Made by a program: the position numbers and the translations under genes. Below are positions 1 through 64,000 of a stretch of DNA of 64,000 bases, piece after piece. Location of the stretch: the NCBI GenBank assembly GCA_036802765.1, contig DAIRVP010000002.1:4152-68151 (forward strand), written 5' to 3'. The notes beneath the pieces are model-generated. The model was not told the DNA's origin and did not search any database. It was given only the letters and a program-made list of their open reading frames with translations. Positions within the stretch are counted from its first letter, which is position 1; each line of letters opens with the position of its first letter. The DNA comes from Candidatus Rokuibacteriota bacterium. GTDB taxonomy: Bacteria > Methylomirabilota > Methylomirabilia > Rokubacteriales > CSP1-6.

Positions 1-350
1 GTCACTACGAAGCCAACGCCGCGCGCCTCGTCGGGGCCGAGCATTATCGGCAGATCGGCCATCGCACCGGCTCGACGGACATGGGCGACCTGAGCATGGT
101 CATGCCGATCCTGCATCCCTATGTCGGCGGCGCCGTCGGCAGTGGCCACGGCGCGGACTATCGGATCGTCGATCCTGCGCTCGCGTACGTCACCAACGCC
201 AAGGCGCTCGCGGGTATGGCGGTCGACATGCTGGCGGAGGGCGCCGCCGGAGCACGCGACGTTCTCAAGGCCGCCAAGCCGCCGATGACGCGGGAGCAGT
301 ACCTGACGTTCCAGCGCGGGCTCGCGCGCCGCGAGACCTACGAAGGGTAG
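1..350 (+). CDS. M20-family amidohydrolase, C-terminal fragment (gene begins upstream of window)
   Basis: Reading frame is open to the window edge. The C-terminal sequence (VGGAVGSGHGADYRIVDPALAY...) resembles the M20D aminoacylase/hippurate-hydrolase C-terminus. High GC3 coding bias. Confidence 0.45.
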   Translation, partial: HYEANAARLVGAEHYRQIGHRTGSTDMGDLSMVMPILHPYVGGAVGSGHGADYRIVDPALAYVTNAKALAGMAVDMLAEGAAGARDVLKAAKPPMTREQYLTFQRGLARRETYEG

Positions 351-964
351 TGATTGCGCCGTCGCGCGTCGGCGTAGCGTGCGTCGCCATCGCGGTCCTC
401 GCCGCGATGCTCGCGTGGCGCGCGGACGGCCAGCCGCGCGCCGACGGCTCGATCGTCTGCCCGCCGGGAACCCAGCGAGGGTTCGCGGCGCGCGCGAGCG
501 GAAGCGAGGAATGGTGTGAGCGACCGGGGACCAATGCGCGCATCCTCGACGGGCCGTTCGTGTCGCGGCATGCTGACGGCGCCATCGAGACGCGTGGCGA
601 GTATCGTGACGGCAAGCCGAGTGGACCGTGGAAATCGTGGCACGCACAGTCCGGTGAAGTGATGTTCGTCGACGGCAAGCCCAACGGCATGCTCCTCGGC
701 TGGCCGAGCGGGCAGGCGAGCTTCATCGTCGGCTTTCGCGACGGGGCGCCGATGGGGTCGCTCGAGACGTTCGATGCGGCCGGTCGCATGCGGACTACGG
801 TGGACTTCGGCGCGGACGGCAGGGAGCGAAGCCGGCGCGCATGGGACGACGCTAACCACGAGATCGACCCACGCTCCGGCGAGGCCGTCGAGGCCGAGCA
901 GCGCGCGGTCGCGTCCTCGCCGCTCATCCACATGGCGCTCATGGCGGCGAGCATCGGGCGCTGA
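350..964 (+). CDS. hypothetical protein with MORN/YwqK-like repeats, N-terminal hydrophobic segment
   Basis: GTG start overlaps the upstream stop. Repeated G-x-Y/W-x-x-G motifs (GEYRDGKPSGPWKSW..VDGKPNG) as in the YwqK/MORN repeat family. Confidence 0.4.
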   Translation: MIAPSRVGVACVAIAVLAAMLAWRADGQPRADGSIVCPPGTQRGFAARASGSEEWCERPGTNARILDGPFVSRHADGAIETRGEYRDGKPSGPWKSWHAQSGEVMFVDGKPNGMLLGWPSGQASFIVGFRDGAPMGSLETFDAAGRMRTTVDFGADGRERSRRAWDDANHEIDPRSGEAVEAEQRAVASSPLIHMALMAASIGR

Positions 965-971
965 GCGGGCG

Positions 972-1772
972 ATGTACGGCAAGAGTCCCGTCGAGTTTCC
1001 CCAGCGCATCGTCTGCCTCACCGCCGAGACGACGGAGATCGCGTTCATGGTGGGCGCGGGAGATCGCGTCGTCGGCGTGCCGGGGACCGCGCGACGGCCC
1101 GAAGCCGCGCGCGAGCGGGCGCGCGTGGGCGGGTTCACGACGTTTCGTACCGATCGCATCCTCGCGCTGAAGCCCGATCTCGTGCTGGGATTCTCGGACT
1201 TGCAGCGGGACATCGTCGCAGAGCTCATCGGCGCCGGCGTCGCCGTGCTGTGCACCAATCAGCGCCGGCTCGACGAGGTGCTCGCGGCAATTTTGATGGT
1301 CGGCGGCGCGCTGGGCTGCGAGACGGCGGCGCGCGACGTCGTCGCCGACATGCGCGACGAGATCACGCAGATGCACGAGTACACCTCGGTGTGGCCGAAT
1401 CGTCCGCGCGTGTACTTCGAGGAATGGATGGATCCGCTGATCACGGGCATCGGCTGGGTCTCCGACCTGATCGAAGTGGCGGGCGGCCGCGATGTCTTCG
1501 CCGACCTGCGCGACCGGCGCTCGGCTTCGGAACGTATCGTGCCTGCCGCGGAGGTCGTGGCGCGCGAACCGCAGATCATTCTTGCCTCATGGTGCGGCAA
1601 GCCGGTTGATGTCTCCGCGATCGCCGCGCGTCCGGGTTGGGACCGGCTCCCCGCCGTCGCGACGGGCGAGATCCACGAGATCCCGGGCGAAGACGTGCTC
1701 TCGCCGGGACCGTCGCTCGTGCACGGACTGCGTCGGATCCACGAAGCGATTCAAGCCGTCCAGGCGCGCTGA
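972..1772 (+). CDS. periplasmic-binding-protein (BtuF/TroA-like) ABC transporter substrate-binding protein
   Basis: Class III PBP-like sequence (ALKPDLVLGFSDLQRD, ILASWCGKP). No clear signal peptide, so the start is uncertain. Confidence 0.5.
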   Translation: MYGKSPVEFPQRIVCLTAETTEIAFMVGAGDRVVGVPGTARRPEAARERARVGGFTTFRTDRILALKPDLVLGFSDLQRDIVAELIGAGVAVLCTNQRRLDEVLAAILMVGGALGCETAARDVVADMRDEITQMHEYTSVWPNRPRVYFEEWMDPLITGIGWVSDLIEVAGGRDVFADLRDRRSASERIVPAAEVVAREPQIILASWCGKPVDVSAIAARPGWDRLPAVATGEIHEIPGEDVLSPGPSLVHGLRRIHEAIQAVQAR

Positions 1773-1793
1773 CGGCGCTCTGGGCGGACCGGC

Positions 1794-1799
1794 TACAAT
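1794..1799 (+). promoter_or_regulatory. putative -10 box (TACAAT) upstream of tldD
   Basis: TACAAT lies 60 nt upstream of the tldD ATG in an 88-nt intergenic gap. There is a weak -35-like TGACGG 18 nt upstream. Confidence 0.25.
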
Positions 1800-1859
1800 A
1801 GATCGGTTGTAAAAGTTTGGGGCCGGCCGGCGCCGGCGGTTAGGATTGGGCCCTTCCTG

Positions 1860-3311
1860 ATGACTGATAAGGTCGAGCGTACGCATCCCGAGCGTTTCTT
1901 CTCCGACCGGTTCAACGTCACGCCCGGCCTCATGGAACGGCTGCTCGGCAGTAACCTCGCGGGCCGCGTCGACGACGCCGACATTTACCTCGAGTACCGT
2001 GTCAATGAGGAGCTGGTACTAGAGGAAAACGTTGTAAAAAAAGCGTCGCGCCATGTGAGCCAGGGCGCCGGGGTCCGCGCGCAGTCGGGAACGCGCACCG
2101 GTTACGCGCACACCGACGACCTCGCTCTGCACAATCTCGAGGAGGCGGCGCGTCAGGCGCGCGCCATCGCCGATCGCTCGGGGAAATCGGGCATCGTCGC
2201 GGTGCCCGGGCGCGGTCGGCCGCACGACCTCTATGCGCTCGCCGAGGCGCCCATCGTCACCGACCTGGCGCGCAAGCTGGACTTGCTGCGGAAGATCGAC
2301 GCGGCGTGCCGCGCGGCCGACCCGCGTGTTGTACAGGTGATCGTGTCGCTCACGAGCGAGGAAGTGGTGATGCTCATCGCCACGGCGTCCGGCTGGACCG
2401 TGGGCGACGTTCGACCGCTCACCCGGCTGAACGTAACAGTGATCGCCGAAGAGGCCGGCAAGCGTGAGATCGGCGGCTTCGGCGGCGGCGGGCGCGTCGC
2501 GTTCGATTTCTATCTCGAGGCCGAGCGCTGGAGGCGCTTCGCCGTCGAGGCCGCGCGACAGGCAACGCTCAAGCTCTCTGCCGTCGACGCGCCCGCGGGA
2601 GCGATGACGGTCGTGCTCGGCCCAGGCTGGCCCGGCATCCTGCTCCACGAAGCGATCGGGCACGGTCTGGAGGGCGATTTTAACCGCAAAGGCGTCTCGG
2701 CGTTCGCCGGACGCGTCGGTCAGAAGGTGGCCTCCGAGCTCGTCACCGTCGTTGATGACGGCACGATCGTCAATCGTCGAGGCTCGCTCAACGTCGACGA
2801 CGAGGGCACGCCGACGCGTCGCAACGTGCTCATCGAGAATGGCATCCTGCGCGGCTACATGCAGGACCGCCTCAACGCGCGGCTCATGGGTGAATCGGCC
2901 ACGGGCAACGGACGGCGCGAGTCGTACGCGCATCCGCCGCTGCCGCGGATGACGAACACGTTCATGCTCGCGGGACAGGACGACCCGGCCGACATCCTGC
3001 GCTCGGTGAAGCACGGCCTCTACGCGGTGAACTTCGGCGGCGGCCAGGTCGACATCACGAGCGGCAAGTTCGTGTTCTCCGCGAGCGAGGCCTATCTGAT
3101 CGAGGACGGCCGGGTGACGAAGCCGGTGAAGGGCGCAACGCTGATCGGCAACGGCCCTGATGCCCTCACGCGGGTCAGTCGCGTGGGGCATGACCTGGCG
3201 CTCGACGAAGGAGTCGGCACCTGCGGCAAAGACGGCCAATCGGTGCCCGTCGGCGTCGGCTTGCCGACGATCCGCCTCGACGGGATGACGGTCGGCGGGA
3301 CTGCGGTGTGA
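1860..3311 (+). CDS. tldD: metalloprotease TldD
   Basis: 483 aa with the HEAIGHGLEGDFNRKG metal-binding motif and a canonical TldD C-terminal GxC region. Directly followed by pmbA with a 4-nt overlap. Confidence 0.9.
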   Translation: MTDKVERTHPERFFSDRFNVTPGLMERLLGSNLAGRVDDADIYLEYRVNEELVLEENVVKKASRHVSQGAGVRAQSGTRTGYAHTDDLALHNLEEAARQARAIADRSGKSGIVAVPGRGRPHDLYALAEAPIVTDLARKLDLLRKIDAACRAADPRVVQVIVSLTSEEVVMLIATASGWTVGDVRPLTRLNVTVIAEEAGKREIGGFGGGGRVAFDFYLEAERWRRFAVEAARQATLKLSAVDAPAGAMTVVLGPGWPGILLHEAIGHGLEGDFNRKGVSAFAGRVGQKVASELVTVVDDGTIVNRRGSLNVDDEGTPTRRNVLIENGILRGYMQDRLNARLMGESATGNGRRESYAHPPLPRMTNTFMLAGQDDPADILRSVKHGLYAVNFGGGQVDITSGKFVFSASEAYLIEDGRVTKPVKGATLIGNGPDALTRVSRVGHDLALDEGVGTCGKDGQSVPVGVGLPTIRLDGMTVGGTAV

Positions 3312-4654
3312 CCGAGCTCGACGCCACGCTGCTGACCGACGTGCTCAAGCGCGCGACGGCGCGTGGTGCGACCGCCGCCGACGGCTTCCTCATCGAAGAG
3401 CAGTCCTTCAGCGCTTCCGTGCGCCTCGGGCAGGTCGACACGGTGACGCACTCGCGCGAGCAACGGCTGGCGCTGCGTGTGTTTGCCGGCCGCGCGTCCG
3501 CGGCCGCATCGACGTCCGACCTCTCGCGCGATTCGCTCGAGCGCGTCGTCGACGAGGCTACTGCTCTGGCGCGGGTGACCTCCGAAGATCTCCATGCGGG
3601 CCTGCCCGAAGCGCAGGAGCTGATCGAGCGCGTGCCCGACCTCGAGCTCGAGGATCACGAGGGGTCCGAGCTCACGCCGGAGGAGAAGATCGAGCTGGCG
3701 CGACGCGCCGAGGCGGCGGCGCTCGCGGCCGATCCGCGCATCACGAATTCGGAAGGCGCGGAATACTTCGATCGGCGCGCGCGTTACGCGTACGCGACCT
3801 CGCACGGCTTTGCACGCGGCTACAGCACCTCGTCGTTCGGGCTTACCGTCTCGCCGGTGGCATCGAAGGATGGCGAGATGCAGCGCGACGCATGGTACAC
3901 GTACGCGCGGCGCCGGCGCGCGCTCGAGGATGCCGAGTCGGTCGGCAAAACGGCCGCGGCGCGCGCGCTGCGCCGCCTCGGCGCGCGCAAGGTGAAGACC
4001 GCCGAGGTGCCGGTGATCTTCGATCCCGACATGGCGGCCAGCCTGCTGCGCTCGATCGCCGGCGCTGCCAGTGGCCCGAGCCTCTATCGGCGCGCCTCGT
4101 TTCTGTTCGAGCGTCTCGGTACACGCATCGCGGCGCCGACGGTGACCATCGTGGATGACGGCCTCGTTCCGGGCGCCCTCGGCTCGCGGCCGTTCGACGG
4201 CGAGGGGCTGGCGACGCGACGCACGGTGCTGGTCGGCGAGGGGAAGCTCGAGTCGTACCTGTTGGACACGTACTCGGGCCGCAAGCTAGGCCTGCCCTCG
4301 ACGCACCATGCGACGCGCGACGGCGCCGGGGTGTCGGTGGGAACGAACAACCTCATGCTGCTGACGGGTTCCGCGTCGCCCCAAGACCTCATCGGGTCAG
4401 TGAAGAGCGGCCTGTACGTCACCGAGCTCATCGGCTTCGGCATCAACGGCGTCACCGGCGACTATTCGCGCGGCGCGGCGGGGTTGTGGATCGAGGACGG
4501 TCAGCTCGCGTTCCCGGTCGAGGAGGTGACGGTCGCGGGGAACCTGCTCGAGATGTTCGAGCGGATCGATGGGATCGGCAACGATCTCGTGCTGCGCGAT
4601 CGCGTGGCGTCACCGACGCTGAAGATCGCGCGGATGGTTGTGGCGGGCGAGTAG
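3308..4654 (+). CDS. pmbA: metalloprotease PmbA/TldE
   Basis: 448 aa PmbA-like sequence lacking HExxH. Translationally coupled to tldD. Confidence 0.85.
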   Translation: MTELDATLLTDVLKRATARGATAADGFLIEEQSFSASVRLGQVDTVTHSREQRLALRVFAGRASAAASTSDLSRDSLERVVDEATALARVTSEDLHAGLPEAQELIERVPDLELEDHEGSELTPEEKIELARRAEAAALAADPRITNSEGAEYFDRRARYAYATSHGFARGYSTSSFGLTVSPVASKDGEMQRDAWYTYARRRRALEDAESVGKTAAARALRRLGARKVKTAEVPVIFDPDMAASLLRSIAGAASGPSLYRRASFLFERLGTRIAAPTVTIVDDGLVPGALGSRPFDGEGLATRRTVLVGEGKLESYLLDTYSGRKLGLPSTHHATRDGAGVSVGTNNLMLLTGSASPQDLIGSVKSGLYVTELIGFGINGVTGDYSRGAAGLWIEDGQLAFPVEEVTVAGNLLEMFERIDGIGNDLVLRDRVASPTLKIARMVVAGE

Positions 4655-5437
4655 ATGATCATCGACAGTCACTGCCACATGCACGATCCCGCGTTGCCCG
4701 ACGCGCTCGACACGCTGCGCGTGGCGCAATCGCTCGACGTCTGGGGCATCATCGCGGTCGGCTGCGACGTCGAGAGCAATGAGCGCAATCTCGCGCTCGC
4801 CGCGGCGGCGCCGAAGGCCGTGTGGGCGTGTTTCGGGTTCCATCCCGATCACGAGCTCGACGACGCCGCGCTGGAGCGCGTCGAAGCGCAGGTGGCGCAG
4901 CATCACGCGCACGTCGTGGCGCTCGGCGAGGTGGGGCTGCCGTGGTACTCGCTCGAGGGCAAGGCCGATGCCGCGGAACGCTCGGCTCGTGGCCTGGCCC
5001 GGCTCGACCGGCTGCTGGCGCTGGCCGCGCGGTACGACCTCGCCGTCTCGCTGCATGCGCCCCACGCGACCGCCCTCGACGCGTTCAACAGCCTGGAGCG
5101 CCACAACATCGAGCGCGCGGTCTTCCATTGGCACAAGGCGCCGCCCGAGGTCACGCGCCGAATCGTCGACGCCGGATATTTCGTCTCCGTGACGCCCGAG
5201 GTCGTTTACCGCGACCGTGATCGCGCCCTGGTCGAGCAGGTGGCGCTCGAGTCGCTGCTGGTCGAAAGCGACGCGCCCTGGAAGTACAGCGGCGAGTTCG
5301 CGGGCGTGGAGTCTGGACCGTGGCTGGCCGCGCGGGCAGCGGAGGAAGTCGCCAAGATCAAGCGCGAGCCGATCGACGAGGTGATGTTCCGGCTGTCGAC
5401 GAACGCCTGCCGACTCTTTCATCTCGCCTGGACGTGA
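4655..5437 (+). CDS. tatD: TatD-family metal-dependent hydrolase/DNase
   Basis: N-terminal IIDSHCHMHD motif and a TIM-barrel hydrolase pattern. Starts 1 nt after the pmbA stop. Confidence 0.85.
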   Translation: MIIDSHCHMHDPALPDALDTLRVAQSLDVWGIIAVGCDVESNERNLALAAAAPKAVWACFGFHPDHELDDAALERVEAQVAQHHAHVVALGEVGLPWYSLEGKADAAERSARGLARLDRLLALAARYDLAVSLHAPHATALDAFNSLERHNIERAVFHWHKAPPEVTRRIVDAGYFVSVTPEVVYRDRDRALVEQVALESLLVESDAPWKYSGEFAGVESGPWLAARAAEEVAKIKREPIDEVMFRLSTNACRLFHLAWT

Positions 5438-6186
5438 GTTCCGAGCGCCACTGGATCGCGCTGCCCGACGGCAAGCTGTCGCTCGTCCTGCACCTGCCCG
5501 AGACTGCGTCCCGGGTGCCGTGTGTGATCGCGTGTCACGGCTTGTCCGCCTCGAAAGACTCCGACAAGTATCTCCTGCTCGGTGAGGCGCTCCCGCAGGC
5601 CGGGCTCGCGCTGGCGCGCTTCGACTTCCGCGGCTGCGGTGAGTCCAGTGGACAGGAGCAAGACACGACGATCGCCACGCGTATCGAGGACGCCGAGGCG
5701 GTGGCGGCGCACCTCGAAAGCCATCCTCGCCTCGACGGCCGCATCGGGCTGCTCGGCTCGAGTCTGGGCGGCTTCGTCGCGCTGTTCATCGCGTCCCGTC
5801 GGCCGGGCACACCGGTGGTGACGTGGAATGCGCCGGCGAGCCTGACCGAGCTCGCCAATGACGACCTGCGTGACAATCGCGGCCTCGGCGTACCGTTCGC
5901 CATCGAATACATGGAGGGACGGTACGCGCTGGCCCCCAGTGGGGTGCCGCGCCACCTCGTCGTGCACGGCGACGCCGACGACGTCGTCTCGCTGGAACAC
6001 GGCACGCAGCTGCTCGAGCAGGCGGCCGAGCCGTGTGATCTGCTCGTGATTCCCGGCGGCGATCACCGGCTCACCGACCCCGCACATCGTGCGCAGGCCG
6101 TCGGCGCCAGCCGCGATTGGCTGAAAACATTCTTGCCGCCGACCGTTGCCGCCCGACCGTCGGGCGCGGAGGCGCCCCGACGGTGA
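5434..6186 (+). CDS. alpha/beta-hydrolase (dienelactone-hydrolase/peptidase S9-like)
   Basis: GTG start overlaps the tatD stop. GSSLGG nucleophile elbow and an HGDADDVV motif. Confidence 0.7.
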   Translation: MSSERHWIALPDGKLSLVLHLPETASRVPCVIACHGLSASKDSDKYLLLGEALPQAGLALARFDFRGCGESSGQEQDTTIATRIEDAEAVAAHLESHPRLDGRIGLLGSSLGGFVALFIASRRPGTPVVTWNAPASLTELANDDLRDNRGLGVPFAIEYMEGRYALAPSGVPRHLVVHGDADDVVSLEHGTQLLEQAAEPCDLLVIPGGDHRLTDPAHRAQAVGASRDWLKTFLPPTVAARPSGAEAPRR

Positions 6187-7325
6187 ACAAAAATAGGCTT
6201 CGCGACGAATTTCTCGAGCTGGCACGGATTCCCAGCGTGTCCAAGCGCGAGGGCAACGTCGCCAAGCGGCTGATCGCGATTCTCGAGGGCATGGGCGCCC
6301 GCGTGCAGGTGGATGACGCGGGAGAGAAGATCGGCAGCGACGTCGGCAATCTCGTGGCGCACTTTCCGGGGACGGCGCCCGAGGTCGCGCCGTTCTTGCT
6401 CTGCGGTCACATGGATACCGTGCCGCCCGCCGATCACGTTCGTCCCGTGATCGACGGCGACATCATCCGCACCGACGGCACCAGCGTGCTCGGCGGCGAC
6501 GACAAATCGGGCATCGTGGCGATCCTCGAGGCCGTGCGGCTGCTGCGCGAGCGGAACATCGCCCACGGCCCGATCGACGTGCTGTTCACGATTTGCGAAG
6601 AGCTCGGCCTGCTGGGCGCCAAGCAGTTCGACGTCGGCCGCCTCCGCGCACGCACCGGCTTGATTCTGGACTGCGACGGCGTGCACGAGCTGATCACGCG
6701 CGCGCCCGCCGCGAATCGCATACAGTTCATCGTGCACGGTCTGGAGGCGCACGCGGGACTGGCGCCGGAGCAAGGTATCAGCGCGGTGCAGGTGGCCGCG
6801 GAGGCGATTGCCGCCATGCGGCTGGGGCGTGTGGATGCCGCCACCACCGCGAACGTCGGGCGCATCGAGGGCGGGCTGGCCAGCAATATCATCCCCAACC
6901 GCGTCGTGCTCCGCGCGGAGACGCGGAGCCTGACCGTCGAAGGGCTGGAGCGACAGACGCGTCACATGGTCGGGTGTCTGGAAGTCGCCGCGGCGCGCCG
7001 GTCGGTGACCGTCGGAGGCAAGACGACGACGGCGCGCTTCGAAGCGCGCGTCGAACGAGACTACGAGCCGCTCGCCGTCGCGGACGACGCGCGAATCGTC
7101 GGGCTCGTGCGCGGTGCGGCCGAGCGCCTGTCCAAGCCGTTCCTGACGCGGTCGACGGGCGCGGCGTCGGACGCCAACGTGTTCGGCGGACGCGGGCTCG
7201 AGGTCGCCAACCTTGGTTGTGGCATGCGGCAGATCCACACGGTCAACGAGTGGGTCGACGTCAACGACATAATGGCGACGACCGAGCTGCTCGTGGAAAC
7301 GGTGCGACTACACGGCGTAGGGTGA
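6183..7325 (+). CDS. M20/M42-family peptidase (PepT/carboxypeptidase-like)
   Basis: LLCGHMDTVPP zinc-binding motif and a GGDDKSG motif. GTG start overlaps the upstream stop. Confidence 0.75.
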   Translation: MNKNRLRDEFLELARIPSVSKREGNVAKRLIAILEGMGARVQVDDAGEKIGSDVGNLVAHFPGTAPEVAPFLLCGHMDTVPPADHVRPVIDGDIIRTDGTSVLGGDDKSGIVAILEAVRLLRERNIAHGPIDVLFTICEELGLLGAKQFDVGRLRARTGLILDCDGVHELITRAPAANRIQFIVHGLEAHAGLAPEQGISAVQVAAEAIAAMRLGRVDAATTANVGRIEGGLASNIIPNRVVLRAETRSLTVEGLERQTRHMVGCLEVAAARRSVTVGGKTTTARFEARVERDYEPLAVADDARIVGLVRGAAERLSKPFLTRSTGAASDANVFGGRGLEVANLGCGMRQIHTVNEWVDVNDIMATTELLVETVRLHGVG

Positions 7326-7985
7326 GACGAGACGACTCGAGACGACCTGCGCCTCGGGCTCCGGGCAGTAGCTGAACCATTCCGGTCGCAGCATCAACAG
7401 CGGCTCCAGCTCCGGCAGCAACGCCTCCACACTGAACGCGGCCGGACTCGCGGCCGCCAGCGCTGCGCACTCGTGCACGCCCATCATGAGCGTGGAGACG
7501 CGCGGCTGCTCGAGCGAATGCGCGAGCAGGAGGTACGCCGGCTGGTAGGCGCTCACCGCGCGCTCGACGAAGTGGGCGAGCGCTGCCAACACCGGCGCCG
7601 AGCGGCCGGCGCGCGCGGTGAGCAGAAGCATGACCAGCGCCGAAGCGTGTAACGGCACTCGGCGAAACTCACGAACGACGGTGAGCGTGTGGCCGCCCGG
7701 CTCGCGCACGGCCGCGGAGGCGGGCGTCCAGGCCTCGGCGTCGTGCACGGTATAGAGCGCCAGACGCGTCGGGTCGCTCTGGCTTCGAAATCGCGAGCGC
7801 GCATGGATGCGCGGGTCACACGGATCGTCGCCGACATCGAGGCGATCCGTCGCGCCGGCCGAGCCGATCGCACGATAGAGTCTGAGACCGCGCATCCAGA
7901 CAGGTCGTGTTCGGAGCATGTGGCGGGCAAAAGCAACTCGCATGCCGCACCGCTCGTCCTCGCGCGGCGCGGAGATGCAACTCAT
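7308..7985 (-). CDS. hypothetical protein
   Basis: Strong GC3 codon bias on the minus strand with no recognisable domain. Start is uncertain (alternative ATG at about 7943). Divergent from the sensor kinase gene. Confidence 0.4.
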   Translation of the reverse strand: MSCISAPREDERCGMRVAFARHMLRTRPVWMRGLRLYRAIGSAGATDRLDVGDDPCDPRIHARSRFRSQSDPTRLALYTVHDAEAWTPASAAVREPGGHTLTVVREFRRVPLHASALVMLLLTARAGRSAPVLAALAHFVERAVSAYQPAYLLLAHSLEQPRVSTLMMGVHECAALAAASPAAFSVEALLPELEPLLMLRPEWFSYCPEPEAQVVSSRLVSPYAV

Positions 7986-8177
7986 CCCAAATTTTTCAAA
8001 CACCGAGATCGGACGGCCACGCGTCAACGGCGCGTCAGCGGTGTAAGAAACCCGACGCGGCTTGTAAGCATGGGGATTTGACGCCGCCGTCGGCGCACCA
8101 CCCATCGGTTGGGTAAACTTTTTCACAGAAAAACTCAATGGACGCTTGGGCTTACGGCGCACTCGTGTGATGATTTA

Positions 8178-9710
8178 ATGCGAGGAGCCGCGTCCCTGTC
8201 AGCTGACATCCTGTACCAGGCCGCCAACGTCATCCTCGCCGTCTCGGCGCTCGGCGTCGCGACGATGATTGTCGCCGCCGTCGGTCGGCGGCGGAACTGG
8301 CGGCCCGAGCCTCTGGCCATTGTCTTCTGCCTCGTCTTCCTCGCCGTTGGACTTCGCGCCGCGCTGCGCGTGTGGATGGCCAGTGCGTCGGGCGTTTCAC
8401 CGGTGATGGTGATTGCCGACTGGCTGGCCGCAGCCGCCGCCGTCGCGTTCCTGATGCTCTACGGCCGCTACGGCGTGTTCATCGACAACGCGGAAATGGT
8501 CCGCGACTATGCCGAGAAGGATCGCGAGGCGCGCGCGCTGGCGCAGGTCAACGAAGAGCTTCGGCGCCTCGACGAGCTGAAGTCGGAGTTCCTTGCCATG
8601 GTGAGTCATGAGCTGCGTACGCCGTTGACGGCGATCGTCGGTTACAGCCGTCTCCTTCTGCGCCAGGCGCACGGGACGCTGACGCCAAAGCAGCTGGAGC
8701 ATCAGGAGGCGATCTTCCGCGGCGCCCAGCGCCTGAACGACCTCATCAACGACCTGCTCGACGTTTCCCGACTCGAGGCCGGACGCATCGAGCTCACGCC
8801 GCGCTCGCTCGAGCTGCGCCACGTCGTCGAGCAGGTCGGCACGGTGGTGACGGCGGCGGCGCAGGCGCGCCGCATTCAGGTGCGGACGCTGCTGCCTTCG
8901 GATCTGCCGGCGGTGCAGGCGGATCCGTCGCGCCTGCAGCAGATCCTCGTCAATCTCGTCGGCAACGCCATCAAGTTCAGTACGCCCGGCGGCGAGGTGC
9001 GGATTCTCGCCGGCCGTCAGCGTGATCAGGTCTGGGTCGCAGTCGAGGACGACGGGGTCGGGATCGCGCGCGAGGAGCTGACGCGCATCTGGGATCCGTT
9101 CTATCAAGTGGAGGCGCCGATGCGCCGGCGTCATGGCGGCTCAGGTCTGGGCCTCGCCATCGTGCGCCGATTGGTCGAGCTGCACGGCGGCGTCGTGCGC
9201 GCGGAGAGCGAAGGCGAGGGTCGCGGCAGCCGCTTCACGTTCACGCTGCCGATCGCCGTCATGCCGGCCGACACCATCGCGCGCGGCGCCGAGCCGCCGA
9301 TGCCGATCGAGGCGGTGCTCGCCGGCCGCGAGGTGCTGATCGTCGAGGACGAGCGTGCCACGCAGGAGCTGATGCGCGCCGTGGTCGAGGATCTCCTCGG
9401 CGGTCGGGCGCGCATCTGCGAGAGCGGTGAGCATTGCTTGGAGCTCTCACGCGAGCGAACACCGGCGCTGGTGCTGCTCGACCTGATGCTGCCCGGCCTG
9501 AGCGGCTGGGAAGTCGCGCGGCGGCTGCGACAGGATCCGCGGACGAGTGGCGTGCCGATCATCGCCGTCTCCGCATTGTCGCGCCCCCAAGAGCGTGAGT
9601 CCGCGCTGCACGCGGGGTGTGACGCTTACGTCGCCAAGCCGTTCACGCCGGACGAGCTGGCGCGGCTGATGGCGACGACGCTCGAGACGCAGGACGTAGC
9701 CGCGCCATGA
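8178..9710 (+). CDS. membrane-bound hybrid sensor histidine kinase (TM - HisKA - HATPase - REC)
   Basis: N-terminal hydrophobic helices. HisKA H-box MVSHELRTPLTAIVGY, HATPase G-boxes, and a C-terminal receiver (VLIVEDE...DLMLPGLSGWEV). Confidence 0.8.
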   Translation: MRGAASLSADILYQAANVILAVSALGVATMIVAAVGRRRNWRPEPLAIVFCLVFLAVGLRAALRVWMASASGVSPVMVIADWLAAAAAVAFLMLYGRYGVFIDNAEMVRDYAEKDREARALAQVNEELRRLDELKSEFLAMVSHELRTPLTAIVGYSRLLLRQAHGTLTPKQLEHQEAIFRGAQRLNDLINDLLDVSRLEAGRIELTPRSLELRHVVEQVGTVVTAAAQARRIQVRTLLPSDLPAVQADPSRLQQILVNLVGNAIKFSTPGGEVRILAGRQRDQVWVAVEDDGVGIAREELTRIWDPFYQVEAPMRRRHGGSGLGLAIVRRLVELHGGVVRAESEGEGRGSRFTFTLPIAVMPADTIARGAEPPMPIEAVLAGREVLIVEDERATQELMRAVVEDLLGGRARICESGEHCLELSRERTPALVLLDLMLPGLSGWEVARRLRQDPRTSGVPIIAVSALSRPQERESALHAGCDAYVAKPFTPDELARLMATTLETQDVAAP

Positions 9711-12046
9711 AGACACTGGCCGCGCGCATTCTTGTTGTCGAGGACAACGCCGACACTGCCGCGCTGCTGCGCGACCTCCTCGAGGGCGAGGGGTACGACG
9801 TCGAGACGGCGGCCACCGGCGAAGCCGCGTTCGAGGCGCTCGCAGTGGCGCCGGACGTCGACCTCATGGTCCTCGATCTCATGCTGCCCGGCATGAGCGG
9901 CTACGAGGTCATCGAGCGGCTTCGTGTTCAGGCCGACCTGTCCGATCTGCCGATCCTTGTGTTGAGCGCGCTCGGCAGCGCCTCCGCGCGTGTGCGAGGC
10001 CTGCGCGAGGGCGCCGACGATTACATGACGAAGCCGTTCCTGCCGGAGGAGATCGTCGCCCGCGCGCGCACGCTGGTCACGCGGCGTCTCCTTGCGCGGC
10101 GCACGGGAGAGCTGGAAGCGTTGAGCCGCATCGCGCAGGCGGCGCTCACCGCGCCCAACCCGGAACTGTTGCTGTTTCGCCTCGTCGAGATCGTGGTCGA
10201 GGTTTTCAATGCCGACGTCGCGGTCATCTACATGCTCGACGAAGCGCGCGCCGAGCTGCGGCCGCGCGCGGCGGTCGGCCTGCCGCCGGGCGTTGAGCCC
10301 GCGCCGATTCCGGTCGGCGTCGGCGCGGTGGCCACGGCGATGTCCACGCGCGAGCCCGTGCTGATCTCGGATGGCGCCGCCGGCGCTGGCGAGCCGCTGA
10401 CGCGTCGCGAGGCGTTCCGTTCGCTGATGGTGGCGCCGCTCGTCGTGGCGGGCTCACCGATCGGCGTGCTCGAAGTCGCGTGCCGCTCGCGGCGATTGGG
10501 GGGGCGCGCCGACAGGCTGTTGCGTATCGTCGCCGATCGGGCCGCGGTGGCTATCGAGCACGCGCGCCTGGAGAACGAGGCGCGCGAGCTGGCCGACGTC
10601 GTGCGGCGCATCGGCGAAGGCGTGGTCGTTGCCGACGGCGACGACAGGATCGTCTTCGCGAACCGCGCCTTCCACGAAATGATCGGCGGTGGCGAATCGC
10701 TCGTGGGCGTGCGATGGACCGACTTTCTCGCCGGAGCCCAAGACGTTCCCGCGCTCACCGCGCAGATGCGCGGGCCCTCGTTCCAGGGCGAGGTGCTGCT
10801 GCTCACGCGCGCCGGCGACCCGCGCCCGGTGCTCGCCACGTTGTCGACGGCCGAGCGGCACGACGGCGGCGGCGTCCAGCGCATCGGCGTGTTCCGCGAC
10901 ATCTCTCGCGAGCACGAGCTCCGCTTCCGCGTCATCCGCGAGCAGAAGTTCCGTACGCTCGGCTCGCTGGCCGCCGGGGTGGCACACAACATCAACAATC
11001 GCCTCACGCCGGTCCTGGGCTGGACGGAGATGCTGCAGGAGCGCTTGAGCGCCGACGAGGCGATCACCGGCCAGGAGCTCAAGCACGCGCTCAACGTCAT
11101 CCACCAGGGCGCGTCCGACAGCGTGGAGACCGTGCGACGGCTTCAGGAGTACTCGCGTCCGGCGCGCGTGAAGGGCCCGGAGGCCGTCCAGCTTCGTGAC
11201 GTGCTGGAGCAGCTGCTGGCGCTCACGCGGCCGCAGTGGGACAACGAAGCGGCACGCCGCGGCATTCGGTACGAGATCGATTTCAAGGCGGATCCCGCGC
11301 CGGCCGTGCTGGCCGTCGCCAGTGAGGTGCGCGAGGCGCTGCTGAACATCCTTGAGAACGCGCTCACTGCGATGCCTCAGGGCGGACGTCTCACGCTCTA
11401 CGTCCGCGGCCAGGACGATCGCGCCATCGTATCGATCTCCGATACGGGCAAGGGGATGAGTCCCGAGGTGCAGCGGCTCGCGTTCGAGCCGTTCTTCACC
11501 ACGCGCAGCACCGAAGGCGGCACGGGACTCGGGCTGAGCCTCGCCCAGGAAATCGTGCAGCGGTACCGCGGTACCGTCGCACTCGCGAGCGCCGAAGGCG
11601 TCGGCACGACGTTCACGCTGTCGTTCCCGTCGATCACGGCGGAGGCGGCGCGCACGCCGGCGTTCTTGCCGACGCTGGAACCGCTGCGCATCCTGGCCGT
11701 CGAGGACGAGCCGGAGGTGCTCGACGTGCTGCGCGCCATGCTCAGCAACGCCGGCCACACGGTCTTCACGGCGGCGTCAGGACGCGAGGCGCTCGAGCTG
11801 TTCGACCGCGAGCCGGTGGATCTCGTGCTGACCGATCTCGGGATGCCCGGCATGACCGGGCTTGCGCTTGCGGAGGAGCTGAAGCGCCGGCGCGCGATCC
11901 CCGTGGTGCTTCTGACCGGCTGGGCCGACGAGTTCGACGCGAGCACGGCGCCTGCGGTCGATCTCGTGGTGCCGAAGCCCTTCACGCGCGAGCGCCTGTT
12001 CGAGGCCCTGGCACGGACGCTGCCCGATCGCGTCCGGCCGGGCTGA
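9707..12046 (+). CDS. multidomain hybrid sensor kinase/response regulator (REC - GAF - PAS - HisKA - HATPase - REC)
   Basis: ATGA overlap with the upstream kinase. N-terminal receiver (ILVVEDNADT...DLMLPGMSGYEV), a GAF-like middle region, an H-box (AAGVAHNINNRLTPVLG), an ATPase domain (GTGLGLSLAQEIV) and a second receiver. Confidence 0.85.
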   Translation: MKTLAARILVVEDNADTAALLRDLLEGEGYDVETAATGEAAFEALAVAPDVDLMVLDLMLPGMSGYEVIERLRVQADLSDLPILVLSALGSASARVRGLREGADDYMTKPFLPEEIVARARTLVTRRLLARRTGELEALSRIAQAALTAPNPELLLFRLVEIVVEVFNADVAVIYMLDEARAELRPRAAVGLPPGVEPAPIPVGVGAVATAMSTREPVLISDGAAGAGEPLTRREAFRSLMVAPLVVAGSPIGVLEVACRSRRLGGRADRLLRIVADRAAVAIEHARLENEARELADVVRRIGEGVVVADGDDRIVFANRAFHEMIGGGESLVGVRWTDFLAGAQDVPALTAQMRGPSFQGEVLLLTRAGDPRPVLATLSTAERHDGGGVQRIGVFRDISREHELRFRVIREQKFRTLGSLAAGVAHNINNRLTPVLGWTEMLQERLSADEAITGQELKHALNVIHQGASDSVETVRRLQEYSRPARVKGPEAVQLRDVLEQLLALTRPQWDNEAARRGIRYEIDFKADPAPAVLAVASEVREALLNILENALTAMPQGGRLTLYVRGQDDRAIVSISDTGKGMSPEVQRLAFEPFFTTRSTEGGTGLGLSLAQEIVQRYRGTVALASAEGVGTTFTLSFPSITAEAARTPAFLPTLEPLRILAVEDEPEVLDVLRAMLSNAGHTVFTAASGREALELFDREPVDLVLTDLGMPGMTGLALAEELKRRRAIPVVLLTGWADEFDASTAPAVDLVVPKPFTRERLFEALARTLPDRVRPG

Positions 12047-12103
12047 GCCGCGGCGCAGTCCTCGGCTGACGCCGCGCCCCGCTTCGGCTATCGTGTCCGG
12101 GCG

Positions 12104-13051
12104 ATGACGCGTCACCGCCAACGCCTGCCGCAGCTCGACAACGACTTCTTCCTGACCGACGGCGGTATCGAGACCACGCTCATCTTTCTCGATGGTCTCG
12201 AGCTTCCCGATTTCGCCGCGTTCGACCTGCTCCGACGAACGGACGGCGAGGCCGCGCTGCGGAAATACTTCCGCGCCTACGCCGCGCTGGGACAGCGCTT
12301 CGGAACCGGGTTGATCCTCGAGAGCGCGACGTGGCGCGCCAGCGCCGACTGGGGCGCGAGGCTCGGCTACGGCGCGGCCGAGCTCACCGAAGCAAACCGA
12401 CGGGCGATCGGTCTTCTGCAGGAAATTCGCGACGAGCTGCGCGGTCATCCGAAGCCGGTGGTGATCAGCGGCTGTGTCGGACCGCGCGGTGACGGATACC
12501 AGCGGGCGAACACGATGTCGGAGCCCGAGGCGGAGGCCTATCACACGGCGCAGATCCAGACGTTCCGCGACACCGCGGCCGACATGATCACCGCGATCAC
12601 GATGAACTACGTCGAAGAGGCGGTCGGTATCGTTCGTGCGGCGAGCCGGGCCGGGCTGCCGGTGGCGATCTCGTTCACGGTGGAGACGGACGGGCGGCTG
12701 CCGACCGGACAGACCTTGCAAGCCGCGATCGAAAACGTCGACGCGGCGACGTCAGCCGGTCCCGCATACTACATGGTCAACTGCGCGCATCCGACGCATT
12801 TCGAGGACGTCCTGCTCGGCGGCGCGCCGTGGGTGCGGCGCATTCGTGGCGTGCGCGCCAACGCCTCGCGAAAGAGTCACGCCGAGCTCAACGAGTCCAG
12901 CGAGCTCGACATCGGTGATCCGGCCGAGCTCGCCGCGCAGCACGCACGGCTCAAGCACCGTCTACCGCACTTCACCGTGATGGGGGGCTGCTGTGGGACC
13001 GACGTGCGGCACGTCGAGCAGATCGCGACGGCGTGTCTGCGCTCGGCCTGA
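12104..13051 (+). CDS. homocysteine S-methyltransferase family protein
   Basis: Hcy-binding fold with zinc-ligand cysteines (ISGCVGP, MVNCAHP, MGGCCGTD). Confidence 0.8.
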   Translation: MTRHRQRLPQLDNDFFLTDGGIETTLIFLDGLELPDFAAFDLLRRTDGEAALRKYFRAYAALGQRFGTGLILESATWRASADWGARLGYGAAELTEANRRAIGLLQEIRDELRGHPKPVVISGCVGPRGDGYQRANTMSEPEAEAYHTAQIQTFRDTAADMITAITMNYVEEAVGIVRAASRAGLPVAISFTVETDGRLPTGQTLQAAIENVDAATSAGPAYYMVNCAHPTHFEDVLLGGAPWVRRIRGVRANASRKSHAELNESSELDIGDPAELAAQHARLKHRLPHFTVMGGCCGTDVRHVEQIATACLRSA

Positions 13052-13063
13052 GGCCCCGCTAGC

Positions 13064-14401
13064 TCAGGACTGGGCCTCGGCCTCCCGATCCACCGGCGTG
13101 GTGCCGCCGGTGAAGGTCACCCGTGGATTGCGTGTGCGCAGCCTCCACAGACGGAACGACTCGCGCCAGTGCTTCACGCTGAACCCGACGTAGAAGATCC
13201 TGAACAGCCAGAAGCGCGAGCGGGTGCCGATGTCGCGGAACACGTCTCCGGCGAGCAGTGAGGTGACCGCTTCCTGCACCCGGAATGGATTCGCGGGATT
13301 CAACAGGAGGCTCCGCATGCCTGGCGAGTTGAAGCGCCAGATGAACCAGGAGAAGGTCTTCACGCCGCGCTCGACCATGCGCTCGAAGTGCCGGAACTTT
13401 TGCTCGGCCGTCGGATCGCCACGCAGCCACGCGTCGAGGGCCTCGGCCCCCAGCACGCCGCTGTTCATGCCCAGGAGCACGCCGCTGGAGAAGACCGGGT
13501 CGATGAAGGCGTAGGCGTCACCCACCATGATGTAGCGCTCGCCGCGCATGCGCGTGGACTCGTACGAATAGTTGCCGGTCGCCCGCGCTTCGTTGTTGAT
13601 CAACGTGGCGTTACGCATCCGGTGGCGCATCTCCGGGTGTGCCAACGCGATCGTCTGCAGCAAAAACTCGGCAGGCTTGGTGGTGCGCTGCTTCAGGTAG
13701 GCGGGCCGGCACACCGCCCCGACGCTCATGGTCCCGTCCCGCAGCGGAATCATCCAGAACCAGCCGTGCTCGAACCAATACACGCTGATGTTGCCCGCAT
13801 ACTCGCCCTCACGCCGGTCCACGTTGAGGAAATGTCCGAAGATGGCGGCGCTGGCGTGGTGGATGTTCTTTTTCTTGAGCTTGAACTTGCGCGAGAGAAG
13901 CGTGTCGCGGCCCGAGGCGTCGACGAAGAAACGACAGCTCCAGCGCGATTCCCGGCCCTGTTCGTCGACGGCCGAGACCACCGGATTGCCGCCCGTCGGG
14001 AAGTCGACGGCCATGACACAGACGCCTTCCAGGACGCGGGTGCCCTTGGCGCTGCTGTTGCGAAGCAGCAGATTGTCGAATTCGGAGCGGCGCACTTCGT
14101 AGGCGTAGGGGCGACTCTTATCGAGCGCAAAGGCGAAGTGGAACTGGTGGTGGCCGCTCACCTCGAGATTCGAGTTGAAGTCGGCGCCGGGCTTTTTGAT
14201 GCCGATGGCATCCACCTGTTCGAGCACGCCGAGCCGCTCGAAGATCGCAAGATTGTGAGGCAGCAGCGATTCACCGATGTGAAAGCGGGGATGGTGTTCT
14301 TTCTCGAGCAGCGTGACGCGCCAGCCCTTCTCGGCGAGCAGCGCCGAGATGGTCGAGCCGGCCGGTCCTCCGCCCACGACGAGGACGTCGCACTCGTTCA
14401 T
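13064..14401 (-). CDS. flavin-dependent halogenase (tryptophan-halogenase family)
   Basis: FAD-binding GGGPAGS, the halogenase-specific WxWxIP motif (GWFWMIPL) and the FxxPxxSxG motif (FIDPVFSSGV). 445 aa. Confidence 0.7.
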   Translation of the reverse strand: MNECDVLVVGGGPAGSTISALLAEKGWRVTLLEKEHHPRFHIGESLLPHNLAIFERLGVLEQVDAIGIKKPGADFNSNLEVSGHHQFHFAFALDKSRPYAYEVRRSEFDNLLLRNSSAKGTRVLEGVCVMAVDFPTGGNPVVSAVDEQGRESRWSCRFFVDASGRDTLLSRKFKLKKKNIHHASAAIFGHFLNVDRREGEYAGNISVYWFEHGWFWMIPLRDGTMSVGAVCRPAYLKQRTTKPAEFLLQTIALAHPEMRHRMRNATLINNEARATGNYSYESTRMRGERYIMVGDAYAFIDPVFSSGVLLGMNSGVLGAEALDAWLRGDPTAEQKFRHFERMVERGVKTFSWFIWRFNSPGMRSLLLNPANPFRVQEAVTSLLAGDVFRDIGTRSRFWLFRIFYVGFSVKHWRESFRLWRLRTRNPRVTFTGGTTPVDREAEAQS

Positions 14402-14445
14402 CGGATCGCCGGCGGCGCGGTTCGTAACGGCGCGCGCCCCGGCGA

Positions 14446-14823
14446 CTACCGCAGGTGGATCTTGCCGCCGCCCGGCAGCCCGCCGGGACCGCCCTTGGGA
14501 TCGAAACCGGGCGGGAGCGTTGGCGGCACGACGATCTGCGAGGCAGCCTCGCGCCGTAGCTCTTCGAGCTCACGGCGAGTGCGGTCGATGGCAGTAGTCG
14601 CGCCGGCGGCGAACTTGTCGATGGCGTCGGCTAGCGACGTCGCGTCGATCTCGAACACCAGCGGCAGGAGCCCGGCCTGGGTGAGCAGCTGCGCTTCGCC
14701 CACGTAGAGCACCGGACGGCTGGCATCGGTCGAGCCGTCGACCTTGATCGGGGTCATGACACGGAGCGTTCCGACACGGCGGTCGGTGACGACCTCCTCG
14801 CGGTAGAGCGACGTCGCATCCAT
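14446..14823 (-). CDS. hypothetical protein
   Basis: Small ORF immediately downstream of uppP on the same strand with a GGTGAG RBS-like upstream sequence. No known domain. Start is ambiguous (alternative ATG at 14856). Confidence 0.4.
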   Translation of the reverse strand: MDATSLYREEVVTDRRVGTLRVMTPIKVDGSTDASRPVLYVGEAQLLTQAGLLPLVFEIDATSLADAIDKFAAGATTAIDRTRRELEELRREAASQIVVPPTLPPGFDPKGGPGGLPGGGKIHLR

Positions 14824-14860
14824 CTTCGGCTCACCGGTGCGGATCTCAGGCGGCATGACC

Positions 14861-15679
14861 CTAACGATACCAGACCGCGACAATGATCGCGGCAAGCACG
14901 AGGCGATAGACGACGAACGGCACCAGCGAGCGGCGCTTGAGGTAGTTGACGAGAAACCAGACGGCAAACCACCCAGTCACGAACGACACGAGCACAGCGG
15001 CGAGGATCGGCCCCGTGTCGCCGAGGTGCTCGCCCGTGCGGAGCAGGTGCAGGGCTTCCTTCATGCCCGCGCCCGCGGTGATCGGGATCCCGAGCAGAAA
15101 CGCATAGCGCGCCGACGTTGCACGATCCAGGCCGGTGAACAGCCCCGTGGTGATCGTGATGCCGGAGCGTGACGTCCCCGGGATCAGCGCCAGCGCCTGC
15201 GCGATGCCGACGGCGATGCCCTGACCCCACCCCACCTGCTCGAGCGGATCGTCGGGTCGCGCCACGGCATAGGAATGCGTGCGCGCCGGTGGGGAAGCGG
15301 GACGCGCCTGCCGATCGGCGATCAGCATGACGACGCCCCAGAACGCCGTGGTTGCCGCGATCAGGAGCGGCCAGCGGAAGTGCGCCTCGATGTACTTGCC
15401 GAACAGGACGCCGACGACGGCGCCGGGGATCGTGGCGAGCACGATGATCACGCCGAGACGGCGGTTCAGCGCGCCGCTGAAGAGATCGAAGATCTCGCCG
15501 CGAAAATAGGCGAGCAGCGCGGCGAGCGTGCCGAGATGGAGCGCGGCGTCGACGGCGAGGCCCTGGTCCGGCCAGCCGAAGACATGCGGGACGAGAATCA
15601 GGTGGCCGGACGAGGAGACCGGTAGGAACTCGGTCAGACCCTGAACGAGCCCGAGGACCACGGCCTGGGCGTAGCTCAC
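14861..15679 (-). CDS. uppP: undecaprenyl-diphosphate phosphatase
   Basis: UppP/BacA signature LVQGLTEFLPVSSSGHL in a polytopic membrane protein. Confidence 0.9.
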   Translation of the reverse strand: MSYAQAVVLGLVQGLTEFLPVSSSGHLILVPHVFGWPDQGLAVDAALHLGTLAALLAYFRGEIFDLFSGALNRRLGVIIVLATIPGAVVGVLFGKYIEAHFRWPLLIAATTAFWGVVMLIADRQARPASPPARTHSYAVARPDDPLEQVGWGQGIAVGIAQALALIPGTSRSGITITTGLFTGLDRATSARYAFLLGIPITAGAGMKEALHLLRTGEHLGDTGPILAAVLVSFVTGWFAVWFLVNYLKRRSLVPFVVYRLVLAAIIVAVWYR

Positions 15680-16512
15680 CCGACGATTTCTTCGCCGCCG
15701 TCCACGCCGATCACGTTGCCCGTGATCCAGTACGTGTCGGGGTGCGAGAGCACGACGATGGCCTTGGCGACATCCTCGGGTGTGGTGAGGCGGCCGCCCG
15801 GGTTACGCCGCCGCGCCTGCGCCATGATCTCCTCGTTGCCCGGAATCTTCTGCAGCGCCGGCGTGTTGGTGACGCCGGCGCGGATCGAGTTCGCGGCGAT
15901 GCCGCGCGGGCCGAGCTCGGCGGCGAGCTGCCGGATGTTGGACTCGAGCGCGGCTTTGGCGGCCGACACCGGCCCGTAGTTCGGCAGCACGCGCGCGCCG
16001 CCCGACGACGTCATGGCGAAGATGTGGCCGCCGCGCGTCATGAGCCCGCGGCCCACCAGCTCCTGCGCCCAGTAGACGAGGCTGTGCGCCATCACGTCGA
16101 GCGTCATGTCCATCTGCGATTGGGTCACGGCCTCCTTCATCGGATCTGCGATGAAGAGCTTGAGCGTGCCGAAGGCGAGCGAGTGCAGCATCACGCGCAC
16201 GCCGCCCGGCTCGTTGCGCTGCTCGAGCGTCTTCTGCATCTCGGCCGCGACCTCTGCGCGCTTGTCGGGATCGGCGGCGTTCACGTTGAAGAACTGCGCC
16301 TGACGCCCGAGGCCGCGGATCTCGCCGGTGATGCGCTCGACGTTGGCCAGCGTGGCCTTGCGATCGAGATGGACGCCGAAGATGTTCATCCCTGCGCGCG
16401 CGAGCGCGAGACTGGTCGCCTCGCCGAACCCAGAAGAAGCACCGAGAACGAGAGCCCAACCGTCGAGACGGATCGGAGCGTCGCCCGCCACGGCGTCAAG
16501 TCTAGCATCCAT
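15676..16512 (-). CDS. SDR-family oxidoreductase (enoyl-ACP-reductase-like Y-x6-K)
   Basis: Rossmann GASSGFG motif and a YGPVSAAK catalytic pair. Overlaps the uppP start by 4 nt. Confidence 0.7.
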   Translation of the reverse strand: MDARLDAVAGDAPIRLDGWALVLGASSGFGEATSLALARAGMNIFGVHLDRKATLANVERITGEIRGLGRQAQFFNVNAADPDKRAEVAAEMQKTLEQRNEPGGVRVMLHSLAFGTLKLFIADPMKEAVTQSQMDMTLDVMAHSLVYWAQELVGRGLMTRGGHIFAMTSSGGARVLPNYGPVSAAKAALESNIRQLAAELGPRGIAANSIRAGVTNTPALQKIPGNEEIMAQARRRNPGGRLTTPEDVAKAIVVLSHPDTYWITGNVIGVDGGEEIVG

Positions 16513-16541
16513 GTCGACGGCGTCGTAAAATTCGCGACGCC

Positions 16542-17270
16542 ATGCCGAAGACTGCCGGCATCATTCTCATCGGCAACGAGATCCTCTCCGGCAAGACCGT
16601 CGACGCCAACGCGGCGTACCTGTGTCGTGAGCTTCGCGAGCTCGGCGTGGAGGTGGGGCGCATCCTCGTCATTCCCGACGACGTCGCTTCCATCGCGGAG
16701 GAAGTGGCGGCGTTCAGCAAAACGTTCGATTTTGTGTTCACCTCGGGCGGCGTGGGGCCCACGCACGACGACGTGACCATCGAAGGCGTCGCGCGGGCGA
16801 TGGGCGTGCCGGTGGTCCGGCACCCGGAGCTGGTTGCGCTCCTGGAACGGTACTATCGCGACACGCTGACGGACGCCGCGCTCAGAATGGCGGAGATTCC
16901 CGACGGCGCTGAGCTGATCAGGGACAACGGCCTGCGGTTTCCCAACGTCGCCATACGCAACGTCTACGTGCTGCCGGGTGTGCCGGAGATCTTCCGGCGC
17001 AAGTTCGACGCCATGCGCGAGCGCTTCCGCGACGCGCCGATCCACCTCAAGAATGTGTTCGTGCGCATCGGCGAGGGAACGCTCGCCGACTATTTGAATC
17101 GACTGCTGGCCGACTTCCCGCTGCTGATGGTGGGCTCGTACCCGGAGCTGTCCAATCCGGAATATCAGGTGAAGGTCACGCTGGAGTCGCGCGACCGCGG
17201 GTATCTCGAGCAGGCGCTGGCCGACTTCCTGGGGCGGCTGCCGAGCGACGCCGTCGTGAAAGTTAGCTGA
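16542..17270 (+). CDS. CinA-like molybdopterin-binding (MoCF-biosynthesis) domain protein
   Basis: N-terminal IILIGNEILSGKTVDANAAYL pattern typical of MoaB/MogA/CinA folds. Confidence 0.55.
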   Translation: MPKTAGIILIGNEILSGKTVDANAAYLCRELRELGVEVGRILVIPDDVASIAEEVAAFSKTFDFVFTSGGVGPTHDDVTIEGVARAMGVPVVRHPELVALLERYYRDTLTDAALRMAEIPDGAELIRDNGLRFPNVAIRNVYVLPGVPEIFRRKFDAMRERFRDAPIHLKNVFVRIGEGTLADYLNRLLADFPLLMVGSYPELSNPEYQVKVTLESRDRGYLEQALADFLGRLPSDAVVKVS

Positions 17271-17285
17271 CGGGATCACGCCGCG

Positions 17286-19013
17286 GTGCGCGGGATCCCC
17301 CTCGGCGTCGCACTCGTCGCGGCCGCGCTGTATCTGCTACGGCTCGGCCACGCGCCCCTCGTCGATCCGCCCGAGGGGCTGCACGCTCAGATCGCCCGCG
17401 AGATGCTGCGAATGGGCGACTGGATCACACCGCATGTGAGCGGCGTGCGCTACTTCGACAAGCCGCCGCTCATGTATTGGCTCATGAGCGGCTCGTTCGC
17501 CGTCGCAGGAGTCGGCGAGGCCGCCGCGCGGGTGTGGTCGGCCTTGGCCGCTGTCGGCATCGCCGCTGTGACCGCGCGCCTGGGCTTCATGCTCGGCGGC
17601 GCCCGCGTCGCGCTCCTGGCCGGTCTCATCGTGATCGCCAACCTCGGCATGTACCTCTATGGGCGGCTCGTGAAGCCGGACATGATATTCATCCTGTGCA
17701 TCGTGCTCGCGTATGCGGGGTTCGCCGTCGCCTACAAAGGCGCCGGCCGCTGGGGTCTCGCGGTGTTCTACGCGAGCCTCGGCGTGGCCACGATGACGAA
17801 GGACGTGCTCGGGGCCGCCGGCCCACTGGTCGTGGTCGCACTCTTCCTCGTGCTCACGCGCGAGCGCCCGCTGGCGCCGTGGGCGCCGTGGTGGGGCGTG
17901 CTGCTGCTGCTCGCCATCGTGGTGCCGTGGTATGCGGCGGTGGAGGCCCGCAACCGTGGCTTTCTCTGGTACACGCTCGTCGACACTGACGTGCTGAACT
18001 TCGCGCGACACCGCGTGTTTCCCGACGAAGACGTGCCGCTCGGCGCGCTGCAGTTCCTCGGTGTGACGTTTCTCGCGTTTCTGCCGTGGTCGCTGGCGGC
18101 GCCCTGGGCGGTGACGCGCGCACTGCGCCGGCCGTGGGAAGATGCCACCGCGCGGCTCTGGGTGCTCGTGGCGCTGTGGCCGCTCGTCGTCATCGGCTTC
18201 TTCACGCTCTCGCCGTTCAAGCTTCCCCATTACGGCCTGCCCGCGTTTCCGGCGCTGGCGTTGCTCGTCGCGCGCGTGTGGGACGAATCGATGGACGCGG
18301 TGCCGGGATCGTTGCGGCCGCGCGCGCTGATCGTGCCGGTGCTGGTCACGTTCGCGGTCGCCGCGGTGGCCCTCGGCCTCGCGATGGCCGATCGGCTGCC
18401 GCTGCCGGCGGGCGCGCTCGGCAATCTCGACCTTGCGACGCGCAATCTCGCCGCGCGCGGGCAGGAGATCGCGTCTGCGCCGCTCAGCGCCTACGCGTCG
18501 CTGCTGCGCACGTGCATGATGATCTTCGTCGTCGGCTCGCTGGTCCTGGCCTGGGCCGCGTGGCGCCGATCGCCCGCGCTGGGTGCGTGGGCGACGGTGG
18601 CGGTGACCCTGGCCTTCCTGCCGGCTGCCGGCGACGGTGTGGCCGTGTTCGCGCGCACGCGTTCAGCCCGAGCGGTGACGGAAGCCCTCGTGCTCCGGCT
18701 GCAGCCGGGTGATCAGGTCATGCACGAAGGCCCACTCGAGAACAGCGGCTCGGTCCTGTTGGCGATCGACCGCCCGGTGACCGTGGTGAACGGGCTGCAG
18801 TCGAACCTGGCCTTCGGCGCGACGTTTCCGGAGGCGCGCGACCGCTTCTGGGACGGCGCACGCCTGGTCCAGGAGTGGCCCAAGCCGGGCCGCCGCTTTC
18901 TCGTCAGTGGCTTAGCACCGGACCGAAGCGTCGTCCGCATGCTGCCGCCCGGCACCGTGCACCTGCTTACACACGGCGGGGGCCGCTGGTTGTACGGGAA
19001 TGTTGAAAATTGA
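17286..19013 (+). CDS. GT39/ArnT-like glycosyltransferase (undecaprenyl-phosphate-sugar dependent, polytopic)
   Basis: RLGHAPLVDPPEGLHAQIAREM...YFDKPPLMYWL motif of the ArnT/PMT family with multiple TM helices. Confidence 0.75.
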   Translation: MRGIPLGVALVAAALYLLRLGHAPLVDPPEGLHAQIAREMLRMGDWITPHVSGVRYFDKPPLMYWLMSGSFAVAGVGEAAARVWSALAAVGIAAVTARLGFMLGGARVALLAGLIVIANLGMYLYGRLVKPDMIFILCIVLAYAGFAVAYKGAGRWGLAVFYASLGVATMTKDVLGAAGPLVVVALFLVLTRERPLAPWAPWWGVLLLLAIVVPWYAAVEARNRGFLWYTLVDTDVLNFARHRVFPDEDVPLGALQFLGVTFLAFLPWSLAAPWAVTRALRRPWEDATARLWVLVALWPLVVIGFFTLSPFKLPHYGLPAFPALALLVARVWDESMDAVPGSLRPRALIVPVLVTFAVAAVALGLAMADRLPLPAGALGNLDLATRNLAARGQEIASAPLSAYASLLRTCMMIFVVGSLVLAWAAWRRSPALGAWATVAVTLAFLPAAGDGVAVFARTRSARAVTEALVLRLQPGDQVMHEGPLENSGSVLLAIDRPVTVVNGLQSNLAFGATFPEARDRFWDGARLVQEWPKPGRRFLVSGLAPDRSVVRMLPPGTVHLLTHGGGRWLYGNVEN

Positions 19014-19719
19014 GCGGTCGAAGTCGGATGATGGGCTAGTGGCTCTCGCGTCGCGCTACACCCTGAAGGGCGATCCCTACAGCAGCCACTCGATCATCCT
19101 GGAGTGGCTCGGCGAAGGACGCGGCCGTCGGCTCGTGGACGTCGGCGCCGCCGACGGTCTGCTGTCGCGCCTGCTGACGGCGCGCGGCTGGAAGGTGACG
19201 GGCCTCGAGGCCGACCCCGTGGCCGCAGCGGCCGGCGCCGAGCACTGCGAGCGCATGATCGTCGCAGATCTCGACCGCGGTCTGCCGCAGCTCGACGGCG
19301 AGTTCGACGCGATCGTGTGCGCGGACGTCCTCGAGCACCTGCGCAATCCCGCGGCGGCCCTGATGGCCTTGCGGTGCTCGCTGGCCAGCGGCGGGCAGGT
19401 GGTGATCTCGATTCCGAACGTCGCCCACGCGTGGATGCGGTTGTCGCTGCTGGCCGGTCGCTTCAACTACGCCGAGCGCGGCATTCTCGATCGCACCCAT
19501 CTGCGGTTTTTCACGCGACGCACGCTCGGAGCGCTGGTGACGAGGGCGGGGCTTCGCGTCACGCGCATGACGTCGACGCCGGTGCCGCTCTACCAGGTCG
19601 TGTCAGAGCGCTGGCACGGGCGGGTGCTGGGTGCGCTGCACGCAGTGAACGCGGCGAGCGCGCGTGCGCTGCCGCGCCTGCTCGCGTACCAGTTCGTGGT
19701 CCTCGCGGAGCGCGCATGA
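19000..19719 (+). CDS. class I SAM-dependent methyltransferase
   Basis: SAM-binding motif I (LVDVGAADG). Overlaps both neighbouring genes. Confidence 0.7.
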   Translation: MLKIERSKSDDGLVALASRYTLKGDPYSSHSIILEWLGEGRGRRLVDVGAADGLLSRLLTARGWKVTGLEADPVAAAAGAEHCERMIVADLDRGLPQLDGEFDAIVCADVLEHLRNPAAALMALRCSLASGGQVVISIPNVAHAWMRLSLLAGRFNYAERGILDRTHLRFFTRRTLGALVTRAGLRVTRMTSTPVPLYQVVSERWHGRVLGALHAVNAASARALPRLLAYQFVVLAERA

Positions 19720-20489
19720 GCAAGATGCGCGCGCCGAAGGTCGTGGTCGTGATGCCGGCGTACAACGCGGACCGCACGCTGCGCATGACGTACGAGGAAT
19801 TGCCGAAGGACACGGTGAATCTCGTGATCCTGGTCGACGACGGCTCGACCGACACCACGCTCGAAGTCGCGCGACAGCTCGGGCTCGAGATCTTCGTTCA
19901 CAACCGCAACTACGGATACGGCGCGAACCAGAAGACGTGTTACGCGGAGGCGCTGCGCGCGGGCGCCGACGTGGTCGTGATGGTGCACCCCGACTATCAG
20001 TACGATCCCACCCTGGTGCCGCAGATCATCGAGCCGATCATTCGCGGGGAAGCCGAAGTCGTGCTGGGTTCGCGGCTTAAGAGCGGCTCGGCGCTGGCGC
20101 AGGGCATGCCGTGGTGGAAGTTCGTCGCGAACCGGTTCCTGACGTGGGTCGAGAACCGTGCCTTCGGACTGCACCTGTCCGAATATCACACGGGCTACCG
20201 TGCCTTCCGCCGCGACGTGCTCGAGACCGTGAATTTCCGCGCGAACGCCGACGGCTTCATCTTCGATCAGGAGATCATCGCCCAGGTGGTGGCCGCGGAC
20301 TTCCGCATCGCGGAGATTGCCGTCCCGACGCGCTACTTCCGCGAGGCCTCCTCGGCGTCGTTCGCCGCCTCGAGCGTCTACGGCTTGCGCATCCTCGCCG
20401 TCGTCTTCTGGTACTTGCTGAGCAGGTGGGGAGTACGGCGTTCACGCCGCTTCGATAGCCTGCGCGCGCGCTACACGCGTCTGAGTTGA
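19716..20489 (+). CDS. GT2 glycosyltransferase (polyprenyl-phosphate sugar synthase, ArnC/DPM1-like)
   Basis: VVVVMPAYNADRT...VDDGSTD GT-A fold motifs. Starts at the ATG at 19716, not the longer shadow ORF beginning at 19104. Confidence 0.8.
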   Translation: MSKMRAPKVVVVMPAYNADRTLRMTYEELPKDTVNLVILVDDGSTDTTLEVARQLGLEIFVHNRNYGYGANQKTCYAEALRAGADVVVMVHPDYQYDPTLVPQIIEPIIRGEAEVVLGSRLKSGSALAQGMPWWKFVANRFLTWVENRAFGLHLSEYHTGYRAFRRDVLETVNFRANADGFIFDQEIIAQVVAADFRIAEIAVPTRYFREASSASFAASSVYGLRILAVVFWYLLSRWGVRRSRRFDSLRARYTRLS

Positions 20490-22024
20490 GGGGAATCGCG
20501 CGGGGACTCGACGGCGCGGCCGTCGTCCTGGCCGCGCTGGCGGTCGCCGTGCTCGCGACCGGACGGCTCCGGCTCGGCAGCCTTGCGCTCGAGCGGGCCG
20601 AGGACCTGCTCGTCGCCATCGCGCTGATCGTCGCGGCCAGGCTGGCGCTGGCGCCCATCGTCCTTCCGCGGTGGTCGTCACGCGTTGTGGTCGCCTCCGG
20701 CGTCTCCGTCTACGTCGTGCTCATGGGCGTGATCGTCGTCACGCGCCACGTTGCGCTGCGCACCCACGCCCTGGACCTCGGCTATTACGTGCAGGTCGTG
20801 TGGAATCTGGCCCAGGGCAACGGCGCGCGCGTCACCCTGCCGCCGATGCATGCGTGGGGTGACCACTTCTCGCCCATCCTTTATCTGTTCGTACCTCTGG
20901 GCTGGCTGTTCCCCGGTGCTGGAGCGCTCCTGGTGGCGCAGACGCTGATCCTGGCGGCCGGCGCGGTCGCGCTGGCGGGCTTTGCCGCCCGGCGACTCGG
21001 GGACGCGCGCGTCGCAGCCGGCTTCGCCGTGCTTTATCTGCTGAGCCCGACGCTCCACGGCATCAACGTCCGCGACGTTCATCCCACGACGTTCGCGATT
21101 GCACTCCTGATCGTCGCCGCCTGGGCGGTCGATGCCGAACGGCCGGCGTGGGCGGCGCTGGCCGTGGTGGCCGCGCTGGCGGGCCGCGAGGATTGCGCCG
21201 TCGCCGGTGTCGGCTTCGGGATCTGGCTGGCGCTCGCGCGGAGTCGGTACATCGCGGGCGCAGCCGTCGCCCTCGCATGCGTCGCGCTGTTGTGGACAGA
21301 CATGAACGTCGTCATGCCCCACTTCCGGGGCGAGCCGTACCCGCACCTCATCAAGCGCTACGCGTACCTCGGCGCCACGCTGCCGGAGGTGATCACCAGC
21401 GTCCTCATCAGGCCATGGCGCTGGCTCCCCGTCGTGGTCACGCCTGCCAAAGCGGTCTATCTCGCCGCGATGCTGGCACCGCTGGGATTCCTGCCGCTCG
21501 CAGCTCCGCGCGCGGCGGCCGCTGCGCTGCCGGGACTGGCCGTGAATCTGTTGTCGACGGATTCGTTTCTCTTCAGCTACCGCACACCGTACCAGGCGTT
21601 CGTGTTGCCTTTTCTCTTGCTCGCCGCCGTCGAAGGCTTCGCGGCCGCGCGCAGCGCCACATGGTGGCCACGGCGCCTATCCCCGCGCGCAGTGCTCGTC
21701 GCCGCGGCAATCGTCGCGCTCGTGCTGAGCGCGCGCACCGTCAACGATCTGGGCGTCAGCAAGTGGGCGCTCAGTCCCGAGCAGCGCGCCGCCCGCGCTC
21801 TGATGGCGCGCATACCGCCGCTCGTTTCTGTGAGCGTCAACGAACGGCTGGTGCCACACCTCGCCACGCGGGCGGAATGCTACGTGTTCCCGACGGGGAT
21901 CGATCGCGCGCAATGGGTGCTCGATCGCGAATCGCGTGTCGCGCGCGAAAACCTCCGCGGCTTCGACGTCGTCGCGCGCGATGCGGGCTGGGCGCTGCTC
22001 CGACGCTCCGGGCCGTCCGGTTAA
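20486..22024 (+). CDS. polytopic membrane protein (DUF2079-like)
   Basis: More than 10 predicted TM helices with LDLGYYVQVVWNL, a motif typical of uncharacterised membrane proteins co-occurring with GT39/GT2. 4-nt overlap with the GT2 gene. Confidence 0.5.
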   Translation: MRGIARGLDGAAVVLAALAVAVLATGRLRLGSLALERAEDLLVAIALIVAARLALAPIVLPRWSSRVVVASGVSVYVVLMGVIVVTRHVALRTHALDLGYYVQVVWNLAQGNGARVTLPPMHAWGDHFSPILYLFVPLGWLFPGAGALLVAQTLILAAGAVALAGFAARRLGDARVAAGFAVLYLLSPTLHGINVRDVHPTTFAIALLIVAAWAVDAERPAWAALAVVAALAGREDCAVAGVGFGIWLALARSRYIAGAAVALACVALLWTDMNVVMPHFRGEPYPHLIKRYAYLGATLPEVITSVLIRPWRWLPVVVTPAKAVYLAAMLAPLGFLPLAAPRAAAAALPGLAVNLLSTDSFLFSYRTPYQAFVLPFLLLAAVEGFAAARSATWWPRRLSPRAVLVAAAIVALVLSARTVNDLGVSKWALSPEQRAARALMARIPPLVSVSVNERLVPHLATRAECYVFPTGIDRAQWVLDRESRVARENLRGFDVVARDAGWALLRRSGPSG

Positions 22025-22069
22025 CGAGGGCCGCGACGGCTCCGCCGGCGTGGCCCGAACGCTGGGGGT

Positions 22070-22098
22070 CTGGGGGCCATTTCGGGGCCCCCAGTTTT
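22070..22098 (+). terminator. rho-independent terminator hairpin
   Basis: Perfect 9-bp inverted repeat CTGGGGGCC/GGCCCCCAG with a 7-nt loop followed by TTTT. Lies between convergent genes, 45 nt after the stop of the upstream + strand membrane-protein gene. Confidence 0.6.
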
Positions 22099-22100
22099 AA

Positions 22101-22493
22101 TCAGTCCTCGCGGCCGAGCACGTGCGATGCGTGATGGTGCACCATGCGCCAGCCGCCGGGGCTGCGCTCGAACACGTTCGTCGCGAGAATCGACGTCACG
22201 CCGACGCGGCCTTCGCTTTCCGACAGGATGTTTTCGGTGCAGGTGACCCAGCCCAGGTCGCCGACACACGCCACGTGAACGTCGGTCAGAGTGAAGCGCA
22301 TCTCGTGTGTGTTGGCGAAGATCGCCTCCCACGACGCCCGCACGGCCTGCCAGCCGCTCAGCATCGGCCAGCCGGGATGCACACATCTCACGTCCTCGCC
22401 GTGCGCCCACAGCTGCTCCATCGCTTGGAGATCGAGCGCCTCGAACGCGCGATAGAAGGACGCATTCGCCTGCTGGACGTCGTTCACGGACAC
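22101..22493 (-). CDS. SnoaL-like/NTF2-like domain protein
   Basis: About 130 aa with an NTF2-fold pattern (ASFYRAFEALD..WAHGEDVRCVHPG). GTG start overlaps the Rieske gene stop. Confidence 0.5.
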   Translation of the reverse strand: MSVNDVQQANASFYRAFEALDLQAMEQLWAHGEDVRCVHPGWPMLSGWQAVRASWEAIFANTHEMRFTLTDVHVACVGDLGWVTCTENILSESEGRVGVTSILATNVFERSPGGWRMVHHHASHVLGRED

Positions 22494-22849
22494 GTGACGA
22501 TAATGGTGTCGCCGTCCCGCCGCAGCGGCAGCCGCGTGAGCGAGTCGCCTGCGCACGGGCCTGCCGTGCAGTAGCCGGTGGCCGGCTCGTACAGTGCGCC
22601 GTGGGTCGAGCAGATCAGCGTGCGACCGTCCTCGGCGAAGAAGTCGTTGGGCCAGAGATCGAGCGGTGTGCCGACGTGCGGGCAACGATTGACGTAGGCG
22701 TGGTATTCGCCGCCGTGGTTGACGATGAAGCCTTCGACGCCGCGGCCGCGACACTCGAGGCGGAATTTCGTCGTCCGCCCGGGCGTCAGCTCGGTGGCGG
22801 AACCGCGCCACTCCGCCGGAGCCGTCATGCGCCGCATGTTACCATTCAC
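22484..22849 (-). CDS. Rieske [2Fe-2S] domain protein
   Basis: CPH...CSTHG ligand boxes (NRCPHVGTP, LICSTHGALY). Confidence 0.75.
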   Translation of the reverse strand: MNGNMRRMTAPAEWRGSATELTPGRTTKFRLECRGRGVEGFIVNHGGEYHAYVNRCPHVGTPLDLWPNDFFAEDGRTLICSTHGALYEPATGYCTAGPCAGDSLTRLPLRRDGDTIIVTCP

Positions 22850-22851
22850 GC

Positions 22852-23805
22852 ATGCGCTCGCCCGCCGCGTCCCTCGCCATCGAGGCGCGCGAGGTGGCCA
22901 AGACGTTCCGTTCCGGATGGCTTCGTCCCCGACTGACCGAGGCCCTGCGCGGCGTGACGCTCGAGGTCCCGCGCGGCGCGATCGTCGGCATCCTCGGGCC
23001 CAACGGCGCTGGCAAGACCACGTTTCTCTCGATCCTCGCGACGCTGCTCATTCCCGATCGCGGCAGCGCCCGGGTGCTCGGGCTGGACGTCGTCCACGAT
23101 TCGCTCCCGCTCCGCCAGCGGATCAACATGGCGAGCGGGCGCCCGTCGTTTCTGTGGAGCCTCCGCGTGGCCGAGATCGTGGGCTTCTACGGCCGGCTCT
23201 ACGGAATCTCCGGCGCCGCGTTGCGCGCCCGCGTCGACGCGCTCATCGAGGAGTACGAGCTGACCGAATATCGTCGCGTGCCGTACAACGAGCTGTCCAC
23301 CGGTCTGAAGCAGCGTGTGGCGCTGGCGAAGGCGCTGATCAACGACCCCGAGCTGTTGTTTCTCGACGAGCCCACGCTTGGCCTCGATCCGGACGTCTCC
23401 GTGCGCGTGCGCGCGCACATTGCGGCGCTGCGCCGCGAGCGCGGGGTGACGATCGTGCTGACGACGCACTACATGCGTGAAGCCGAGGAGTTGTGCGACG
23501 AGGTGGCCTTCATCAAGGCCGGCCGCATCCTGGACAAGGGCACGCCGGATGAGCTCAAGCGCCGTATCGGGCTCGGCGACGTGATCGCCTTGCGCCTGGA
23601 GCCCGCGGCGCCGTCATGGCTGACGGCGGCGCCGGGCGTGTTGCGATGCACGACCGATGGCGACTGGACGAAGTGCACGGTGGACGACGCGGAGAAGCGG
23701 CTGCCCGACCTGCTCCGCCAGCTCTTCGCCGAGGGCATCACCGTGCGGAACGTGCGTGTGCGCGAGCCCGAGCTCGAGGAGGTCTTCGTTGAGCTGGCGC
23801 GCTGA
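22852..23805 (+). CDS. ABC transporter ATP-binding protein
   Basis: Walker A GPNGAGKTT, ABC signature LSTGLKQRV and Walker B LLFLDEPT. Confidence 0.85.
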   Translation: MRSPAASLAIEAREVAKTFRSGWLRPRLTEALRGVTLEVPRGAIVGILGPNGAGKTTFLSILATLLIPDRGSARVLGLDVVHDSLPLRQRINMASGRPSFLWSLRVAEIVGFYGRLYGISGAALRARVDALIEEYELTEYRRVPYNELSTGLKQRVALAKALINDPELLFLDEPTLGLDPDVSVRVRAHIAALRRERGVTIVLTTHYMREAEELCDEVAFIKAGRILDKGTPDELKRRIGLGDVIALRLEPAAPSWLTAAPGVLRCTTDGDWTKCTVDDAEKRLPDLLRQLFAEGITVRNVRVREPELEEVFVELAR

Positions 23806-24583
23806 CGCGTTGGCGATCTGGGCCGTCGTCGTGCGCAACGCGCTGATGGCCTCGCGCAACGTGTTCTTCTTTTTCGAGCTGCTGTTCTGGCCGATCGTCG
23901 GTGTCGTGTCGATCGGCCTCATGACGCGCTTTCTCGGGCTGTCGGGGCCGCAGGCATCGTTCGTCCTCGTCGGCACCATTGCGCTGTCCGTGGTGAACGT
24001 GTGCCAGCTCGACGTGGCCTATGCGGTGCTCATGGACGTGTGGTCCAAGTCGATCAAGCACCAGTTCCTGGCGCCGATCGGCATCCGTCATCTCTCCGTC
24101 GGCTCGTGGCTCGTCGGAATGGTGCGTGGCGCCGTGCTGTTCGCGCTGCTCGCCGCGCTCGGGTGGTGGGCATTCGGCTTTCGTGTCTTCGCGCCGGGTG
24201 GCGCGGCCGTCGCCGCGTTCCTGGCCGGCTGCTTCCTGAACGCGTGGATCGTGGGCGTGCTGGTCTGCGCGCTCATCACGCTCTTCGGCAACCGCGCCGA
24301 ATCGTTCGCATGGGCCAGCGTCAACCTCGTGCTGGTGCTGGCCGGAATCTACTATCCAGTGTCGGTGCTTCCGGGACCGGCGGCCGCCGTGGCCCGCGCG
24401 ATTCCGCTCACGTACTTCCTCGACGCCTACCGCTCGCACTTCGGCTTCGCGTCGGAGTTCACGGCGCCGATCGCGACCGGTCTGGCGTTGGCGGTCGTGT
24501 ACGCGATCGTCGCGCACCTGGCGTTCTACGCGTGCGTGCAGCGGGCGCGACGCACCGGGCTGCTCCTCAAAATGTCGGAGTGA
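23789..24583 (+). CDS. ABC-2 type transporter permease
   Basis: Six TM segments downstream of the ATPase. TTG start preceded by a perfect AGGAGG 6 nt upstream. Confidence 0.65.
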   Translation: MSWRADALAIWAVVVRNALMASRNVFFFFELLFWPIVGVVSIGLMTRFLGLSGPQASFVLVGTIALSVVNVCQLDVAYAVLMDVWSKSIKHQFLAPIGIRHLSVGSWLVGMVRGAVLFALLAALGWWAFGFRVFAPGGAAVAAFLAGCFLNAWIVGVLVCALITLFGNRAESFAWASVNLVLVLAGIYYPVSVLPGPAAAVARAIPLTYFLDAYRSHFGFASEFTAPIATGLALAVVYAIVAHLAFYACVQRARRTGLLLKMSE

Positions 24584-24585
24584 CC

Positions 24586-25197
24586 ATGGACAACGCTTTC
24601 GCCACGATCTCCCCGTGCACTTTCGCCGAAGTCGTCACGCGTGATCGCGTCATGGACCCGGCCATCCGGCCGCTCTGGCAGCCGATGCCGCGACTGGCCG
24701 GTTCCGCTTACCCCGTCGCGTGTCCCGCCGGCGACAATCTCATGCTGCACGTGGCGATCCATCGGGCTCCGGCGGGCTCAGTTATCGTCTGCGCAGCGGG
24801 CGACTCCAACTGGGCCATGGCCGGCGGCAACGTGTGCGCCTACGCGAAGCAGCGCGGCATCGCAGGATTCGTCGTCGATGGCGTCATCCGCGACATCGCC
24901 GAAACTCGGAAGAACGCGTTTCCGGTCTTCGGCCGCGGCGTGATTCCGATTCCCGGTGTACGAAAGACGCCGGGACTCATCGACGTCGCGGTCGTGTGTG
25001 GCGGCGTCACCGTGGCGCCGGGTGACGTGGTGATCGCCGACGAGGAGGGGATCGTCGTGCTGCCGAAGGCCCAGGCGGCGGACATGCTCGCCAAGGCTCA
25101 GGCGCGCGCCAAGAAAGAGGAAGAGACGACCCTCGAGCAGTGGGTCAAGAACCACAAGGAACGGATCGACGAGGCGGTGAAGACGCTGGGGATCTAG
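24586..25197 (+). CDS. RraA-family protein (RNase E inhibitor / 4-hydroxy-4-methyl-2-oxoglutarate aldolase fold)
   Basis: RraA-like GDNLMLHVAI...GVIRDI pattern. About 200 aa. Confidence 0.7.
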   Translation: MDNAFATISPCTFAEVVTRDRVMDPAIRPLWQPMPRLAGSAYPVACPAGDNLMLHVAIHRAPAGSVIVCAAGDSNWAMAGGNVCAYAKQRGIAGFVVDGVIRDIAETRKNAFPVFGRGVIPIPGVRKTPGLIDVAVVCGGVTVAPGDVVIADEEGIVVLPKAQAADMLAKAQARAKKEEETTLEQWVKNHKERIDEAVKTLGI

Positions 25198-25511
25198 CTC
25201 CCCAGCGCCTTGTCGATCTTCGCCTCGAGCATCGCGCGCGGCACCGCGCCAACCACGGTATCGACGATCCGTCCGTCCTTGACGAGCAGGATGGTCGGAA
25301 TGGAGCGGATCTCGTAGCGGGCGGCCAGCGCCGGCTCCTCGTCGACGTTCACCTTCGCGAGCTTCACGCGTCCCGCGCGGTCCCGCTCGAGTGCGTCGAG
25401 CACAGGGCCAATGGCGCGGCACGGGCCGCACCAGGGGGCCCAAAAGTCGACGAGCAGCAACTCGTCTGTCGTGGCGAGCGTCTCGTCGAATGTCGATTCG
25501 GTCAGGGTCAT
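25194..25511 (-). CDS. trxA: thioredoxin
   Basis: WAPWCGPCR active site. 105 aa. Confidence 0.9.
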   Translation of the reverse strand: MTLTESTFDETLATTDELLLVDFWAPWCGPCRAIGPVLDALERDRAGRVKLAKVNVDEEPALAARYEIRSIPTILLVKDGRIVDTVVGAVPRAMLEAKIDKALGS

Positions 25512-25575
25512 TCGGGCTCTCCTTTCACCCGATTAGGATGCGCGGAGAGCCCGATGAGATGCCCGTCGGCCGGGT

Positions 25576-26070
25576 CTATTGCTTCTCGAAGAAGGCGACG
25601 TTGTTCATCGGCTTGCCTTCAGCGTTCGTGCCCTTGGCCGTCGCGGTCATCGTCTTGCCGTCCGCTGACACCACGCGCCGGATAGTCTGAATCACCTTGC
25701 CGTCCTTCTTGTCCGTGCGCACGGTCGTGCGCGCATCGATGCGCTTGAGCGAAACCTTGTCGGCGCCGAGTGCCGAGCCCGTGAGGGGATAGTCCTTGCC
25801 GTCGTAATTGGCCGTGTACGTGCTTGTGACCTTTTGGCCGTCCGGCGTCATCACCTCCGAGGTGAGTTTTTCACCCTTACCGGCGGACTCGACCGTGAGG
25901 GTCTGGCTCTGGGGCGCCGGACCTGGGTTGTATTTGGACTTGGCGACGTTGAGCTTCCACGTGCCGATGCGCGGGTCCTGGGCCTGGGCCGACAGGCTTG
26001 CGACGTCCGCAACGAGCATCACGACAAGAGCGACGAGTCCGAGAATGATCCCACGCCTGGTCGAGGTCAT
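25576..26070 (-). CDS. secreted hypothetical protein
   Basis: N-terminal signal peptide (GIILGLVALVVMLVADVASLSAQA) and a beta-rich Thr/Lys-rich mature part. Confidence 0.5.
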   Translation of the reverse strand: MTSTRRGIILGLVALVVMLVADVASLSAQAQDPRIGTWKLNVAKSKYNPGPAPQSQTLTVESAGKGEKLTSEVMTPDGQKVTSTYTANYDGKDYPLTGSALGADKVSLKRIDARTTVRTDKKDGKVIQTIRRVVSADGKTMTATAKGTNAEGKPMNNVAFFEKQ

Positions 26071-26162
26071 CGTGCTCCTCCCCTTGAGAGTGGTGAGTTC
26101 CCCACCGTGCACGCGTGCGCCGCTCTCCGCAATGGCCATCTGGCCTGCGCCATGGCGCTGGT

Positions 26163-26882
26163 CTAGTCGACCAGACCGATCTTCACGCGGCGGTTGTGCC
26201 GACCCTTGTTGTCGATCTTGAGGATGCGAACGGCGCGCGACCGCCCCGTGGACGCGAGGTGCGTGCCGCCGCACGCCTGGCGATCGAGCCCGACGATCTC
26301 GACGACGCGCACGCTGCCGTCGGGCGCGGGCGGCGGCGCCACGGACCGGCAGCGGATGAGACCGGGTTCGCTCGCGAGCGCTTCGGCCGCGACCCACTCG
26401 AAGCGCAGGGGCAGATCTTGCTTGATCACGTGGTTGAGCTGAGGCTCCAGCGCGCGCAGCCGGTCGTTGTCGACGTCAGGCAGATCGAAATCGGTCCGGG
26501 CGGTGCCGTCGGCGTTGAGCTGGGCGCCGGTGATGAGCGCGCCGTGAAAGTGCTGGAACACGAGCGCGTTCAGCACGTGCGCGTTGGTGTGCAGCTCGGT
26601 CTGGAGCGCGCGAAAGGACGCGTCGACGGAGGCCTGCACGACGCCATCGATCTCGACCGGCTCGGCGAGACGGTGCCACACGCGGCCGTCCGGCGCGACC
26701 TCGAAGCCGGTGATCGCCGTCTCGCCCGATCGCCACGCGAGGTGCCCGCGGTCGGCGAGCTGACCACCGCCACCCGGATGAAACGGGCTCTGCTCCAGCA
26801 CGATGGCGCCGGGACGGGCGTCGATGACGTTCGTCTCGAGGACCAGCACGTCAGGATGTTCGTGGCAGAAGTAACGCGACAC
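26163..26882 (-). CDS. alanyl/threonyl-tRNA synthetase editing-domain protein (AlaX-like)
   Basis: HxxxH (HTNAHVL) and CGGTH zinc-binding motifs of the AlaX second additional domain. Confidence 0.7.
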   Translation of the reverse strand: MSRYFCHEHPDVLVLETNVIDARPGAIVLEQSPFHPGGGGQLADRGHLAWRSGETAITGFEVAPDGRVWHRLAEPVEIDGVVQASVDASFRALQTELHTNAHVLNALVFQHFHGALITGAQLNADGTARTDFDLPDVDNDRLRALEPQLNHVIKQDLPLRFEWVAAEALASEPGLIRCRSVAPPPAPDGSVRVVEIVGLDRQACGGTHLASTGRSRAVRILKIDNKGRHNRRVKIGLVD

Positions 26883-26893
26883 GGCCGCTCCGG

Positions 26894-27820
26894 TCAGCGT
26901 CCCATGAACTTCGCCACCGTGCGTGCGATGCCGGCGGGGTCGAAGCCGAATTTCGCGTAGAGGCCGCGCGGATCGCCCGATTCGCCGAAGACCGTGGTGC
27001 CGATTCGCTTCAGCGGTGTGGGACGGACTTCCGCCAGCCATTCGGCGACTGCGCCGCCTAGGCCGCCCGCGATCGAGTGGTCCTCAACCGTGACGACGCG
27101 GCCCGTCTTCGCCGCCGAGCGACCGAGCATCTCCTCGTCGAGCGGCTTGATGGACGACGCGTTGATCACCTCGGCGGAGATCGCCTCGCGCTCGAGATGC
27201 CTCGCGGCCTGCAGCGCGTTGAACACGGTGCCGCCGGTGGCGATCAGCGTGACGTCCGTGCCCGGTCGCAGCAGACACCATCGGCCGAGACGAAACCGAT
27301 AATCCGGTGGGCTGACGGGCTCGAGATTCTGGCGCGTCAGGCGCAGGTAGAGCGGGCCGACGTGCTCGGTGGCATACGCGACCGCCTGCTTGGTCTCGAG
27401 CTCGTCGGCAGGTTGGACGATCGGCACGTTCGGCAGCGCGCGCATGCACGCGATGTCCTCGAGCCCCATCTGGCTGTAGCCATCCTCACCGATGGCGACT
27501 CCCACGTGCGTGCCGACGATCTTCACGTTCGCATTCGTGTACGCGACGGAGATTCGGATCGTCTCGAAGCGGCCGACGATGAAGCAGGCGAACGAGCACG
27601 CGAAGGGCACACGACCGGTGAGCGCAAGCCCGGCCGCGATGCCGACCATGTTGGCCTCGGCGATCCCCAAATTGAAGGCGCGGCCCGGAAACTGTTTGGC
27701 GAAGCCGGCCGTCATCGTGGATTTCGACAGATCGGCGTCGAGCGTGACGATGCGCTCGTCTTTGCCGCCCAGCTCGATCAGCGCCTCGCCGAACGCAGCA
27801 CGGCTGGCTTTCGCAGCCAT
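26894..27820 (-). CDS. transketolase, C-terminal subunit
   Basis: Pyrimidine-binding and C-terminal domains (FNLGIAEANMVGIAAGLA). Follows the N-terminal subunit gene. Confidence 0.85.
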   Translation of the reverse strand: MAAKASRAAFGEALIELGGKDERIVTLDADLSKSTMTAGFAKQFPGRAFNLGIAEANMVGIAAGLALTGRVPFACSFACFIVGRFETIRISVAYTNANVKIVGTHVGVAIGEDGYSQMGLEDIACMRALPNVPIVQPADELETKQAVAYATEHVGPLYLRLTRQNLEPVSPPDYRFRLGRWCLLRPGTDVTLIATGGTVFNALQAARHLEREAISAEVINASSIKPLDEEMLGRSAAKTGRVVTVEDHSIAGGLGGAVAEWLAEVRPTPLKRIGTTVFGESGDPRGLYAKFGFDPAGIARTVAKFMGR

Positions 27821-27875
27821 CGCTCCTCCTCTATATAGGGTGACCAGCCGCTACTTGATATAGGGTGACCAGCCG

Positions 27876-28790
27876 CTACTTGGGGTCGAGACGACGCAAC
27901 TCGGCGACGATGGCCGCCGTCGCCTGATCGGTGGCCAGATGCGCCTCCCAGGCGGACTCGGGCACCCCCAGGATCTCGCGGATCGCGACGATCGCCTCCG
28001 CGGGCTTGGGCGCCTTGCCGTGCCATTCGGGATTGTTCTCCATGAACGAGACACCCTTGCCCTTGATCGTGTGCGCGACCACCAGCGTCGGCGCTCCACG
28101 GGTCGCTTCGGCCTGATCGAGGGCTTTGGCAATCTGCCCCATATCGTGCCCGTCGACCTCGATGACGGGCCAGCCGAACGCCTGCCACTTGCCGATAACC
28201 GGCTCGAGATCGAGGATCTTGGCGCAGAAATCGTCGAGCTGGATCTTGTTGTAGTCCACGATGACCGTGAGGTTGTCGACCGGATGGTGCGGCTGTCCGA
28301 GCTTGGGCGCCGACATGGCGGCCTCCCAAACCTGTCCTTCCTGAATCTCGCCGTCGCCGAGCACGCAGTAGACGCGCGATGGCCAACCCGCGAGCTTCGC
28401 GCCGAGCGCGAGCCCCAGCGCCACCGAGAGGCCCTGACCGAGCGAGCCGGTGGCCGCCTCGATACCGGAAAGGGCGACGCGATCAGGATGTCCCTGCAGC
28501 GGCGAGCCGAGCTTGCGCAGGGTGATGAGCGCGTCTTCGGAGAAGTAGCCGGCCGTCGCCATCGCGCAGTAGAGCGCCGGCACCGCGTGGCCCTTGCTCA
28601 AGACGATCCGGTCGCGCTCCGGCCACTCAGGACGGCTCGGATCATGGCGGAGCCGGCCGAACATGATTGCGACGAGCACGTCGATCACAGACAGCGAGCC
28701 GCCCGGATGACCGGAGCCCGCATGGGTGAGCATCCGAATGATCTGCACTCGACAGGCTCGGGTAATGGCCTCCAGACGCGCGTCAGCCAT
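27876..28790 (-). CDS. transketolase, N-terminal (TPP-binding) subunit
   Basis: HAGSGHPGGSLS TPP-binding motif and a GDGEIQEGQVWEA motif. Confidence 0.85.
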   Translation of the reverse strand: MADARLEAITRACRVQIIRMLTHAGSGHPGGSLSVIDVLVAIMFGRLRHDPSRPEWPERDRIVLSKGHAVPALYCAMATAGYFSEDALITLRKLGSPLQGHPDRVALSGIEAATGSLGQGLSVALGLALGAKLAGWPSRVYCVLGDGEIQEGQVWEAAMSAPKLGQPHHPVDNLTVIVDYNKIQLDDFCAKILDLEPVIGKWQAFGWPVIEVDGHDMGQIAKALDQAEATRGAPTLVVAHTIKGKGVSFMENNPEWHGKAPKPAEAIVAIREILGVPESAWEAHLATDQATAAIVAELRRLDPK

Positions 28791-30345
28791 CGACTCCCTC
28801 CGCGTGAGCGATCGCATCGATATGGACGCCGCTGACCGCGATCTCGGGGGCGTACACGACCTCATCCGCCGCCCACACGATCGTGCCCTTGACGTCTTTG
28901 GTGACGCCGACGACGTTGTTGAGGAACGTGGTGATGTTGTCGTTGATGCGGATCGTGTTCGCCTTGATCGGCTCCGCGATCCGGCCGTCGCGAATCATAT
29001 AGGAATCCGCGGTGACCGTACAGGTGAAATCACCCGCGCGGAGCCCGTTGATGGGGTACGTGTACCAGATGCGTCCGATGTAGAGCCCGTTGCCGACGCG
29101 GCGCAGCAGCTCGTCGCGGCTCACGGGGTCGGCGCCCTCGACGACGACGTTGGTGGCCGCCACCGAGGGGCGGTTCGCAAACTGCCGTCCGCCACCGGCA
29201 CCGAAGCGAAAGCCATTGCGCGGAACGAGGGCGGCCGCCCGCGCCGCGTCGCTGTCTCCGCCGAGCTTTGCCGTGCGCTGCGGATCGCGCAGCAGCCGCT
29301 GCGTGTCGTACCAGCACGACAGGCAGCCGGTGAGGACGCCGTCGCGAATCAGGTCGGTGCGCCCCGTGGGCAAGCCCTCACAGGTGATGCCTTTGGAGCC
29401 CATCATCGTCGGCATGGCGCCATGGTCGTAGATCGACAGCGCGGCCGACGCCACGCGAGCGCCGAGACGTCCGAGAAACGGGGACGCCGAAGCGTAGAAC
29501 GTGTCGGCGGTGCAGGCGGGAATGATCAGATCGTTGAGGATGTCGGTGACCGGCTGACGACCGAACACCACGGTGTAGCGGCCGGATGGCACGCGCACGC
29601 CGCCGACGGCGGCGATGGCGGCCTGCGCGGCTTCGCCGCCCGCCTCGTCGGTGAAATCGTCGAGTCGCGTTCCGGTGGACCAGCCGGAACCCTTCGCCGC
29701 ATGGGCCTCGACCATGGACGTCACGAACGCGGTGACCAGCGTCGACTCGTCGGTCTGCACGCGGGGCATTGCCGTGGAGGCGATCGCCATGCGCTCTTGA
29801 AGAATGGTCACGTCGCCGCCGATGATGAGTCCCAGCCGGCGCAGCGCTTCCTCGCTGTTCGCCAGCTCGGCCAATCGCGAGGACGCGAGGAACGTCCGCA
29901 GCGCGCCGCCCACGATGGTCCAGCCGGCCTCGACCAGGCGCTCGTCGCTCACGCGCATGAGCGACGGATCGTGGTAGTCGGCCAGCGTGCGCGGCGTGGC
30001 CAGCGGGCGTGGCAGCGAGACGAAATCGGGATCGGCGACGGCCGCGCGCCGCGCCTTGTCGAACGCGCGCTCGATTCCGGCGAGCGAGAGGTCGTTCGGC
30101 TCGCTGCCGAAGCCGAGGCGGGGGCCGCCCGGCGCGTCGAACACGATCTGGAGCCCGAGGCCGTACGACTCCACAGACTTGGGCTCCTCGACGCCGTTGC
30201 AGGGGATGTGCGAGGTGTAATTGAGCCGCGTGAGCAGCGCAGCGTTCGCGGAGACGAAGGCCTCCACCTCGTTGACGCCCGCCTGCGCGCGGGCCCACTG
30301 CAACGCCTGCTCGGCGGCGCGCGTCAGCTCGGCGAGATCGCGCAC
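28783..30345 (-). CDS. TldE/PmbA-like metallopeptidase-family protein (second paralog pair)
   Basis: TldD/PmbA fold without HExxH. GTG start at 30345 (VRDLAEL...) lies 2 nt after the rhodanese stop. The upstream in-frame extension is probably not translated. Confidence 0.7.
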   Translation of the reverse strand: MRDLAELTRAAEQALQWARAQAGVNEVEAFVSANAALLTRLNYTSHIPCNGVEEPKSVESYGLGLQIVFDAPGGPRLGFGSEPNDLSLAGIERAFDKARRAAVADPDFVSLPRPLATPRTLADYHDPSLMRVSDERLVEAGWTIVGGALRTFLASSRLAELANSEEALRRLGLIIGGDVTILQERMAIASTAMPRVQTDESTLVTAFVTSMVEAHAAKGSGWSTGTRLDDFTDEAGGEAAQAAIAAVGGVRVPSGRYTVVFGRQPVTDILNDLIIPACTADTFYASASPFLGRLGARVASAALSIYDHGAMPTMMGSKGITCEGLPTGRTDLIRDGVLTGCLSCWYDTQRLLRDPQRTAKLGGDSDAARAAALVPRNGFRFGAGGGRQFANRPSVAATNVVVEGADPVSRDELLRRVGNGLYIGRIWYTYPINGLRAGDFTCTVTADSYMIRDGRIAEPIKANTIRINDNITTFLNNVVGVTKDVKGTIVWAADEVVYAPEIAVSGVHIDAIAHAEGVDG

Positions 30346-30346
30346 G

Positions 30347-30769
30347 TCAGTGCTTGGGGTCGTTGCTGACGTTCGTGCCCTGCACCGGATAGCCCTTCGC
30401 GTGCCAGCCCGGCAGGCCTTCTTCGAGCACCCGCTGGTTCCGCCATCCGAGCGCGTACAAGACGTTGCTGGCCCCACGGGACAGCGCGTGCGGACACGTT
30501 CAGTAGAAGACGACGAGCCCGGTCTTGCTGATCTCCGGCGCGCGCCGCTCGACGCTCCGCAGCGGCATCGAGCGCGCGCCCTTGATGTGCATCTCGACGT
30601 ACGCGTCCCAGTTCCGCACGTCGATGATGTCCGCCTTCTCCCCCCGATCGAGCGCGGCCTTGAACTCGTCGACCTTGATGAAGTTGACCGGAGCGTCCGG
30701 CGGTGCGGCGGGCGCGGCCCCGATCAGCACGATGGCCGCCGCGAGCGCCGGGATCATTGCGCGCCGCAT
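30347..30769 (-). CDS. secreted single-domain rhodanese with in-frame TGA at the catalytic Cys position (candidate selenoprotein)
   Basis: Signal peptide, then a rhodanese fold (...TGLVVFY-[TGA]-TCPHALSRG...LPGWHAKGYPV). The TGA falls on the ORF-track boundary at 30500-30502. The frame continues in the same phase to a real stop at 30347. Confidence 0.5.
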
Positions 30770-30772
30770 CGG

Positions 30773-32335
30773 TCAGCCTCCGAGCACGCGCGCGCGACTG
30801 CGCATGGTGGGGCCGCCGTTGCCGAGCTTCTTGCTCTGCATCGGCTGTCCCTTGCCGCAGTTGGGAATCGGATAGAGGCGGAAGTCGCGTCCGACGGCGT
30901 CGACGTTCATCAGATAGTCGCGCGTGTCGGCGGCGATGCCGCCGTTTCGATAGAGCCGCGTGACCTCACCGCGCTCGATCGCGTATACCTTGCGCGCGGA
31001 GATGCGGAAGTTCTCGCGGCTCTCGGCGATCGACGGGATGCGGTGGCCGACCAGGTAAAAGCCGTGGTCGACGTCGCCGATGATGCGCGCCGGGTCGTCG
31101 TTGCCGCCGTCGAAGACGGTGTTCGACATACGGATCAACGGCACGAGGGCGGCGCTGGTCGCCTTGAAGTGGCCGTTCGGCTCGCCGCCGAAGACGGCAG
31201 CCGTCTGGCGGCTGTTCATGAAGCCGCGAAAGATGCCGCGCTCGATGTGCGTCACCCGCCGCGCCGGCGTGCCCTCGTGATCGTAGGCGTAATGACCGTA
31301 ACCGGGCAGGGCGGGGTCCGAGTAAGCGGTCACCAGCGGGGAGGCGATCCGACGCCCGACCTGGTGGGCGTCGAGATCCCCGAGCAGCCACGAGCGGCCG
31401 GCGTACGCCGTTTCCATCTTGAGCGCGCGGTCGAGCTCGGCCGGGTGGCCGACGATCTCGTGCGAGACAAGCGTGTTGTAGTGCGGGTCGGTGACGACGA
31501 CGACCTCGCGGTCGGACGTTGGCAGCGTGGGAGCCTGGGCCAGCTCGGCGGCGTCGCGCGCCAGCGCCAGCGCGAACTCGCGGAAGGGCGGGAAGGTGAG
31601 CAGCGGCTCGGCCACGCCCACGCCGATGACCTCCCAGCCACGCTGATGGCCCATGACGTCGTAGATCTCCTGGCTCGTTTCCGGCCCCACGGCAACGACC
31701 GAAGCCGCGCCCTGCGTGAGGGCAAAGCCCTGATCGATGAGCGCACCCTCCGTCGAGGCGAACAGCTCGCGTGTGAGCTGGGTCAGCAGCGGCACCCAGT
31801 TGTAACGCACGCTCGGCTGCGCCGCAGCGATCGCGCGCGAGACGTCGGTCGCCACCGCAACCATTTCCGCCAGCGTCACGCTCCGCGGATCGATCCGATA
31901 GACGGCGGGCACGACGTCGCGTCGTACGTCGACAGCATGCAGCTGCAAGTCGGCGAGCGCGTCGCCGAGCGGCCCGAACTTCTCGCGCGCCGTCGCCTTG
32001 TGCTCGGCGTTGGCCATCGCCCGCCGGTATGCGCGCTCGAGCGCCTCGATCAGTCGCTGCTCGAGCTCGTTGACCTCCGCGGCGCCGAGCACGATGCCGA
32101 TCCATCCGGGCGCGACCGCGCGGTCGCCGGCCAGCACGCGGACGCCGGCCGTGCACATGTAGTCGTCGCCGGACGAACGCTCGGCGCCGTTCTCCGCGAT
32201 CGCGTAGCGAGCCTCGGTCACTTCGAGCCTCAGGTCGGCGTACGCGAGGTGCGGCAAGCGGCGCCGTGCATCGGCGAGGATCGTCGGCACGCTCGTGCGT
32301 GCGCGATCGATGAGATCGACGGTCAGCGTCGTCAT
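30773..32335 (-). CDS. TldD-like zinc metallopeptidase (second paralog pair)
   Basis: HEIVGHPAELD zinc motif and a C-terminal NCGKGQ motif. The ATG overlaps the moeA stop. Confidence 0.8.
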   Translation of the reverse strand: MTTLTVDLIDRARTSVPTILADARRRLPHLAYADLRLEVTEARYAIAENGAERSSGDDYMCTAGVRVLAGDRAVAPGWIGIVLGAAEVNELEQRLIEALERAYRRAMANAEHKATAREKFGPLGDALADLQLHAVDVRRDVVPAVYRIDPRSVTLAEMVAVATDVSRAIAAAQPSVRYNWVPLLTQLTRELFASTEGALIDQGFALTQGAASVVAVGPETSQEIYDVMGHQRGWEVIGVGVAEPLLTFPPFREFALALARDAAELAQAPTLPTSDREVVVVTDPHYNTLVSHEIVGHPAELDRALKMETAYAGRSWLLGDLDAHQVGRRIASPLVTAYSDPALPGYGHYAYDHEGTPARRVTHIERGIFRGFMNSRQTAAVFGGEPNGHFKATSAALVPLIRMSNTVFDGGNDDPARIIGDVDHGFYLVGHRIPSIAESRENFRISARKVYAIERGEVTRLYRNGGIAADTRDYLMNVDAVGRDFRLYPIPNCGKGQPMQSKKLGNGGPTMRSRARVLGG

Positions 32336-32336
32336 G

Positions 32337-33539
32337 TCAGAGCACGTCGAACGGTTCGACGGTGACGCGCTCGCCGGCGGCCACGTCGCCCCGGCTCTCT
32401 TCGAGGACGACGAAGCAGTTGCCGGCGACCATCGAGAACAGGATGCCTGAGCCCTGCGGCCCCGTCGTGCATACCTCCCAGTCGCCGTTGCGAAAGCCGA
32501 GCACGCCGCGCTTGTACTCCGTCCGACCGGTCTTCTTGCGCATCGGCTCCAGGGCTCGCGCCTGCCACGTCGCCGGAAAGAGCCGGCGCCGGCCCGCGAG
32601 CTTATAGAGCGCCGGGCGCACGAACAGCATGAACGACAGCAGTGACGCCACCGGGTTGCCGGGCAGCCCGAAGAACAGCGCGCCGCCGATGCGACCGACG
32701 GCGAAGGGGCGGCCCGGCTGCATCGCCACCTGCCAGAAATCGATCGCGCCGAGCTCCTGCAGCACGTCCTTGACGAGGTCGTAGACCCCGACGGAGACGC
32801 CGCCGGACGTCACGACGATGTCGGCGGCGCGCGCGGCGTCTTCGAGCGTGGCGCGCAGCGTGTCGCGGACGTCCGGCACGATCCCGAGGTCGCTGACGTC
32901 GCCGCCGCACTGCTCGATCGAGCCGCGCAACGTGAAGCGGTTCGCGTCGTAGATCTGACCCGGCCGGCGCGGCGAGCCCGGTTCCGCAACCTCGTCACCC
33001 GTCGACATCAGGGCGACCCGCGGCCGCCGGTGCACCGGGATCTGCCAGGCGCCGAGCGAGGCCATCAGCCCGACTTCCTGGGGCCGCAGCACGGTGCCGC
33101 TCTCGATCACCGTCTTGCCCATCACGACGTCTTCGCCCGCGCGCCGGACGTTCGCCCCTTTGTCGAGCGGCCCGATCCGTACGCGATCGCCGACACGCTC
33201 GACCACTTCTTGCGGATAGACGGTGTCGGCTCCCGCGGGCATCGGCGCGCCCGTCATGATCCGCAGCGCCTGGCCGGCCGTGAGCGCGCGGTCGAAGACG
33301 GAGCCGGCGGCGAGATCACCGACCACGAGGAGCTCACGCGTGCCACGCGCGGGGATTTCTGCGCTGCCCATCGCGTAGCCGTCGACCGCGGAGTTGTCAG
33401 CCGGCGGCACGTCGAACGGCGCGGCGAAATCCTCGCTGAGGACGCGTCCGAGCGCGCGCGTCAGCGGCACCAGCTCGGATGCGAGCGGCGCGTCGATGCG
33501 GGCGAGGATTTGCGCTTGCCCGTCGCGCACCGAGATCAT
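32337..33539 (-). CDS. moeA: molybdopterin molybdotransferase MoeA
   Basis: 400 aa MoeA architecture with GGVSVG and GLPGNPVAS motifs. Confidence 0.85.
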   Translation of the reverse strand: MISVRDGQAQILARIDAPLASELVPLTRALGRVLSEDFAAPFDVPPADNSAVDGYAMGSAEIPARGTRELLVVGDLAAGSVFDRALTAGQALRIMTGAPMPAGADTVYPQEVVERVGDRVRIGPLDKGANVRRAGEDVVMGKTVIESGTVLRPQEVGLMASLGAWQIPVHRRPRVALMSTGDEVAEPGSPRRPGQIYDANRFTLRGSIEQCGGDVSDLGIVPDVRDTLRATLEDAARAADIVVTSGGVSVGVYDLVKDVLQELGAIDFWQVAMQPGRPFAVGRIGGALFFGLPGNPVASLLSFMLFVRPALYKLAGRRRLFPATWQARALEPMRKKTGRTEYKRGVLGFRNGDWEVCTTGPQGSGILFSMVAGNCFVVLEESRGDVAAGERVTVEPFDVL

Positions 33540-33557
33540 GCGCGTATTATACGCGCC

Positions 33558-34070
33558 ATGAACGCGTGGGCTTCGGGCGCGGTGCATCCCGCAGGCTTCT
33601 GGGTCCGCCTCGTCGCGTTCGCGATCGATCTGCTCGTCATCGCGCTTGTGCAGCTCGTGCTGCAGGTCATCGCCGCGGCGCGGCTCGGCGATCGCGCGCT
33701 GAGCACCGTCGGGTTCTTCACCTTCGTGTTCGCGGTCGCGTATCCGACGGTTCTGCACTCGATCGCGGGCCAGACGATCGGCAAGCTCATGATGCGCGTG
33801 CGCGTGGTGGCGCTCGACGGCGGCGCATTGCCGCTGGGCGCCTCGTTCCTGCGTGCGGTCGTTTTCTGGGCGGCGCTTCTGTTCACGCTGGGGATCGGCC
33901 AGATCATCGGCGGGCTGCGCAAGGACAAACGGGCCCTTCACGACCTCGTGGCGGGCAGTCGCGCCGAGCGTCTGCCGGGCTCGACCACGGTCCTCGCCGC
34001 GCCGCCGCCGCTCGCATCGCCAGGGTCGTTTGCGCCGCCCCCCGAATCGGGACCGCGCTCGACCGGGTGA
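33558..34070 (+). CDS. RDD-family membrane protein
   Basis: RDD-domain pattern (FWVRLVAFAIDLL...). Divergent from moeA with start codons only 18 nt apart. Confidence 0.6.
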   Translation: MNAWASGAVHPAGFWVRLVAFAIDLLVIALVQLVLQVIAAARLGDRALSTVGFFTFVFAVAYPTVLHSIAGQTIGKLMMRVRVVALDGGALPLGASFLRAVVFWAALLFTLGIGQIIGGLRKDKRALHDLVAGSRAERLPGSTTVLAAPPPLASPGSFAPPPESGPRSTG

Positions 34071-34606
34071 TCCGGACACTGCCGCTGCCGTTGCGCAACC
34101 GTCTCGCGGCAACGATCCTCGAGGCGGTCGCCGATGTGCACGCGCGCCAGACGCTGGCAAGGGTGGCCGAGTCACCGACGACGTGGCTGTCAGCGGATCA
34201 AGCGCAGTGGGCGCCGCTGCTCGCTGCGCGCGCCCGACGCGCGAGCGATGCGCTGTCCGCGCTGCCGCCGTCGGAGAGTCACGGACTCGACGCCGTGCTG
34301 GATGTCGCGGCTCGGCTCTACGAGGCGGCGCTGTACTTCGAAGTACACGAATGGCTGGAGCCGCACTGGGTCACGGCGATCGGGCCTACGCGTGAGGCGT
34401 TGCAGGGATTGATCCAGACGGCGGTGGGCTGGCAGCATCTGGCGAACGACAATGTCGCCGGCGCCCGCTCGCTGCTGACCGAAGGCGCGGCGCGGCTGCG
34501 CGGTCAGCGTCTTGGCGCGCGCGATCTGGACGGCTTCGGACGCGCGACCGCGATGGCCGCGACGCGCCTGCCCGCGGCGGCGCCGCCGCCGTTTCCCGAG
34601 AGGTAA
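34067..34606 (+). CDS. DUF309-domain protein
   Basis: YFEVHEWLEPHW signature. GTG start overlaps the RDD gene stop. Confidence 0.55.
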   Translation: MIRTLPLPLRNRLAATILEAVADVHARQTLARVAESPTTWLSADQAQWAPLLAARARRASDALSALPPSESHGLDAVLDVAARLYEAALYFEVHEWLEPHWVTAIGPTREALQGLIQTAVGWQHLANDNVAGARSLLTEGAARLRGQRLGARDLDGFGRATAMAATRLPAAAPPPFPER

Positions 34607-34636
34607 CAGGTTGCACATGAGAGAGGGAGGAGCCCT

Positions 34637-35431
34637 ATGAACCTCGAGCTGACCGACAAGGTGGTGGTGGTAACCGGCGCGAGCCGCGGCATCGGTCGCG
34701 CGATCGCGCTCGGCATGGCCGCGGAAGGCGCGCGTGTGGTGGCGGTCGCCCGCGACAAGGCAGCGCTCGACACCGTGACGAAGGAGGCGCACGCCCGGAG
34801 CGGGCGCGACGCAATCGCGATCGGCGCGGACCTGTCGCGCCTGTCCGAGGTCGAGCGCGTGATCGACGAGGCCAAGCGCGCATGCGGGCGCATCGACGTC
34901 CTCGTCAACAACGCGGGCGCAATTCGCGGGGGCGGCTTCCTCGACATTCCCGATGCGCAATGGCTGGACGACTGGAGTCTCAAGCTGATGGGGTATATCA
35001 GGATGGCGCGCGCGGTGTTTCCGGTCATGCGCGCCCAAAGCGCCGGCCGGATCATCAACGTCGTCGGCGCTGCTGCGCGTAACCCGACCGCGACCTATCT
35101 CACCGGCGGCGCCGCCAACGCAGCCCTCGTCAACTTTACAAAGGGCCTCGCCGACCTCGGCGCGGAGTGCGGAGTGCTCGTCACCGCCGTGTCACCCGCG
35201 GCCACCCGGACCGAGCGCTGGGACCAACTGATCGAGCAGCAGGCCAAGGCGTCCGGCAAAACTGTGGCGGAAATGCACGCCGCGGCGCAGGCGCCGTACA
35301 AGCTCGGGCGAATCGCAACTCCCGAGGACATTGCCGACGTCGTCTGTTTTCTCGCGTCCGCGCGCGCCTCGTTCATCACCGGTATTTGCATCACCGTCGA
35401 CGGTGGCGCCACACGCGGCGTCTACGCCTAG
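34637..35431 (+). CDS. SDR-family oxidoreductase
   Basis: TGASRGIGRA Rossmann motif and an NNAG motif. Confidence 0.8.
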   Translation: MNLELTDKVVVVTGASRGIGRAIALGMAAEGARVVAVARDKAALDTVTKEAHARSGRDAIAIGADLSRLSEVERVIDEAKRACGRIDVLVNNAGAIRGGGFLDIPDAQWLDDWSLKLMGYIRMARAVFPVMRAQSAGRIINVVGAAARNPTATYLTGGAANAALVNFTKGLADLGAECGVLVTAVSPAATRTERWDQLIEQQAKASGKTVAEMHAAAQAPYKLGRIATPEDIADVVCFLASARASFITGICITVDGGATRGVYA

Positions 35432-35460
35432 GCGCCTGTCGCCGTCCACGCGTAGGCGCC

Positions 35461-35487
35461 TTGACATGCGTTGCCTCCTGTCATTAT
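35461..35487 (+). promoter_or_regulatory. sigma70-like promoter for the RRM gene (-35 TTGACA; extended -10 TGtCATTAT)
   Basis: Consensus -35 hexamer with a 15-nt spacer and a TG-extended -10. A 60-nt leader ends in an AGGAGG RBS (35540-35545) before the ATG at 35554. Confidence 0.4.
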
Positions 35488-35553
35488 CTTTCCCTAGCGC
35501 TGGGCTGGGGTTCCCTATCTCGCCGCTTTCAATGAGGGCAGGAGGTTCGCGCG

Positions 35554-35892
35554 ATGGCGGCAAAGTTGTTCGTCGGCAACCTTTCCTTCCAGGCCACGGA
35601 GGAAGACCTGCGTGAGCTCTTTGCGCAGGCGGGAACCGTGGAGACCGTGCGGATCATCACCGACCAGTTCACCGGACGCCCGCGCGGCTTCGGCTTTGTT
35701 GAGATGGCCACGAAAGAAGAAGCGGTGAAGGCGGTCGAGATGCTCAATGGCCGGCTCTTTCGCGATCGCAACCTGGTCGTGGACGAGGCGCGGCCGCAGC
35801 CGCAGCGTGGCGCCGGAGGTGGCGGCCCGCGCGGCGACCGCGGCGGCCGTCCCGGGGGCGGTCCGGGTGGCGGAGGCGGCTGGCGCCGCTGA
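35554..35892 (+). CDS. RNA-binding protein (RRM domain, Gly/Arg-rich tail)
   Basis: RNP1 RGFGFVEM and RNP2 LFVGNL motifs with a C-terminal GGGPRGDRGGRPGGG tail. Confidence 0.85.
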   Translation: MAAKLFVGNLSFQATEEDLRELFAQAGTVETVRIITDQFTGRPRGFGFVEMATKEEAVKAVEMLNGRLFRDRNLVVDEARPQPQRGAGGGGPRGDRGGRPGGGPGGGGGWRR

Positions 35893-35908
35893 ACACGCGT
35901 CACAATTT

Positions 35909-35930
35909 GGGGGGCCGGCAGCGGCCCCCC
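35909..35930. terminator. GC hairpin between convergent genes (possible bidirectional terminator, no U-tract)
   Basis: 9-bp perfect stem GGGGGGCCG/CGGCCCCCC with a 4-nt loop, lying between the RRM gene stop and the polB-like gene stop. Confidence 0.3.
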
Positions 35931-35938
35931 GAGCAGTC

Positions 35939-37852
35939 TCAGAACAGGCTCAGCTGCGGCGATTCCGGCTCGTCGTCGACATACGCCACGAGGCCATCCT
36001 GCTCGGTGAAGCGACGAAACCGCTCCCACGTCTCGAGCACCTTCGACTGGTAGTACTCCACGTTCTCGTCCGGCCGCGCGGCATCCCAGAGGCTCGCCAG
36101 CTTCGCGACGTCGCTGACGGCCACGCGCGCCGTGCGGCCCGCGACATAGTAGGAGATCTGATCGCCCGGCTGCACCGGACGTCCGCTCGCCGCGGCGAGC
36201 TCGTAGGCTGCAGACACCGGCCGCAGTCCGGCTGCGACGCGCTCGCGATAGACCTCAAGTGATTCTTGAAGTGTCTCGCTGCGCGCGAAGACGCGCACGT
36301 CGAGCCGATGCGCGGCGAAGTCCGCGAGCCAACGGTCGACCACGGCCTTGGCGTCGGCGCGACGCCCGAGCAGGAGCAACCGGACCAGCTCGTCGATCAG
36401 CCTGCGCTGGAAGGGCTCCAGCCCACGCGAGCGGAAGGCCGAGCCCTTGAGCGTCACACGTCCGCGCGCATCGAGCAGCGCGTACGTCTTCATCTTGTAC
36501 GAGAACATCGCCGGATAGCGCCCGTCGAGTTCGAGCGTGATGCCGGGCGGCAGCTTGTCGGTCAGCGCTTCGAGCAATCGCCGGTCGTCCGCGACGGTGT
36601 GGCTGGACGCCGGTGTGAAGTACACGCCGTCCGTGTCGGCCTCGATCGGCGTGGCACCAAGCGCACGCAGGCCATCGACGACGGACGTCACCACGGCGCG
36701 GCCGTCGGCGGTGACGCGATTGGCGGCGTCGAAGTCGTTCCAGTGGGCGGAAGAAAAACCGAGATATCCGTAGAACGAGTTGATGAGAATCTTGAACGAC
36801 TGCGACAGCGCCAGGTGGTGCTGGCGCTCCTCGTCGACCACGGCCGCCTGCGCCTGACGCTTGGCGGTCACCCGCACGTCACGCAGGTGAGTCAGCAGAT
36901 CCAGAAAGACGCCGAGCTCGTCGCTCGCGGGCGCGACGCGACCGGCGATCATCAGCGACGGATAGAGCGACGTGACGTCGACGTGGAGCACCGGCGCCGC
37001 CACGCCCTGCTGCCAGACCGCGGTGAGTCCGCCGCCGACCGACTGCCCCGGGCGTGGTCGCGGCACGGCGCGGCCGACTCGGAGGTACTCGCGCAGCAGC
37101 AGCGCATCGACCTTGGCGGCGGAGCCGCGCAGCGTGGTGGCCTGGTAGTCGAACGGCACGAGCTGCGCCTGGGCGAAGTAGGGCGGCGACAGGATCGCCG
37201 AAATCGCGAGCGTCTCCGCGGCGTCGTCGCCCGCGTACGCCATGAGCCGGTCGGCGTCCTCGGCGAGCTGGCGGGCAACATTCGAGGCGTCGACGTAGGT
37301 GCGGTCCGCGGCGGCGACGCCGAGATGTCGCGCGATGTCCTTGAGGCCGAACGAGGGGAGGTCGCGTGCGCCGACATCGTGCAGCTGGGCAAGCATCCAC
37401 GTGTCGATGATGTGACGGCCGGCGACCTCATACCGGCGAAACCCGATCGCCCGCTCGGCGACTTGCAGTCGCGCCGGCCGGCTGCGTAACAGGCTGCCGT
37501 CGCGACCCCACGCGAGCCGCACATCGTGTCGCCGCGCACGCGCCTCGAGATACTCGAGGTCGAAGCGGAAGATGTTGTGGCCTTCGATGACGTCCGGATC
37601 GCGCTCGCCGATCAGACGTCCGCATTCGGCCAGCAGCGTCGGCTCGTCGAGTCGATCGCCGCGGAGCACGTGACGAAACCCCGTCGAGTCCGCGAGGGCG
37701 ATCGCGACGATGCGATCCCCGGGACGGGCCGCGGATGGGAATTCATAGCCGTCGGTCGTCACGACCTCGATGTCCAGCGCGAGACGTCGAAGATCGCCGA
37801 AGTGCAGTGTGCCGAAGGAGGTGCGCCCGGTGGTGAGCAGATACTGGTGCAC
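35939..37852 (-). CDS. family-B DNA polymerase, short form (exonuclease + polymerase core, no N-terminal domain)
   Basis: Exo I DIE at residue 27, motif A DVTSLYPSL, motif B KILINSFYGYLG and motif C ADTDGVY. 637 aa. Confidence 0.8.
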   Translation of the reverse strand: MHQYLLTTGRTSFGTLHFGDLRRLALDIEVVTTDGYEFPSAARPGDRIVAIALADSTGFRHVLRGDRLDEPTLLAECGRLIGERDPDVIEGHNIFRFDLEYLEARARRHDVRLAWGRDGSLLRSRPARLQVAERAIGFRRYEVAGRHIIDTWMLAQLHDVGARDLPSFGLKDIARHLGVAAADRTYVDASNVARQLAEDADRLMAYAGDDAAETLAISAILSPPYFAQAQLVPFDYQATTLRGSAAKVDALLLREYLRVGRAVPRPRPGQSVGGGLTAVWQQGVAAPVLHVDVTSLYPSLMIAGRVAPASDELGVFLDLLTHLRDVRVTAKRQAQAAVVDEERQHHLALSQSFKILINSFYGYLGFSSAHWNDFDAANRVTADGRAVVTSVVDGLRALGATPIEADTDGVYFTPASSHTVADDRRLLEALTDKLPPGITLELDGRYPAMFSYKMKTYALLDARGRVTLKGSAFRSRGLEPFQRRLIDELVRLLLLGRRADAKAVVDRWLADFAAHRLDVRVFARSETLQESLEVYRERVAAGLRPVSAAYELAAASGRPVQPGDQISYYVAGRTARVAVSDVAKLASLWDAARPDENVEYYQSKVLETWERFRRFTEQDGLVAYVDDEPESPQLSLF

Positions 37853-38196
37853 GGGATCCGGAAAGAAGCGGTATGGCGCCTCGGGCGCGTTGGCTGGCAG
37901 TCCGGTCGTCTCGCGGCAGCGCTCGCGTGCCGCGAGCGCCGCGCTCCAGGAGACGAAGCGCGCGAGCCAGCACAGGCCGCCCCCGCCCGCCAGGCGCGTC
38001 GTCGCGACGAGCCCCGCGGCGCCGCTGAACAGCGCGTCGTCGGCGGCCAGCAGGAAGGGTGTGAAGGCAACATGCTCGACCCGCGTGGCGGCCGCCTCGC
38101 GGAGCCAGAGGCGGATGGTGCGGCCGTCCTCGGCCAGGGCGGCGGCGACGAGCCCCGGTGTGGGGTCGGCGCCGAACAGCAGCGGTGTCGAGACGC

Positions 38197-38808
38197 TCAG
38201 CCGGCGGCTTCCTCGACGGCGGCGCGGTACGTCGCGGCGTCGACGAGGCCCACGAGTGAGCGCCCGGACTGGGGCAGGATGACCGCCGGGATCGCCCGCA
38301 CGCCATCGGCCACCGCCGCCTCGTAATCCTTCACGACGGCCTCGCGGCCCACGCCGGCCTCGAGATCGGCGGTGTATCGCGCCATATCGACGCCGGCGTC
38401 GGCGACGATGTCGGCGACGACGCGCGGGTCGGCGATGTTCAGGCTTTTCGTGAAGTACGCCTCGTAGAGCCGCGGATGCACGCGCTCGAACAGCTCGTCA
38501 CCCTGCCGCGCCACACACTTGGCCGCCTCCAGCGCGGGCATGCTCCAGTTGGGCATCGTCGGGTGGGGCCACGGCGTGAATGCGATGCCGTCGTCGGCGG
38601 ACATCGCGTGGCAGCGCTGCCATCCTGCCTCGCGATACGTGCCCTTGAACGGCACCGGCGGCACCGGGGTCGGACGCAACGGAAACGCGCGATGCTCGAT
38701 CACGAGCGAAGAGCCGCGAGCCTCTTGCAAGCGCCGGAGGCGGACCGCCGCCGGATAGCACCACGGTCAGAGATAGTCGCTGTAGAGGACGAGTCGGACG
38801 TCGGCCAT
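38197..38808 (-). CDS. DsbA/FrnE-like thiol-disulfide oxidoreductase with in-frame TGA replacing the first Cys of CxxC (candidate selenoprotein, U-P-W-C)
   Basis: The ATG at 38808 gives MADVRLVLYSDYL-[TGA 38767-38769]-PWCYPAAVRLRRL..., in frame with the ORF 38197..38730. The alignment logic matches FrnE IEIWSDFVCPFCYIGKRRL. Confidence 0.55.
38734..38754 (-). promoter_or_regulatory. candidate SECIS-like hairpin 12 nt downstream of the UGA in the DsbA-like gene
   Basis: mRNA CCGGCGGCGGUCCGCCUCCGG forms a CCGG/CCGG plus GGC/GCC stem with apical loop GGUCC containing GU. The spacing is similar to bacterial SECIS elements, but such hairpins are expected by chance at 70% GC. Confidence 0.25.
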
Positions 38809-38849
38809 GCACGATTCTATACCCGAAGCTGTCGGTATATGCTCGACGC

Positions 38850-39755
38850 GTGATCGACGTCTCGGTCGAGTACGCGCGCCATCTGCTCGGCGCGGTGGTG
38901 AACCTGCACGCGCAGGTGCCGAAGGCGCATCCGTCGTCCCGGATCCTGGGCAGCGAGCGCATGGGCAGCGGCGTCATCGTCGATGCGTCGGGTCTCGTCC
39001 TCACCGTGAACTACGTCGTCATGGGCGCCCACACCGTCGACGTCGCGTTCCTCAAGGGCCGCCGCGTGAAGGCCGAGGTCGTCGCGCAGGACTTCGAGAT
39101 CGGGCTCGCGGTCGTTCGCATCAAGCGTCAGGGTCTCACCGCCATTCCGCTTGCCGACGGCGAGCTGAGCTGTGGCGATCCGGTCGTCGCGGTGGCGTCG
39201 ACCGGACCTCAGGAGCGTCGCGTCGGCGGCGGGCTCGTCACCTACCTGGGTGAGTTCGAGGCGTACTGGGAATACCTGCTGGATCACGGCATCGTCACCA
39301 GCGCTCAGAATCCGGGGTTCGGCGGCGGCGGCCTGTTCTCGATGACGGGCACGCTGCTCGGCATCGTCTATCTGAACCTCAACGAGATCGTCCGCTGCTC
39401 GCTGTCGATTCCCGTCGACAACTATCGCGAGCACGCCAGCGAGCTGCTCCGGTATGGCCGCATCGTGAGCCGCCCCAAACGTGCCTGGCTCGGCGTCTTC
39501 GCGACCGCGGTCGACGAAGGCGTTGTCATCGCGGGCATCGTCCCCGAAGGGCCCGGCGATCGCGGCGGGCTGCAGGAGGGCGATGTGATCGTGTCGCTCA
39601 ACGCCGAGGAGGTACCGAGCCGCAAGGATCTCTATCTCACGCTGTGGCGCCACGGACCCGGTGAACGGCTGACGCTCGAGGTGATGCGCGACAAACGGCT
39701 GCGTCGCCTCGAGGTGACGACCGGCGACCGCGCGGAGTTTTTCAAGCAGATTTAG
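38850..39755 (+). CDS. S1C (HtrA/DegP-like) trypsin-like serine protease with C-terminal PDZ
   Basis: Protease domain (GSGVIVDASGLVLTVNYVV, GFGGGGLF) followed by a PDZ-like domain (GIVPEGPGDRGGLQEGDVIVSLN). Confidence 0.8.
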   Translation: MIDVSVEYARHLLGAVVNLHAQVPKAHPSSRILGSERMGSGVIVDASGLVLTVNYVVMGAHTVDVAFLKGRRVKAEVVAQDFEIGLAVVRIKRQGLTAIPLADGELSCGDPVVAVASTGPQERRVGGGLVTYLGEFEAYWEYLLDHGIVTSAQNPGFGGGGLFSMTGTLLGIVYLNLNEIVRCSLSIPVDNYREHASELLRYGRIVSRPKRAWLGVFATAVDEGVVIAGIVPEGPGDRGGLQEGDVIVSLNAEEVPSRKDLYLTLWRHGPGERLTLEVMRDKRLRRLEVTTGDRAEFFKQI

Positions 39756-39778
39756 ACGCCCACAAGGGAGACATCGGA

Positions 39779-40558
39779 ATGGATCTGGGATTGAAGGGCA
39801 AGGTGGCGCTGGTGACTGCGGCGAGCAAAGGCATGGGCAAGGCGTGCGCGCTCGCCTTCGGCGCGGAGGGCGCCAAGGTGGCGATGTGCGCGCGCACGGA
39901 GGCTGACCTCAAGGCGGCCGCCGACGAGGTCCGCTCGACGACGAAGGCGGAAGTGCTCGCGATTCCCACCGACGTCACCCGCAAACAGGATGTCGAAGCG
40001 CTGGTGCAGCGCGTGACGTCGCAGCTCGGAGGCGTGGACATCCTCATCGCCAACGCGGGTGGTCCCGCGCGCGGCTTCTTCGAGGAAATGTCCGACGAGC
40101 AGTGGCAACAGGCATTCGAGCTGTCGCTGCTGTCCGTCGTGCGGCTCGTGCGCGCGGTGTTGCCGGGCATGCAGGCCAAGAAGTGGGGCCGCGTGCTGAC
40201 CATCCAATCCGTGTCGGTCAAGCAGCCATTGCCCGATCTGCTGCTGTCCAACGCGGTGCGGCCCGGCACGCACGGGTTCATGAAGACGCTCGCGCTGCGC
40301 TACGGCAAGGACAACGTCACGTTCAATACGGTGTGTCCGGGCCGCATCCTGACCGATCGTCTGATGGGTGGGCTCAAGGCCTCCGGTCTCTCGCGCGACG
40401 CGTACGTGGCGCAGCTGGGCGCCGAGATCCCGATGGGCCGCGTCGGCACTCCGGAGGAATTCGCCAACGTCATCGTGTTCCTCGCGTCGGAGCGGGCGTC
40501 GTACGTGACGGGCACGGCGATCCAGGTGGACGGAGGCCTGGTGCGCGGCCTGCTCTGA
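39779..40558 (+). CDS. SDR-family oxidoreductase (3-oxoacyl-ACP-reductase-like)
   Basis: TAASKGMGKA motif and an NAGG motif. Confidence 0.8.
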   Translation: MDLGLKGKVALVTAASKGMGKACALAFGAEGAKVAMCARTEADLKAAADEVRSTTKAEVLAIPTDVTRKQDVEALVQRVTSQLGGVDILIANAGGPARGFFEEMSDEQWQQAFELSLLSVVRLVRAVLPGMQAKKWGRVLTIQSVSVKQPLPDLLLSNAVRPGTHGFMKTLALRYGKDNVTFNTVCPGRILTDRLMGGLKASGLSRDAYVAQLGAEIPMGRVGTPEEFANVIVFLASERASYVTGTAIQVDGGLVRGLL

Positions 40559-40567
40559 GCCGGGCCG

Positions 40568-41374
40568 ATGCTGGCCATCCGCGGCGCGTTCTCGCGTTTC
40601 TTCGCGGAGAGCGGCTTTTTTCTCGCCGCGGGACTGGCGTTCTTTTTCATGATCTGCTGCATCCCGCTGACGCTGCTCGGCGTCTCGACGCTCGGCTTCG
40701 TGCTCTCCACCGAGCGGGCGGCGGACGAGGTGGTCGGGCAGCTGGCGCGGAACTTTCCCGTGTACCGCCGTGAGATCGCGATGGTGTTGCTACGCATCGT
40801 CGAGACCCGCGCGCTCTCGGGAATCGCCGGCACGGTCGTGCTCGTCTTCTTCTCGACGCCGCTGTTCGGCGCCTTGCGGCTCGTGATGCATCGCATGCTG
40901 GGCGTGCGCGCCGCTGGCAACTACCTGCGCAATCTCCTGCACGACGCCGGGCTGGTGCTGCTGTTGACGCTGCTGCTGTTCCTCGCGTCCGTCGTGACCG
41001 CGATCTTTCAGTGGTTCCAGGAATATTTCCTGGAAGCCATCGGCGTGCCGTGGACCTGGCTCTACTGGACGAGCGTCGCGTTCAGCCTCTCGTTGTCCAC
41101 CGGCATGTTCTACTTCGGGTATCGGTACGTGCCACGGCGGCGGCCGCGTCAGGTCTCGGCGGTCACCGGCGCCATTCTCACCGCGCTGCTGTGGGAGGTG
41201 GCCAAGCAGCTCTTTCGCCTCTATATCCGTCGTGTCGGCGTCTACGATCAGATCTACGGCCCGCTCGGCGTGCTCGTGGCCTTCGTGATGTTCGTCTACT
41301 ACACCTGCATCGTGTTCGTCCTCGGCGCCGCCTACGTCGCGGCGCTCGAGGCGCGACGGGCCGCTCGGCACTGA
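40568..41374 (+). CDS. YihY/BrkB-family membrane protein
   Basis: YihY-like N-terminus (FFAESGFFLAAGLAFFFMICCIPL) with six TM segments. Confidence 0.7.
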   Translation: MLAIRGAFSRFFAESGFFLAAGLAFFFMICCIPLTLLGVSTLGFVLSTERAADEVVGQLARNFPVYRREIAMVLLRIVETRALSGIAGTVVLVFFSTPLFGALRLVMHRMLGVRAAGNYLRNLLHDAGLVLLLTLLLFLASVVTAIFQWFQEYFLEAIGVPWTWLYWTSVAFSLSLSTGMFYFGYRYVPRRRPRQVSAVTGAILTALLWEVAKQLFRLYIRRVGVYDQIYGPLGVLVAFVMFVYYTCIVFVLGAAYVAALEARRAARH

Positions 41375-41437
41375 TCCCCTTCCGCGCTGTGGTATTGTCT
41401 CGACCGCTTCGCACACGGGACGGGGAGGGAGCGCGCC

Positions 41438-42349
41438 ATGATGCTCAAAGGCAAATCGGTGGTCATCACCGGAGCCGGCCGCGGCATCGGCCGGGAGATC
41501 GCGCTGCTGATGTCCAAGCAAGGCGCGCGCGTGGTCGTCAACGACTACGGCGGCACGGCGGCGGGCAGCGGCGGCGAGAAGGGGCCCGCCGACGAGGTCG
41601 TGAACGAGATCCGCAAGGGCGGCGGTGAAGCGGTCGCCAACTACGACTCGGTGGCGACCATGGCGGGCGGCCAGTCGATCATCAAGAGCGCGCTCGACGC
41701 CTTCGGACGCGTCGACGTCGTCGTCAACAACGCCGGCATCCTGCGCGACCGCATGATCTTCAACATGAGCGAGGAGGAGTGGGACGCGGTCATCAACACC
41801 CACCTCAAAGGCACCTTCGCAGTCACGCGGGCGGCCGCGCCGCTCATGCGCGAGCAGAAGTGGGGCCGCTTCATCAATATGACGTCCACGTCCGGGCTCA
41901 TCGGGAACGTCGGCCAGGCGAACTACGCGGCCGCCAAACTCGGAATCTTCGGGCTCACGAAAGTCACCGCGCTCGACATGGCGCGCTACAACGTCACCGC
42001 CAACTGCATCTCACCGTTCGCGTGGACGCGGATGATCGGCACTATTCCGACCGAGACCGAGGCGCAGAAGGCGCGCGTGGAGAAGGTCAAGCGCATGGGG
42101 CCCGAGCACATCGCGCCGGTCGCCGCCTTCCTCGCGTCCGATGCGGCCAAGGACGTGACCGGCCAGGTCTTCGGCGTTCGCGGCAAGGAGATCATGCTGT
42201 TCGGCCACGAGCGGCCCATCATGCGCGTGCACAACGACGAGGGGTGGACGCCGGAGAGGATCGCCGACATGTTCCCGGGCACGCTGCAGCATCACCTCGT
42301 GCCGCTGGTGACGTCGGGGCAGTACTTCAATTACGACCCGCTCGTCTGA
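41438..42349 (+). CDS. SDR-family oxidoreductase (hydroxyacyl-CoA-dehydrogenase-like, extended C-terminus)
   Basis: TGAGRGIGRE and NNAGILRD motifs plus a YAAAK catalytic pair. Confidence 0.8.
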   Translation: MMLKGKSVVITGAGRGIGREIALLMSKQGARVVVNDYGGTAAGSGGEKGPADEVVNEIRKGGGEAVANYDSVATMAGGQSIIKSALDAFGRVDVVVNNAGILRDRMIFNMSEEEWDAVINTHLKGTFAVTRAAAPLMREQKWGRFINMTSTSGLIGNVGQANYAAAKLGIFGLTKVTALDMARYNVTANCISPFAWTRMIGTIPTETEAQKARVEKVKRMGPEHIAPVAAFLASDAAKDVTGQVFGVRGKEIMLFGHERPIMRVHNDEGWTPERIADMFPGTLQHHLVPLVTSGQYFNYDPLV

Positions 42350-42879
42350 GGTCGAACAGCCGCCTGGTCATTGGGGACCAGGCGGCCGTCCGTGATCTCT
42401 AGCGGGCCGTTCCTCGGCGGTCGTGAGATACGGTGCAGGTTGCCGTCTGCGTCGCGGTGTTCCCGGCGAGATCGGTCGCTGTGGCCGTGATCGTATAGAC
42501 GCGGTCGGTGCCGGTTCCCGCGCGCTCGGCGCCTAGCTGCACGACACCGCCCGAGATCACGATGTCGGGCGCGAAGTTTCCGTCCCCGGTGCCGTTGACG
42601 GGCTCGTTGCCCGTGGCGGTAATCGTCGGCGTGCCGGCGAGCCCCAATACCCCATTCCCGGCACGGCCAGCCGCGGCAAGCCGCGACGGCGCAGGTCTCA
42701 ATCCTAGGCCGCGGAGGCGTTTGACACGCCTTCCTCTCTGATGTATCTGAACGGACACTAGACCTTGGTCCAGGGTCGGCCTCCGGGCATATTTCGACAA
42801 AAACGTCTACGGAACGTCATATGAGGAGATTTTGGATGCCGTCGACGCTCTCGTGGCCGCGGAACGGGTTCAAGCGCGT

Positions 42880-43917
42880 ATGAAGCGTCGACGGGTGTCG
42901 GCGCTCCCGAAATATCTTCTCGTCACGGCGGCCCGAAACGAAGAGCAGCACCTGGAGCAAACGATCCGTGCGGTGCTCGAGCAGACCGCGCGCCCGGTCA
43001 AGTGGATCATCGTCAACGACGGTTCGACCGACGCGACGGCCAAGATCATCGACCGGTACGCGGCGTCCACAGATTGGATCACGCGCCTCGATATGCCGAC
43101 CCACCGCGACCGGAACTTCGCGGCGAAAGCGTACTGCTTCAACGCCGCGTGGAACGCCGTGAACGGGCTCGATTATGAGGTGCTCGGCAACCTCGACGCA
43201 GACATCACGTTCGAGCCGGACTATTTCGAGTTTTTGTTGAGGAAGTTCGCCGCGATCCGCGACCTCGGCGTCGCGGGCACGCCGTTCCTGCAACACGGTG
43301 GTTACGATTCCTCCCGGGACAGCTTCGAGGGCGAGAATCACGTCGCGGGCGGCTGCCAGCTCTTCCGGCGCCGCTGCTTCGAAGAGCTCGGCGGATATGT
43401 TCCGGCTAAAGGCGGAGGCGTGGATTGGATTGCCGTCACCACGGCCCGGATGAACGGCTGGAGGACGCGGTCCTTCCGCGAGAAGCGGTTCATTCACCAT
43501 CGCCCGCTCGGGACCGCGGAGCGCAGCTCGCTGTCGGCCTTCTATTCCTACGGCCAGAAGGATTACTGTTTTGGAGGCAGCGCGGTCTGGGAAGTCTGCC
43601 GCGTCGCGTATCGGATGAGCAAACCGCCGTTTGTCGTTGGTGGCCTGGCACTCGGGGCGGGTTTTCTCTCCGCAGCCATCCGTAGGGTCGAGCGGCCGGT
43701 CTCGCCGGACCTGATGCGCTTCCATCGGCGCGAACAGATGACGAAACTGAAGGCGATCGTCGAAACGCTCGCGCTGCTCAAAAAGCTGGACCACTTCACT
43801 CTTCGCACACGCTCGCGAAATTCCGCCCGGAGCGCGATTCTTGCGATGATCGCCGGCGCCCCGCTGGCCAGGATCGAGACCTTGGCGGAGCAGTTGTGGC
43901 AGTGGCTTCCGCAATAA
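42880..43917 (+). CDS. GT2 glycosyltransferase
   Basis: LLVTAARNEE...WIIVNDGSTD GT-A motifs with C-terminal TM segments. Confidence 0.7.
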   Translation: MKRRRVSALPKYLLVTAARNEEQHLEQTIRAVLEQTARPVKWIIVNDGSTDATAKIIDRYAASTDWITRLDMPTHRDRNFAAKAYCFNAAWNAVNGLDYEVLGNLDADITFEPDYFEFLLRKFAAIRDLGVAGTPFLQHGGYDSSRDSFEGENHVAGGCQLFRRRCFEELGGYVPAKGGGVDWIAVTTARMNGWRTRSFREKRFIHHRPLGTAERSSLSAFYSYGQKDYCFGGSAVWEVCRVAYRMSKPPFVVGGLALGAGFLSAAIRRVERPVSPDLMRFHRREQMTKLKAIVETLALLKKLDHFTLRTRSRNSARSAILAMIAGAPLARIETLAEQLWQWLPQ

Positions 43918-44684
43918 GCCTCAAGCGGAGCGCCCGGGCTCTGAGGGATGGCGCCAGGTTCACGCTGTTCCGGCTTCAGACGCTGCGGTCGACCAAAGAG
44001 AGATTCGAGTGCCCGGTGTGCGGCTACGTCGGTCCATTCATGGATCTGCACCCTCCGACCGGGGTGAGACGGCACGCGAAATGTCCGTATTGCGGCGCGT
44101 TCGAGCGGCACCGGCTGCAATATCTCGCCATCCGAGACGTCTTGCAGAGCAGGCAGACGTCCGACATGCGGATGCTGCACTTCGCTCCGGAGCCGTGCTT
44201 TCGCCCCCTGTTTCGCCGGATGTTCCGCGCGTATGAGGCGGTGGACCCGGCCATGGACGAGGTCGACTGCAGGGTCGATATGCGCAACCTGCCATTCCGC
44301 GACGCGAGCTATGACTTCGTCATGGCGTCAGCCGTGCTGGATTACATCCCCGACGACAGCACGGCGATACGCGAGGTGCGAAGGATTTTGAAGCCGAATG
44401 GGATCGCGCTGCTGCCCATCTCGCTGGCGAGTCCGAGGACCATCGAGTATTCGGCGCCGAATCCCTACGAGTCCGGTCACGTGCGGTCGTGCGGGATGGA
44501 CTATTTCGAGCGGTACGAACCCTATTTTCGTGAGGTCCGAAGATTGTCTTCGGAGTCGTTTCCGGCTCGATATCAGCTGTTCGTGTACGAGGACAGAACC
44601 CTGTGGCCGAGCAAGACGTCTCCATTGCGCCCGCCGATGCCCGGTGAAAAGCACCTCGATGTCGTCCCCGTCTGCTACGCGTGA
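43896..44684 (+). CDS. class I SAM-dependent methyltransferase with N-terminal Cys4 zinc-ribbon
   Basis: CPVCGY...CPYCGA ribbon followed by a methyltransferase fold (DASYDFVMASAVLDYIPDD). Confidence 0.6.
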   Translation: MAVASAISLKRSARALRDGARFTLFRLQTLRSTKERFECPVCGYVGPFMDLHPPTGVRRHAKCPYCGAFERHRLQYLAIRDVLQSRQTSDMRMLHFAPEPCFRPLFRRMFRAYEAVDPAMDEVDCRVDMRNLPFRDASYDFVMASAVLDYIPDDSTAIREVRRILKPNGIALLPISLASPRTIEYSAPNPYESGHVRSCGMDYFERYEPYFREVRRLSSESFPARYQLFVYEDRTLWPSKTSPLRPPMPGEKHLDVVPVCYA

Positions 44685-44722
44685 ATCGGACGGTACGCTG
44701 AGCGCTCCTCAGCATTGATCCA

Positions 44723-45808
44723 GTGAAGCGCCAGCGCGATCAGATCGTCAGGTTCGTGCCGATGCGGCTGATGAGGACGATTCTGCCGGGCCGCGTGTTC
44801 ATCGTCTGCTATCACGCCGTCAGTGCTCGTCCGCTCCCGCACATCACGAATTTGTACGACATCAAGTCGCCGCAGCAGTTCGAGCAGGATCTGCTCTTTT
44901 TCAAACAGCACTGCGTGGTGGCGGGCCATGACGAGCTCGTCGCGCACCAGCAGGGAAGGCATCGACTCCCTGCCGGCTCCGTCTGCATCACGTTCGACGA
45001 CGGGTTTTCTCAGTGCCATGACACCGTGCGGCCCCTGCTGCTGAAGCACGGGATGCCGTGCACGTTTTTCGTGTGCACCGGCATGATCGACAACCGCACG
45101 ATGATGTTTCGCAACGTGATCAGCCTGTGTCTCGATCGGCTGCGCGCCATGACCGATGAAGAGCTCGGTCCGGTCGCGGCGCGTCTCGGCAGCCGCTATG
45201 GTGTGCGGCTCGACACCCGCGAGCAGCTCGGCAGGTGGATGCGGAGCCTGACGTGGCCGGAGCGCGACAGGCTGCAGACGCTCTGCGAGCTGCTGGCGCT
45301 CGACGTCGACGAGTTTCTTCGCCGTCATGCGCCGTACATGACGCGCGAGCAGATCGTGGACCTGTCGCGCGACGGATTCACGATCGGCGCGCACTCGTGT
45401 AATCATCCCGAGCTCTGGCTCCTCGACTGGGCGGACGCCACTCGCGAGATCGTCGAGTCCTGCGATGTCGTGCGCCAGCTGACGCATCAGCCGAGCGTGC
45501 CGTTTGCGTTCCCGTTCAACGGGGCGCGCCTCAGTCGGGACAAGCTCGCACAGCTGAGGCGTGAGCACCCGTTTGTGGGCTTGTTCTACGACACGAACGA
45601 TCTGCGGCTGGAACGGGACTTCGTCGTGAACCGAATCGGGGGCGATACGCCGGCGGGATGTGAGGCGGGCCAGTCGAACTTTCCACTCCTCATGCGGGAA
45701 GCGTACGCGCTGGAGCCGCTGCGACACATCAAACGCATGGTGCAGGGCCTGCCGTCAGGCCTGCGTCAAATCACGGACCCCATCAGGGCCGCGCACGCCG
45801 CGCGCTGA
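44723..45808 (+). CDS. polysaccharide deacetylase (NodB-homology) family protein
   Basis: ITFDDGF and FFVCTG NodB motifs. Confidence 0.7.
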   Translation: MKRQRDQIVRFVPMRLMRTILPGRVFIVCYHAVSARPLPHITNLYDIKSPQQFEQDLLFFKQHCVVAGHDELVAHQQGRHRLPAGSVCITFDDGFSQCHDTVRPLLLKHGMPCTFFVCTGMIDNRTMMFRNVISLCLDRLRAMTDEELGPVAARLGSRYGVRLDTREQLGRWMRSLTWPERDRLQTLCELLALDVDEFLRRHAPYMTREQIVDLSRDGFTIGAHSCNHPELWLLDWADATREIVESCDVVRQLTHQPSVPFAFPFNGARLSRDKLAQLRREHPFVGLFYDTNDLRLERDFVVNRIGGDTPAGCEAGQSNFPLLMREAYALEPLRHIKRMVQGLPSGLRQITDPIRAAHAAR

Positions 45809-45839
45809 TCTGGTACTCTTCTGCCCCCCGGAGGGACAG

Positions 45840-46169
45840 ATGGGTGTCGTGCGGAGCGCGCAGGAGGGCTGGAAGACCGCGGCCACGGTCGGTGTCGCGG
45901 TCAAGCGCCTCCGAGACGACAAGGCAAGCGGCGCTTCGACGTTTCTGCTGCGTGTTGACGCCGGCGCCCGCGTGCCGCTGCACGACCATCCCGGCGGCGA
46001 GGAGCTGTTCGTCATCGAAGGTGACCTTCGGGTCGGCGCCGCTCACCTGAAGGCCGGGGATTATCTCTATACGCCGCCCGACGGCAAGCACGCCGCCTCG
46101 TCCGACGGCGGATGCGTCGTTCTCGTCACCACGCCGAAGCCGGTCCGCTTCGTCGAGCCCCGCGGATAG
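45840..46169 (+). CDS. cupin-domain protein (ChrR-like cupin)
   Basis: HDHPGGEELFVIEGDL cupin motif. Confidence 0.6.
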   Translation: MGVVRSAQEGWKTAATVGVAVKRLRDDKASGASTFLLRVDAGARVPLHDHPGGEELFVIEGDLRVGAAHLKAGDYLYTPPDGKHAASSDGGCVVLVTTPKPVRFVEPRG

Positions 46170-46174
46170 CACGC

Positions 46175-47017
46175 GTGCGCCGCCTGTCCGTCGTCCTCAC
46201 CGCGGCCGCGCTGGCCGCCTCCGGATGCGCACAGGGCCGAACCGTCGTGCCGGTACGCATGCAATCGGCGGTGTTCGCGTCGCCGGCCGCGCCCGCGATG
46301 CTGGACGTGTCATCCCACGAAAACACGGTGCGGATGGTCGCGACCATCATGGTGCGGGATCTCGGGTTGCCGTTGCCCGAGACGGTCATGGTGTACGTCT
46401 ACTCGTCGCGTCAGGTTTTCGAGCGAGGGCTGATCGACGATGGTCAGGTGTCTCGCGTCCGCGCCGCCGAGCTGAGCGATTTCGCGGTCGGCGTCGGCAA
46501 GCGGCGTCAGCTGTTGCTCCACCACGAGTCCAATGTCGGACGCGGCGAATGGGTGCGTCTCGTGGCCCACGAGCTGTCGCACGTGGCGCAGATCGAGCTC
46601 GCGGAAGGTGAGGGCCGCGCCGAGCAGTGGCTGGCCGAAGGGATGGCGGAGTGGGTCGCCTTTCGTGTGCTCGAGCAGTTGCGCCTGGACACGGTCGGGC
46701 GGCGCCGGGTGGTCGCCCTCGAGACGGTGCGAGACCATCCCGCCGTCGTCGCGCGTCGGCTCGACCTCGAGACGCTGGGCACGCCTCGTGGCTTCACGCT
46801 GCGCCACCTGCGCGAGGGATCGCATCCGACGTACCAGCTGGCGTATCTGCTGACGGACTATCTGATCGCCCGCGACGGATTTGACCGCGTCGTGGAGTAC
46901 TTCCAATCGTTCGCGAAGCATGTGGATCGCCGCGGCAACTTCGCCGCCGCCTTCGGGCAGTCGCTGGCCGAGTTCGAGCAGGAGGCCATCGCTCATCTCA
47001 CGACGTCCACGCACTAG
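46175..47017 (+). CDS. lipoprotein, putative zinc metalloprotease (HExxH)
   Basis: GTG start. Lipobox LAASGC. HELSHV and EGMAEW motifs. Confidence 0.5.
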   Translation: MRRLSVVLTAAALAASGCAQGRTVVPVRMQSAVFASPAAPAMLDVSSHENTVRMVATIMVRDLGLPLPETVMVYVYSSRQVFERGLIDDGQVSRVRAAELSDFAVGVGKRRQLLLHHESNVGRGEWVRLVAHELSHVAQIELAEGEGRAEQWLAEGMAEWVAFRVLEQLRLDTVGRRRVVALETVRDHPAVVARRLDLETLGTPRGFTLRHLREGSHPTYQLAYLLTDYLIARDGFDRVVEYFQSFAKHVDRRGNFAAAFGQSLAEFEQEAIAHLTTSTH

Positions 47018-48368
47018 GCGCGGCGTCGCGTTCCTCGTCGTCGTCCTTGGTCTGGCCGCGCTGGCGACGTCGGCAGAGGGCGAGATCCTCGTCTCCACCG
47101 GTGACGTCACACCGACCAGCGCCGTCGTGTGGGCGCGCGGCGAGGTGGCCGGAACGCTCGACGTCTCGTATGGTGTCGCCGGTGATGCCGCCGCTCGGAG
47201 CCGGCGTCCGCTCGCCGTCACCGCTGGGAGCGATCTCACCGGCAAGCTCACACTGAACGGGCTCGCGCCGGCGACACGCTATGCAGTGCGCGTGAGCCAG
47301 GGCCAGGCGCACGCGGATGCCGAGTTCGTGACCGCACCGGCTCCGGACACGCCGGCGCGGGTGACGTTCATCTGGTCGGGCGATCTCGGCGGCGGCGGAT
47401 ACTGTCGTCCTCAGGATGGCGGCTATCGCATCTTCCGGCCCATGCTGGAGCGCCGCGCGGATTTCTTCGCGTTCGTCGGCGATACGATCTACGCCGATGT
47501 GCCATGCGACCGGCCGGGGGTTGTGTCGGGCGCGGACTTCCGTGCGCGCACGGTCGCCGAATATCGCGCGCGCCACCGATATCAGCTCGAAGACGCGCCG
47601 CTACAAGCGCTGTTGCGCAGCACGTCCGTCTACGCCATCTGGGACGACCACGAGGTGCGCAACGACTTCTCGGGCCCGCACGACGCGCTGATGCCGGTGG
47701 GGCGGCAAGCATTGCTGGACTACTGGCCGATCGCGCCGCCGACCGAAGAGCCGACGCGCCTCTACCGGCGATTTCGATGGGGACGGCTGCTGGAGGTCTT
47801 CATCCTCGATACCCGGCAGTACCGCAGCCGGAACACCGATCCCGACGGCGTCGGCAAAACGATGCTCGGCGCCGCACAGAAGCGCTGGCTGCTCGACGCC
47901 GTGACGTCGTCCACCGCGCTGTGGAAGGTCGTGGTGACGAGTGTGTCGTTGTCGATCCCGACCGGCCGGCCCGACGCCCGAGACTCGTGGACCGGCGTAT
48001 CGCCGTTCGGCCTGCCGCAGGACGGCGCTGGCTTCGTCACCGAACGCGACTCGATTCTTGAGTATTTCCGCAAGCGGGACGTCAAGAACCTCGTCTTCGT
48101 GGCCGCCGACGTGCATCATGCCGAGGTCATTCGTCACGAGCCGGCGCGGTCGTGGGTCTTTCACGAGCTCGTCGCCGGTCCGCTGTCGGCAACCACCGGC
48201 CGACCGCGGCCGCTCGACTCGACGCTCAATCCGCGATCACTGTTCGCGCGCGGCGGCGTCTTCAACTTCGGCGAAGTCGTCGTCGAGCCCGCTCAGTTGA
48301 CCGTTCGTCTGATCGACGACACCGGCGCCGTGATGTTCACACACGCAATCAAACCGGAGAATCCATGA
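46920..48368 (+). CDS. PhoD-like phosphodiesterase/alkaline phosphatase (Tat-secreted); start uncertain
   Basis: Tat-like TRRGVAFLVVVLGLAALA then a PhoD metallophosphatase core (FIWSGDLGGGG, FVGDTIYAD, WDDHEV). There is no canonical start between the upstream stop at 47017 and the signal peptide, so the nearest in-frame ATG at 46920 overlaps the upstream gene. Confidence 0.6.
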   Translation: MWIAAATSPPPSGSRWPSSSRRPSLISRRPRTRRGVAFLVVVLGLAALATSAEGEILVSTGDVTPTSAVVWARGEVAGTLDVSYGVAGDAAARSRRPLAVTAGSDLTGKLTLNGLAPATRYAVRVSQGQAHADAEFVTAPAPDTPARVTFIWSGDLGGGGYCRPQDGGYRIFRPMLERRADFFAFVGDTIYADVPCDRPGVVSGADFRARTVAEYRARHRYQLEDAPLQALLRSTSVYAIWDDHEVRNDFSGPHDALMPVGRQALLDYWPIAPPTEEPTRLYRRFRWGRLLEVFILDTRQYRSRNTDPDGVGKTMLGAAQKRWLLDAVTSSTALWKVVVTSVSLSIPTGRPDARDSWTGVSPFGLPQDGAGFVTERDSILEYFRKRDVKNLVFVAADVHHAEVIRHEPARSWVFHELVAGPLSATTGRPRPLDSTLNPRSLFARGGVFNFGEVVVEPAQLTVRLIDDTGAVMFTHAIKPENP

Positions 48369-48775
48369 TCGACCTCACGCTCGCGATGGCAGAAACGGCG
48401 CTCAAGGCCGCACAAGCGAAAGCCAAGGCGCTCGGCGCGCCGATGACGGTGACGGTGGTGGACGAGGCTGGCCGGCTCGTTCTGTGCGCGCGCGGTGACG
48501 GGACCGGGTTCCTGACGCCGGAAACGTCACGCGCCAAGGCGACTGCCGCCGCCGCGTTTCGCCGGAGCACCGCAGAGCTGACGGCATTCGGCGCCAAGGG
48601 CTGGGGTTTCTGGCAGGTGATGCCGATCGTCGCGCAGGGCGAAGTGCTGCCGACCCTCGGCGGCGCGCCGATCACCGTCGGTGGACGCGTCATCGGCGGC
48701 ATCGGGTGCGGCGGTGGGACCGGTGAGCAGGATCAGGAGTGCGCCGATGCGGGCGCCGCGGCGGTGAAGGGCTAG
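48365..48775 (+). CDS. GlcG/HbpS-like (DUF336) heme-binding protein
   Basis: ATGA overlap with the PhoD-like stop. GGAPITVGGRVIGGIGCGGGTGEQD motif. Confidence 0.65.
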   Translation: MIDLTLAMAETALKAAQAKAKALGAPMTVTVVDEAGRLVLCARGDGTGFLTPETSRAKATAAAAFRRSTAELTAFGAKGWGFWQVMPIVAQGEVLPTLGGAPITVGGRVIGGIGCGGGTGEQDQECADAGAAAVKG

Positions 48776-50751
48776 CCACTCTTCCAGGCCAGCACGACCC
48801 ATGCCGCGAGCGCGATCGCGGTGAGCGCGACGCCGGCGATCTCGGGCGGCCCGGGACCGTAGCGGAGCGTCACGGTCTGAGCTGCGCGCGCGAGGCGCAC
48901 CTCCAACAGTCCGTCCGCGCCGCGACGGGTCTGAAGCGGTGTGCCGTCGGCGTCCGCACGCCAGAGCGGATAGTACGCAACGCGCGCGGACGTCCAACCG
49001 CCCGCCTCGCCGGTGAGAGCCACGCGGCCGCCGCCGTCGCGCGCCGACGGCAGCGCCACGGGCGTCTCGCGCGCGAAGACGACGAACGGCGCGAGCGCGA
49101 GTCGGCGACGGAACGCCGTGTTGTCCGTGATCCACGCCAGGTGCATCACGTCGTCCTCCAGCGCGACCACGGCGACCACGCCGAGTCGATCCGTGTGCTC
49201 GCTGAATCGGTCGGCGTCCAGCGTGTCGAGGCTCTCGCCGAAGAGCGAACGCCCATCCAGCCGCTCGGCGAGCTGTGTGATTGCGCCCCGGCCCACGTCG
49301 CCGCGATAGACGAGCGCGGCGATCGGTGAGGGATGCGTGAACGTGCCGTGCACGATGTCGCGGTCGCCGTCGGCCGGCGTCAGCGCAGTCACGTGCGTGT
49401 GAGGACGCCACCAGTCGACGCCGTGAACCAGCGGCACGCCCGAGCGCACGAACAGGATGCGTCCTTCGGGCAGCCGACCCAGCAGGCTCCACAGGTCGGG
49501 CAGCCGAAGTCCCCGCTCGATCGAGATCAGCGACGGCCACATCATCGACGCCGGGCGCAGCATCAGCGTGTCGCCTCGGATCGCGAGGAGCGCGAACAGC
49601 GCCGCAACGACGAGCCCGACGGCCGGCTCACGAAGCCCGATATCGAGAGCACGTGGCAAGGGGAGCGCATCGAGCCGCCGTGTGAGCCGGAGCGCACCGA
49701 CGCCGGCCGCGAAGAGCAGCGCCATCCACGCGCCGTCGACGACACGGTCGGCCGGCAGCCAGCGAATACCGAGCGGCTCCAGCGCGAGCCGATCGAGTGC
49801 GGTCACCGCCACAGCGGCCGGCATCCACCAGAGCGCGAGGCGAGCGCCGGTGCCCGTCGGCGCTCGATCGACCAGGCCGGCGATGGCGAGGGCGATGAGG
49901 ACGATCGGAAGCGGACGCGCCACGTCGGCGAGCGACAGCGTCCCCCAGGCGAGCGCACGCGTCTCGGCCAGACGGAACAGCAGCGGCAGCGTCCAGAATC
50001 CGGTCAGCGCCGCACCGACGCCCACGGCCGTCAGCGCCTCGCGACCGCTCGCGCGCCACGGTGGGCGAAGAAACACGGCCAGCGCGATCAACACCACCGC
50101 GGCCGGCAGCTGGGCGGGATGCAGAAGCGTGACGACGGCCAGGAGAAGCGCGACCGCCGGCGAGAGCGGGCGACGCTCCTCGATCCATCGCACGAGCAGC
50201 GTCAGCAATATCGGGAGCAGTGCCCACGCGAGCCGCGCTCCTACCATTCCGGTTCGCACGCCGCCGTTCACGCCGCTCGCGAGCCCGGCCGACAACGTCA
50301 ACGCGACGAAAGAGAACGGCAACGCCATCCACCGCTGGCCGGTGAGCCGCGTGAGCGCGAGGTACGTCGTGACGCCGGGCAGCAGGTACGCGAGCCAGAG
50401 CAGTCCCTGGTAGACAGTCCGAATATCGAACACACCCGCAGTAGCCCACGCGAGCAGCGCACCGACGTACGCAAACCCCGGCGGATAGAACTGCAGCTCG
50501 GGATAGCCCGCCCACCAGCCGCGGTCCCATGCCCACGGCGCCGGGCCGTACGTGAGCACGTGCCAGACGCGGTAGAGCTGACCGGGGTGATCGTCGAATC
50601 CGAGCATCGCGCCGCCAAGCGTTGCTCCGCCGAACGCGACGCCGAAGCCGACCAGCAGCACGAGCGGGAGCACGAAGCGAGCATACCGCCTTGTATTTCC
50701 CGCTGGATATGCTTTAGTAGCGGAAATCTCTTGCTGTCGGTGCTGTAACAC
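48772..50751 (-). CDS. large polytopic membrane protein (GT-C-like / YfhO-like, uncharacterised)
   Basis: The gene occupies the C-terminal approximately 660 codons of the 1157-aa ORF. The upstream part of that ORF is antisense to thrC. More than 12 TM helices with aromatic-rich loops (YPELQFYPPGFAY). Confidence 0.5.
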   Translation of the reverse strand: MLQHRQQEISATKAYPAGNTRRYARFVLPLVLLVGFGVAFGGATLGGAMLGFDDHPGQLYRVWHVLTYGPAPWAWDRGWWAGYPELQFYPPGFAYVGALLAWATAGVFDIRTVYQGLLWLAYLLPGVTTYLALTRLTGQRWMALPFSFVALTLSAGLASGVNGGVRTGMVGARLAWALLPILLTLLVRWIEERRPLSPAVALLLAVVTLLHPAQLPAAVVLIALAVFLRPPWRASGREALTAVGVGAALTGFWTLPLLFRLAETRALAWGTLSLADVARPLPIVLIALAIAGLVDRAPTGTGARLALWWMPAAVAVTALDRLALEPLGIRWLPADRVVDGAWMALLFAAGVGALRLTRRLDALPLPRALDIGLREPAVGLVVAALFALLAIRGDTLMLRPASMMWPSLISIERGLRLPDLWSLLGRLPEGRILFVRSGVPLVHGVDWWRPHTHVTALTPADGDRDIVHGTFTHPSPIAALVYRGDVGRGAITQLAERLDGRSLFGESLDTLDADRFSEHTDRLGVVAVVALEDDVMHLAWITDNTAFRRRLALAPFVVFARETPVALPSARDGGGRVALTGEAGGWTSARVAYYPLWRADADGTPLQTRRGADGLLEVRLARAAQTVTLRYGPGPPEIAGVALTAIALAAWVVLAWKSG

Positions 50752-50784
50752 TCGGGGCTCAATTCCCCTACCGATGGAGAGGCC

Positions 50785-52032
50785 ATGGCGAAGCTGAAGG
50801 GGTTGAAGTGTCGGGAGTGTGGCCGTCACTATCCCGCGGTCCCCGTTCACGTCTGCGAGTTCTGTTTCGGCCCACTCGAAGTCGACTACCAGTACGAGGC
50901 GCTCAAGGGCGTCGTCACACGCGCATCGATCGCCGCGGGGCCGCCGAGCATGTGGCGCTACAAGGACCTGCTGCCGGTCGAGGGCGACGTGGCGGTGGGC
51001 CACCACGTGGGCTTCACGCCGCTGATCCGGGCGCGGAACCTGGCCGACGAGTTGGGCTGTCGCGAGATCTGGATCAAGAACGATTCCGTCTGCCATCCCA
51101 CGTGGTCGTTCAAGGATCGCGTCGTGTCGGTGGCGGTGACGAAGGCGCGCGAGTTCGGGTTCGACACCGTCGCGTGTGCGTCGACAGGAAACCTGGCCAA
51201 CTCCGTGGCGGCTCACGCGGCCGAGGGCCGGCTGAAGTCCTATATCTTCATCCCGGCCGATCTCGAGCAGGGCAAGGTGCTCGCGACGCTGGTCTACGAT
51301 CCCACGCTCGTCGCCGTTCACGGAACGTACGACGAGGTCAACCGCCTGTGCTCGGAGATCGCGGACAAGTATCGCTGGGCGTTCGTGAACGTGAATTTTC
51401 GGCCGTACTACTCGGAAGGATCGAAGTCGTACGGATTCGAAATCGTCGAACAGCTGGGCTGGCGCACACCGGACCACATCGTCGTGCCGTGCGCAGGCGG
51501 CTCGCTGATCACGAAGATCTGGAAAGCCATCAAGGAGCTGAAGAGCCTCGATCTGCTGGACGGGCCGGTTCGGACGAAGATGCATGCCGCGCAGGCGCTG
51601 GGCTGCGGGCCGATCGTCACGATGATCCGAAATGATACCGACGTGCTGAAGCCGGTGCGCCCGAACACGATTGCCAAGTCGCTGGCCATCGGCAATCCCG
51701 CGGACGGCTATTATGCGTACAGGGCCACGAAGGAGTCCGGCGGCTTCGGCGAGCACGCCACCGACGCTGAAATCATCGAAGCCATGCTGTTGCTGGCGCG
51801 GACGGAAGGGATCTTCACCGAGACGGCCGGCGGTGTGACGCTCGCCGCTGCGAAAAAGCTCATCGAGGCGGGTGTGATCCCGCGCGACGAGTCGGTGGTG
51901 GTGTGCATCACCGGCAATGGGCTCAAGACGCCGGATGCGCTCTATGATCGGCTCGAGGCCCACGTGAAGATCAAACCCTCGCTGTCTGCGTTCGATCGCG
52001 CGCTCGCCGACCTCAAGAACCAGACGAGCTGA
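50785..52032 (+). CDS. thrC: threonine synthase
   Basis: N-terminal Cys4 (CRECG...CEFCFG) and PLP lysine SFKDR, with a TGN glycine loop. Confidence 0.85.
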   Translation: MAKLKGLKCRECGRHYPAVPVHVCEFCFGPLEVDYQYEALKGVVTRASIAAGPPSMWRYKDLLPVEGDVAVGHHVGFTPLIRARNLADELGCREIWIKNDSVCHPTWSFKDRVVSVAVTKAREFGFDTVACASTGNLANSVAAHAAEGRLKSYIFIPADLEQGKVLATLVYDPTLVAVHGTYDEVNRLCSEIADKYRWAFVNVNFRPYYSEGSKSYGFEIVEQLGWRTPDHIVVPCAGGSLITKIWKAIKELKSLDLLDGPVRTKMHAAQALGCGPIVTMIRNDTDVLKPVRPNTIAKSLAIGNPADGYYAYRATKESGGFGEHATDAEIIEAMLLLARTEGIFTETAGGVTLAAAKKLIEAGVIPRDESVVVCITGNGLKTPDALYDRLEAHVKIKPSLSAFDRALADLKNQTS

Positions 52033-52069
52033 CGAGGCGAGCGAAAGACGAAAGACGAAGGAGACCAGA

Positions 52070-52348
52070 ATGCCGGTGACGGTTCGAATTCCAACCCCGC
52101 TGCGACAGGTCACGAAGGGTAACGCCGAGGTGCAGACCAAGGCGGGTACCGTCGACGACGTCGTGGCCGATCTCGAGCGCCAGTTTCCGGGTCTCAAGGA
52201 GCGGCTGGTGGACGACAGCGGTGAGCTGCGTCGCTTCATCAACATCTACGTGAACGAGGAAGACATCCGCTTCATGGACGGCCGCAAGACGACGCTGAAA
52301 GACGGCGACGCGGTGTCCATCGTGCCCGCGATCGCGGGAGGGTGGTAA
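52070..52348 (+). CDS. MoaD/ThiS-family sulfur-carrier-like protein with GG-W C-terminus
   Basis: 92 aa beta-grasp protein ending in ...AIAGGW. A GG motif followed by one extra Trp before the stop. Confidence 0.6.
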   Translation: MPVTVRIPTPLRQVTKGNAEVQTKAGTVDDVVADLERQFPGLKERLVDDSGELRRFINIYVNEEDIRFMDGRKTTLKDGDAVSIVPAIAGGW

Positions 52349-52354
52349 GGACGC

Positions 52355-52603
52355 GTGACGGCCATGACCCGCACGCGAGTGCGGCTCACGTTTCCGCCGA
52401 GCCTGATCCAGGAGCCGATCCTCTATCGGCTGGTGAAGGACTTCGACATCGTCATCAACATCCGCCGCGCTGACGTCAAGGCCGACTACGGCTGGGTCGC
52501 CCTCGAGATGGAGGCGGCCGAGGACACGCTCGATCGTGGCGTGGCGTGGCTCAAAGGCAAAGGCGTGCAGGTCGATCCGATCGAGCGCGACGTGATCGTA
52601 TGA
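52355..52603 (+). CDS. NIL-domain protein
   Basis: Aligns colinearly with the MetN C-terminal NIL domain (LTF..PILYRLVKDFDIVINI..WVALEMEA..GVAWLKGKGVQV). Confidence 0.5.
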   Translation: MTAMTRTRVRLTFPPSLIQEPILYRLVKDFDIVINIRRADVKADYGWVALEMEAAEDTLDRGVAWLKGKGVQVDPIERDVIV

Positions 52604-53775
52604 GCGGCATCTCCCAGCGTGTCCAGGGCTTCACCGAATCCGTCATTCGCGAGATGACGCGTGTTGTGAGCCAGCTCGGTGGCGTGAATCTCGCGCAGGG
52701 GATGCCGAACTTTCCGCCGCCGCGGGAGCTGCTCGAGGCGGCGCATCGGGCGATCGACGGCGACTTTCACCAGTACGCGATCACGTGGGGCACGCCGGCG
52801 CTACGCCGCGCGATCGCGGACAAGTACCGCGCGTTCTACGGCATGGACGTCGATCCCGAACAGCACGTCACGGTCTGCTGCGGCTCGACGGAAACCATGC
52901 TCTCGACGCTATTGGCCGTGCTCAATCCCGGCGACGAGGTCGTCATCTTCGAGCCCTTTTACGAGAACTACGGGCCGGGCTGCATCATTTCCGGCGCCAG
53001 GCCGGTGTGGGTGCCGCTCGAGCCGCCGGATTTCACGTTCGATCCCGATCGCCTCCGCGCGGCGGTGTCGCCGCGCACGAAGGCGATCGTCTTCAACAGC
53101 CCGAACAATCCTTCGGGGAAGGTGTTCTCGCGCGCGGAGCTTCAGACCATCGCCGACGTCTGTCTACAGCACGACCTGCTGGCCATCACGGACGAGATCT
53201 ACGAGCACATCGTGTACGACGGGCACGGCCACACGCCGATCGCGACGCTGCCCGGGATGGCCGAGCGGACGATCACAATCTCGGGGATCTCCAAGTCGTA
53301 CTCCGTCACCGGCTGGCGCGTCGGCTACGCGGTCGCGCCGCCCGAGCTTTCGGTCGGGATCCGCCGGGCGCACGACTTCGTGACCGTCGGCGCGCCGCAT
53401 CCCCTGCAGGAGGCCGCGGTGACCGCGCTTCGATTCCCGGATTCTTACTACGTCGGTCTGCGGGAGGGCTACCAGAAGCGCCGCGACCTGCTGTGGCGCT
53501 ACATCGAGTCGGCGGGGTTCGTCGCGTGGAAGCCGAGCGGCGCGTACTACATCCTCACCGATGCGGGGCGCTTCATGAAGGCGGCGCGCGTGGACGACGA
53601 CTACGCATTTGCGATGTGGCTCATCAAGGAGTGCGGTGTCGCGACCGTCCCCGGCTCGTCGTTTTACGCCCATGCCGAGCTCGGACGCACGAAGATCCGC
53701 TTCTGTTTTCCGAAGACCGACGACATGCTGACGGAAGCGGGAGAGCGCCTACAGAAGCTGCGCACGTTTGCCTGA
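52599..53775 (+). CDS. class I/II pyridoxal-phosphate aminotransferase (methionine/kynurenine-aminotransferase-like)
   Basis: ATGA overlap with the NIL gene. GISKSYSVTGWRVGY PLP-lysine region. Confidence 0.8.
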
Positions 53776-55051
53776 GGCGGCCCGCGAGGCCGCGCTCGCA
53801 ATCTGGCGCGCGGCGCTCGCCGCCGCCGACGTCCCACCCCTCGTCGACCGCGCGCTCGATCGTCTGCCCGTCGATCTGAGGCGTCGGCTTCCGGGCAGGC
53901 TCCTCGTCTTTGGCTGCGGCAAGGCCGGCGGCTCGATGGCGGCGGCGCTCGAGCGTGCGCTCGGTCCGGCGATTACCGAAGGCCTCGTCATCGTCAAGGA
54001 CGGTTACACCGTGCCGACGGAGCGCATCGTCTTGCGAGAAGCCGGCCATCCCGTGCCAGACGCGCGCGGGCAGGCCGCGACCGAAGAGATGATTCGTCGT
54101 GTCCACGCCGCAAAAGCCGACGACCTCATCGTGTTCCTCGTCTCGGGAGGCGGCTCGGCACTGACGCCCGCGCCGGTTCCGCCGATCACGCTCGCGGAAG
54201 AGCAGGAAACGACGCGGCTCTTGCTGGCCGCCGGCGCGACGATCAACGACCTCAATGCGGTGCGCAAGCATCTCTCGTTCTTCAAAGGCGGGCAATTCGC
54301 GCGCGCGGCCGCCCCGGCCACCGTGATGGCGCTGATCCTCTCCGATGTCATCGGCGATCCGCTCGACGTCATCGCGTCCGGGCCAACGGCCCCCGATCCC
54401 ACAACGTTCGCGGATGCGCTCGATGTGCTGCGGCGGCGTGGCGTGATCGCTCGCGTCCCGGCCTCGGTGCGCGCGCGGCTCGACGCCGGCGCGCGCGGCG
54501 AGATTGCGGAGACGCCGAAGCCTGGCGACCCTGTCTTCGAGCACGTGACGAATGTCGTGATCGGCAACAACGCCACCGTCGTGGAGGCGGCCGCCTCACA
54601 GGCGCGACGCTTGGGGTACCGCACCGAGATTCTCACGCGCGAGCTGCAGGGCGAGGCGCGCGACGTCGCGCGTGAGCTCGTTGCGCGTGCGAGGAGCGTG
54701 GCCGCACGCACCTGTCTGATCGCCGGTGGGGAAACGACGGTCACGGTCCGCGGGAGCGGACGCGGAGGCCGCTGTCAGGAGTTCGTCCTCGCGGCGGCGC
54801 TCGAGCTGACGCGCGAGGATCGGCTCGTCGTGCTCGCCGCCGGCACGGACGGCAGCGACGGTCCGACCGATGCGGCCGGCGCCATTGCCGACGCGATCAC
54901 GATCCCGAATGGCGAGCGTTCCGGACGCTCGGCGCGCGCCGCGCTGGACGACAACGACGCGTTTACCTTTCTGTCGAGTGCAGGTGATCTGATCGTGTCG
55001 GGTCCGACCAATACGAACCTGCTCGACGTCTACGTCATGCTGCGCGATTGA
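53768..55051 (+). CDS. glycerate kinase (MOFRL/DUF4147 family)
   Basis: TTG start. LVFGCGKAGGSMA and a C-terminal MOFRL domain (GTDGSDGPTDAAGA). Confidence 0.7.
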   Translation: MPEAAREAALAIWRAALAAADVPPLVDRALDRLPVDLRRRLPGRLLVFGCGKAGGSMAAALERALGPAITEGLVIVKDGYTVPTERIVLREAGHPVPDARGQAATEEMIRRVHAAKADDLIVFLVSGGGSALTPAPVPPITLAEEQETTRLLLAAGATINDLNAVRKHLSFFKGGQFARAAAPATVMALILSDVIGDPLDVIASGPTAPDPTTFADALDVLRRRGVIARVPASVRARLDAGARGEIAETPKPGDPVFEHVTNVVIGNNATVVEAAASQARRLGYRTEILTRELQGEARDVARELVARARSVAARTCLIAGGETTVTVRGSGRGGRCQEFVLAAALELTREDRLVVLAAGTDGSDGPTDAAGAIADAITIPNGERSGRSARAALDDNDAFTFLSSAGDLIVSGPTNTNLLDVYVMLRD

Positions 55052-55198
55052 AGGCAGTCGCCACCGTTCTGCTCATCGCGTGGGCGAAACGCTCTAAGCG
55101 ACCGACATTCCACGCCGTGACGGGAGTTCCGCACACGGTTATCCACGGCTCGCCCACGAAATCGGTGGACGGGCGGATGTAGAGTTTTCTCCCCGGTG

Positions 55199-55217
55199 CC
55201 GCGGACGAATTCCGCGG
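55199..55217. repeat. 7-5-7 inverted repeat CCGCGGA-cgaat-TCCGCGG
   Basis: Perfect palindromic arms in the 190-nt gap between convergent genes. Function unknown. Confidence 0.3.
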
Positions 55218-55241
55218 TGCTATCGGATCGTCATCTCGTCG

Positions 55242-55724
55242 TCAGCGACCAGTACCGGTCGCGCCCCCGAGCGCACCGGCGCCCAGCGGTGATGTCGACG
55301 TCGTCCCGGTCGTTCCGAACGTCGAAGGGCCGGGCAACGCGCCGGTGATCGAGCTTCCGGACTGGAACGGCGTGGCGCCTAGCGTGCCTGGGATACCGCC
55401 AGTGATCGAACCGCCGGAGACGTTCGGCGTGCCGCCGAGCGTGCCGGGAATGCCGCCGGTCATGGACGGAGTGATGACTGGGTTTACCGGGGGAGCGAAG
55501 CCGGGGACCAGCGACGGAGTGACGCTCGGATTGATCGACGGAATGAGCCCCGGCGTCAACGATGGCGTGAGGCTTCCGGTCACCGAGGGACTGATGCCCG
55601 ATGAAATGCCCGGTGAGGTTGCGAACGGGCTCACGGGAGCCTGCGCGAACGCCGGAGCGATGAAGAGTGCGATCGAACCGAGAATCGCCACGAGAAAACT
55701 GAACAACAGCATCTGTGCCTCCAA
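55242..55724 (-). CDS. secreted low-complexity Pro/Ser/Thr/Gly-repeat protein
   Basis: Signal peptide (LLFSFLVAILGSIALFIAPAFA) then degenerate repeats (SPSVTGSLTPSLTPGLIPSINPSVTPSLVPG...GGIPGTLG...). Confidence 0.5.
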   Translation of the reverse strand: MEAQMLLFSFLVAILGSIALFIAPAFAQAPVSPFATSPGISSGISPSVTGSLTPSLTPGLIPSINPSVTPSLVPGFAPPVNPVITPSMTGGIPGTLGGTPNVSGGSITGGIPGTLGATPFQSGSSITGALPGPSTFGTTGTTSTSPLGAGALGGATGTGR

Positions 55725-55864
55725 GACGATCGGATGCTCACATCATGTTGGAGGGCGGTCATGCGTTATAGGGCCGGATGGGCACGCACGACCGCTCGAT
55801 CACGACGCGTCTGAGCGCGCGGCGTGTCGGTTTTGCAAACGATCACCGTGTTATTCTTCGTCCG

Positions 55865-56887
55865 ATGTCCGCTCAGAACCTCGTAGGAATGCTGCCTTCG
55901 GAGATGGAAGACCTCGCGGCAGAGCTCGGCGCGTCGCGCTATCGCGGACGCCAGCTTGCGACATGGATCTATCGCAAGGGTGTCGTGGACCTCGAGGCCA
56001 TGACCGACCTGCCGAAGGAGTTTCGGGCGACACTCGCCGCGCGTGTCGTCTCGCGGCTGCCCGACGTCGAGCGTGAGACGCCGTCGCAGGATGGCAGCCG
56101 CAAGCTCGTGTTCCGGCTCGACGATGGCGCACGGGTGTCGAGCGTGCTGATGCCCGACGATGGGCGCGTCACCCTGTGTCTGTCGACACAGGTCGGCTGT
56201 GGGTATGCATGCGCGTTCTGTCTGACCGGCACCATGGGGCTGACGCGAAACCTCAGCGCGGCCGAGATGGTTGGGCAAGTGCTGAGAGCGAACGCCACCG
56301 AGCACGCCACACACTTGGTGTTCATGGGTATGGGGGAGCCGCTCGCCAACTACGCCGAGGTCCTCAGGACGCTGAAGATCTTGACGGATGCCAAGCTCGG
56401 CTTCGGGTACTCCCCGCGGCGCATCACGGTCTCGACGGTCGGTCTCGTGACCGGTATCGAAAAGCTCGGCCGAGAAAACCTCAAGGTCAATCTCGCGATC
56501 TCGCTGCATGCGGCATCCGACGAGATCCGCTCCCGCCTCATGCCCGTGAATCGCGCCTGGGATCTGGAGGCGTTGATGGGCGCGGTGCGGCGTTATCCGC
56601 TGGCGCCGCGGCAGCGCGTGTTCTTCGAGTACGTGTTGCTCGACGGCGTCAACGACGCGCCCGAGGAGGCGCAGCGTCTCGCGCGCCTCCTGCGCAACAT
56701 CCGCGCGAAGGTCAATCTGATTCCGTTCAACGACTGGCCGGGCGCGGATTTCCGCCGGCCGCCGCTCGCGCGGATTCTGGCCTTCCAGTCGATCCTGCTC
56801 GAGGCCGGCGTCACGACCACCGTGCGCTGGAGCCGAGGTGAAGACATCGGCGCCGCGTGCGGGCAGCTGAAGGAGGCCGTGGCGTGA
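55865..56887 (+). CDS. rlmN: 23S rRNA/tRNA (adenine-C2)-methyltransferase RlmN (radical SAM)
   Basis: CGYACAFC radical-SAM cluster motif plus the conserved RlmN N-terminal domain. Confidence 0.85.
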   Translation: MSAQNLVGMLPSEMEDLAAELGASRYRGRQLATWIYRKGVVDLEAMTDLPKEFRATLAARVVSRLPDVERETPSQDGSRKLVFRLDDGARVSSVLMPDDGRVTLCLSTQVGCGYACAFCLTGTMGLTRNLSAAEMVGQVLRANATEHATHLVFMGMGEPLANYAEVLRTLKILTDAKLGFGYSPRRITVSTVGLVTGIEKLGRENLKVNLAISLHAASDEIRSRLMPVNRAWDLEALMGAVRRYPLAPRQRVFFEYVLLDGVNDAPEEAQRLARLLRNIRAKVNLIPFNDWPGADFRRPPLARILAFQSILLEAGVTTTVRWSRGEDIGAACGQLKEAVA

Positions 56888-58215
56888 GTCGCCGCGTTGC
56901 CTTCGCCACGCTCGGCTGTCGCGTGAACCAGGTGGACACGCAGCAACTCCAGGCAGCCCTCGAGGCACGCGGGTTCTCCACGGTCCCGTTCGGAGCCGCG
57001 GCCGACGTGGTCATCGTCAACACCTGCACGGTCACGGCGCGCGCCGAAGTCTCCGACCGGCAGGCGATCCGGCGTGCGCGCCGCGCCAATCCTGAGGCTC
57101 GTGTCGTCGTGACCGGTTGCTGGGCACAGACGAGCGCGGATGAGGTTGCCCGCGAGGTGGGCGTGGACCTCGTGGTCGGCAACGCCGACAAGCCTCGGCT
57201 CCCGCTGCTGGTGGAGGAAGTGCTTCTCGCTCGTCGCGGATCGGCGCGCCTGGAGGTCGGCGACCTGCGTCACGCGCGGATCGCCAGTGATCCCCCCGCG
57301 CGTGCGCCGGGGCGCTCCCGTGCGTTCATCAAGGTTCAGGACGGTTGTCAGCACCGGTGCGCGTTCTGCATCGTCCCGCACGCCCGAGGTGAAAGCCGCA
57401 GCCTCGATCTACTCCGCGTGGTCGATCAGGTGCGCGGGCTCGTCGACGGCGGGCACGCCGAGGTGACGCTCACCGGCGTCGACCTCGGTCATTACGGCGC
57501 GGATCTGGTGCCGCGTACGTCGCTGGCGGCGTTGCTGCGCGCGCTCGTCGACATTCCGGGGCTCCGCTGGCTGCGCCTGTCCTCGATGCTGCCCGCGTAC
57601 TTCACCGGCGACGTCCTGGACATCGTTACGAGCGCGCCGACGATCGCGCCGCACTTCCACGTGCCGCTTCAAAGCGGCAGCGACCGCGTGCTGCGCGCAA
57701 TGCGGCGGCCGTACACGGTGGCGATGTATCGGGCGGTCGTCGAGCGCCTGGCGCGCGCCATTCCACGGTTGGGCCTGGGCGCGGACGTGATCGCCGGCTT
57801 TCCCAGCGAGGGCACGGACGACGCGGCCGCCACACAGGCGCTCATCGAGGCGCTGCCGTTCACGTACCTGCACGTGTTTCCGTACTCCGATCGCAACGGA
57901 ACGGAGGCGGTCACGCGACCCGGTCATATCGACCGGGCGACGAGCGCGCATCGCGCGGCGCGCCTGCGTGCGGTCGGCGCGGCGAAGGCCCTGGCGTTCC
58001 GACAGGCGCTGGTCGGCCGCACAGAAGACGTGCTGGTGCTCGAGACGCGCGACCGCGCGACGGGTGGGTTGGTGGGACTCACGGGAAATTACGTCGAGGT
58101 CGTGTTCGAAGGGCCGGACGCGCTCATGCGCCGCACAGCGCGTGTGCGACTGCTCGCTGCCGACGCGGGCGTGCGCGGTGAGCTCGTGGGGTCGGCGGAG
58201 CGCGTGCCGGCATGA
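56884..58215 (+). CDS. MiaB/RimO-family radical-SAM methylthiotransferase (MtaB-like)
   Basis: MTTase N-domain (VAFATLGCRVNQ...NTCTVT), radical SAM CQHRCAFC and a C-terminal TRAM domain. GTGA overlap with rlmN. Confidence 0.8.
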   Translation: MSRRVAFATLGCRVNQVDTQQLQAALEARGFSTVPFGAAADVVIVNTCTVTARAEVSDRQAIRRARRANPEARVVVTGCWAQTSADEVAREVGVDLVVGNADKPRLPLLVEEVLLARRGSARLEVGDLRHARIASDPPARAPGRSRAFIKVQDGCQHRCAFCIVPHARGESRSLDLLRVVDQVRGLVDGGHAEVTLTGVDLGHYGADLVPRTSLAALLRALVDIPGLRWLRLSSMLPAYFTGDVLDIVTSAPTIAPHFHVPLQSGSDRVLRAMRRPYTVAMYRAVVERLARAIPRLGLGADVIAGFPSEGTDDAAATQALIEALPFTYLHVFPYSDRNGTEAVTRPGHIDRATSAHRAARLRAVGAAKALAFRQALVGRTEDVLVLETRDRATGGLVGLTGNYVEVVFEGPDALMRRTARVRLLAADAGVRGELVGSAERVPA

Positions 58216-59147
58216 ACGGCGCCATCGGGATCATCGGGGGCAGCGGGCTCTATGAGCTGGAAGGCTTGACGAACATTCGCTGGCGTCGCGTCCGCACGCC
58301 GTTCGGCGATCCCTCCGACGAGTTCTGCACCGGTGACTTCGACGGGCGACCGGTCGTCTTCCTGCCGCGGCACGGCCGCGGGCATCGCCTCACACCGACG
58401 GAGCTGAACTTCCGCGCCAACGTGTGGGGGCTGAAGTCGCTAGGGGTGGAGTGGATCATCTCGGTGTCGGCCGTCGGGAGCATGAAAGAGGACGTCCGGC
58501 CGCTCGACCTGGTGATCCCCGACCAGTTCGTGGATCTGACCAAGCGCCGCGTCTCCTCGTTCTTCGGCGATGGTATCGTCGCCCACGTCGGCATGGCGGA
58601 GCCCGTGTGCGGCCAGCTGGCCGACCGGCTCGAAAAGGCCGCGCGCGAGACCGCCAGTCGCGTGCATCGCGGCGGCACGTACGTGTGCATCGAAGGTCCG
58701 CAGTTCTCGACACGCGCGGAGTCGCGCATCTACCGCTCGTGGGGCGTCGACGTGATCGGCATGACGAACATGCCGGAGGCGAAGCTGGCGCGTGAGGCGG
58801 AGCTCTGCTACGCGACGCTCGCGTTGGCCACGGACTACGACGTCTGGCACGACACGCACGCCGCCGTCAGCGTCGAGGCCGTGGTGGCGAATCTCCTCAA
58901 GAACGTGGCGACCGCGAAGCAGGTACTCCGAACCGTCATCCCGACGATCGGTGGCGCACGGGAATGTGAGTGCCCGCGGCTGCTCGAGAGCGCGGTGATC
59001 ACGAACCCTTCGGCGTTTCCCCACGCCACGCGCCGCCGCCTCGATCTGCTGATCGGGAAGTATTTCCCGCTCGACAAGCGGAGTCGGGTCGCGCCTAAGT
59101 CAGGCCACCCGCGACGCAAGCCGGGCTCGCGGACGCCGCTACAATGA
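58212..59147 (+). CDS. mtnP: S-methyl-5'-thioadenosine phosphorylase
   Basis: IGIIGGSGL motif and a PNP/MTAP fold. Carries an approximately 40-aa basic C-terminal extension. Confidence 0.85.
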   Translation: MNGAIGIIGGSGLYELEGLTNIRWRRVRTPFGDPSDEFCTGDFDGRPVVFLPRHGRGHRLTPTELNFRANVWGLKSLGVEWIISVSAVGSMKEDVRPLDLVIPDQFVDLTKRRVSSFFGDGIVAHVGMAEPVCGQLADRLEKAARETASRVHRGGTYVCIEGPQFSTRAESRIYRSWGVDVIGMTNMPEAKLAREAELCYATLALATDYDVWHDTHAAVSVEAVVANLLKNVATAKQVLRTVIPTIGGARECECPRLLESAVITNPSAFPHATRRRLDLLIGKYFPLDKRSRVAPKSGHPRRKPGSRTPLQ

Positions 59148-60130
59148 GCTCGCACGAGCTCGACGTCATCGGCATCGGCAATGCGCTGGTCGACGTGCTC
59201 AGCCACGAGAGCGAGACGTTCCTGGAACGCCACGGTCTCGCGAAGGGCACCATGCACCTGATCGACGAGGCTCGTGCCGGCGCGTTGTACGACGCCATGG
59301 GGCCGGCCGTGGAGATCTCTGGAGGCTCGGCGGCCAACACGATGGTCGGCGTCGCCTCGTTCGGCGGCCGCGCACACTACATCGGCAAGGTGCGCAACGA
59401 TCAGCTCGGCGCGGTGTTCAGCCACGACCTCAAGTCGGTCGGCGTGCAATACACGACGCCGATGGCGACGAGCGGTCCGTCGACCGGACGCTGCCTGATC
59501 GTCGTGACGGCCGACGCGCAGAGGACGATGAATACGTATCTCGGCGCCTCGACGCAGCTCGGCCCCGCCGACGTCGACGCGCGGCTCATCGCACGGGGAC
59601 GCATTCTGTACTTGGAGGGCTATCTCTTCGATCCGCCCGCGGCGCAGGAGGCGTTTCGCGCGGCCGCGGGGTTCGCGCACGCGGCGGGCCGGAAGGTCGC
59701 GCTGACGCTGTCGGATCCGTTCTGTGTGGATCGACATCGCGCCGCGTTCGTCGATCTCGTGGAGCGTCACGTCGACGTGCTGTTCGCCAACGAGGTCGAG
59801 ATCTGTGCGCTGTACGAAGCCAACGAGTTCGACGCCGCGCTGCAGCAGGTGCGCCGGCACTGCGAGATCGCCGCGCTCACGCGCAGCGAGCGCGGCTCGG
59901 TCGTCGTCGCCGGTGACGAGGTGCACGTCATCGAGGCGCAGAAGGTGAATGCCGTCGTGGATACAACGGGCGCCGGCGACTTGTATGCCTCGGGGTTCCT
60001 GTTCGGCCTCAGTCGTGGCATGGATCTGCCGACGTGCGGCCGCTTCGGCTCACTCGCGGCCGCCGAGGTCATCTCGCACGTCGGCGCCCGTCCCGTGACA
60101 CCGCTCGCCGAGATAGCTGGAGCGTCCTGA
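59144..60130 (+). CDS. adenosine kinase / PfkB-family ribokinase-like kinase
   Basis: IGIGNALVDV and DTTGAGD motifs. Confidence 0.7.
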   Translation: MSSHELDVIGIGNALVDVLSHESETFLERHGLAKGTMHLIDEARAGALYDAMGPAVEISGGSAANTMVGVASFGGRAHYIGKVRNDQLGAVFSHDLKSVGVQYTTPMATSGPSTGRCLIVVTADAQRTMNTYLGASTQLGPADVDARLIARGRILYLEGYLFDPPAAQEAFRAAAGFAHAAGRKVALTLSDPFCVDRHRAAFVDLVERHVDVLFANEVEICALYEANEFDAALQQVRRHCEIAALTRSERGSVVVAGDEVHVIEAQKVNAVVDTTGAGDLYASGFLFGLSRGMDLPTCGRFGSLAAAEVISHVGARPVTPLAEIAGAS

Positions 60131-60133
60131 GCG

Positions 60134-60964
60134 ATGGACGTGGCTCTCGACGCCAAATATGCGCGGCTGCTCGAGACGATCCGCGAGCTGGAGAGCGTTG
60201 TGGTCGCGTTCTCCGGCGGGGTGGACTCGACACTCCTGGCGCGCGCGGCCAAGGATGCACTCGGCGAGCGTGCCGTCCTCGTCACGGCCGATTCGGAGAC
60301 GTATCCGGAAGGTGAGCTGCTCGAGGCCAAGCGCCTCGCTGCACTGATCGGGCTGCGCCACGTGGTGGTCCGTACCGATGAGCTGGCGAATCCGGAGTAT
60401 GCCGCGAACGGCGCCAACCGCTGCTTCTTCTGCAAAGAGGAGCTGTTCACGCACCTGGCGCCGGTCGCCGAGCGGGAGGGCTGCCGCGCGCTCGTGTACG
60501 GCGCGAACGTTGACGATCTCGGCGATCACCGACCTGGGATGCGCTCAGCGAGGGAACGTGGCGTACGCGCGCCGATGATCGACGCGGGACTGACGAAGCA
60601 GGAGATCCGCGATCTCTCTCGGACCCTGGGCCTGCCGACGTGGGACAAGCCATCCTTCGCGTGCCTGTCGTCGCGCTTTCAGTACGGCGACCGCATCACG
60701 GCCGAGAACCTCCGCCGCGTCGACGCCGCCGAAGCGTTTTTGAAATCGCTCGGCTTCCGTCAGTTCCGCGTGCGGCACCACGATCGTCTGGCTCGGCTCG
60801 AGATCGCACGGGACGAGATGCCGCAGCTCTGGGTCGACGGCCGTCACGACGCCATCGTGGCTCGCTTCCGCGAGCTGGGGTACGTGTATGTCGCGGTAGA
60901 TCTCGCCGGCCTGCAGTCCGGCTCGGCGAACCTCGTGTTGAAACTGGGAAGAGCCCAACCGTGA
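60134..60964 (+). CDS. larE: LarE, ATP-dependent sacrificial sulfur transferase (PP-loop)
   Basis: PP-loop VVAFSGGVDS motif and a sacrificial-Cys motif (FACLSSRF). Confidence 0.8.
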   Translation: MDVALDAKYARLLETIRELESVVVAFSGGVDSTLLARAAKDALGERAVLVTADSETYPEGELLEAKRLAALIGLRHVVVRTDELANPEYAANGANRCFFCKEELFTHLAPVAEREGCRALVYGANVDDLGDHRPGMRSARERGVRAPMIDAGLTKQEIRDLSRTLGLPTWDKPSFACLSSRFQYGDRITAENLRRVDAAEAFLKSLGFRQFRVRHHDRLARLEIARDEMPQLWVDGRHDAIVARFRELGYVYVAVDLAGLQSGSANLVLKLGRAQP

Positions 60965-61719
60965 ATCCCGAAACGCTGCGCACATTGCTGGACGCCGTGG
61001 CCGCCGGTCGCGTGACGGCCGCCGACGCGATGGCGCGTCTGCGCGACCTTCCGTACGCCGATCTCGGCTTTGCGAAGGTCGATCTGCACCGCGAGCTGCG
61101 CGCGGGCGCGGCCGAAGCGGTGTTCTGTCCCGGCAAGACGCCTGCCCAGGTCGTGGCGATTCTGCAGCGACTCGTGGTCGACCACGCGAACGTTCTGGCC
61201 ACACGCGCGGACGACGCCGTGCTCGGCGCTGTGGTCGCCGCCGGCGTGCCGCACGCATGGCATCCCCTCGCTCGACTCATCGTCGCGCGGCCGGAGCCTC
61301 GCGACGGCGTCGGTCTGATCGTGGTGGCCGCCGCCGGAACGGCCGATCTGCCCGTGGCCGAGGAGGCGGCGATGGTGGCCGAGGCGCTCGGCAATCGTGT
61401 TGAGCGCGTGACGGACTGCGGCGTGGCCGGCCTGCACCGGCTGCTGGCGCATCGCGAGCTTCTGTCGGAGGCGAACGTCATTGTCGCCGTCGCGGGGATG
61501 GAGGGCGCGCTCCCGAGCGTGATCGGCGGTCTCGTCGATCGGCCCGTGATCGCTGTGCCGACCAGCATTGGCTACGGCACCTCGCTCAATGGGCTCGCGG
61601 CGCTGTTGGCGATGCTGAACTCGTGCGCCCCCGGCATCTCCGTGGTCAATATCGACAATGGCTACGGCGCGGCGCACCAGGCGAGTCAGATCAATCGGCT
61701 CGTCGCCAAGATCCGCTGA
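60961..61719 (+). CDS. larB: LarB, pyridinium-3,5-biscarboxylic acid mononucleotide synthase (PurE-like)
   Basis: GTGA overlap with larE. N-terminal LarB-specific region plus a PurE/AIR-carboxylase-like domain (VAGMEGALPSVIGG). Confidence 0.8.
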   Translation: MNPETLRTLLDAVAAGRVTAADAMARLRDLPYADLGFAKVDLHRELRAGAAEAVFCPGKTPAQVVAILQRLVVDHANVLATRADDAVLGAVVAAGVPHAWHPLARLIVARPEPRDGVGLIVVAAAGTADLPVAEEAAMVAEALGNRVERVTDCGVAGLHRLLAHRELLSEANVIVAVAGMEGALPSVIGGLVDRPVIAVPTSIGYGTSLNGLAALLAMLNSCAPGISVVNIDNGYGAAHQASQINRLVAKIR

Positions 61720-61783
61720 GCGCGGCGCCGATGAGCGTCGCATGACGTCGTCGACCTTCCGCCGATGAGCGTCGCGAACTGAG

Positions 61784-62974
61784 ATGTCGCGCGTCATCTA
61801 CTTCGACTGCCCAAGCGGGGCGGCGGGCGACATGATCATGGCCGCGCTGGTCGACGCGGGGGCGCCGTTCGAAGCGTTGCGCGAGGGCCTGCACGGGCTC
61901 GATCTCGGCGGATGGGACCTCGTCCGGCACGAAGTCCGCCGCGGTGATTTTCGCGCCACGAAAGTCGACGTCGAGATCGACGCGGCAGCGCACCATCACC
62001 ATCGCGGCCTCGGCGACATCCTCGCCATTCTCGACCGCAGCCGTCTGGCAGCATCCGTGGCGGAAAGCGCGCGGCGCATTTTCGAGCGTCTCGCCCAAGC
62101 CGAAGCACGGGTGCACGGCACCACGCCCGAGCACGTGCGCTTTCACGACGTCGGCGCGGTCGACGCGATCGTCGACGTCACGGGCGGGGTGCTCGGCATG
62201 CACCTGCTCGGAATCGATACGGTCTACGTCTCGCCGCTGCCGCTCGGCGGCGGCTTCGTCGACGGACCGCACGGGCGGATGCCGATTCCGGGGCCCGGGA
62301 CGGTCGAGCTCCTGCGCGGCTTTCCAGTCGTCGACACGGGAGTCCGGTTCGAGCTCGTGACGCCGACGGGCGCGGCGATCCTGACCACGCTCGCGCGCCC
62401 GGCGATGCGTCCGCCCGCCATGACGCTCGGCGCGGTGGGTTACGGCGCGGGCACGCGGGATCTGCCTGGCACACCGAACGTGCTGCGCTGCTTCGTCGGC
62501 GAAACGATGGACGCCTCGGGCGCGATCGAGACGATCGTGCAAGTCGAGACGACGATCGACGACATGTCGCCGCAGCTGTACGAGCCGCTCGTCGACCGGC
62601 TATTCGAGGCGGGTGCGCTCGACGTCTTTCTCACGCCGGTCGTGATGAAGCGAAGCCGTCCGGGGACGGTCCTCACCGCGCTCTGCGCGCCCGCCCGCGT
62701 CGGCGAGCTCTGCCGTGTTCTCTTCGAGGAGTCCTCCACGATCGGCGTGCGCTGGTCCGAGTGGCGCCGTGTCGCCCTGCCGCGTGAGATCGTGACGCTC
62801 GACACGAGCCACGGACCGATTCCCTTCAAGGTCTCGCGACTGGAGGGACGCGTCGTTACGGTGACCCCGGAGTTCGCCGATGTCGCCCGCATCGCGAGAG
62901 AGAAATCACTCCCCGTGCGCGAGGTGCTGGATCAGGCGCGCGCGGAGGGCCGCCGACTACTGTCCGCCCGTTGA
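61784..62974 (+). CDS. larC: LarC, nickel-pincer nucleotide Ni-insertase (DUF111)
   Basis: N-terminal VIYFDCPSGAAGDMIMAAL motif and the bipartite LarC architecture. Confidence 0.8.
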   Translation: MSRVIYFDCPSGAAGDMIMAALVDAGAPFEALREGLHGLDLGGWDLVRHEVRRGDFRATKVDVEIDAAAHHHHRGLGDILAILDRSRLAASVAESARRIFERLAQAEARVHGTTPEHVRFHDVGAVDAIVDVTGGVLGMHLLGIDTVYVSPLPLGGGFVDGPHGRMPIPGPGTVELLRGFPVVDTGVRFELVTPTGAAILTTLARPAMRPPAMTLGAVGYGAGTRDLPGTPNVLRCFVGETMDASGAIETIVQVETTIDDMSPQLYEPLVDRLFEAGALDVFLTPVVMKRSRPGTVLTALCAPARVGELCRVLFEESSTIGVRWSEWRRVALPREIVTLDTSHGPIPFKVSRLEGRVVTVTPEFADVARIAREKSLPVREVLDQARAEGRRLLSAR

Positions 62975-63034
62975 CAGGCCGCAGGGGAGGTCTTACCCTC
63001 TCTCGCGCCGACTCACACCCGGGAGGTCCACGCC

Positions 63035-63511
63035 GTGAAACTACCAGCCAAGATGACGATCAACGGACAGACCCAGAGCCACGAGGTCGAGCCGCGCCTC
63101 CTGCTCGTCCATTACATCCGCGAGACGGTAGGACTCACGGGCACGCACGTCGGCTGCGATACCAGCCAGTGCGGCGCCTGCACGATTCTGATGAACGGTC
63201 AGGCGGTAAAGTCGTGCACCGTCTTTGCCGTCCAGGCCGACGGCGCCAAGATCACGACCATCGAAGGGCTCGCGAAGAACGGCGACCTGCATCCGATCCA
63301 GCAGGGCTTCTGGGAAAAGCACGGACTGCAGTGCGGCTTCTGCACGCCGGGCATGATCCTGGCCGCCTATCAGATGCTGGAGCGCTATCCGAAGCCGTCG
63401 GAGGAGCAGATCCGCCACCAGCTCGAGGGCAATCTGTGCCGATGCACCGGTTACCACAACATCGTGAAGGCCATTCAGTGGGCTTCGGAGCACATGGCCG
63501 GAGCGAAGTGA
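63035..63511 (+). CDS. molybdenum hydroxylase small subunit, [2Fe-2S] (CoxS/XdhC-type)
   Basis: Plant-type (CDTSQCGAC) and second (CGFCTPG, CRCTGY) cluster motifs. GGGAGG RBS upstream. Confidence 0.8.
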   Translation: MKLPAKMTINGQTQSHEVEPRLLLVHYIRETVGLTGTHVGCDTSQCGACTILMNGQAVKSCTVFAVQADGAKITTIEGLAKNGDLHPIQQGFWEKHGLQCGFCTPGMILAAYQMLERYPKPSEEQIRHQLEGNLCRCTGYHNIVKAIQWASEHMAGAK

Positions 63512-63520
63512 GGTAGCAGC

Positions 63521-64000
63521 ATGGCCACCGCGACCGACACGCGCATGTTCGGAAAGTCCATCAAGCGTCGCGAGGATCCGCGGTTCATCACAGGCCGGGG
63601 CAATTACACGGATGACCTGAAGCTTCCGGGGATGACGTACGCGGCGTTCGTGCGCAGCCCGCACGCGCACGCGAAGATCCGCAAGATCGACGTTGCCAAG
63701 GCGAAGGCGCATCCAGGCGTGGTGGCAATCTTCACCGGCAAGGACATGACCGGCGTCAACTCGCTGCCGTGCGGCTGGCTGCTGCCGGAGCTCAAGGTGC
63801 CGGCGCATCCGCCGCTCGCCGTCGAGGCCGCGCGGTACGTGGGCGATCCCGTCGCCATCGTCATCGCCGAGAGCCAGGACGCGGCGCTCGATGCCGCCGA
63901 GAAGGTGAGCGTGGACTGGGACGTGCGGCCCGCCGTCACCGCCACCGCGAAGGCCGCCGACAAGGGCGCCGCGCAGATCCACGAGGTCGCGCCCGGCAAC
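63521..64000 (+). CDS. molybdenum hydroxylase large (molybdopterin-binding) subunit, N-terminal part (runs off window)
   Basis: GKSIKRREDPRFITGRGNYTDD N-terminus typical of the CoxL/XdhA family. Confidence 0.75.
   Translation, partial: MATATDTRMFGKSIKRREDPRFITGRGNYTDDLKLPGMTYAAFVRSPHAHAKIRKIDVAKAKAHPGVVAIFTGKDMTGVNSLPCGWLLPELKVPAHPPLAVEAARYVGDPVAIVIAESQDAALDAAEKVSVDWDVRPAVTATAKAADKGAAQIHEVAPGN

Follow-up and report, generated by a model that had tools for sequence, protein, structure and literature searches.

A U-x-C rhodanese, almost certainly a selenoprotein, encoded between TldD-like and PmbA-like genes in a moeA-led gene cluster of Candidatus Rokuibacteriota

The TldD/TldE (PmbA) protease of E. 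coli (PDB 5NJ5; PMC5810440) is encoded by an adjacent gene pair, with an HExxxH motif and a C-terminal Cys ligand in one subunit and no metal site in the partner, the two subunits being 481 and 450 aa long. Among the rhodaneses that carry selenocysteine (Sec), the rhodanese_LYCAU selenoprotein family (NF041203) comprises small single-domain proteins whose active-site loop holds a Cys and a Sec separated by one residue, in the order Y-C-A-U. In other Sec-rhodanese forms, those with the motifs UxxS and UxxG and TsoB with UxxxxU, Sec occupies the catalytic position; these are comparative-genomics predictions with no assigned function (PMC13188914, PMC1088965). The Methylomirabilota are reported to use Sec and to have a large predicted selenoproteome (PMC13188914, PMC13582414). 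The E. coli sulfurtransferases PspE and GlpE consist of one rhodanese domain of about 100 residues with Cys at the active site. PspE is periplasmic and has a signal peptide.

We analyzed a stretch of 64,000 nucleotides (the 64-kb window) from a Candidatus Rokuibacteriota bacterium, in which seven co-directional genes occupy the minus strand between 26163 and 33539. Profile searches with Pfam and NCBIfam upheld all seven gene calls, and the genes lie at the stated coordinates, confirming the compact cluster described in the original prediction. It is headed by moeA (32337 to 33539), which encodes a molybdopterin molybdotransferase of 400 aa with the Pfam domains MoeA_N, MoCF_biosynth, and MoeA_C (NCBIfam NF007960, 485 bits; cutoff, 440). 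Next come the genes for a TldD-like catalytic subunit of the long TldD/PmbA subfamily (30773 to 32335; 520 aa), a single-domain rhodanese (30347 to 30769; 140 aa), and a PmbA/TldE-like noncatalytic partner with a GTG start (28783 to 30345; 520 aa). A transketolase is split into an N-terminal, thiamine diphosphate-binding subunit (tkN, 27876 to 28790; Pfam Transketolase_N) and a subunit with the pyrimidine-binding and C-terminal domains (tkC, 26894 to 27820; Transket_pyr and Transketolase_C), matching the N- and C-terminal halves of NCBIfam NF004559, respectively. The last gene (26163 to 26882) encodes an AlaX-like alanyl-tRNA editing protein (Pfam tRNA_SAD), which scores 152 bits against NCBIfam AlaXM, under the cutoff of 300. 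Its probable start is the GTG at 26882, with GGAG upstream, and it was found at the locus in 5 of 43 loci, those of the closest relatives only.

The spacers within the cluster are short, ranging from -8 to +11 nt, with the exception of that between tkN and tkC. The moeA stop had been thought to overlap the TldD-like ATG, but the junction reads TGAcATG, with a 1-nt spacer and no overlap. The tldD-like and rhodanese genes meet at TGAccgATG, with GGAGG upstream. The rhodanese stop nearly abuts the PmbA-like GTG as predicted, although the distance is 1 nt (TGAcGTG) and not 2 nt. The predicted 8-nt overlap between the pmbA-like stop and the tkN start can be read from the sequence itself (ATGGCTGA). 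The PmbA-like GTG start is supported by tblastn matches that begin within a few nucleotides of the rhodanese stop in several relatives (L002, L007, and L017, among others); in other relatives, the match begins 10 to 70 nt later. The tkN-tkC spacer is unusually long (55 nt) because it holds a 25-nt perfect tandem duplication, which was seen on reading the sequence and spans the tkN stop codon (27833 to 27882). The tkC/alaX-like spacer is 11 nt if the GTG at 26882 is the start.

Upstream of the cluster, a TATAAT -10 box (33546 to 33551, minus strand) precedes the moeA ATG by 6 nt and sits inside a palindrome, GCGCGTATAATACGCGC, that fills the 18-nt gap between moeA and a divergent RDD gene (ATG at 33558, plus strand). 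TATAAT occurs once in the 64-kb window, with both strands counted. A TATAAT-like box stands at the same distance from the moeA ATG in 69 of 71 related loci, in nearly all of them as TATAAT itself; the conserved box came to light only when the sequences upstream of moeA were read across relatives, and a two-hexamer sigma-70 scan found no promoter. A terminator scan of the cluster returned only weak matches or matches within coding sequence, and no convincing internal terminator. The TATAAT box probably serves as the promoter of a transcript that begins with moeA and has no leader. Given the spacing of the genes, this conserved box, and the outcome of the terminator scan, all seven genes are probably cotranscribed from the one promoter-like element.

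The TldD-like and PmbA-like proteins resemble E. coli TldD/TldE in being an adjacent gene pair and in the division of the metal site, with HExxxH and a C-terminal Cys ligand in one subunit and no metal site in the partner. The TldD-like protein carries HEIVGH (H292, E293, and H297) and the cysteine of an NCGK motif (C493), all four residues being invariant in 26 bacterial and archaeal homologues and aligning with the canonical TldD of the window. None of 18 bacterial and archaeal orthologues of the PmbA-like protein has HExxxH. An AlphaFold2 model of the TldD-like protein (pLDDT 85.6) has the E. coli TldD chains 5NJC, 5NJ5, and 5NJF as its best PDB matches (E 1e-36, TM 0.72 to 0.78), the fold being the same over the full length. 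Unlike in E. coli, however, both subunits are about 520 aa long, their N-terminal domains are missed by Pfam, and the pair falls far under the NCBIfam cutoffs for TldD, archaeal TldD, and PmbA. Pfam recognizes PmbA_TldD_3rd in both proteins (PF19289 with 132 bits in the PmbA-like protein). The TldD-like protein scores 82 bits against the TldD equivalog NF008006 (cutoff, 513) and 125 bits against the archaeal NF040952 (cutoff, 635), and it therefore represents a distinct subfamily and not a TldD equivalog; the PmbA-like protein, with 41 bits against NCBIfam PmbA (cutoff, 438), does not reach the equivalog threshold either. The canonical pair of the window, at 1860 to 4654, consists of a true TldD (597 bits; cutoff, 513) and PmbA. 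The second pair shares only 35% (TldD-like) and 27% (PmbA-like) identity with it, in the C-terminal part, and is indeed distinct, as had been proposed. Outside the phylum, the long (about 520 aa) TldD-like and PmbA-like genes were adjacent in 5 of 7 contexts, and no adjacent PmbA-like gene was called in the remaining two. Neither protein has a signal sequence, nor does MoeA. We infer that the two proteins make up a heterodimeric metalloprotease of the TldD/E type that acts in the cytoplasm and represents an uncharacterized subfamily, the heterodimer and its peptidase activity being suggested by the adjacency and the covariation of the two genes.

The rhodanese encoded between them matches Pfam PF00581 (53 bits; cutoff, 22) and has the active-site loop VVFY-U-TCPHALSRGAS, in which U is encoded by an in-frame UGA (30500 to 30502, minus strand). 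This residue, U90, aligns to the catalytic Cys of a solved rhodanese domain, the second one of 1YT8. Like the members of NF041203, the protein is small, has a single rhodanese domain, and carries Sec and Cys with one residue between them in the active-site loop, which follows a hydrophobic strand whose last residue is Y. However, the order of the two is reversed (Y-U-x-C, here Y-U-T/A-C, versus Y-C-A-U), Sec and not Cys stands at the canonical catalytic position, and the score is 46.8 bits versus a cutoff of 115. It shares Sec at the catalytic position with the UxxS, UxxG, and TsoB forms and is, like them, a comparative-genomics prediction with no assigned function, but U-T/A-C-P-H is absent from their listed motifs, the distinction being one of motif descriptions. 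PspE and GlpE are likewise of one rhodanese domain and are weakly matched in NCBIfam (E-values only 1e-4, far under the cutoffs), but they have Cys in place of Sec, a shorter active-site loop, and no vicinal Cys. Like PspE, the protein has a signal-peptide-like N-terminus and a predicted periplasmic location, in line with the secretion originally proposed; judging from such sequence features, it is probably exported. No rhodanese of the U-x-C type was found outside the phylum.

Public gene callers give an 89-aa product for this gene, as would be expected if the TGA were a genuine stop that leaves a truncated gene, a pseudogene, or two small genes, with no Sec inserted. Such a reading could also draw on the lack of any Rfam match at gathering thresholds in the window, on the lack of tRNA-Sec, or any tRNA, in the 64 kb searched with ARAGORN, and on a downstream hairpin no more stable than shuffled sequence. 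It is, however, hard to reconcile with the conservation of the codon and of what follows it. TGA stands in frame at the catalytic-Cys position in 62 of 62 genome loci, never replaced by TAA, TAG, or TGY; the 50 codons that follow show strong in-frame conservation among the orthologues, contain no separate start codon, and supply the rest of the rhodanese fold; and two Cys orthologues, P0122 (VVFYCTCPH) and P0154 (VVFYCACPH), are continuous in the same gene context. The synonymous sites downstream, moreover, are constrained at the RNA level. We consider a genuine stop extremely improbable, and the rhodanese is almost certainly a selenoprotein with Sec at its active site, which the original prediction had raised as a possibility. 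A global reassignment of UGA was rejected, since the codon terminates five genes of the cluster (moeA, tldD-like, rhodanese, pmbA-like, and tkC). No selA, selB, selC, or selD was seen in the annotated part of the window (about half of its likely genes, by Pfam). A crude UGA read-through scan of the window returned antisense-frame artifacts only and missed the rhodanese itself, and thus says nothing on other selenoproteins there.

The constrained sites point to a candidate bacterial SECIS hairpin, (G)CUGUCCC-GUG-GGGCCAG(C), at 30467 to 30485 on the minus strand. The form CUGKCCC-GKG-GGGCCAG is present in all loci, about 16 to 34 nt after the UGA (start at 15 to 16 nt). Third-codon positions within it are invariant (Gly GGG in 60 of 60, Ala GCC in 61 of 62, and Ser AGC in 57 of 57), and an Arg codon is CGG or CGU only; the synonymous sites flanking the hairpin vary freely. 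No compensatory base changes were found across the loci compared, and the z-score of the single-sequence fold after the UGA was not significant, being no better than that of shuffles. RNAalifold with 16 sequences preferred another pairing, with no covariation, and the data allow that pairing too. We chose the hairpin, as a candidate only, because it best accounts for which synonymous sites are frozen.

The neighborhood was compared in 80 genome loci, in metagenome loci with enough flank, and in seven contexts outside the phylum. Most of the 80 genome loci keep the arrangement; the metagenome Sec-rhodanese loci have TldD-like upstream in 89 of 97, PmbA-like downstream in 85 of 91, and MoeA upstream in 53 of 53. 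The neighborhood is thus conserved among relatives within the phylum, as expected, but not beyond its border: no moeA, rhodanese, or transketolase gene was found near the long TldD/PmbA genes in the seven contexts (Nitrospirales, Dehalococcoidia, Chloroflexi, Planctomycetes, and archaeal loci). The original prediction had raised the possibility that the sandwich and MoeA form a dedicated peptide- or cofactor-processing module that ties the protease to Mo/S/Se metabolism. The tight or overlapping junctions and the arrangement kept in most loci are in its favor, as is the use of rhodanese domains in molybdopterin sulfur transfer, the second-best NCBIfam match of our rhodanese being a MoeB-rhodanese fusion. 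However, unrelated opposite-strand neighbors, taken as a control, are equally conserved within the phylum (PolB, RRM, DUF309, and RDD, 44 of 46 to 55 of 58, versus 60 of 60 for MoeA and 40 of 47 for the transketolase), and all pairwise losses are seen. The rhodanese is missing in at least four scattered clades, where junctions of 15 to 52 nt remain; both protease genes are gone from the metagenome loci L140, L154, L161, L164, and L189, which read moeA-SecRhd-tkN-tkC; and the transketolase is deleted in L001 to L003, L015, L017, and L053. The TldD/PmbA junction also takes unrelated genes, holding crotonase, retropepsin-like, and TPR genes in L056, L061, and L062, and the signal-peptide-like N-terminus of the rhodanese sets it apart from its proposed partners. 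We found nothing relevant in the literature on any TldD-rhodanese link. A dedicated module is largely refuted by this distribution and is very unlikely. Because each component has been lost without the others and the junction accepts unrelated inserts, the genes are separable, and the cluster looks like a lineage-specific string of housekeeping genes.

A narrower proposal ties the Sec-rhodanese to moeA instead of the protease pair, with a role in supplying or handling S or Se for the maturation of the molybdenum cofactor or of molybdoenzymes. This would fit the constant MoeA upstream of the metagenome Sec-rhodanese genes and the position of the rhodanese directly after moeA in the five loci without the protease genes; a Sec-containing MoeB is, in addition, a listed selenoprotein family (PMC1088965). 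On the other hand, moeA is just as constant where the rhodanese is missing, a rhodanese predicted to be periplasmic is ill-suited to cytoplasmic cofactor synthesis, and the rhodanese was not found beyond the phylum, so that its adjacency to moeA is inseparable from inherited synteny. We regard this tie as unlikely. It also seems improbable that the U-x-C-P-H rhodanese is an undescribed selenoprotein family, restricted to Rokubacteria/Methylomirabilota and present in most sampled genomes, that is kept in the moeA operon for S/Se handling in molybdoenzyme or cofactor maturation, although such a role would explain why it stayed by moeA after the loss of the protease pair.

The explanation we favor, and hold to be likely, is a leaderless operon headed by moeA and composed of separable genes, among them a TldD/E-type heterodimer of an uncharacterized subfamily and a periplasmic U-x-C selenoprotein rhodanese. 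It builds on the gene identities, the UGA conservation, the Cys orthologues, the distribution of the arrangement, and the conserved -10 box. In this operon, a string typical of Rokubacteria/Methylomirabilota, the TATAAT box would give rise to a leaderless moeA mRNA, and MoeA would insert molybdenum into molybdopterin. The TldD-like subunit, with its zinc site of HExxxH and Cys, and the PmbA-like subunit, with no metal site, would act together as a cytoplasmic heterodimeric metalloprotease. The rhodanese gene may have been inserted into the TldD/PmbA junction early in the lineage, its catalytic Sec being decoded from UGA through the downstream hairpin, and the Cys two residues after Sec could allow a selenenylsulfide or a perselenide/persulfide redox center to form in the periplasm. 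The split transketolase and the AlaX-type editing protein would provide the remaining, separable functions. The rhodanese is kept in the operon across most of the phylum, even without both flanking protease genes. Such retention may point to a genuine link with moeA or the transketolase.

On this reading, the "rhodanese-like" fragments of 89 residues that public databases hold by the hundreds for Rokubacteria of soil and groundwater are in fact selenoproteins of 140 residues, cut short by a systematic annotation error. The locus also illustrates in detail how a functional module can be mimicked by strong synteny within a phylum; the sampled genomes themselves show the components being lost independently. 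The long, uncharacterized TldD/PmbA subfamily is common to several bacterial phyla and archaea. The U-x-C rhodanese would be a reversed-motif relative of the known C-x-U selenoproteins, hinting at a chalcogen redox pair.

All seven minus-strand genes that the original prediction placed between 26163 and 33539 were recovered by Pfam and NCBIfam searches: moeA (32337-33539), a TldD-like gene (520 amino acids, 30773-32335), a rhodanese gene (30347-30769), a PmbA-like gene (520 amino acids, 28783-30345), the transketolase N- and C-terminal subunit genes tkN (27876-28790) and tkC (26894-27820), and an AlaX-like gene (26163 to approximately 26882). The window has a G+C content of 68%, and its proteins are 70-95% identical to those of Rokubacteria/Methylomirabilota metagenome-assembled genomes. 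The junctions were very tight. The moeA stop codon, thought to overlap the TldD-like ATG, is actually separated from it by 1 nt (TGAcATG), a trivial correction; the next two junctions read TGAccgATG and TGAcGTG, the PmbA-like gene overlaps tkN by the 8 nt described (ATGGCTGA), and the AlaX-like GTG follows tkC after an 11-nt spacer. The only long spacer is that of 55 nt separating tkN from tkC. It results from a perfect tandem duplication of 25 nt (27833-27882, 2.0 copies) that takes in the stop codon of tkN and seems to have arisen by recent slippage or as an artefact of assembly; tblastn maps put the tkN-tkC distance at about 3-60 nt in relatives, commonly below 20.

The cluster is followed on the same strand by a gene (25576-26070) whose 164-aa product has no Pfam match and an N-terminus resembling a signal peptide, and by a gene (25194-25511) that is thioredoxin-like as judged by its WCGPC motif. 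They occur in 1 and 6 of 42 loci, respectively, only in the closest relatives, and therefore fall outside the conserved block. A second MoCF_biosynth-domain gene, of the CinA/FAD-synthase-middle type (16542-17270, plus strand), is some 10 kb away from the operon and recurs at a similar relative position in one related locus (L081); as far as tested, it bears no relation to moeA function.

The suspicion that the rhodanese contains selenocysteine was strongly supported. Its frame reads VVFY-TGA-TCPHALSRGAS and so on, with 50 codons between the first TGA and a second one. The first TGA (30500-30502) would encode residue 90 of 140; in an alignment with a rhodanese domain of solved structure, this residue falls on the catalytic Cys. 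Public gene calls end the protein at 89 residues. The codon was TGA in 62/62 loci (61 species-level genomes carrying the gene plus the window), with no TAA, TAG, or Cys codon at that position and with strong in-frame conservation of the peptide that follows. Two full-length orthologues have Cys there (VVFYCTCPH and VVFYCACPH), both in the same TldD-like/PmbA-like/transketolase context as in the window. These orthologues, the invariant TGA, and the frozen synonymous sites described below strongly support a selenoprotein. Reassignment of UGA in the genetic code was rejected, since five genes of the cluster terminate in UGA. Another full-length orthologue, on an 836-nt contig (P0121), has Arg at this position (VVFYRTCPN), consistent with a TGA-to-CGA change; inactivation of this copy or an error in sequencing may account for it. 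Judged by sequence and conservation, the N-terminus of the rhodanese (MRR, a hydrophobic stretch, and AAPAAPP) resembles a signal peptide of the Sec type.

The six codons L-(A/S)-R-G-A-S after the UGA show almost no synonymous variation (Gly GGG in 60/60, Ala GCC in 61/62, Ser AGC in 57/57, and Arg only CGG or CGU), while the same amino acids take three or four codons elsewhere in the gene. The frozen sites make a hairpin, CUGKCCC-GKG-GGGCCAG, 16-34 nt past the UGA, matching a bacterial SECIS element in its expected position and form. Since the stem is invariant, it offers no covariation; an alternative pairing also fits the data, and the hairpin stability is unremarkable, so that its identity as the SECIS is probable rather than proven. 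An exact-pattern metagenome scan for the UGA and hairpin returned 120 matches, all within this rhodanese gene. Reviews list five Sec-containing rhodanese forms, namely UxxS, UxxG, CxU, UxxG, and UxxxxU, and a Methylomirabilota genome with a very large predicted selenoproteome has been described (PMC13188914; PMC13582414). The nearest curated model, NF041203, scored 46.8 bits (cutoff, 115) and has the order C-x-U, whereas the window rhodanese has the reverse, U-x-C.

The TldD-like/PmbA-like pair is, as proposed, distinct from the canonical tldD-pmbA at 1860-4654, being only distantly related to it (35% and 27% identity), and both proteins scored far under the curated thresholds for TldD and PmbA. 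In every homologue examined, HExxxH and the C-terminal Cys ligand of the TldD-like protein are retained, and an AlphaFold2 model of this protein (pLDDT 85.6) can be superposed on E. coli TldD along its whole length. HExxxH was never found in the PmbA-like partner among 18 orthologues. Residues 43-55 of this partner, Y-T-S-x-x-x-C-N-G-V-E-x-P, are invariant in the 18 orthologues, which come from Rokubacteria, Nitrospirales, Chloroflexi, and archaea, and could mark a second functional site specific to the long subfamily, in the subunit that lacks the metalloprotease site. A representative-level search found only about 10 full-length 50%-identity clusters of the long form, including members from Nitrospirales, Chloroflexi, Dehalococcoidia, Planctomycetes, Nitrospinota, and archaea.

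The original prediction read the rhodanese between the two protease-like genes, next to moeA, as a possible processing module linked to Mo/S/Se metabolism. The order moeA-tldD-like-(rhodanese)-pmbA-like-tkN-tkC did recur in nearly all 80 species-level loci of the phylum, which on its face bears out the expected conservation among relatives. However, unrelated, mostly opposite-strand neighbors scored as a control were conserved as well as the operon genes (PolB 44/46, RRM 48/50, DUF309 53/56, and RDD 55/58, versus MoeA 60/60 and TK-N 40/47, counting loci long enough to contain each gene), and the conservation within the phylum therefore reflects general synteny. Outside the phylum the neighborhood was absent: the protease genes were adjacent or overlapping in 5 of 7 contexts of the long pair, with no moeA, rhodanese, or transketolase gene nearby in any of the 7. 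Four loci binned as Acidoferrum, Binatia, and Dormiibacterota (L031, L043, L047, and L076) carry the complete Rokubacteria-type gene order with about 70% identity and are probably mis-binned Rokubacteria contigs rather than cases of transfer.

The components have also been lost independently of one another. At least four scattered clades lack the rhodanese and have outgroup-like junctions of 15-52 nt in its place, and the transketolase is deleted in six loci (L001-L003, L015, L017, and L053). Five metagenome loci (L140, L154, L161, L164, and L189) have moeA, the Sec-rhodanese gene, tkN, and tkC with the protease genes absent, and in two others (L121 and L159) patatin-like and CxxC (YkgJ-like) genes replace the TldD-like gene beside a short PmbA-like remnant; among the metagenome matches, the TldD-like gene lay upstream in 89/97 and the PmbA-like gene downstream in 85/91. 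The TldD-like/PmbA-like junction is a recurrent insertion site, holding crotonase-family, small retropepsin-like aspartyl protease, TPR, and unknown 337-aa proteins in some Rokubacteria (crotonase, retropepsin-like, and TPR genes at L056 2867-5150, L061 4382-6038, and L062 11469-12362). Given these independent losses, the protease pair does not require the rhodanese, nor does the rhodanese depend on the pair. The sole constant neighbor of the rhodanese is moeA, but moeA is equally constant in loci without the rhodanese, and this rhodanese was not seen outside the phylum; a link between the two is conceivable but not likely. Taken with the background synteny and the absence outside the phylum, the losses leave the processing module unsupported.

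Only 18 nt (33540-33557) separate the moeA ATG (33539, minus strand) from the divergent RDD ATG (33558, plus strand), and a 17-nt palindrome, GCGCGTATAATACGCGC, nearly fills this gap, reading TATAAT toward moeA and TATTAT toward RDD. The TATAAT, 6 nt from the moeA ATG, is the sole copy on either strand of the 64-kb window, and a similar box is kept at the same spacing in 69/71 relatives despite the high G+C content, which argues for a promoter yielding a leaderless moeA mRNA. Both moeA and RDD may be leaderless, sharing a bidirectional promoter or operator. With this probable promoter upstream and no convincing promoter or terminator between the cluster genes, co-transcription of the cluster is likely but unproven.

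Three features of the region are thus of modest interest: an unannotated Sec-rhodanese, found in most sampled Rokubacteria, whose motif has the reversed order U-x-C; an uncharacterized long TldD/E subfamily; and a well-conserved leaderless-type promoter.

Follow-up and report, generated by a model that had tools for sequence, protein, structure and literature searches.

The window, by which we mean the whole 64-kb stretch of DNA that was analysed, carries on its minus strand an open reading frame (30769..30500) that starts with ATG at 30769, runs to ...GLVVFY and meets an in-frame TGA at 30502-30500. Past this TGA the unchanged frame adds TCPHALSRGASNVLYALGWRNQRVLEEGLPGWHAKGYPVQGTNVSNDPKH, 50 codons, up to a stop TGA at 30349-30347. 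The features needed to follow the argument are these:

28783..30345, minus strand: downstream divergent TldE/PmbA-like protein, 520 aa, no HExxH (Pfam PmbA_TldD_3rd, 2.8e-38)
30347..30769, minus strand: complete predicted selenoprotein coding sequence, single-domain rhodanese, 140 codons, selenocysteine (Sec) as codon 90, stop TGA 30347-30349
30467..30485, minus strand: candidate bacterial SECIS hairpin, GCUG-U-CCC[GUG]GGG-C-CAGC, within codons +5 to +11 (A-L-S-R-G-A-S)
30494..30496, minus strand: Cys92 codon, second thiol of U-x-C-P, an invariant C in all orthologs
30500..30502, minus strand: in-frame UGA on the site of the canonical catalytic Cys of rhodaneses, proposed to encode selenocysteine (U90)
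30704..30769, minus strand: N-terminal hydrophobic segment MRRAMIPALAAAIVLIGAAPAA, then a conserved Pro-rich linker APPDAPV, read from the sequence
30773..32335, minus strand: upstream divergent TldD-like protein, 520 aa, HEIVGH zinc motif (Pfam PmbA_TldD_3rd, 1.2e-36)
38200..38808, minus strand: predicted DsbA-like selenoprotein gene, SDYL-U-PWC (UxxC), UGA 38767-38769
38734-38754, minus strand: hairpin of the DsbA-like gene, CCGG-C-GGCG[GUC]CGCC-U-CCGG, -12.7 kcal/mol, z -2.1

The original prediction held that the TGA is in frame and followed by the missing C-terminal half of a rhodanese, and it named an indel or frameshift between the two halves as the observation that would speak against it. 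Minus-strand translation across 30500-30502 showed neither, and the TGA is a clean in-frame codon. While the 89-aa piece before the TGA covers only positions 2-67 of the Pfam Rhodanese profile (PF00581), the read-through protein covers positions 2-102 of 102 with residues 33-125 (E 3.7e-14), a full-length match above the gathering score (53.4 bits vs. 22.2). A structure model of a Cys ortholog (mean pLDDT 73.5) has the fold of a rhodanese, and all the best matches in a PDB search were rhodaneses; beyond the fold, neither gave anything more specific. The hydrophobic N-terminal segment, which sequence comparison shows to be kept in homologs, was modelled with low confidence as a helix (2-16) preceding the domain. 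Either as a signal peptide or as an N-in membrane anchor, it may put the rhodanese domain outside the cytoplasm, and the 140-codon product would then be an exported or anchored single-domain rhodanese.

The prediction that the TGA occupies the active-site Cys agrees with alignments to solved rhodaneses. In phmmer alignments the UGA codon stands opposite the catalytic Cys both in 3tp9 (YCRTGGRS, a CRxGxR-type motif) and in domain 2 of 1yt8 (NCAGRTRS). In the structure model, strand 85-89 ends directly ahead of residue 90, and the codon thus lies where a catalytic Cys belongs, at the end of the central strand and the start of the active-site loop. The active-site stretch reads U-T-C-P-H and is preceded by FY; U-T-C-P is found in 39 of 42 orthologs and U-[SGA]-C-P in the remainder. 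A search of representative homologs returned mostly multi-domain rhodaneses, with only about a dozen useful single-domain matches. The more distant exported homologs keep C-x-C-P, with LYCAC, LYCDC or LYCNC at the active site.

A sequencing or assembly error that turned a TGC or TGT Cys codon into TGA can be considered a priori, and the original prediction had already judged it unlikely. The exact 89-aa N-terminal product is encoded by identical sequence on 19 contigs from independent assemblies, and a scan of a genome collection found TGA at codon 90 in 43 of 43 related species-level genomes, which come from many studies and are nearly all labelled Rokubacteria/Methylomirabilota. We give such an error next to no credence. 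Counted over the Rokubacteria-type sequences, TGA stands at codon 90 in 44/44. The locus of QHSO01 (AR29) is 89% identical to the one here. It is also the main stop codon here, ending 42 of the 61 called genes on these contigs, and therefore the genetic code is not reassigned.

If the TGA were a true stop, the locus would hold a split or decaying rhodanese that makes the 89-residue fragment only, and the following 150 nt would be an untranslated leader of the next gene. All public gene calls end at 89-91 aa in line with this, and the 89-aa product still matches the N-terminal half of the Pfam domain. Among the 120 best homologs, more than 100 are 89-91 aa in the database gene calls, all ending at codon 90. 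Orthologs ending at the same point had been named as evidence against read-through, and this was confirmed only for the database calls (89 aa), whereas at the DNA level each ortholog reads on in frame. The frame stays open for 45-50 codons after the TGA in all species except L030, which has an internal TAG (in L009 it runs off the contig end). Averaged over sequence pairs, codons +12..+41 diverge by 0.137/0.112/0.421 at positions 1/2/3, compared with 0.226/0.218/0.366 upstream of the TGA. Because the third position diverges 3-4 times as much as the first and second, the downstream part is, judged by its substitution pattern, under purifying selection and translated. The downstream part also completes the rhodanese domain, while the 89-aa fragment would be left with neither the active-site loop nor the C-terminal half of the fold. 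A true stop is thus very improbable. Reading the UGA as Sec, on the other hand, restores the rhodanese active site, and virtually all public records, NCBI MAG annotations included, would mis-call the Sec rhodanese of a whole phylum of soil bacteria as a fragment of 89 residues.

Cys-containing orthologs, a comparison proposed with the original prediction, were found. Two relatives (P0002/L065 and P0034/L066) have TGC (Cys) at codon 90, and both lie in the matching neighbourhood of TldD-like gene, rhodanese, TldE-like gene and transketolase, with MoeA upstream as well in L065. GCA_975902685.1 is a genome with the TGC form. Pairing of Sec and Cys across orthologs is a hallmark of selenoproteins.

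A search for a SECIS element past the TGA, likewise suggested at the outset, revealed a conserved SECIS-like hairpin at 30467-30485. Its stem starts 14 nt and its apical loop (30475-30477) 22 nt past the UGA, and the stem consists of 4 bp, a U-C mismatch and 3 bp, that is, 7 pairs in total. Folded in context, the region has the hairpin as its MFE/centroid structure (-9.8 kcal/mol; -8.3 kcal/mol for the hairpin alone), and in most orthologs the hairpin dominates the predicted ensemble. The loop is G-U-G here and G-G-G in other species, and 24 of the 44 sequences, the window included, have the U-C mismatch in the stem. [quoted passage not shown] The rhodanese hairpin fits this model with its 3-nt loop, 22 nt and -8.3 to -9.8 kcal/mol.

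The hairpin is constrained at synonymous sites. At codons +6, +7, +9, +10 and +11 (CTG, TCC, GGG, GCC, AGC) the synonymous entropy is at most 0.17, while it ranges from 0.28 to 1.8 at 52 other degenerate codons (Mann-Whitney p = 1.3e-4), and the sole free third position in the hairpin, CGG/CGT at +8, is the middle base of the loop. Compensatory changes were seen in L042 (C-G to U-A) and in L073 (G-C to C-G by the synonymous substitutions CTG>CTC and GCC>GCG). With two such events only, the covariation is thin, and the hairpin itself is very strongly conserved. Of the Cys orthologs, L065 lacks the hairpin altogether (0 kcal/mol), and L066 retains just a remnant (-5.2).

Folding of the entire region behind the UGA gave no signal: the 86 nt and 48 nt past it showed no excess stability over shuffled sequence (z +0.99 and +0.60). 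A shuffle control for the 6-bp core gave scores as high as the observed one in 32 of 500 cases. The sequence has 70% G+C, and therefore only the comparative evidence is informative. RNAalifold favoured a different, overlapping helix (alignment columns 17-25 with 34-41). We rejected it as the main element, as its variation is wobble-compatible only, its probability is low in most orthologs, it does not account for the frozen third positions 30, 33, 42 and 45 and it is missing behind the DsbA-like UGA. At gathering thresholds, Rfam gave no match within the 64-kb window; Rfam is not known to include a family for bacterial SECIS, and this null result therefore says little. A window-wide scan picked out seven in-frame TGAs flanked on either side by coding-like composition, and only the rhodanese site among them has a SECIS-type hairpin below -7.5 kcal/mol (-9.8); one other site has a weak -5.1 stem.

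The DsbA-like TGA, which had been predicted as a second case about 8 kb away, failed the composition filters of that scan. It was nevertheless confirmed, as SDYL-TGA-PWC (38769-38767) lies 8.3 kb from the rhodanese site and is conserved: the UGA is kept in 9 species, in which the flanking synonymous sites vary. DsbA-like proteins are a known selenoprotein family (PMC13188914), and the protein here corresponds to its form 1 (UxxC). The UGA is followed by a hairpin of 4 bp, a pyrimidine-pyrimidine mismatch and 4 bp with a G-U-C triloop 21 nt past the UGA, and this hairpin is all but invariant in the 9 species (one loop base differs in L016). The two genes share the organism, a similar distance from UGA to loop (21 nt and 22 nt) and the build of the hairpin, with 4 bp, a pyrimidine mismatch, 3-4 bp and a G-U-N triloop, although the DsbA-like protein differs from the rhodanese in having the unrelated thioredoxin-like fold and the classic UxxC redox motif. 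Two hairpins of like design on one contig offer a SECIS template for Rokubacteria that could improve selenoprotein prediction in a phylum, Methylomirabilota, reported to be unusually rich in Sec.

Searches of the 64-kb window and of some 0.9 Mb of related loci turned up neither selA, selB, selD nor tRNA-Sec. ARAGORN detected no tRNA at all in the window and 33 loci, and the gene tables, which cover the window apart from 40.7-48.2 kb, list no SelA, SelB or SelD domains. Methylomirabilota have been reported as Sec users, with one MAG having 63 predicted selenoproteins according to a citation in PMC13188914, and with Sec-type [NiFeSe] hydrogenases (PMC13582414). The case for Sec machinery in the source genome comes from two places only, this phylum-level literature and the two UGA genes.

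The absence of sel genes and tRNA-Sec from the window and related loci would also suit a UGA that is read through without Sec, with a near-cognate tRNA placing Trp, Cys or Arg as an ordinary residue at position 90 and the hairpin merely stimulating read-through. In addition, one relative (L073/P0001) has AGA (Arg) at codon 90 and retains the hairpin. However, the codon coincides exactly with the catalytic Cys, and Cys is what orthologs have at this site, whereas Trp or Arg at position 90 would abolish catalysis. The loop sequence and spacing of the hairpin match the SelB-type bSECIS model, the same hairpin design stands behind the UxxC-type UGA of the DsbA-like gene, and the phylum is a reported Sec user. 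We thus consider read-through without Sec improbable.

Our preferred reading, with a probability of roughly 0.9, is that the TGA at 30500-30502 encodes selenocysteine, inserted with the help of the downstream SECIS hairpin, giving a 140-residue Sec rhodanese. During translation, the hairpin at 30467-30485 would act as a bacterial SECIS and recruit SelB carrying Sec-tRNA(Sec), and the ribosome would insert Sec instead of terminating and then finish the 140-residue protein. The hydrophobic N-terminal segment would export the rhodanese or anchor it outside the cytoplasm, and the mature protein would be a single rhodanese domain with Sec at the canonical catalytic Cys and an invariant Cys two residues on. 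The most likely chemistry is a selenol-based transfer of sulfur or selenium or a thiol-oxidoreductase cycle, in which Sec90 would be the nucleophile and Cys92, the proposed resolving residue, would resolve the intermediate through a selenenylsulfide. The in-frame UGA and its conservation, the translated frame behind it, the Cys orthologs, the alignment at the active site and the constrained hairpin of bSECIS type are observed, while the dependence on SelB, the incorporation of Se, the export, the resolving part of Cys92 and the substrate are what we infer.

Rhodaneses are, as the original prediction stated, a reported prokaryotic selenoprotein family (PMC1088965, PMC13188914). The best-scoring curated family for the Sec rhodanese and all its Cys homologs is NF041203 (rhodanese_LYCAU), with a match that spans the whole domain. 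This family is rhodanese-like selenoprotein form 3, with the motif CxU (PMC13188914), and equals COG0607 form 2 in PMC9312934. Both NF041203 and the Sec rhodanese are small single domains with a two-thiol/selenol motif of the Y-C-x-C type. The Sec rhodanese reaches 46.8 bits, far below the cutoff of 115, and the range for the Cys orthologs and further CxC homologs is 46-69 bits. The position of Sec differs, since it is third in LYCAU (C-A-U) but first in the Sec rhodanese (FY-U-T-C-P), where it takes the canonical catalytic site. The family name and the LYCAC homologs suggest that the CxU and U-x-C motifs are in register. A full-text literature search on LYCAU returned nothing relevant, and the deep-Sep paper mentions neither rhodanese nor Methylomirabilota.

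Forms 1, 2 and 4 of the rhodanese-like selenoproteins, first described by Zhang & Gladyshev and in the survey of the Sargasso Sea (PMC1088965), have UxxS / UxxG motifs (PMC13188914). Like the Sec rhodanese they have Sec at the canonical catalytic Cys, an in-frame UGA, a bSECIS in the coding region and the PF00581 domain. In contrast to their usual C-x-x-G / C-x-x-S loop, the Sec rhodanese has U-T-C-P-H with an invariant Cys at +2. Judged by these published motifs it stands apart from forms 1, 2 and 4, as it has neither UxxS nor UxxG, and by sequence it groups with the CxC-type exported rhodaneses. Form 5, the TsoB rhodanese/DsbD fusion (NF045694), is defined by a fusion of about 572 aa, UxxxxU and a score of at least 805, whereas the protein here has 140 aa, one Sec and 25.4 bits and is not a member. 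By published motifs, U-x-C thus matches none of the five catalogued forms. Small rhodaneses outside the cytoplasm are known from E. coli PspE (a periplasmic single-domain rhodanese) and Wolinella Sud (a periplasmic polysulfide-sulfur transferase), both of which were, with YgaP, among the PDB matches. Unlike the Sec rhodanese these two have one Cys and no Sec, and against the PspE models the Sec rhodanese scores 22 bits (cutoff 102).

A different Sec position or motif is treated in the field as a separate subfamily (PMC9312934). The gene would accordingly add a U-x-C form to the rhodanese selenoproteins, a type already known, and it overturns nothing in the current understanding. A further reading, which we put forward tentatively at a little under even odds, is that of a sixth, uncatalogued form: an extracytoplasmic CxC-type rhodanese whose U-x-C mirrors the C-x-U of LYCAU, fixed in Rokubacteria, with its translation coupled to that of an atypical pair of TldD/TldE-like proteases that may be its partner. 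Both motif positions would then be redox-active and form a selenenylsulfide. U-x-C and C-x-U would make a natural swapped Sec/Cys pair within one active-site loop, a convenient system for telling the nucleophile from the resolver.

The neighbouring genes are tightly packed. The stop codon of the TldD-like gene lies 3 nt ahead of the rhodanese ATG, and a single base (30346) separates the rhodanese stop from the GTG (30345) of the TldE/PmbA-like gene. The TldD-like gene is upstream of the rhodanese in 45 of 45 loci, and the TldE/PmbA-like gene downstream in 41 of the 41 loci with enough flank; the divergent L068 has another gene in its place, which weakens a link to the TldE-like gene beyond Rokubacteria. 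A functional link between rhodanese and TldD/TldE was not supported outside Rokubacteria, where the gene of P0141 adjoins a Fur-like regulator and that of P0167 a CusF-like gene. These two distant homologs are themselves CxC-type rhodaneses.

The gene, for a putatively exported rhodanese, begins with an ATG at 30769 on the minus strand and reads MRRAMIPALAAAIVLIGAAPAAPPDAPVNF...KTGLVVFY until it is broken by a TGA at 30502-30500. Past this codon the same frame gives TCPHALSRGASNVLYALGWRNQRVLEEGLPGWHAKGYPVQGTNVSNDPKH and stops with the TGA at 30349-30347; a single base separates it from the GTG of the next gene. The original prediction of a rhodanese split by an in-frame TGA was correct in its coordinates and description, as was its placing of the rhodanese C-terminal half after the TGA: the Pfam rhodanese profile matches the 89-residue piece at positions 2-67 only (first two thirds), and when the TGA is read as a residue the match extends to 2-102 of 102 (53.4 bits, E 3.7e-14). 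The N-terminus has two arginines and a 17-residue hydrophobic stretch followed by a conserved Pro-rich linker (AAPAAPPDxPV), and is a putative signal peptide or N-in anchor, which would place the domain outside the cytoplasm.

The TGA was proposed to occupy the position of the active-site Cys, and a phmmer alignment to solved structures places it on the Cys of YCRTGGRS (3tp9) and NCAGRTRS (1yt8 domain 2), which are rhodanese active-site motifs. Three full-length homologs were found, reading VVFY-C-TCPH (P0002), VVFY-C-ACPH (P0034) and VVFY-R-TCPN (P0001). In the DNA of P0002 and P0034 the codon aligned to the TGA is TGC, and since their loci share the neighbourhood of the window gene (TldD-like, rhodanese, TldE-like and transketolase genes, with MoeA also upstream at the P0002 locus), these proteins are orthologs rather than paralogs; the comparison with Cys orthologs that the original prediction called for thus yielded two syntenic cases. 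In the AlphaFold model of the Cys ortholog (mean pLDDT 73.5), a strand at 85-89 leads into the C-T-C-P turn and a helix at 94-106, and only rhodanese domains are among the best PDB matches of the model.

An identical 89-residue product is encoded on 19 contigs from independent metagenome assemblies, and its gene has the same neighbours on all of them. In a search of 5.8 billion proteins, more than 100 of the best 120 matches are 89-91 residues long and end in ...VVFY, with identity from 94% down to 72%, and gene callers halt at the same codon throughout this large, diverged family. When one genome per species was scanned, the TGA was present at this codon in all 43 relatives, nearly all of them labelled Candidatus Rokuibacteriota or Methylomirabilota, and the frame continued for 45-50 codons in all but one locus, another running off its contig (L009). 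The replication across assemblies and species excludes a sequencing error as the source of the TGA, an explanation to which we give next to no weight. Among 42 orthologs, the mean pairwise divergence at codon positions 1, 2 and 3 is 0.137, 0.112 and 0.421 over codons +12 to +41 downstream of the TGA, and 0.226, 0.218 and 0.366 upstream of it, indicating purifying selection on the protein that is at least as strong after the TGA as before it. That the UGA is a true stop, or the gene a pseudogene, is very improbable, being excluded by the conservation and these codon-position statistics. As 42 of the 61 called genes on these contigs, the rhodanese gene included, stop at TGA, it is the ordinary stop codon of the organism, so the recoding is local and the genetic code has not been reassigned. 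The exceptional locus (L030; MAG CAWBMV01, contig_894, about 10268-10320) has a TAG 15 codons past the TGA (..SDILY*), at a position that is K, Q or T in all other species; it is either misassembled there or truly a pseudogene. Two loci with other labels, L013 (DATHGT01, Candidatus Acidoferrum) and L024 (DASPZZ01, Candidatus Binatia), share about 70% identity with the Rokubacteria locus as well as its gene order (MoeA - TldD-like - rhodanese - TldE-like), and their contigs have probably been placed in the wrong bins.

A SECIS search had been suggested for the stretch just downstream of the TGA, and both the MFE and centroid structures of the 48 nt from the UGA contain one candidate hairpin:

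30485-30467, minus strand: candidate SECIS hairpin, GCUG-U-CCC[GUG]GGG-C-CAGC

Four pairs, the U-C mismatch and three further pairs lead up to a loop of three bases, which begins 22 nt downstream of the UGA; the energy is -9.8 kcal/mol in context and -8.3 alone. The hairpin fits the bSECIS model quoted in PMC13188914 on all four counts (loop of 3-9 nt; loop starting with G and then G or U; UGA-loop distance of 16-37 nt; energy of -7.5 kcal/mol or lower). Synonymous entropy is 0.17 or less at stem codons +6 CTG, +7 TCC, +9 GGG, +10 GCC and +11 AGC, and 0.28-1.8 at each of the gene's 52 remaining codons with four- or six-fold degeneracy (Mann-Whitney p = 1.3e-4). The sole free third position in the hairpin stretch, +8 CGG/CGT, is the middle loop base, in keeping with the G[G/U] that the model specifies. 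The stem shows two compensatory events: C-G to U-A in L042, and G-C to C-G in L073, where a pair of synonymous substitutions (CTG to CTC, GCC to GCG) brought it about. The divergent L068 has lost the lower stem and kept the upper five pairs with a GGG loop. The constraint is relaxed in the Cys orthologs, as the locus of P0002 has no hairpin (0 kcal/mol) and that of P0034 a -5.2 remnant in a different register. Because the hairpin is so conserved, covariation statistics are weak (observed score reached by 32 of 500 shuffles); RNAalifold favoured an alternative helix overlapping the hairpin, and the folding energies of the whole stretch after the UGA are unremarkable in this G+C-rich sequence. 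The Arg homolog P0001 (L073 534-605, contig ERZ27250565 k141_1358324) has AGA at the Sec codon and retains a perfect 8-bp hairpin; only one contig, of 836 bp, carries this variant, which may reflect a sequencing error, a mutation of recent date or a copy that has been inactivated.

The second gene that had been reported with a TGA at a catalytic Cys is also present on the contig:

38808-38200, minus strand: DsbA-like gene, TGA at 38767-38769
38754-38734, minus strand: hairpin after its UGA, CCGG-C-GGCG[GUC]CGCC-U-CCGG

It reads MADVRLVLYSDYL-TGA-PWCY... (SDYL-TGA-PWC), a UxxC arrangement that is the classic form of a catalogued selenoprotein family (PMC13188914), and the TGA is kept in nine Rokubacteria species. 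The called protein (168 aa) begins after the TGA. In the hairpin, a pyrimidine mismatch separates two blocks of four pairs, and the G-U-C triloop begins 21 nt past the UGA (-12.7 kcal/mol, z -2.1). Its 21 nt are invariant across the nine species save one loop base in L016, and the flanking codons vary synonymously. Two unrelated genes on one contig with a UGA at a redox-active Cys and an equidistant, similarly built hairpin are the pattern to be expected of a SelB recognition element that they share.

As judged from sequence, the conserved in-frame UGA on the catalytic Cys, the translated frame downstream, the Cys orthologs, the active-site alignment and the RNA-constrained bSECIS-type hairpin, its design repeated behind a second UGA, strongly support the original reading of the gene as one for a selenoprotein. 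Its general type is already known, namely a rhodanese in which Sec takes the place of the catalytic Cys and is decoded through a SECIS in the coding region. Read-through of the UGA without Sec is unlikely, as it would put a catalytically useless residue in the active site. In the proposed mechanism, SelB and Sec-tRNA(Sec) would bind the hairpin when the ribosome arrives at the UGA, Sec would be inserted and the 140-residue product exported. Sec90 would then act as the nucleophile, carrying sulfane sulfur or selenium or attacking a disulfide, and Cys92 would resolve the intermediate via a selenenylsulfide. With such chemistry the protein would be an extracytoplasmic sulfurtransferase or oxidoreductase, its predicted placement being comparable to that of PspE or Sud. 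No tRNAs of any kind were found in the window or the 33 fetched loci, and no SelA, SelB or SelD domains in the gene tables examined, outside which lies the window region 40.7-48.2 kb. Sec machinery in the Rokubacteria host is supported only indirectly, by phylum-level reports: PMC13188914 refers to a Methylomirabilota MAG in which 63 selenoprotein genes have been predicted, and Sec-type group 4 [NiFeSe] hydrogenases have been reported from Methylomirabilota (PMC13582414).

The active-site motif is F/L-Y-U-T-C-P-H-A-L with an invariant Cys at +2. A profile search of 1.8 billion representatives recovered exported single-domain relatives with LYCACPH, LYCDCP, LYCNCQ and VYCACPH, which define the family as a CxC-type exported rhodanese, and further 50%-clusters ending in ...VFY; one relative (P0246) has G-N-R in place of C-x-C. 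The top NCBIfam model for the window protein and its relatives is NF041203 ('rhodanese_LYCAU, rhodanese-related (seleno)protein'), with scores far under its cutoff of 115 (46.8 bits for the window protein, at most 68.9 for the others). PMC13188914 lists five rhodanese selenoprotein forms, among which U-x-C is absent.

Rhodanese selenoprotein forms and their Sec-flanking motifs (PMC13188914)
Form 1: UxxS
Form 2: UxxG
Form 3 (NF041203): CxU
Form 4: UxxG
Form 5 (TsoB fusion): UxxxxU

Compared with LYCAU, the Sec here is on the other, canonical catalytic member of the C-x-C pair, going by a register deduced from the name of the motif and from homologs that read LYCAC. A differing Sec site or motif is treated as a separate subfamily in the field (PMC9312934), and U-x-C, set against the listed forms by their published motifs, appears to be an uncatalogued form. 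Rokubacteria carry it as a fixed form, and public annotation consistently cuts it short. The result soundly corrects the annotation and offers a useful SECIS template, and would be no surprise for specialists. Among distant CxC-type exported rhodaneses, P0167 (L071/L072) adjoins a CusF-like copper-binding gene and P0141 (L070) a Fur-like regulator, a hint that the role of the wider family may have to do with metals.

The rhodanese gene is flanked by two divergent 520-residue TldD/PmbA-family genes, a TldD-like one with HEIVGH upstream, which stops 3 nt short of the rhodanese ATG, and a TldE/PmbA-like one without HExxH downstream, whose GTG lies 1 nt after the rhodanese stop. The TldD-like TGA stop (30773-30775) and the rhodanese ATG (30769) are in the same frame with one Pro codon between them, which suggests tight translational coupling across the three genes. 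This sandwich, with moeA upstream, is found in all Rokubacteria loci with enough flank (45/45 upstream, 41/41 downstream) and is not retained in the divergent L068 or near the distant CxC homologs, so it reflects phylum-level synteny and an operon and is not evidence of shared function. The plus strand of the contig also has a canonical TldD/PmbA pair at 1860-3311 and 3308-4654, and both of its proteins show all three Pfam domains. Together with the divergent pair around the rhodanese gene, this makes at least two such pairs in the organism. The gene for a family B DNA polymerase (about 35939-38140, minus strand) adjoins an RRM-domain protein gene on this bacterial contig, and its called start differs among near-identical contigs, giving 637 or 732 aa (L001 2915-4828, L002 2630-4828).

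Follow-up and report, generated by a model that had tools for sequence, protein, structure and literature searches.

The 'DsbA-like protein' (PF01323/COG2761), characterized by a UxxC motif, has been counted among the prokaryotic selenoprotein families since the Sargasso Sea analysis (Zhang, Fomenko and Gladyshev 2005; PMC1088965). Members are known from Anaeromyxobacter, Desulfovibrio and Desulfotomaculum (PMC1794560), and the family is entered as 'form 1' in a 2026 review (PMC13188914). The gene described here lies in a 64-kb stretch of Candidatus Rokuibacteriota DNA, hereafter the window, which was analysed as a whole. It shares with form 1 the same Pfam domain, a predicted Sec in the first position of UxxC, the existence of widespread Cys homologs and a bSECIS-type hairpin past the UGA. 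The two differ in their distribution, form 1 having been described from marine metagenomes, Deltaproteobacteria and Firmicutes, whereas the present clade belongs to soil Rokubacteria/Methylomirabilota. The gene would represent a new clade of the known DsbA-like UxxC class, matched to the published members by their description only. In line with the initial annotation, which had proposed it as a candidate for the UxxC thioredoxin-fold selenoprotein class, it combines a DSBA domain with a UGA at the position of the first Cys of its Cys homologs.

The closest PDB entry by sequence is FrnE of Deinococcus radiodurans (E=6e-7), in which SDIACPWCYIG is aligned to SDYLUPWCYPA. Like the present protein, FrnE (PDB 5cnw, 5cp1, 5xwh) is characterized by a cytoplasmic DsbA fold, a CPWC active site (UPWC in the present case) and a G/A-x-P loop. 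On the other hand, FrnE uses Cys where the DsbA-like protein would use Sec, the identity between them is ~18%, and FrnE is ~50 residues longer (260-residue chains), a C-terminal extension that has no counterpart in the DsbA-like protein. This extra tail of FrnE carries a second Cys pair, a feature taken to define FrnE, so that the DsbA-like protein, in which such a tail is absent, would be FrnE-like in fold and not an FrnE ortholog. The Rcas_1661/DsbG-like (seleno)lipoprotein (NF041057) is, like the DsbA-like protein, a UxxC thioredoxin-fold selenoprotein family; its members are lipoproteins, whereas the DsbA-like protein contains neither a signal nor a lipobox sequence. NF041057 was the best NCBIfam match (53.5 bits vs a cutoff of 190, covering residues 87-198 alone), and membership was rejected on account of the score below cutoff and the partial match; no model of NCBIfam or of the curated selenoprotein HMMs scored above its cutoff.

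With regard to the RNA, both the E. coli fdhF-type SECIS and the candidate hairpin of the present gene are stem-loops located within the coding sequence, 3' of the UGA, with G-U in the apical loop. The stem of the candidate is broken by a one-nucleotide irregularity (a C.U mismatch or a bulged U), as in fdhF-type/bSECIS elements, while its sequence is unrelated to that of fdhF.

Reading frame, fold and conservation of the UGA codon

The features of the locus are collected in Table 1. Translation from the ATG reads MADVRLVLYSDYL-TGA-PWCYPAAVRL... and continues to the terminal TGA, which is the next stop in the frame. The list of open reading frames contains the 177-aa piece 38197..38730 alone, opened by a TTG at 38730. 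The start, the in-frame TGA and the continuation into this 177-aa ORF had all been placed at the right coordinates by the initial annotation, as translation showed. The Pfam DSBA domain (PF01323) extends over residues 6-197, on both sides of the TGA (E=8.6e-22, 78.3 bits vs a cutoff of 25.6), in a search made with the translation in which Cys had been put in at codon 14. Codon 17 alternates between TGC and TGT, which indicates that the residue, rather than the nucleotide, is under selection. Near the C-terminus, the I173-P174 loop aligns with the G-V-P loop of FrnE, and P174 presumably adopts the cis conformation; the cis-proline loop faces the active site in thioredoxin/DsbA folds.

Table 1. 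Location of the features discussed in the text (positions are those of the window)
Feature	Position	Strand	Basis or remark
DsbA/FrnE-like selenoprotein CDS (predicted)	38197..38808	minus	Translation: 203 codons including one putative Sec-UGA, plus TGA stop at 38197-38199
Start codon ATG	38808-38806	minus	Translation
In-frame UGA, codon 14, proposed Sec codon	38767..38769	minus	Nucleophilic first position of U-P-W-C
Codon 17 (TGC), resolving Cys of U-x-x-C	38758..38760	minus	Cys invariant in Sec and Cys forms
Codon 174 (CCG), Pro of 'A-I-P' loop, presumed cis-proline	38287..38289	minus	I173 and P174 invariant in alignment A1
Leu codon CTC before UGA	38770-38772	minus	Fixed in 57/57 unique sequences
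Candidate SECIS hairpin CCGG-C-GGCG[GUC]CGCC-U-CCGG, 21 nt	38734..38754	minus	Begins 12 nt past UGA
Apical loop of candidate SECIS	38743-38745	minus	21 nt past UGA
Conserved GGTATAGAAT motif	38814..38823	minus	5-6 nt upstream of ATG; most orthologs, ~64-100% identity
Rhodanese with signal peptide	30347-30769	minus	Coding-frame scan; PF00581 residues 33-125, E=3.7e-14
In-frame TGA of rhodanese	30500-30502	minus	Catalytic-Cys position in LVVFY-U-TCPHALSRG

The protein has no signal peptide, and its N-terminus leads directly into beta-1 with no hydrophobic leader; it ends ...YRAAVEEAAG at residue 203, and there is no Cys beyond C98. The AlphaFold model of a full-length ortholog (P0045; pLDDT 90.9) is ordered as beta-1, active-site loop, alpha-1, a helical insertion and a C-terminal beta-beta-alpha unit. 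A Foldseek search with this model ranked FrnE first (TM 0.78-0.82), followed by SCO1869, YjbH, HCCA isomerase, the cytosolic reductase DsbM and kappa-class GST, with periplasmic DsbA far lower. The DsbA/FrnE-like assignment made earlier is borne out by the Pfam DSBA match and by FrnE being the nearest solved relative by both sequence and fold. The best explanation of these features is that the gene encodes a cytoplasmic ~22-kDa thiol-disulfide oxidoreductase, predicted to belong to the FrnE/DsbM branch of the DsbA superfamily.

The DsbA-like protein has 711 homologs among the 5.8 billion proteins searched. Nearly all of the best 120 of the 711 are annotated with 152-184 aa, cover 67-90% of the query and start past the TGA, indicating that gene callers truncate the family at this codon throughout. 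As had been proposed from the sequence, a product made without read-through would lose the redox motif; the database records of the family begin past the TGA. One entry of the protein-level catalogue, a Cys-containing DsbA-PolB 'fusion' (P0067), was set aside; it skips ~90 residues across the junction and is probably a chimeric assembly.

At the DNA level, with ortholog DNA taken from one genome per species, the TGA is found at codon 14 in 12/12 Rokubacteria/Methylomirabilota genome loci that cover the site (47-86% identity), in the context ...VYSDYL-TGA-PWCYPAAVRLR... and with the start codon 13-15 codons upstream of it. A metagenome scan yielded the TGA in all 79 loci covering the site (79/79; 64-100% identity). 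Genomes and metagenomes together provide 91 orthologous loci that cover the site and have the TGA, with the frame kept on both sides, at 47-100% identity; among them is an independent contig that is 100% identical (L082). The orthologs share an architecture of 203-206 codons. The sole ortholog without the TGA (L168) carries AGA (Arg) at the site. The more distant loci (≤44% identity) all have Cys at this position (67/67), encoded by TGC or TGT and reading SDYLCPWCY; they comprise a paralog type of Rokubacteria, as well as Myxococcota, Binatia, Chloroflexota and others. The Cys-type paralog family of Rokubacteria is ~39-44% identical to the DsbA-like Sec protein, and no such paralog is present within the 64-kb window. 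It had been proposed that the TGA stands exactly at the first Cys of the CxxC motif, and it aligns both with the leading Cys of CPWC in FrnE and, in the comparison with Cys homologs that the initial annotation had suggested, with Cys in 67 of 67. The codons around the TGA vary synonymously (GAC/GAT, TAT/TAC, CCG/CCC, TGC/TGT), which argues that the stretch around it is translated. To judge from these alignments, the placement of the TGA at the predicted catalytic Cys is far beyond chance.

TGA also serves as the stop codon of the DsbA-like gene itself and of 11/12 genome orthologs. As these genes thus end in TGA in the usual way, its recoding at position 14 has to be context-dependent; the same observation rules out a reassigned genetic code.

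The hairpin downstream of the UGA codon

The consensus bSECIS has a loop of 3-9 nt, an upper stem of 4-16 bp, 16-37 nt separating the UGA and the loop and an MFE ≤ -7.5 kcal/mol, with a G within the first two nucleotides of the loop, after which G or U is usual (PMC13188914). The hairpin with a GU loop that the initial annotation had described 12 nt after the UGA was found at 38754-38734. Its loop is GUC (3 nt), or GGUCC with the closing G-C pair open, and its stem has 8 pairs around one C.U mismatch, in agreement with the consensus. The loop opens with G-U, and GGU is invariant in 42/42 distinct variants of the region. The spacing of 21 nt and the energy, -13.2 kcal/mol for a 30-nt segment and -12.7 kcal/mol when the 21-nt hairpin is taken by itself, likewise lie within the published ranges. 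In the 68%-GC window, a model-compliant hairpin follows ~20% of all TGA trinucleotides, and an equally stable one ~4-5%; taken alone, the hairpin is weakly beyond chance. The folding analysis that had been suggested gave a divided result. It recovered the stable hairpin of -13.2 kcal/mol; on the other hand, the 86-nt region past the UGA is not more stable than shuffled sequence (z = -0.33), and RNAalifold prefers another pairing (UGACC with GGUC; -7.1 kcal/mol, weak). This alternative was rejected, as it would sequester the codon under decoding and does not account for the constraint seen at codons +9 to +11. No Rfam family was found at gathering thresholds in the whole window.

The conservation of the hairpin codons is more telling. 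In a synonymous-divergence scan of 11 close Sec-type sequences, no other of the 198 seven-codon windows shows a pairwise synonymous divergence as low as that of the codons of the hairpin (PAAVRLR), 0.026 vs 0.317 gene-wide. Among the 57 unique sequences, the major codon accounts for 93-100% at the six positions of the stem; at Val +8, where the wobble base is part of the loop and can be C, T or A, it accounts for 86%. The two Ala codons of the hairpin are GCG in 57/57, and Ala +27 is GCG/GCC/GCA/GCT in 38/12/4/3. The Cys forms conserve the residues PAAVRL as well, so that part of the nucleotide conservation is attributable to protein coding. The most divergent Sec forms (L012 and L013) carry three synonymous changes, CCG>CCU, CGC>CGG and CUC>CUG, which break the original pairing and make a perfect 7-bp stem one register over, leaving the distance between GGU and UGA unchanged. 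A third locus (L148) also retains the hairpin by register slip, with both lower-stem arms altered together. In the AGA variant (L168) the hairpin has decayed (GCG>GCC, GTC>GTG, CGG>CAC). A fixed-register covariation count in the hairpin gave zero compensatory pairs, which is explained by a stem that hardly varies. Altogether, the hairpin can be described as a model-compliant SECIS candidate under strong constraint, with predicted binding of SelB.

Probable selenocysteine use by the organism and alternative readings

The initial annotation had noted that no sel genes lie in the window, and none of selA, selB and selD was detected there. tblastn searches with E. coli SelA, SelB and SelD over the window and ~690 kb of related loci returned noise alone. 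ARAGORN detected no tRNA or tmRNA in the 64-kb window and no tRNA-Sec in the ~690 kb of related loci, in which Ser and Leu tRNAs alone were found. The presence of the Sec machinery in the Rokubacteriota host is deduced from other observations. A rhodanese gene with an in-frame TGA at the position of its catalytic Cys lies ~8 kb from the DsbA-like gene (Table 1). Most of the best 120 rhodanese homologs are annotated with 89 aa, ending at the TGA, and two proteins (P0122 and P0154) have Cys where the rhodanese has the TGA. In the DNA of orthologs with 72-84% identity, both the TGA and the downstream frame are retained. The rhodanese gene also contains a conserved hairpin, CUG(U/G)CCC[G(U/G)G]GGGCCAG, with a G-first loop 22 nt past the UGA, and one variant of it shows a compensatory G-C to C-G swap achieved through two synonymous changes. 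A rhodanese locus and a DsbA-like locus (L166 and L008) are located on one MAG contig, which shows that the two genes are syntenic. The conserved TGA at the catalytic Cys of the rhodanese argues that the organism recodes UGA more than once. Further in-frame TGAs proposed by GC3-based scans were mostly adjacent genes sharing a frame, and the rhodanese alone survived.

The literature on the phylum points in the same direction. A single Methylomirabilota MAG has been credited with 63 predicted selenoproteins, described as the largest bacterial set reported, in the review (PMC13188914, citing Deng et al. 2026), and Sec-type group 4 [NiFeSe] hydrogenases are present in Methylomirabilota (PMC13582414). 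The use of Sec by the organism is well supported, by the indirect route of a second conserved TGA and of the phylum literature. The doubt initially expressed on this point is largely lifted by these two lines.

Several other explanations of the in-frame TGA have to be weighed. If it were a true stop, a shorter product devoid of CxxC would be initiated at a downstream TTG, ATG or GTG, and the conserved stretch upstream would serve as a short leader peptide or in regulation. Annotation by gene callers follows this pattern throughout the family (nearly all of the best 120 of 711), and the TTG at 38730 does open an ORF of 177 aa. However, the flanks of the TGA, 13 codons on the 5' side and 12 on the 3' side, keep their amino acids while varying synonymously, and they encode strand beta-1 together with the CxxC loop of DSBA; moreover, the downstream starts are not conserved, as reflected in annotated lengths of 152-184 aa, and the distant homologs are all full length with Cys. 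A DsbA fold deprived of beta-1 and of the active site would be neither stable nor catalytic, and this background on thioredoxin folds also speaks against such a product. Taken together, termination at codon 14 is extremely unlikely. That the gene is intact apart from one in-frame stop might point to an artefact of sequencing or assembly, or to a pseudogene created by a recent mutation, but the same TGA recurs, over a range of 47-100% identity, in 91 assemblies made independently from many samples, the 100%-identical contig L082 included, and purifying selection operates on both sides of it. The probability of this explanation is close to nil, and on this comparative evidence it can be regarded as effectively refuted. 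The possibility raised initially that the homologs are truncated pseudogenes has not materialized either, with the TGA in 91/91 and the amino acids conserved on both sides.

It could also be argued that the UGA is read through, though not as Sec, by a near-cognate Trp or Cys tRNA or by a suppressor tRNA, with the hairpin merely slowing termination. The Sec machinery was not seen in the window or in the related loci, binding of SelB by the hairpin is a prediction, and covariation is zero, all of which is compatible with such a reading. Against it stands the recoding of two unrelated redox/sulfur-transfer families at the catalytic Cys, each with Cys homologs, a hallmark of Sec; in addition, the geometry of the hairpin and its G-U loop fit the bSECIS model, extensive use of Sec is reported for the phylum, Trp as the nucleophile residue would inactivate the enzyme, and TGA works as the normal stop of the same genes. 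Read-through by a tRNA other than that for Sec is considered very improbable. In contrast to these explanations, the gene is very probably a genuine Sec-encoding gene, with incorporation of selenium as the predicted outcome. The reading as a candidate UxxC selenoprotein put forward at the outset is upheld by the TGA of 91 orthologs, the Cys of 67 homologs and hairpin codons that are the most constrained in the gene.

Proposed decoding, gene neighbourhood and significance

According to the Sec reading, UGA-14 would be read as selenocysteine in translation, giving the active site U14-P-W-C17. The hairpin would recruit a SelB-type elongation factor carrying Sec-tRNA(Sec), by a SelB/SECIS recognition that is postulated here, and would set the G-U apical loop at its distance of 21 nt downstream of the UGA. 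The terminal TGA, 190 codons later, is not accompanied by such a hairpin and would lead to termination. In the folded protein, Sec is expected at the N-terminus of helix alpha-1, facing the I-P174 loop, where it would act as the attacking nucleophile and alternate between a selenolate and a selenenylsulfide with Cys17, so that substrate disulfides would be reduced or isomerised, if the chemistry follows that expected for such an active site.

The genes beside the DsbA-like gene are a PolB-like ORF downstream and, upstream, a trypsin-PDZ protease, two SDRs and a BrkB-family membrane protein; the neighbouring genes provide no functional clue to the DsbA-like protein. No Shine-Dalgarno sequence precedes its ATG, and a two-hexamer sigma-70 promoter scan found nothing. 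Given the absence of a Shine-Dalgarno sequence and the conserved TATAGAAT located 5-6 nt before the ATG, the mRNA may be leaderless, and the GGTATAGAAT motif may tentatively be regarded as a putative -10-like element, belonging to a transcript with a short leader or none. The start of the family-B DNA-polymerase-like ORF coincides with the stop of the DsbA-like gene. A conserved ATG, GTG or TTG is missing from it in nearly all orthologs, and the junction is an invariant GGC-TGA-GC in which a CTG overlaps the stop. It is conceivable, if very improbable, that Sec decoding at codon 14 gates the downstream PolB-like gene, with the polymerase produced solely via termination-reinitiation by ribosomes that have completed the selenoprotein ORF; if true, the availability of selenium or SelB would set the level of a DNA polymerase.

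Knowledge of Sec decoding itself is unchanged by the finding, and for a clade whose phylum is already on record as selenoprotein-rich the result is expected more than surprising. The DsbA-like and rhodanese genes would nevertheless provide concrete examples for the claim that soil and groundwater Methylomirabilota/Rokubacteria possess unusually large selenoproteomes. Hundreds of database clusters consist of N-terminally cut 'DsbA family' fragments without an active site, which no curated HMM marks as selenoproteins, and reading the codon as Sec would restore the real protein. The uniform 21-nt hairpin may also be a handy natural candidate SECIS for the specificity of SelB in an uncultured phylum. 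The main value of the finding lies in the correction of the annotation and in a clean natural example of a candidate SECIS element.

A second candidate selenoprotein in the window

Alongside the DsbA-like gene, the window holds a secreted single-domain rhodanese with an in-frame TGA at its catalytic-Cys position, which is a candidate for a second selenoprotein (see table). In most of its best 120 homologs the annotated protein is 89 aa long and ends at the TGA. Both this codon and the frame downstream of it are kept in orthologs at 72-84% identity, and two homologs (P0122 and P0154) carry a Cys at this position. The U-x-C-P motif of this protein differs from all five rhodanese selenoprotein "forms" described in a 2026 review (UxxS, UxxG, CxU, UxxG and UxxxxU; PMC13188914). 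Among NCBIfam models, the top match (NF041203) scores 46.8 bits versus a cutoff of 115.

Features of the rhodanese and DsbA-like loci (window coordinates)
Feature	Position	Strand	Remarks
Rhodanese ORF, secreted, single-domain	30347-30769	-	TGA at catalytic-Cys position
In-frame TGA of rhodanese gene	30500-30502	-	Catalytic-Cys position, LVVFY-U-TCPHALSRG
Hairpin of rhodanese gene	30468-30484	-	Conserved; G-first loop 22 nt past UGA
Family-B DNA-polymerase-like ORF	35939-38200	-	PF00136 + PF03104; directly after DsbA-like gene
Junction of DsbA-like gene and polymerase-like ORF	38194-38202	-	GGC-TGA-GC, nearly invariant
C98 codon, DsbA-like protein	38509-38511	-	C98 in A-A-K-C
W63-R65-C66 codons, DsbA-like protein	38605-38613	-	C66 in G-W-x-R-C
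Motif GGTATAGAAT(C/T)	38814-38823	-	Conserved across orthologs; 5-6 nt ahead of DsbA-like ATG
Motif GAGCATA(C/T)ACCG	~38833-38845	-	Conserved across orthologs; ~10 nt upstream of GGTATAGAAT(C/T)
Trypsin-PDZ protease gene	38850-39755	+	Divergent to DsbA-like gene

Arginine codons at the Sec position

The DsbA-like and the rhodanese selenoprotein family each have a single full-length homolog with "Arg" at the Sec position, encoded by AGA instead of TGA: locus L168 (protein P0045) and locus L169 (P0121), respectively, which come from separate ENA samples. The hairpin is gone in the DsbA-like variant and retained in that of the rhodanese. These variants could represent a lineage that has lost Sec decoding, or else inactive copies.

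Flanks of the DsbA-like gene

No Shine-Dalgarno sequence is present upstream of the DsbA-like ATG, which, together with the two conserved upstream motifs, suggests that the transcript is leaderless or has a very short leader. The motifs may also belong to a regulatory region common to the DsbA-like gene and the divergently oriented protease gene. At the other end, the conserved peptide PLLFGADP of the polymerase-like ORF begins ~15 nt past the DsbA-like stop. The first ATG, GTG or TTG in this frame lies 114 codons further downstream in the window, and its position differs between orthologs. Given the near-invariance of the junction, the polymerase-like ORF might use the CTG overlapping the DsbA-like stop as its non-canonical, coupled start codon.

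Relatives and further cysteines of the DsbA-like protein

Rokubacteria also harbor a Cys-type paralog family (MTAPVRLDVFSDYLCPWCYNAAVRL...; loci L014-L020, L022 and L029) sharing ~39-44% identity with the Sec type, of which the 64-kb window contains no copy. Close orthologs all belong to Rokubacteria/Methylomirabilota except L009 (DATFWE010000056.1), an 85%-identical ortholog from a MAG labelled Haliangiales (Myxococcota). This locus lies on a 5.3-kb contig that ends before the Sec codon, and its label is likely due to mis-binning. Throughout the Sec-type clade, C66 and C98 are, beyond U14 and C17, invariant or nearly so; these two residues could be joined in a structural disulfide, act as a second redox pair or bind a metal.
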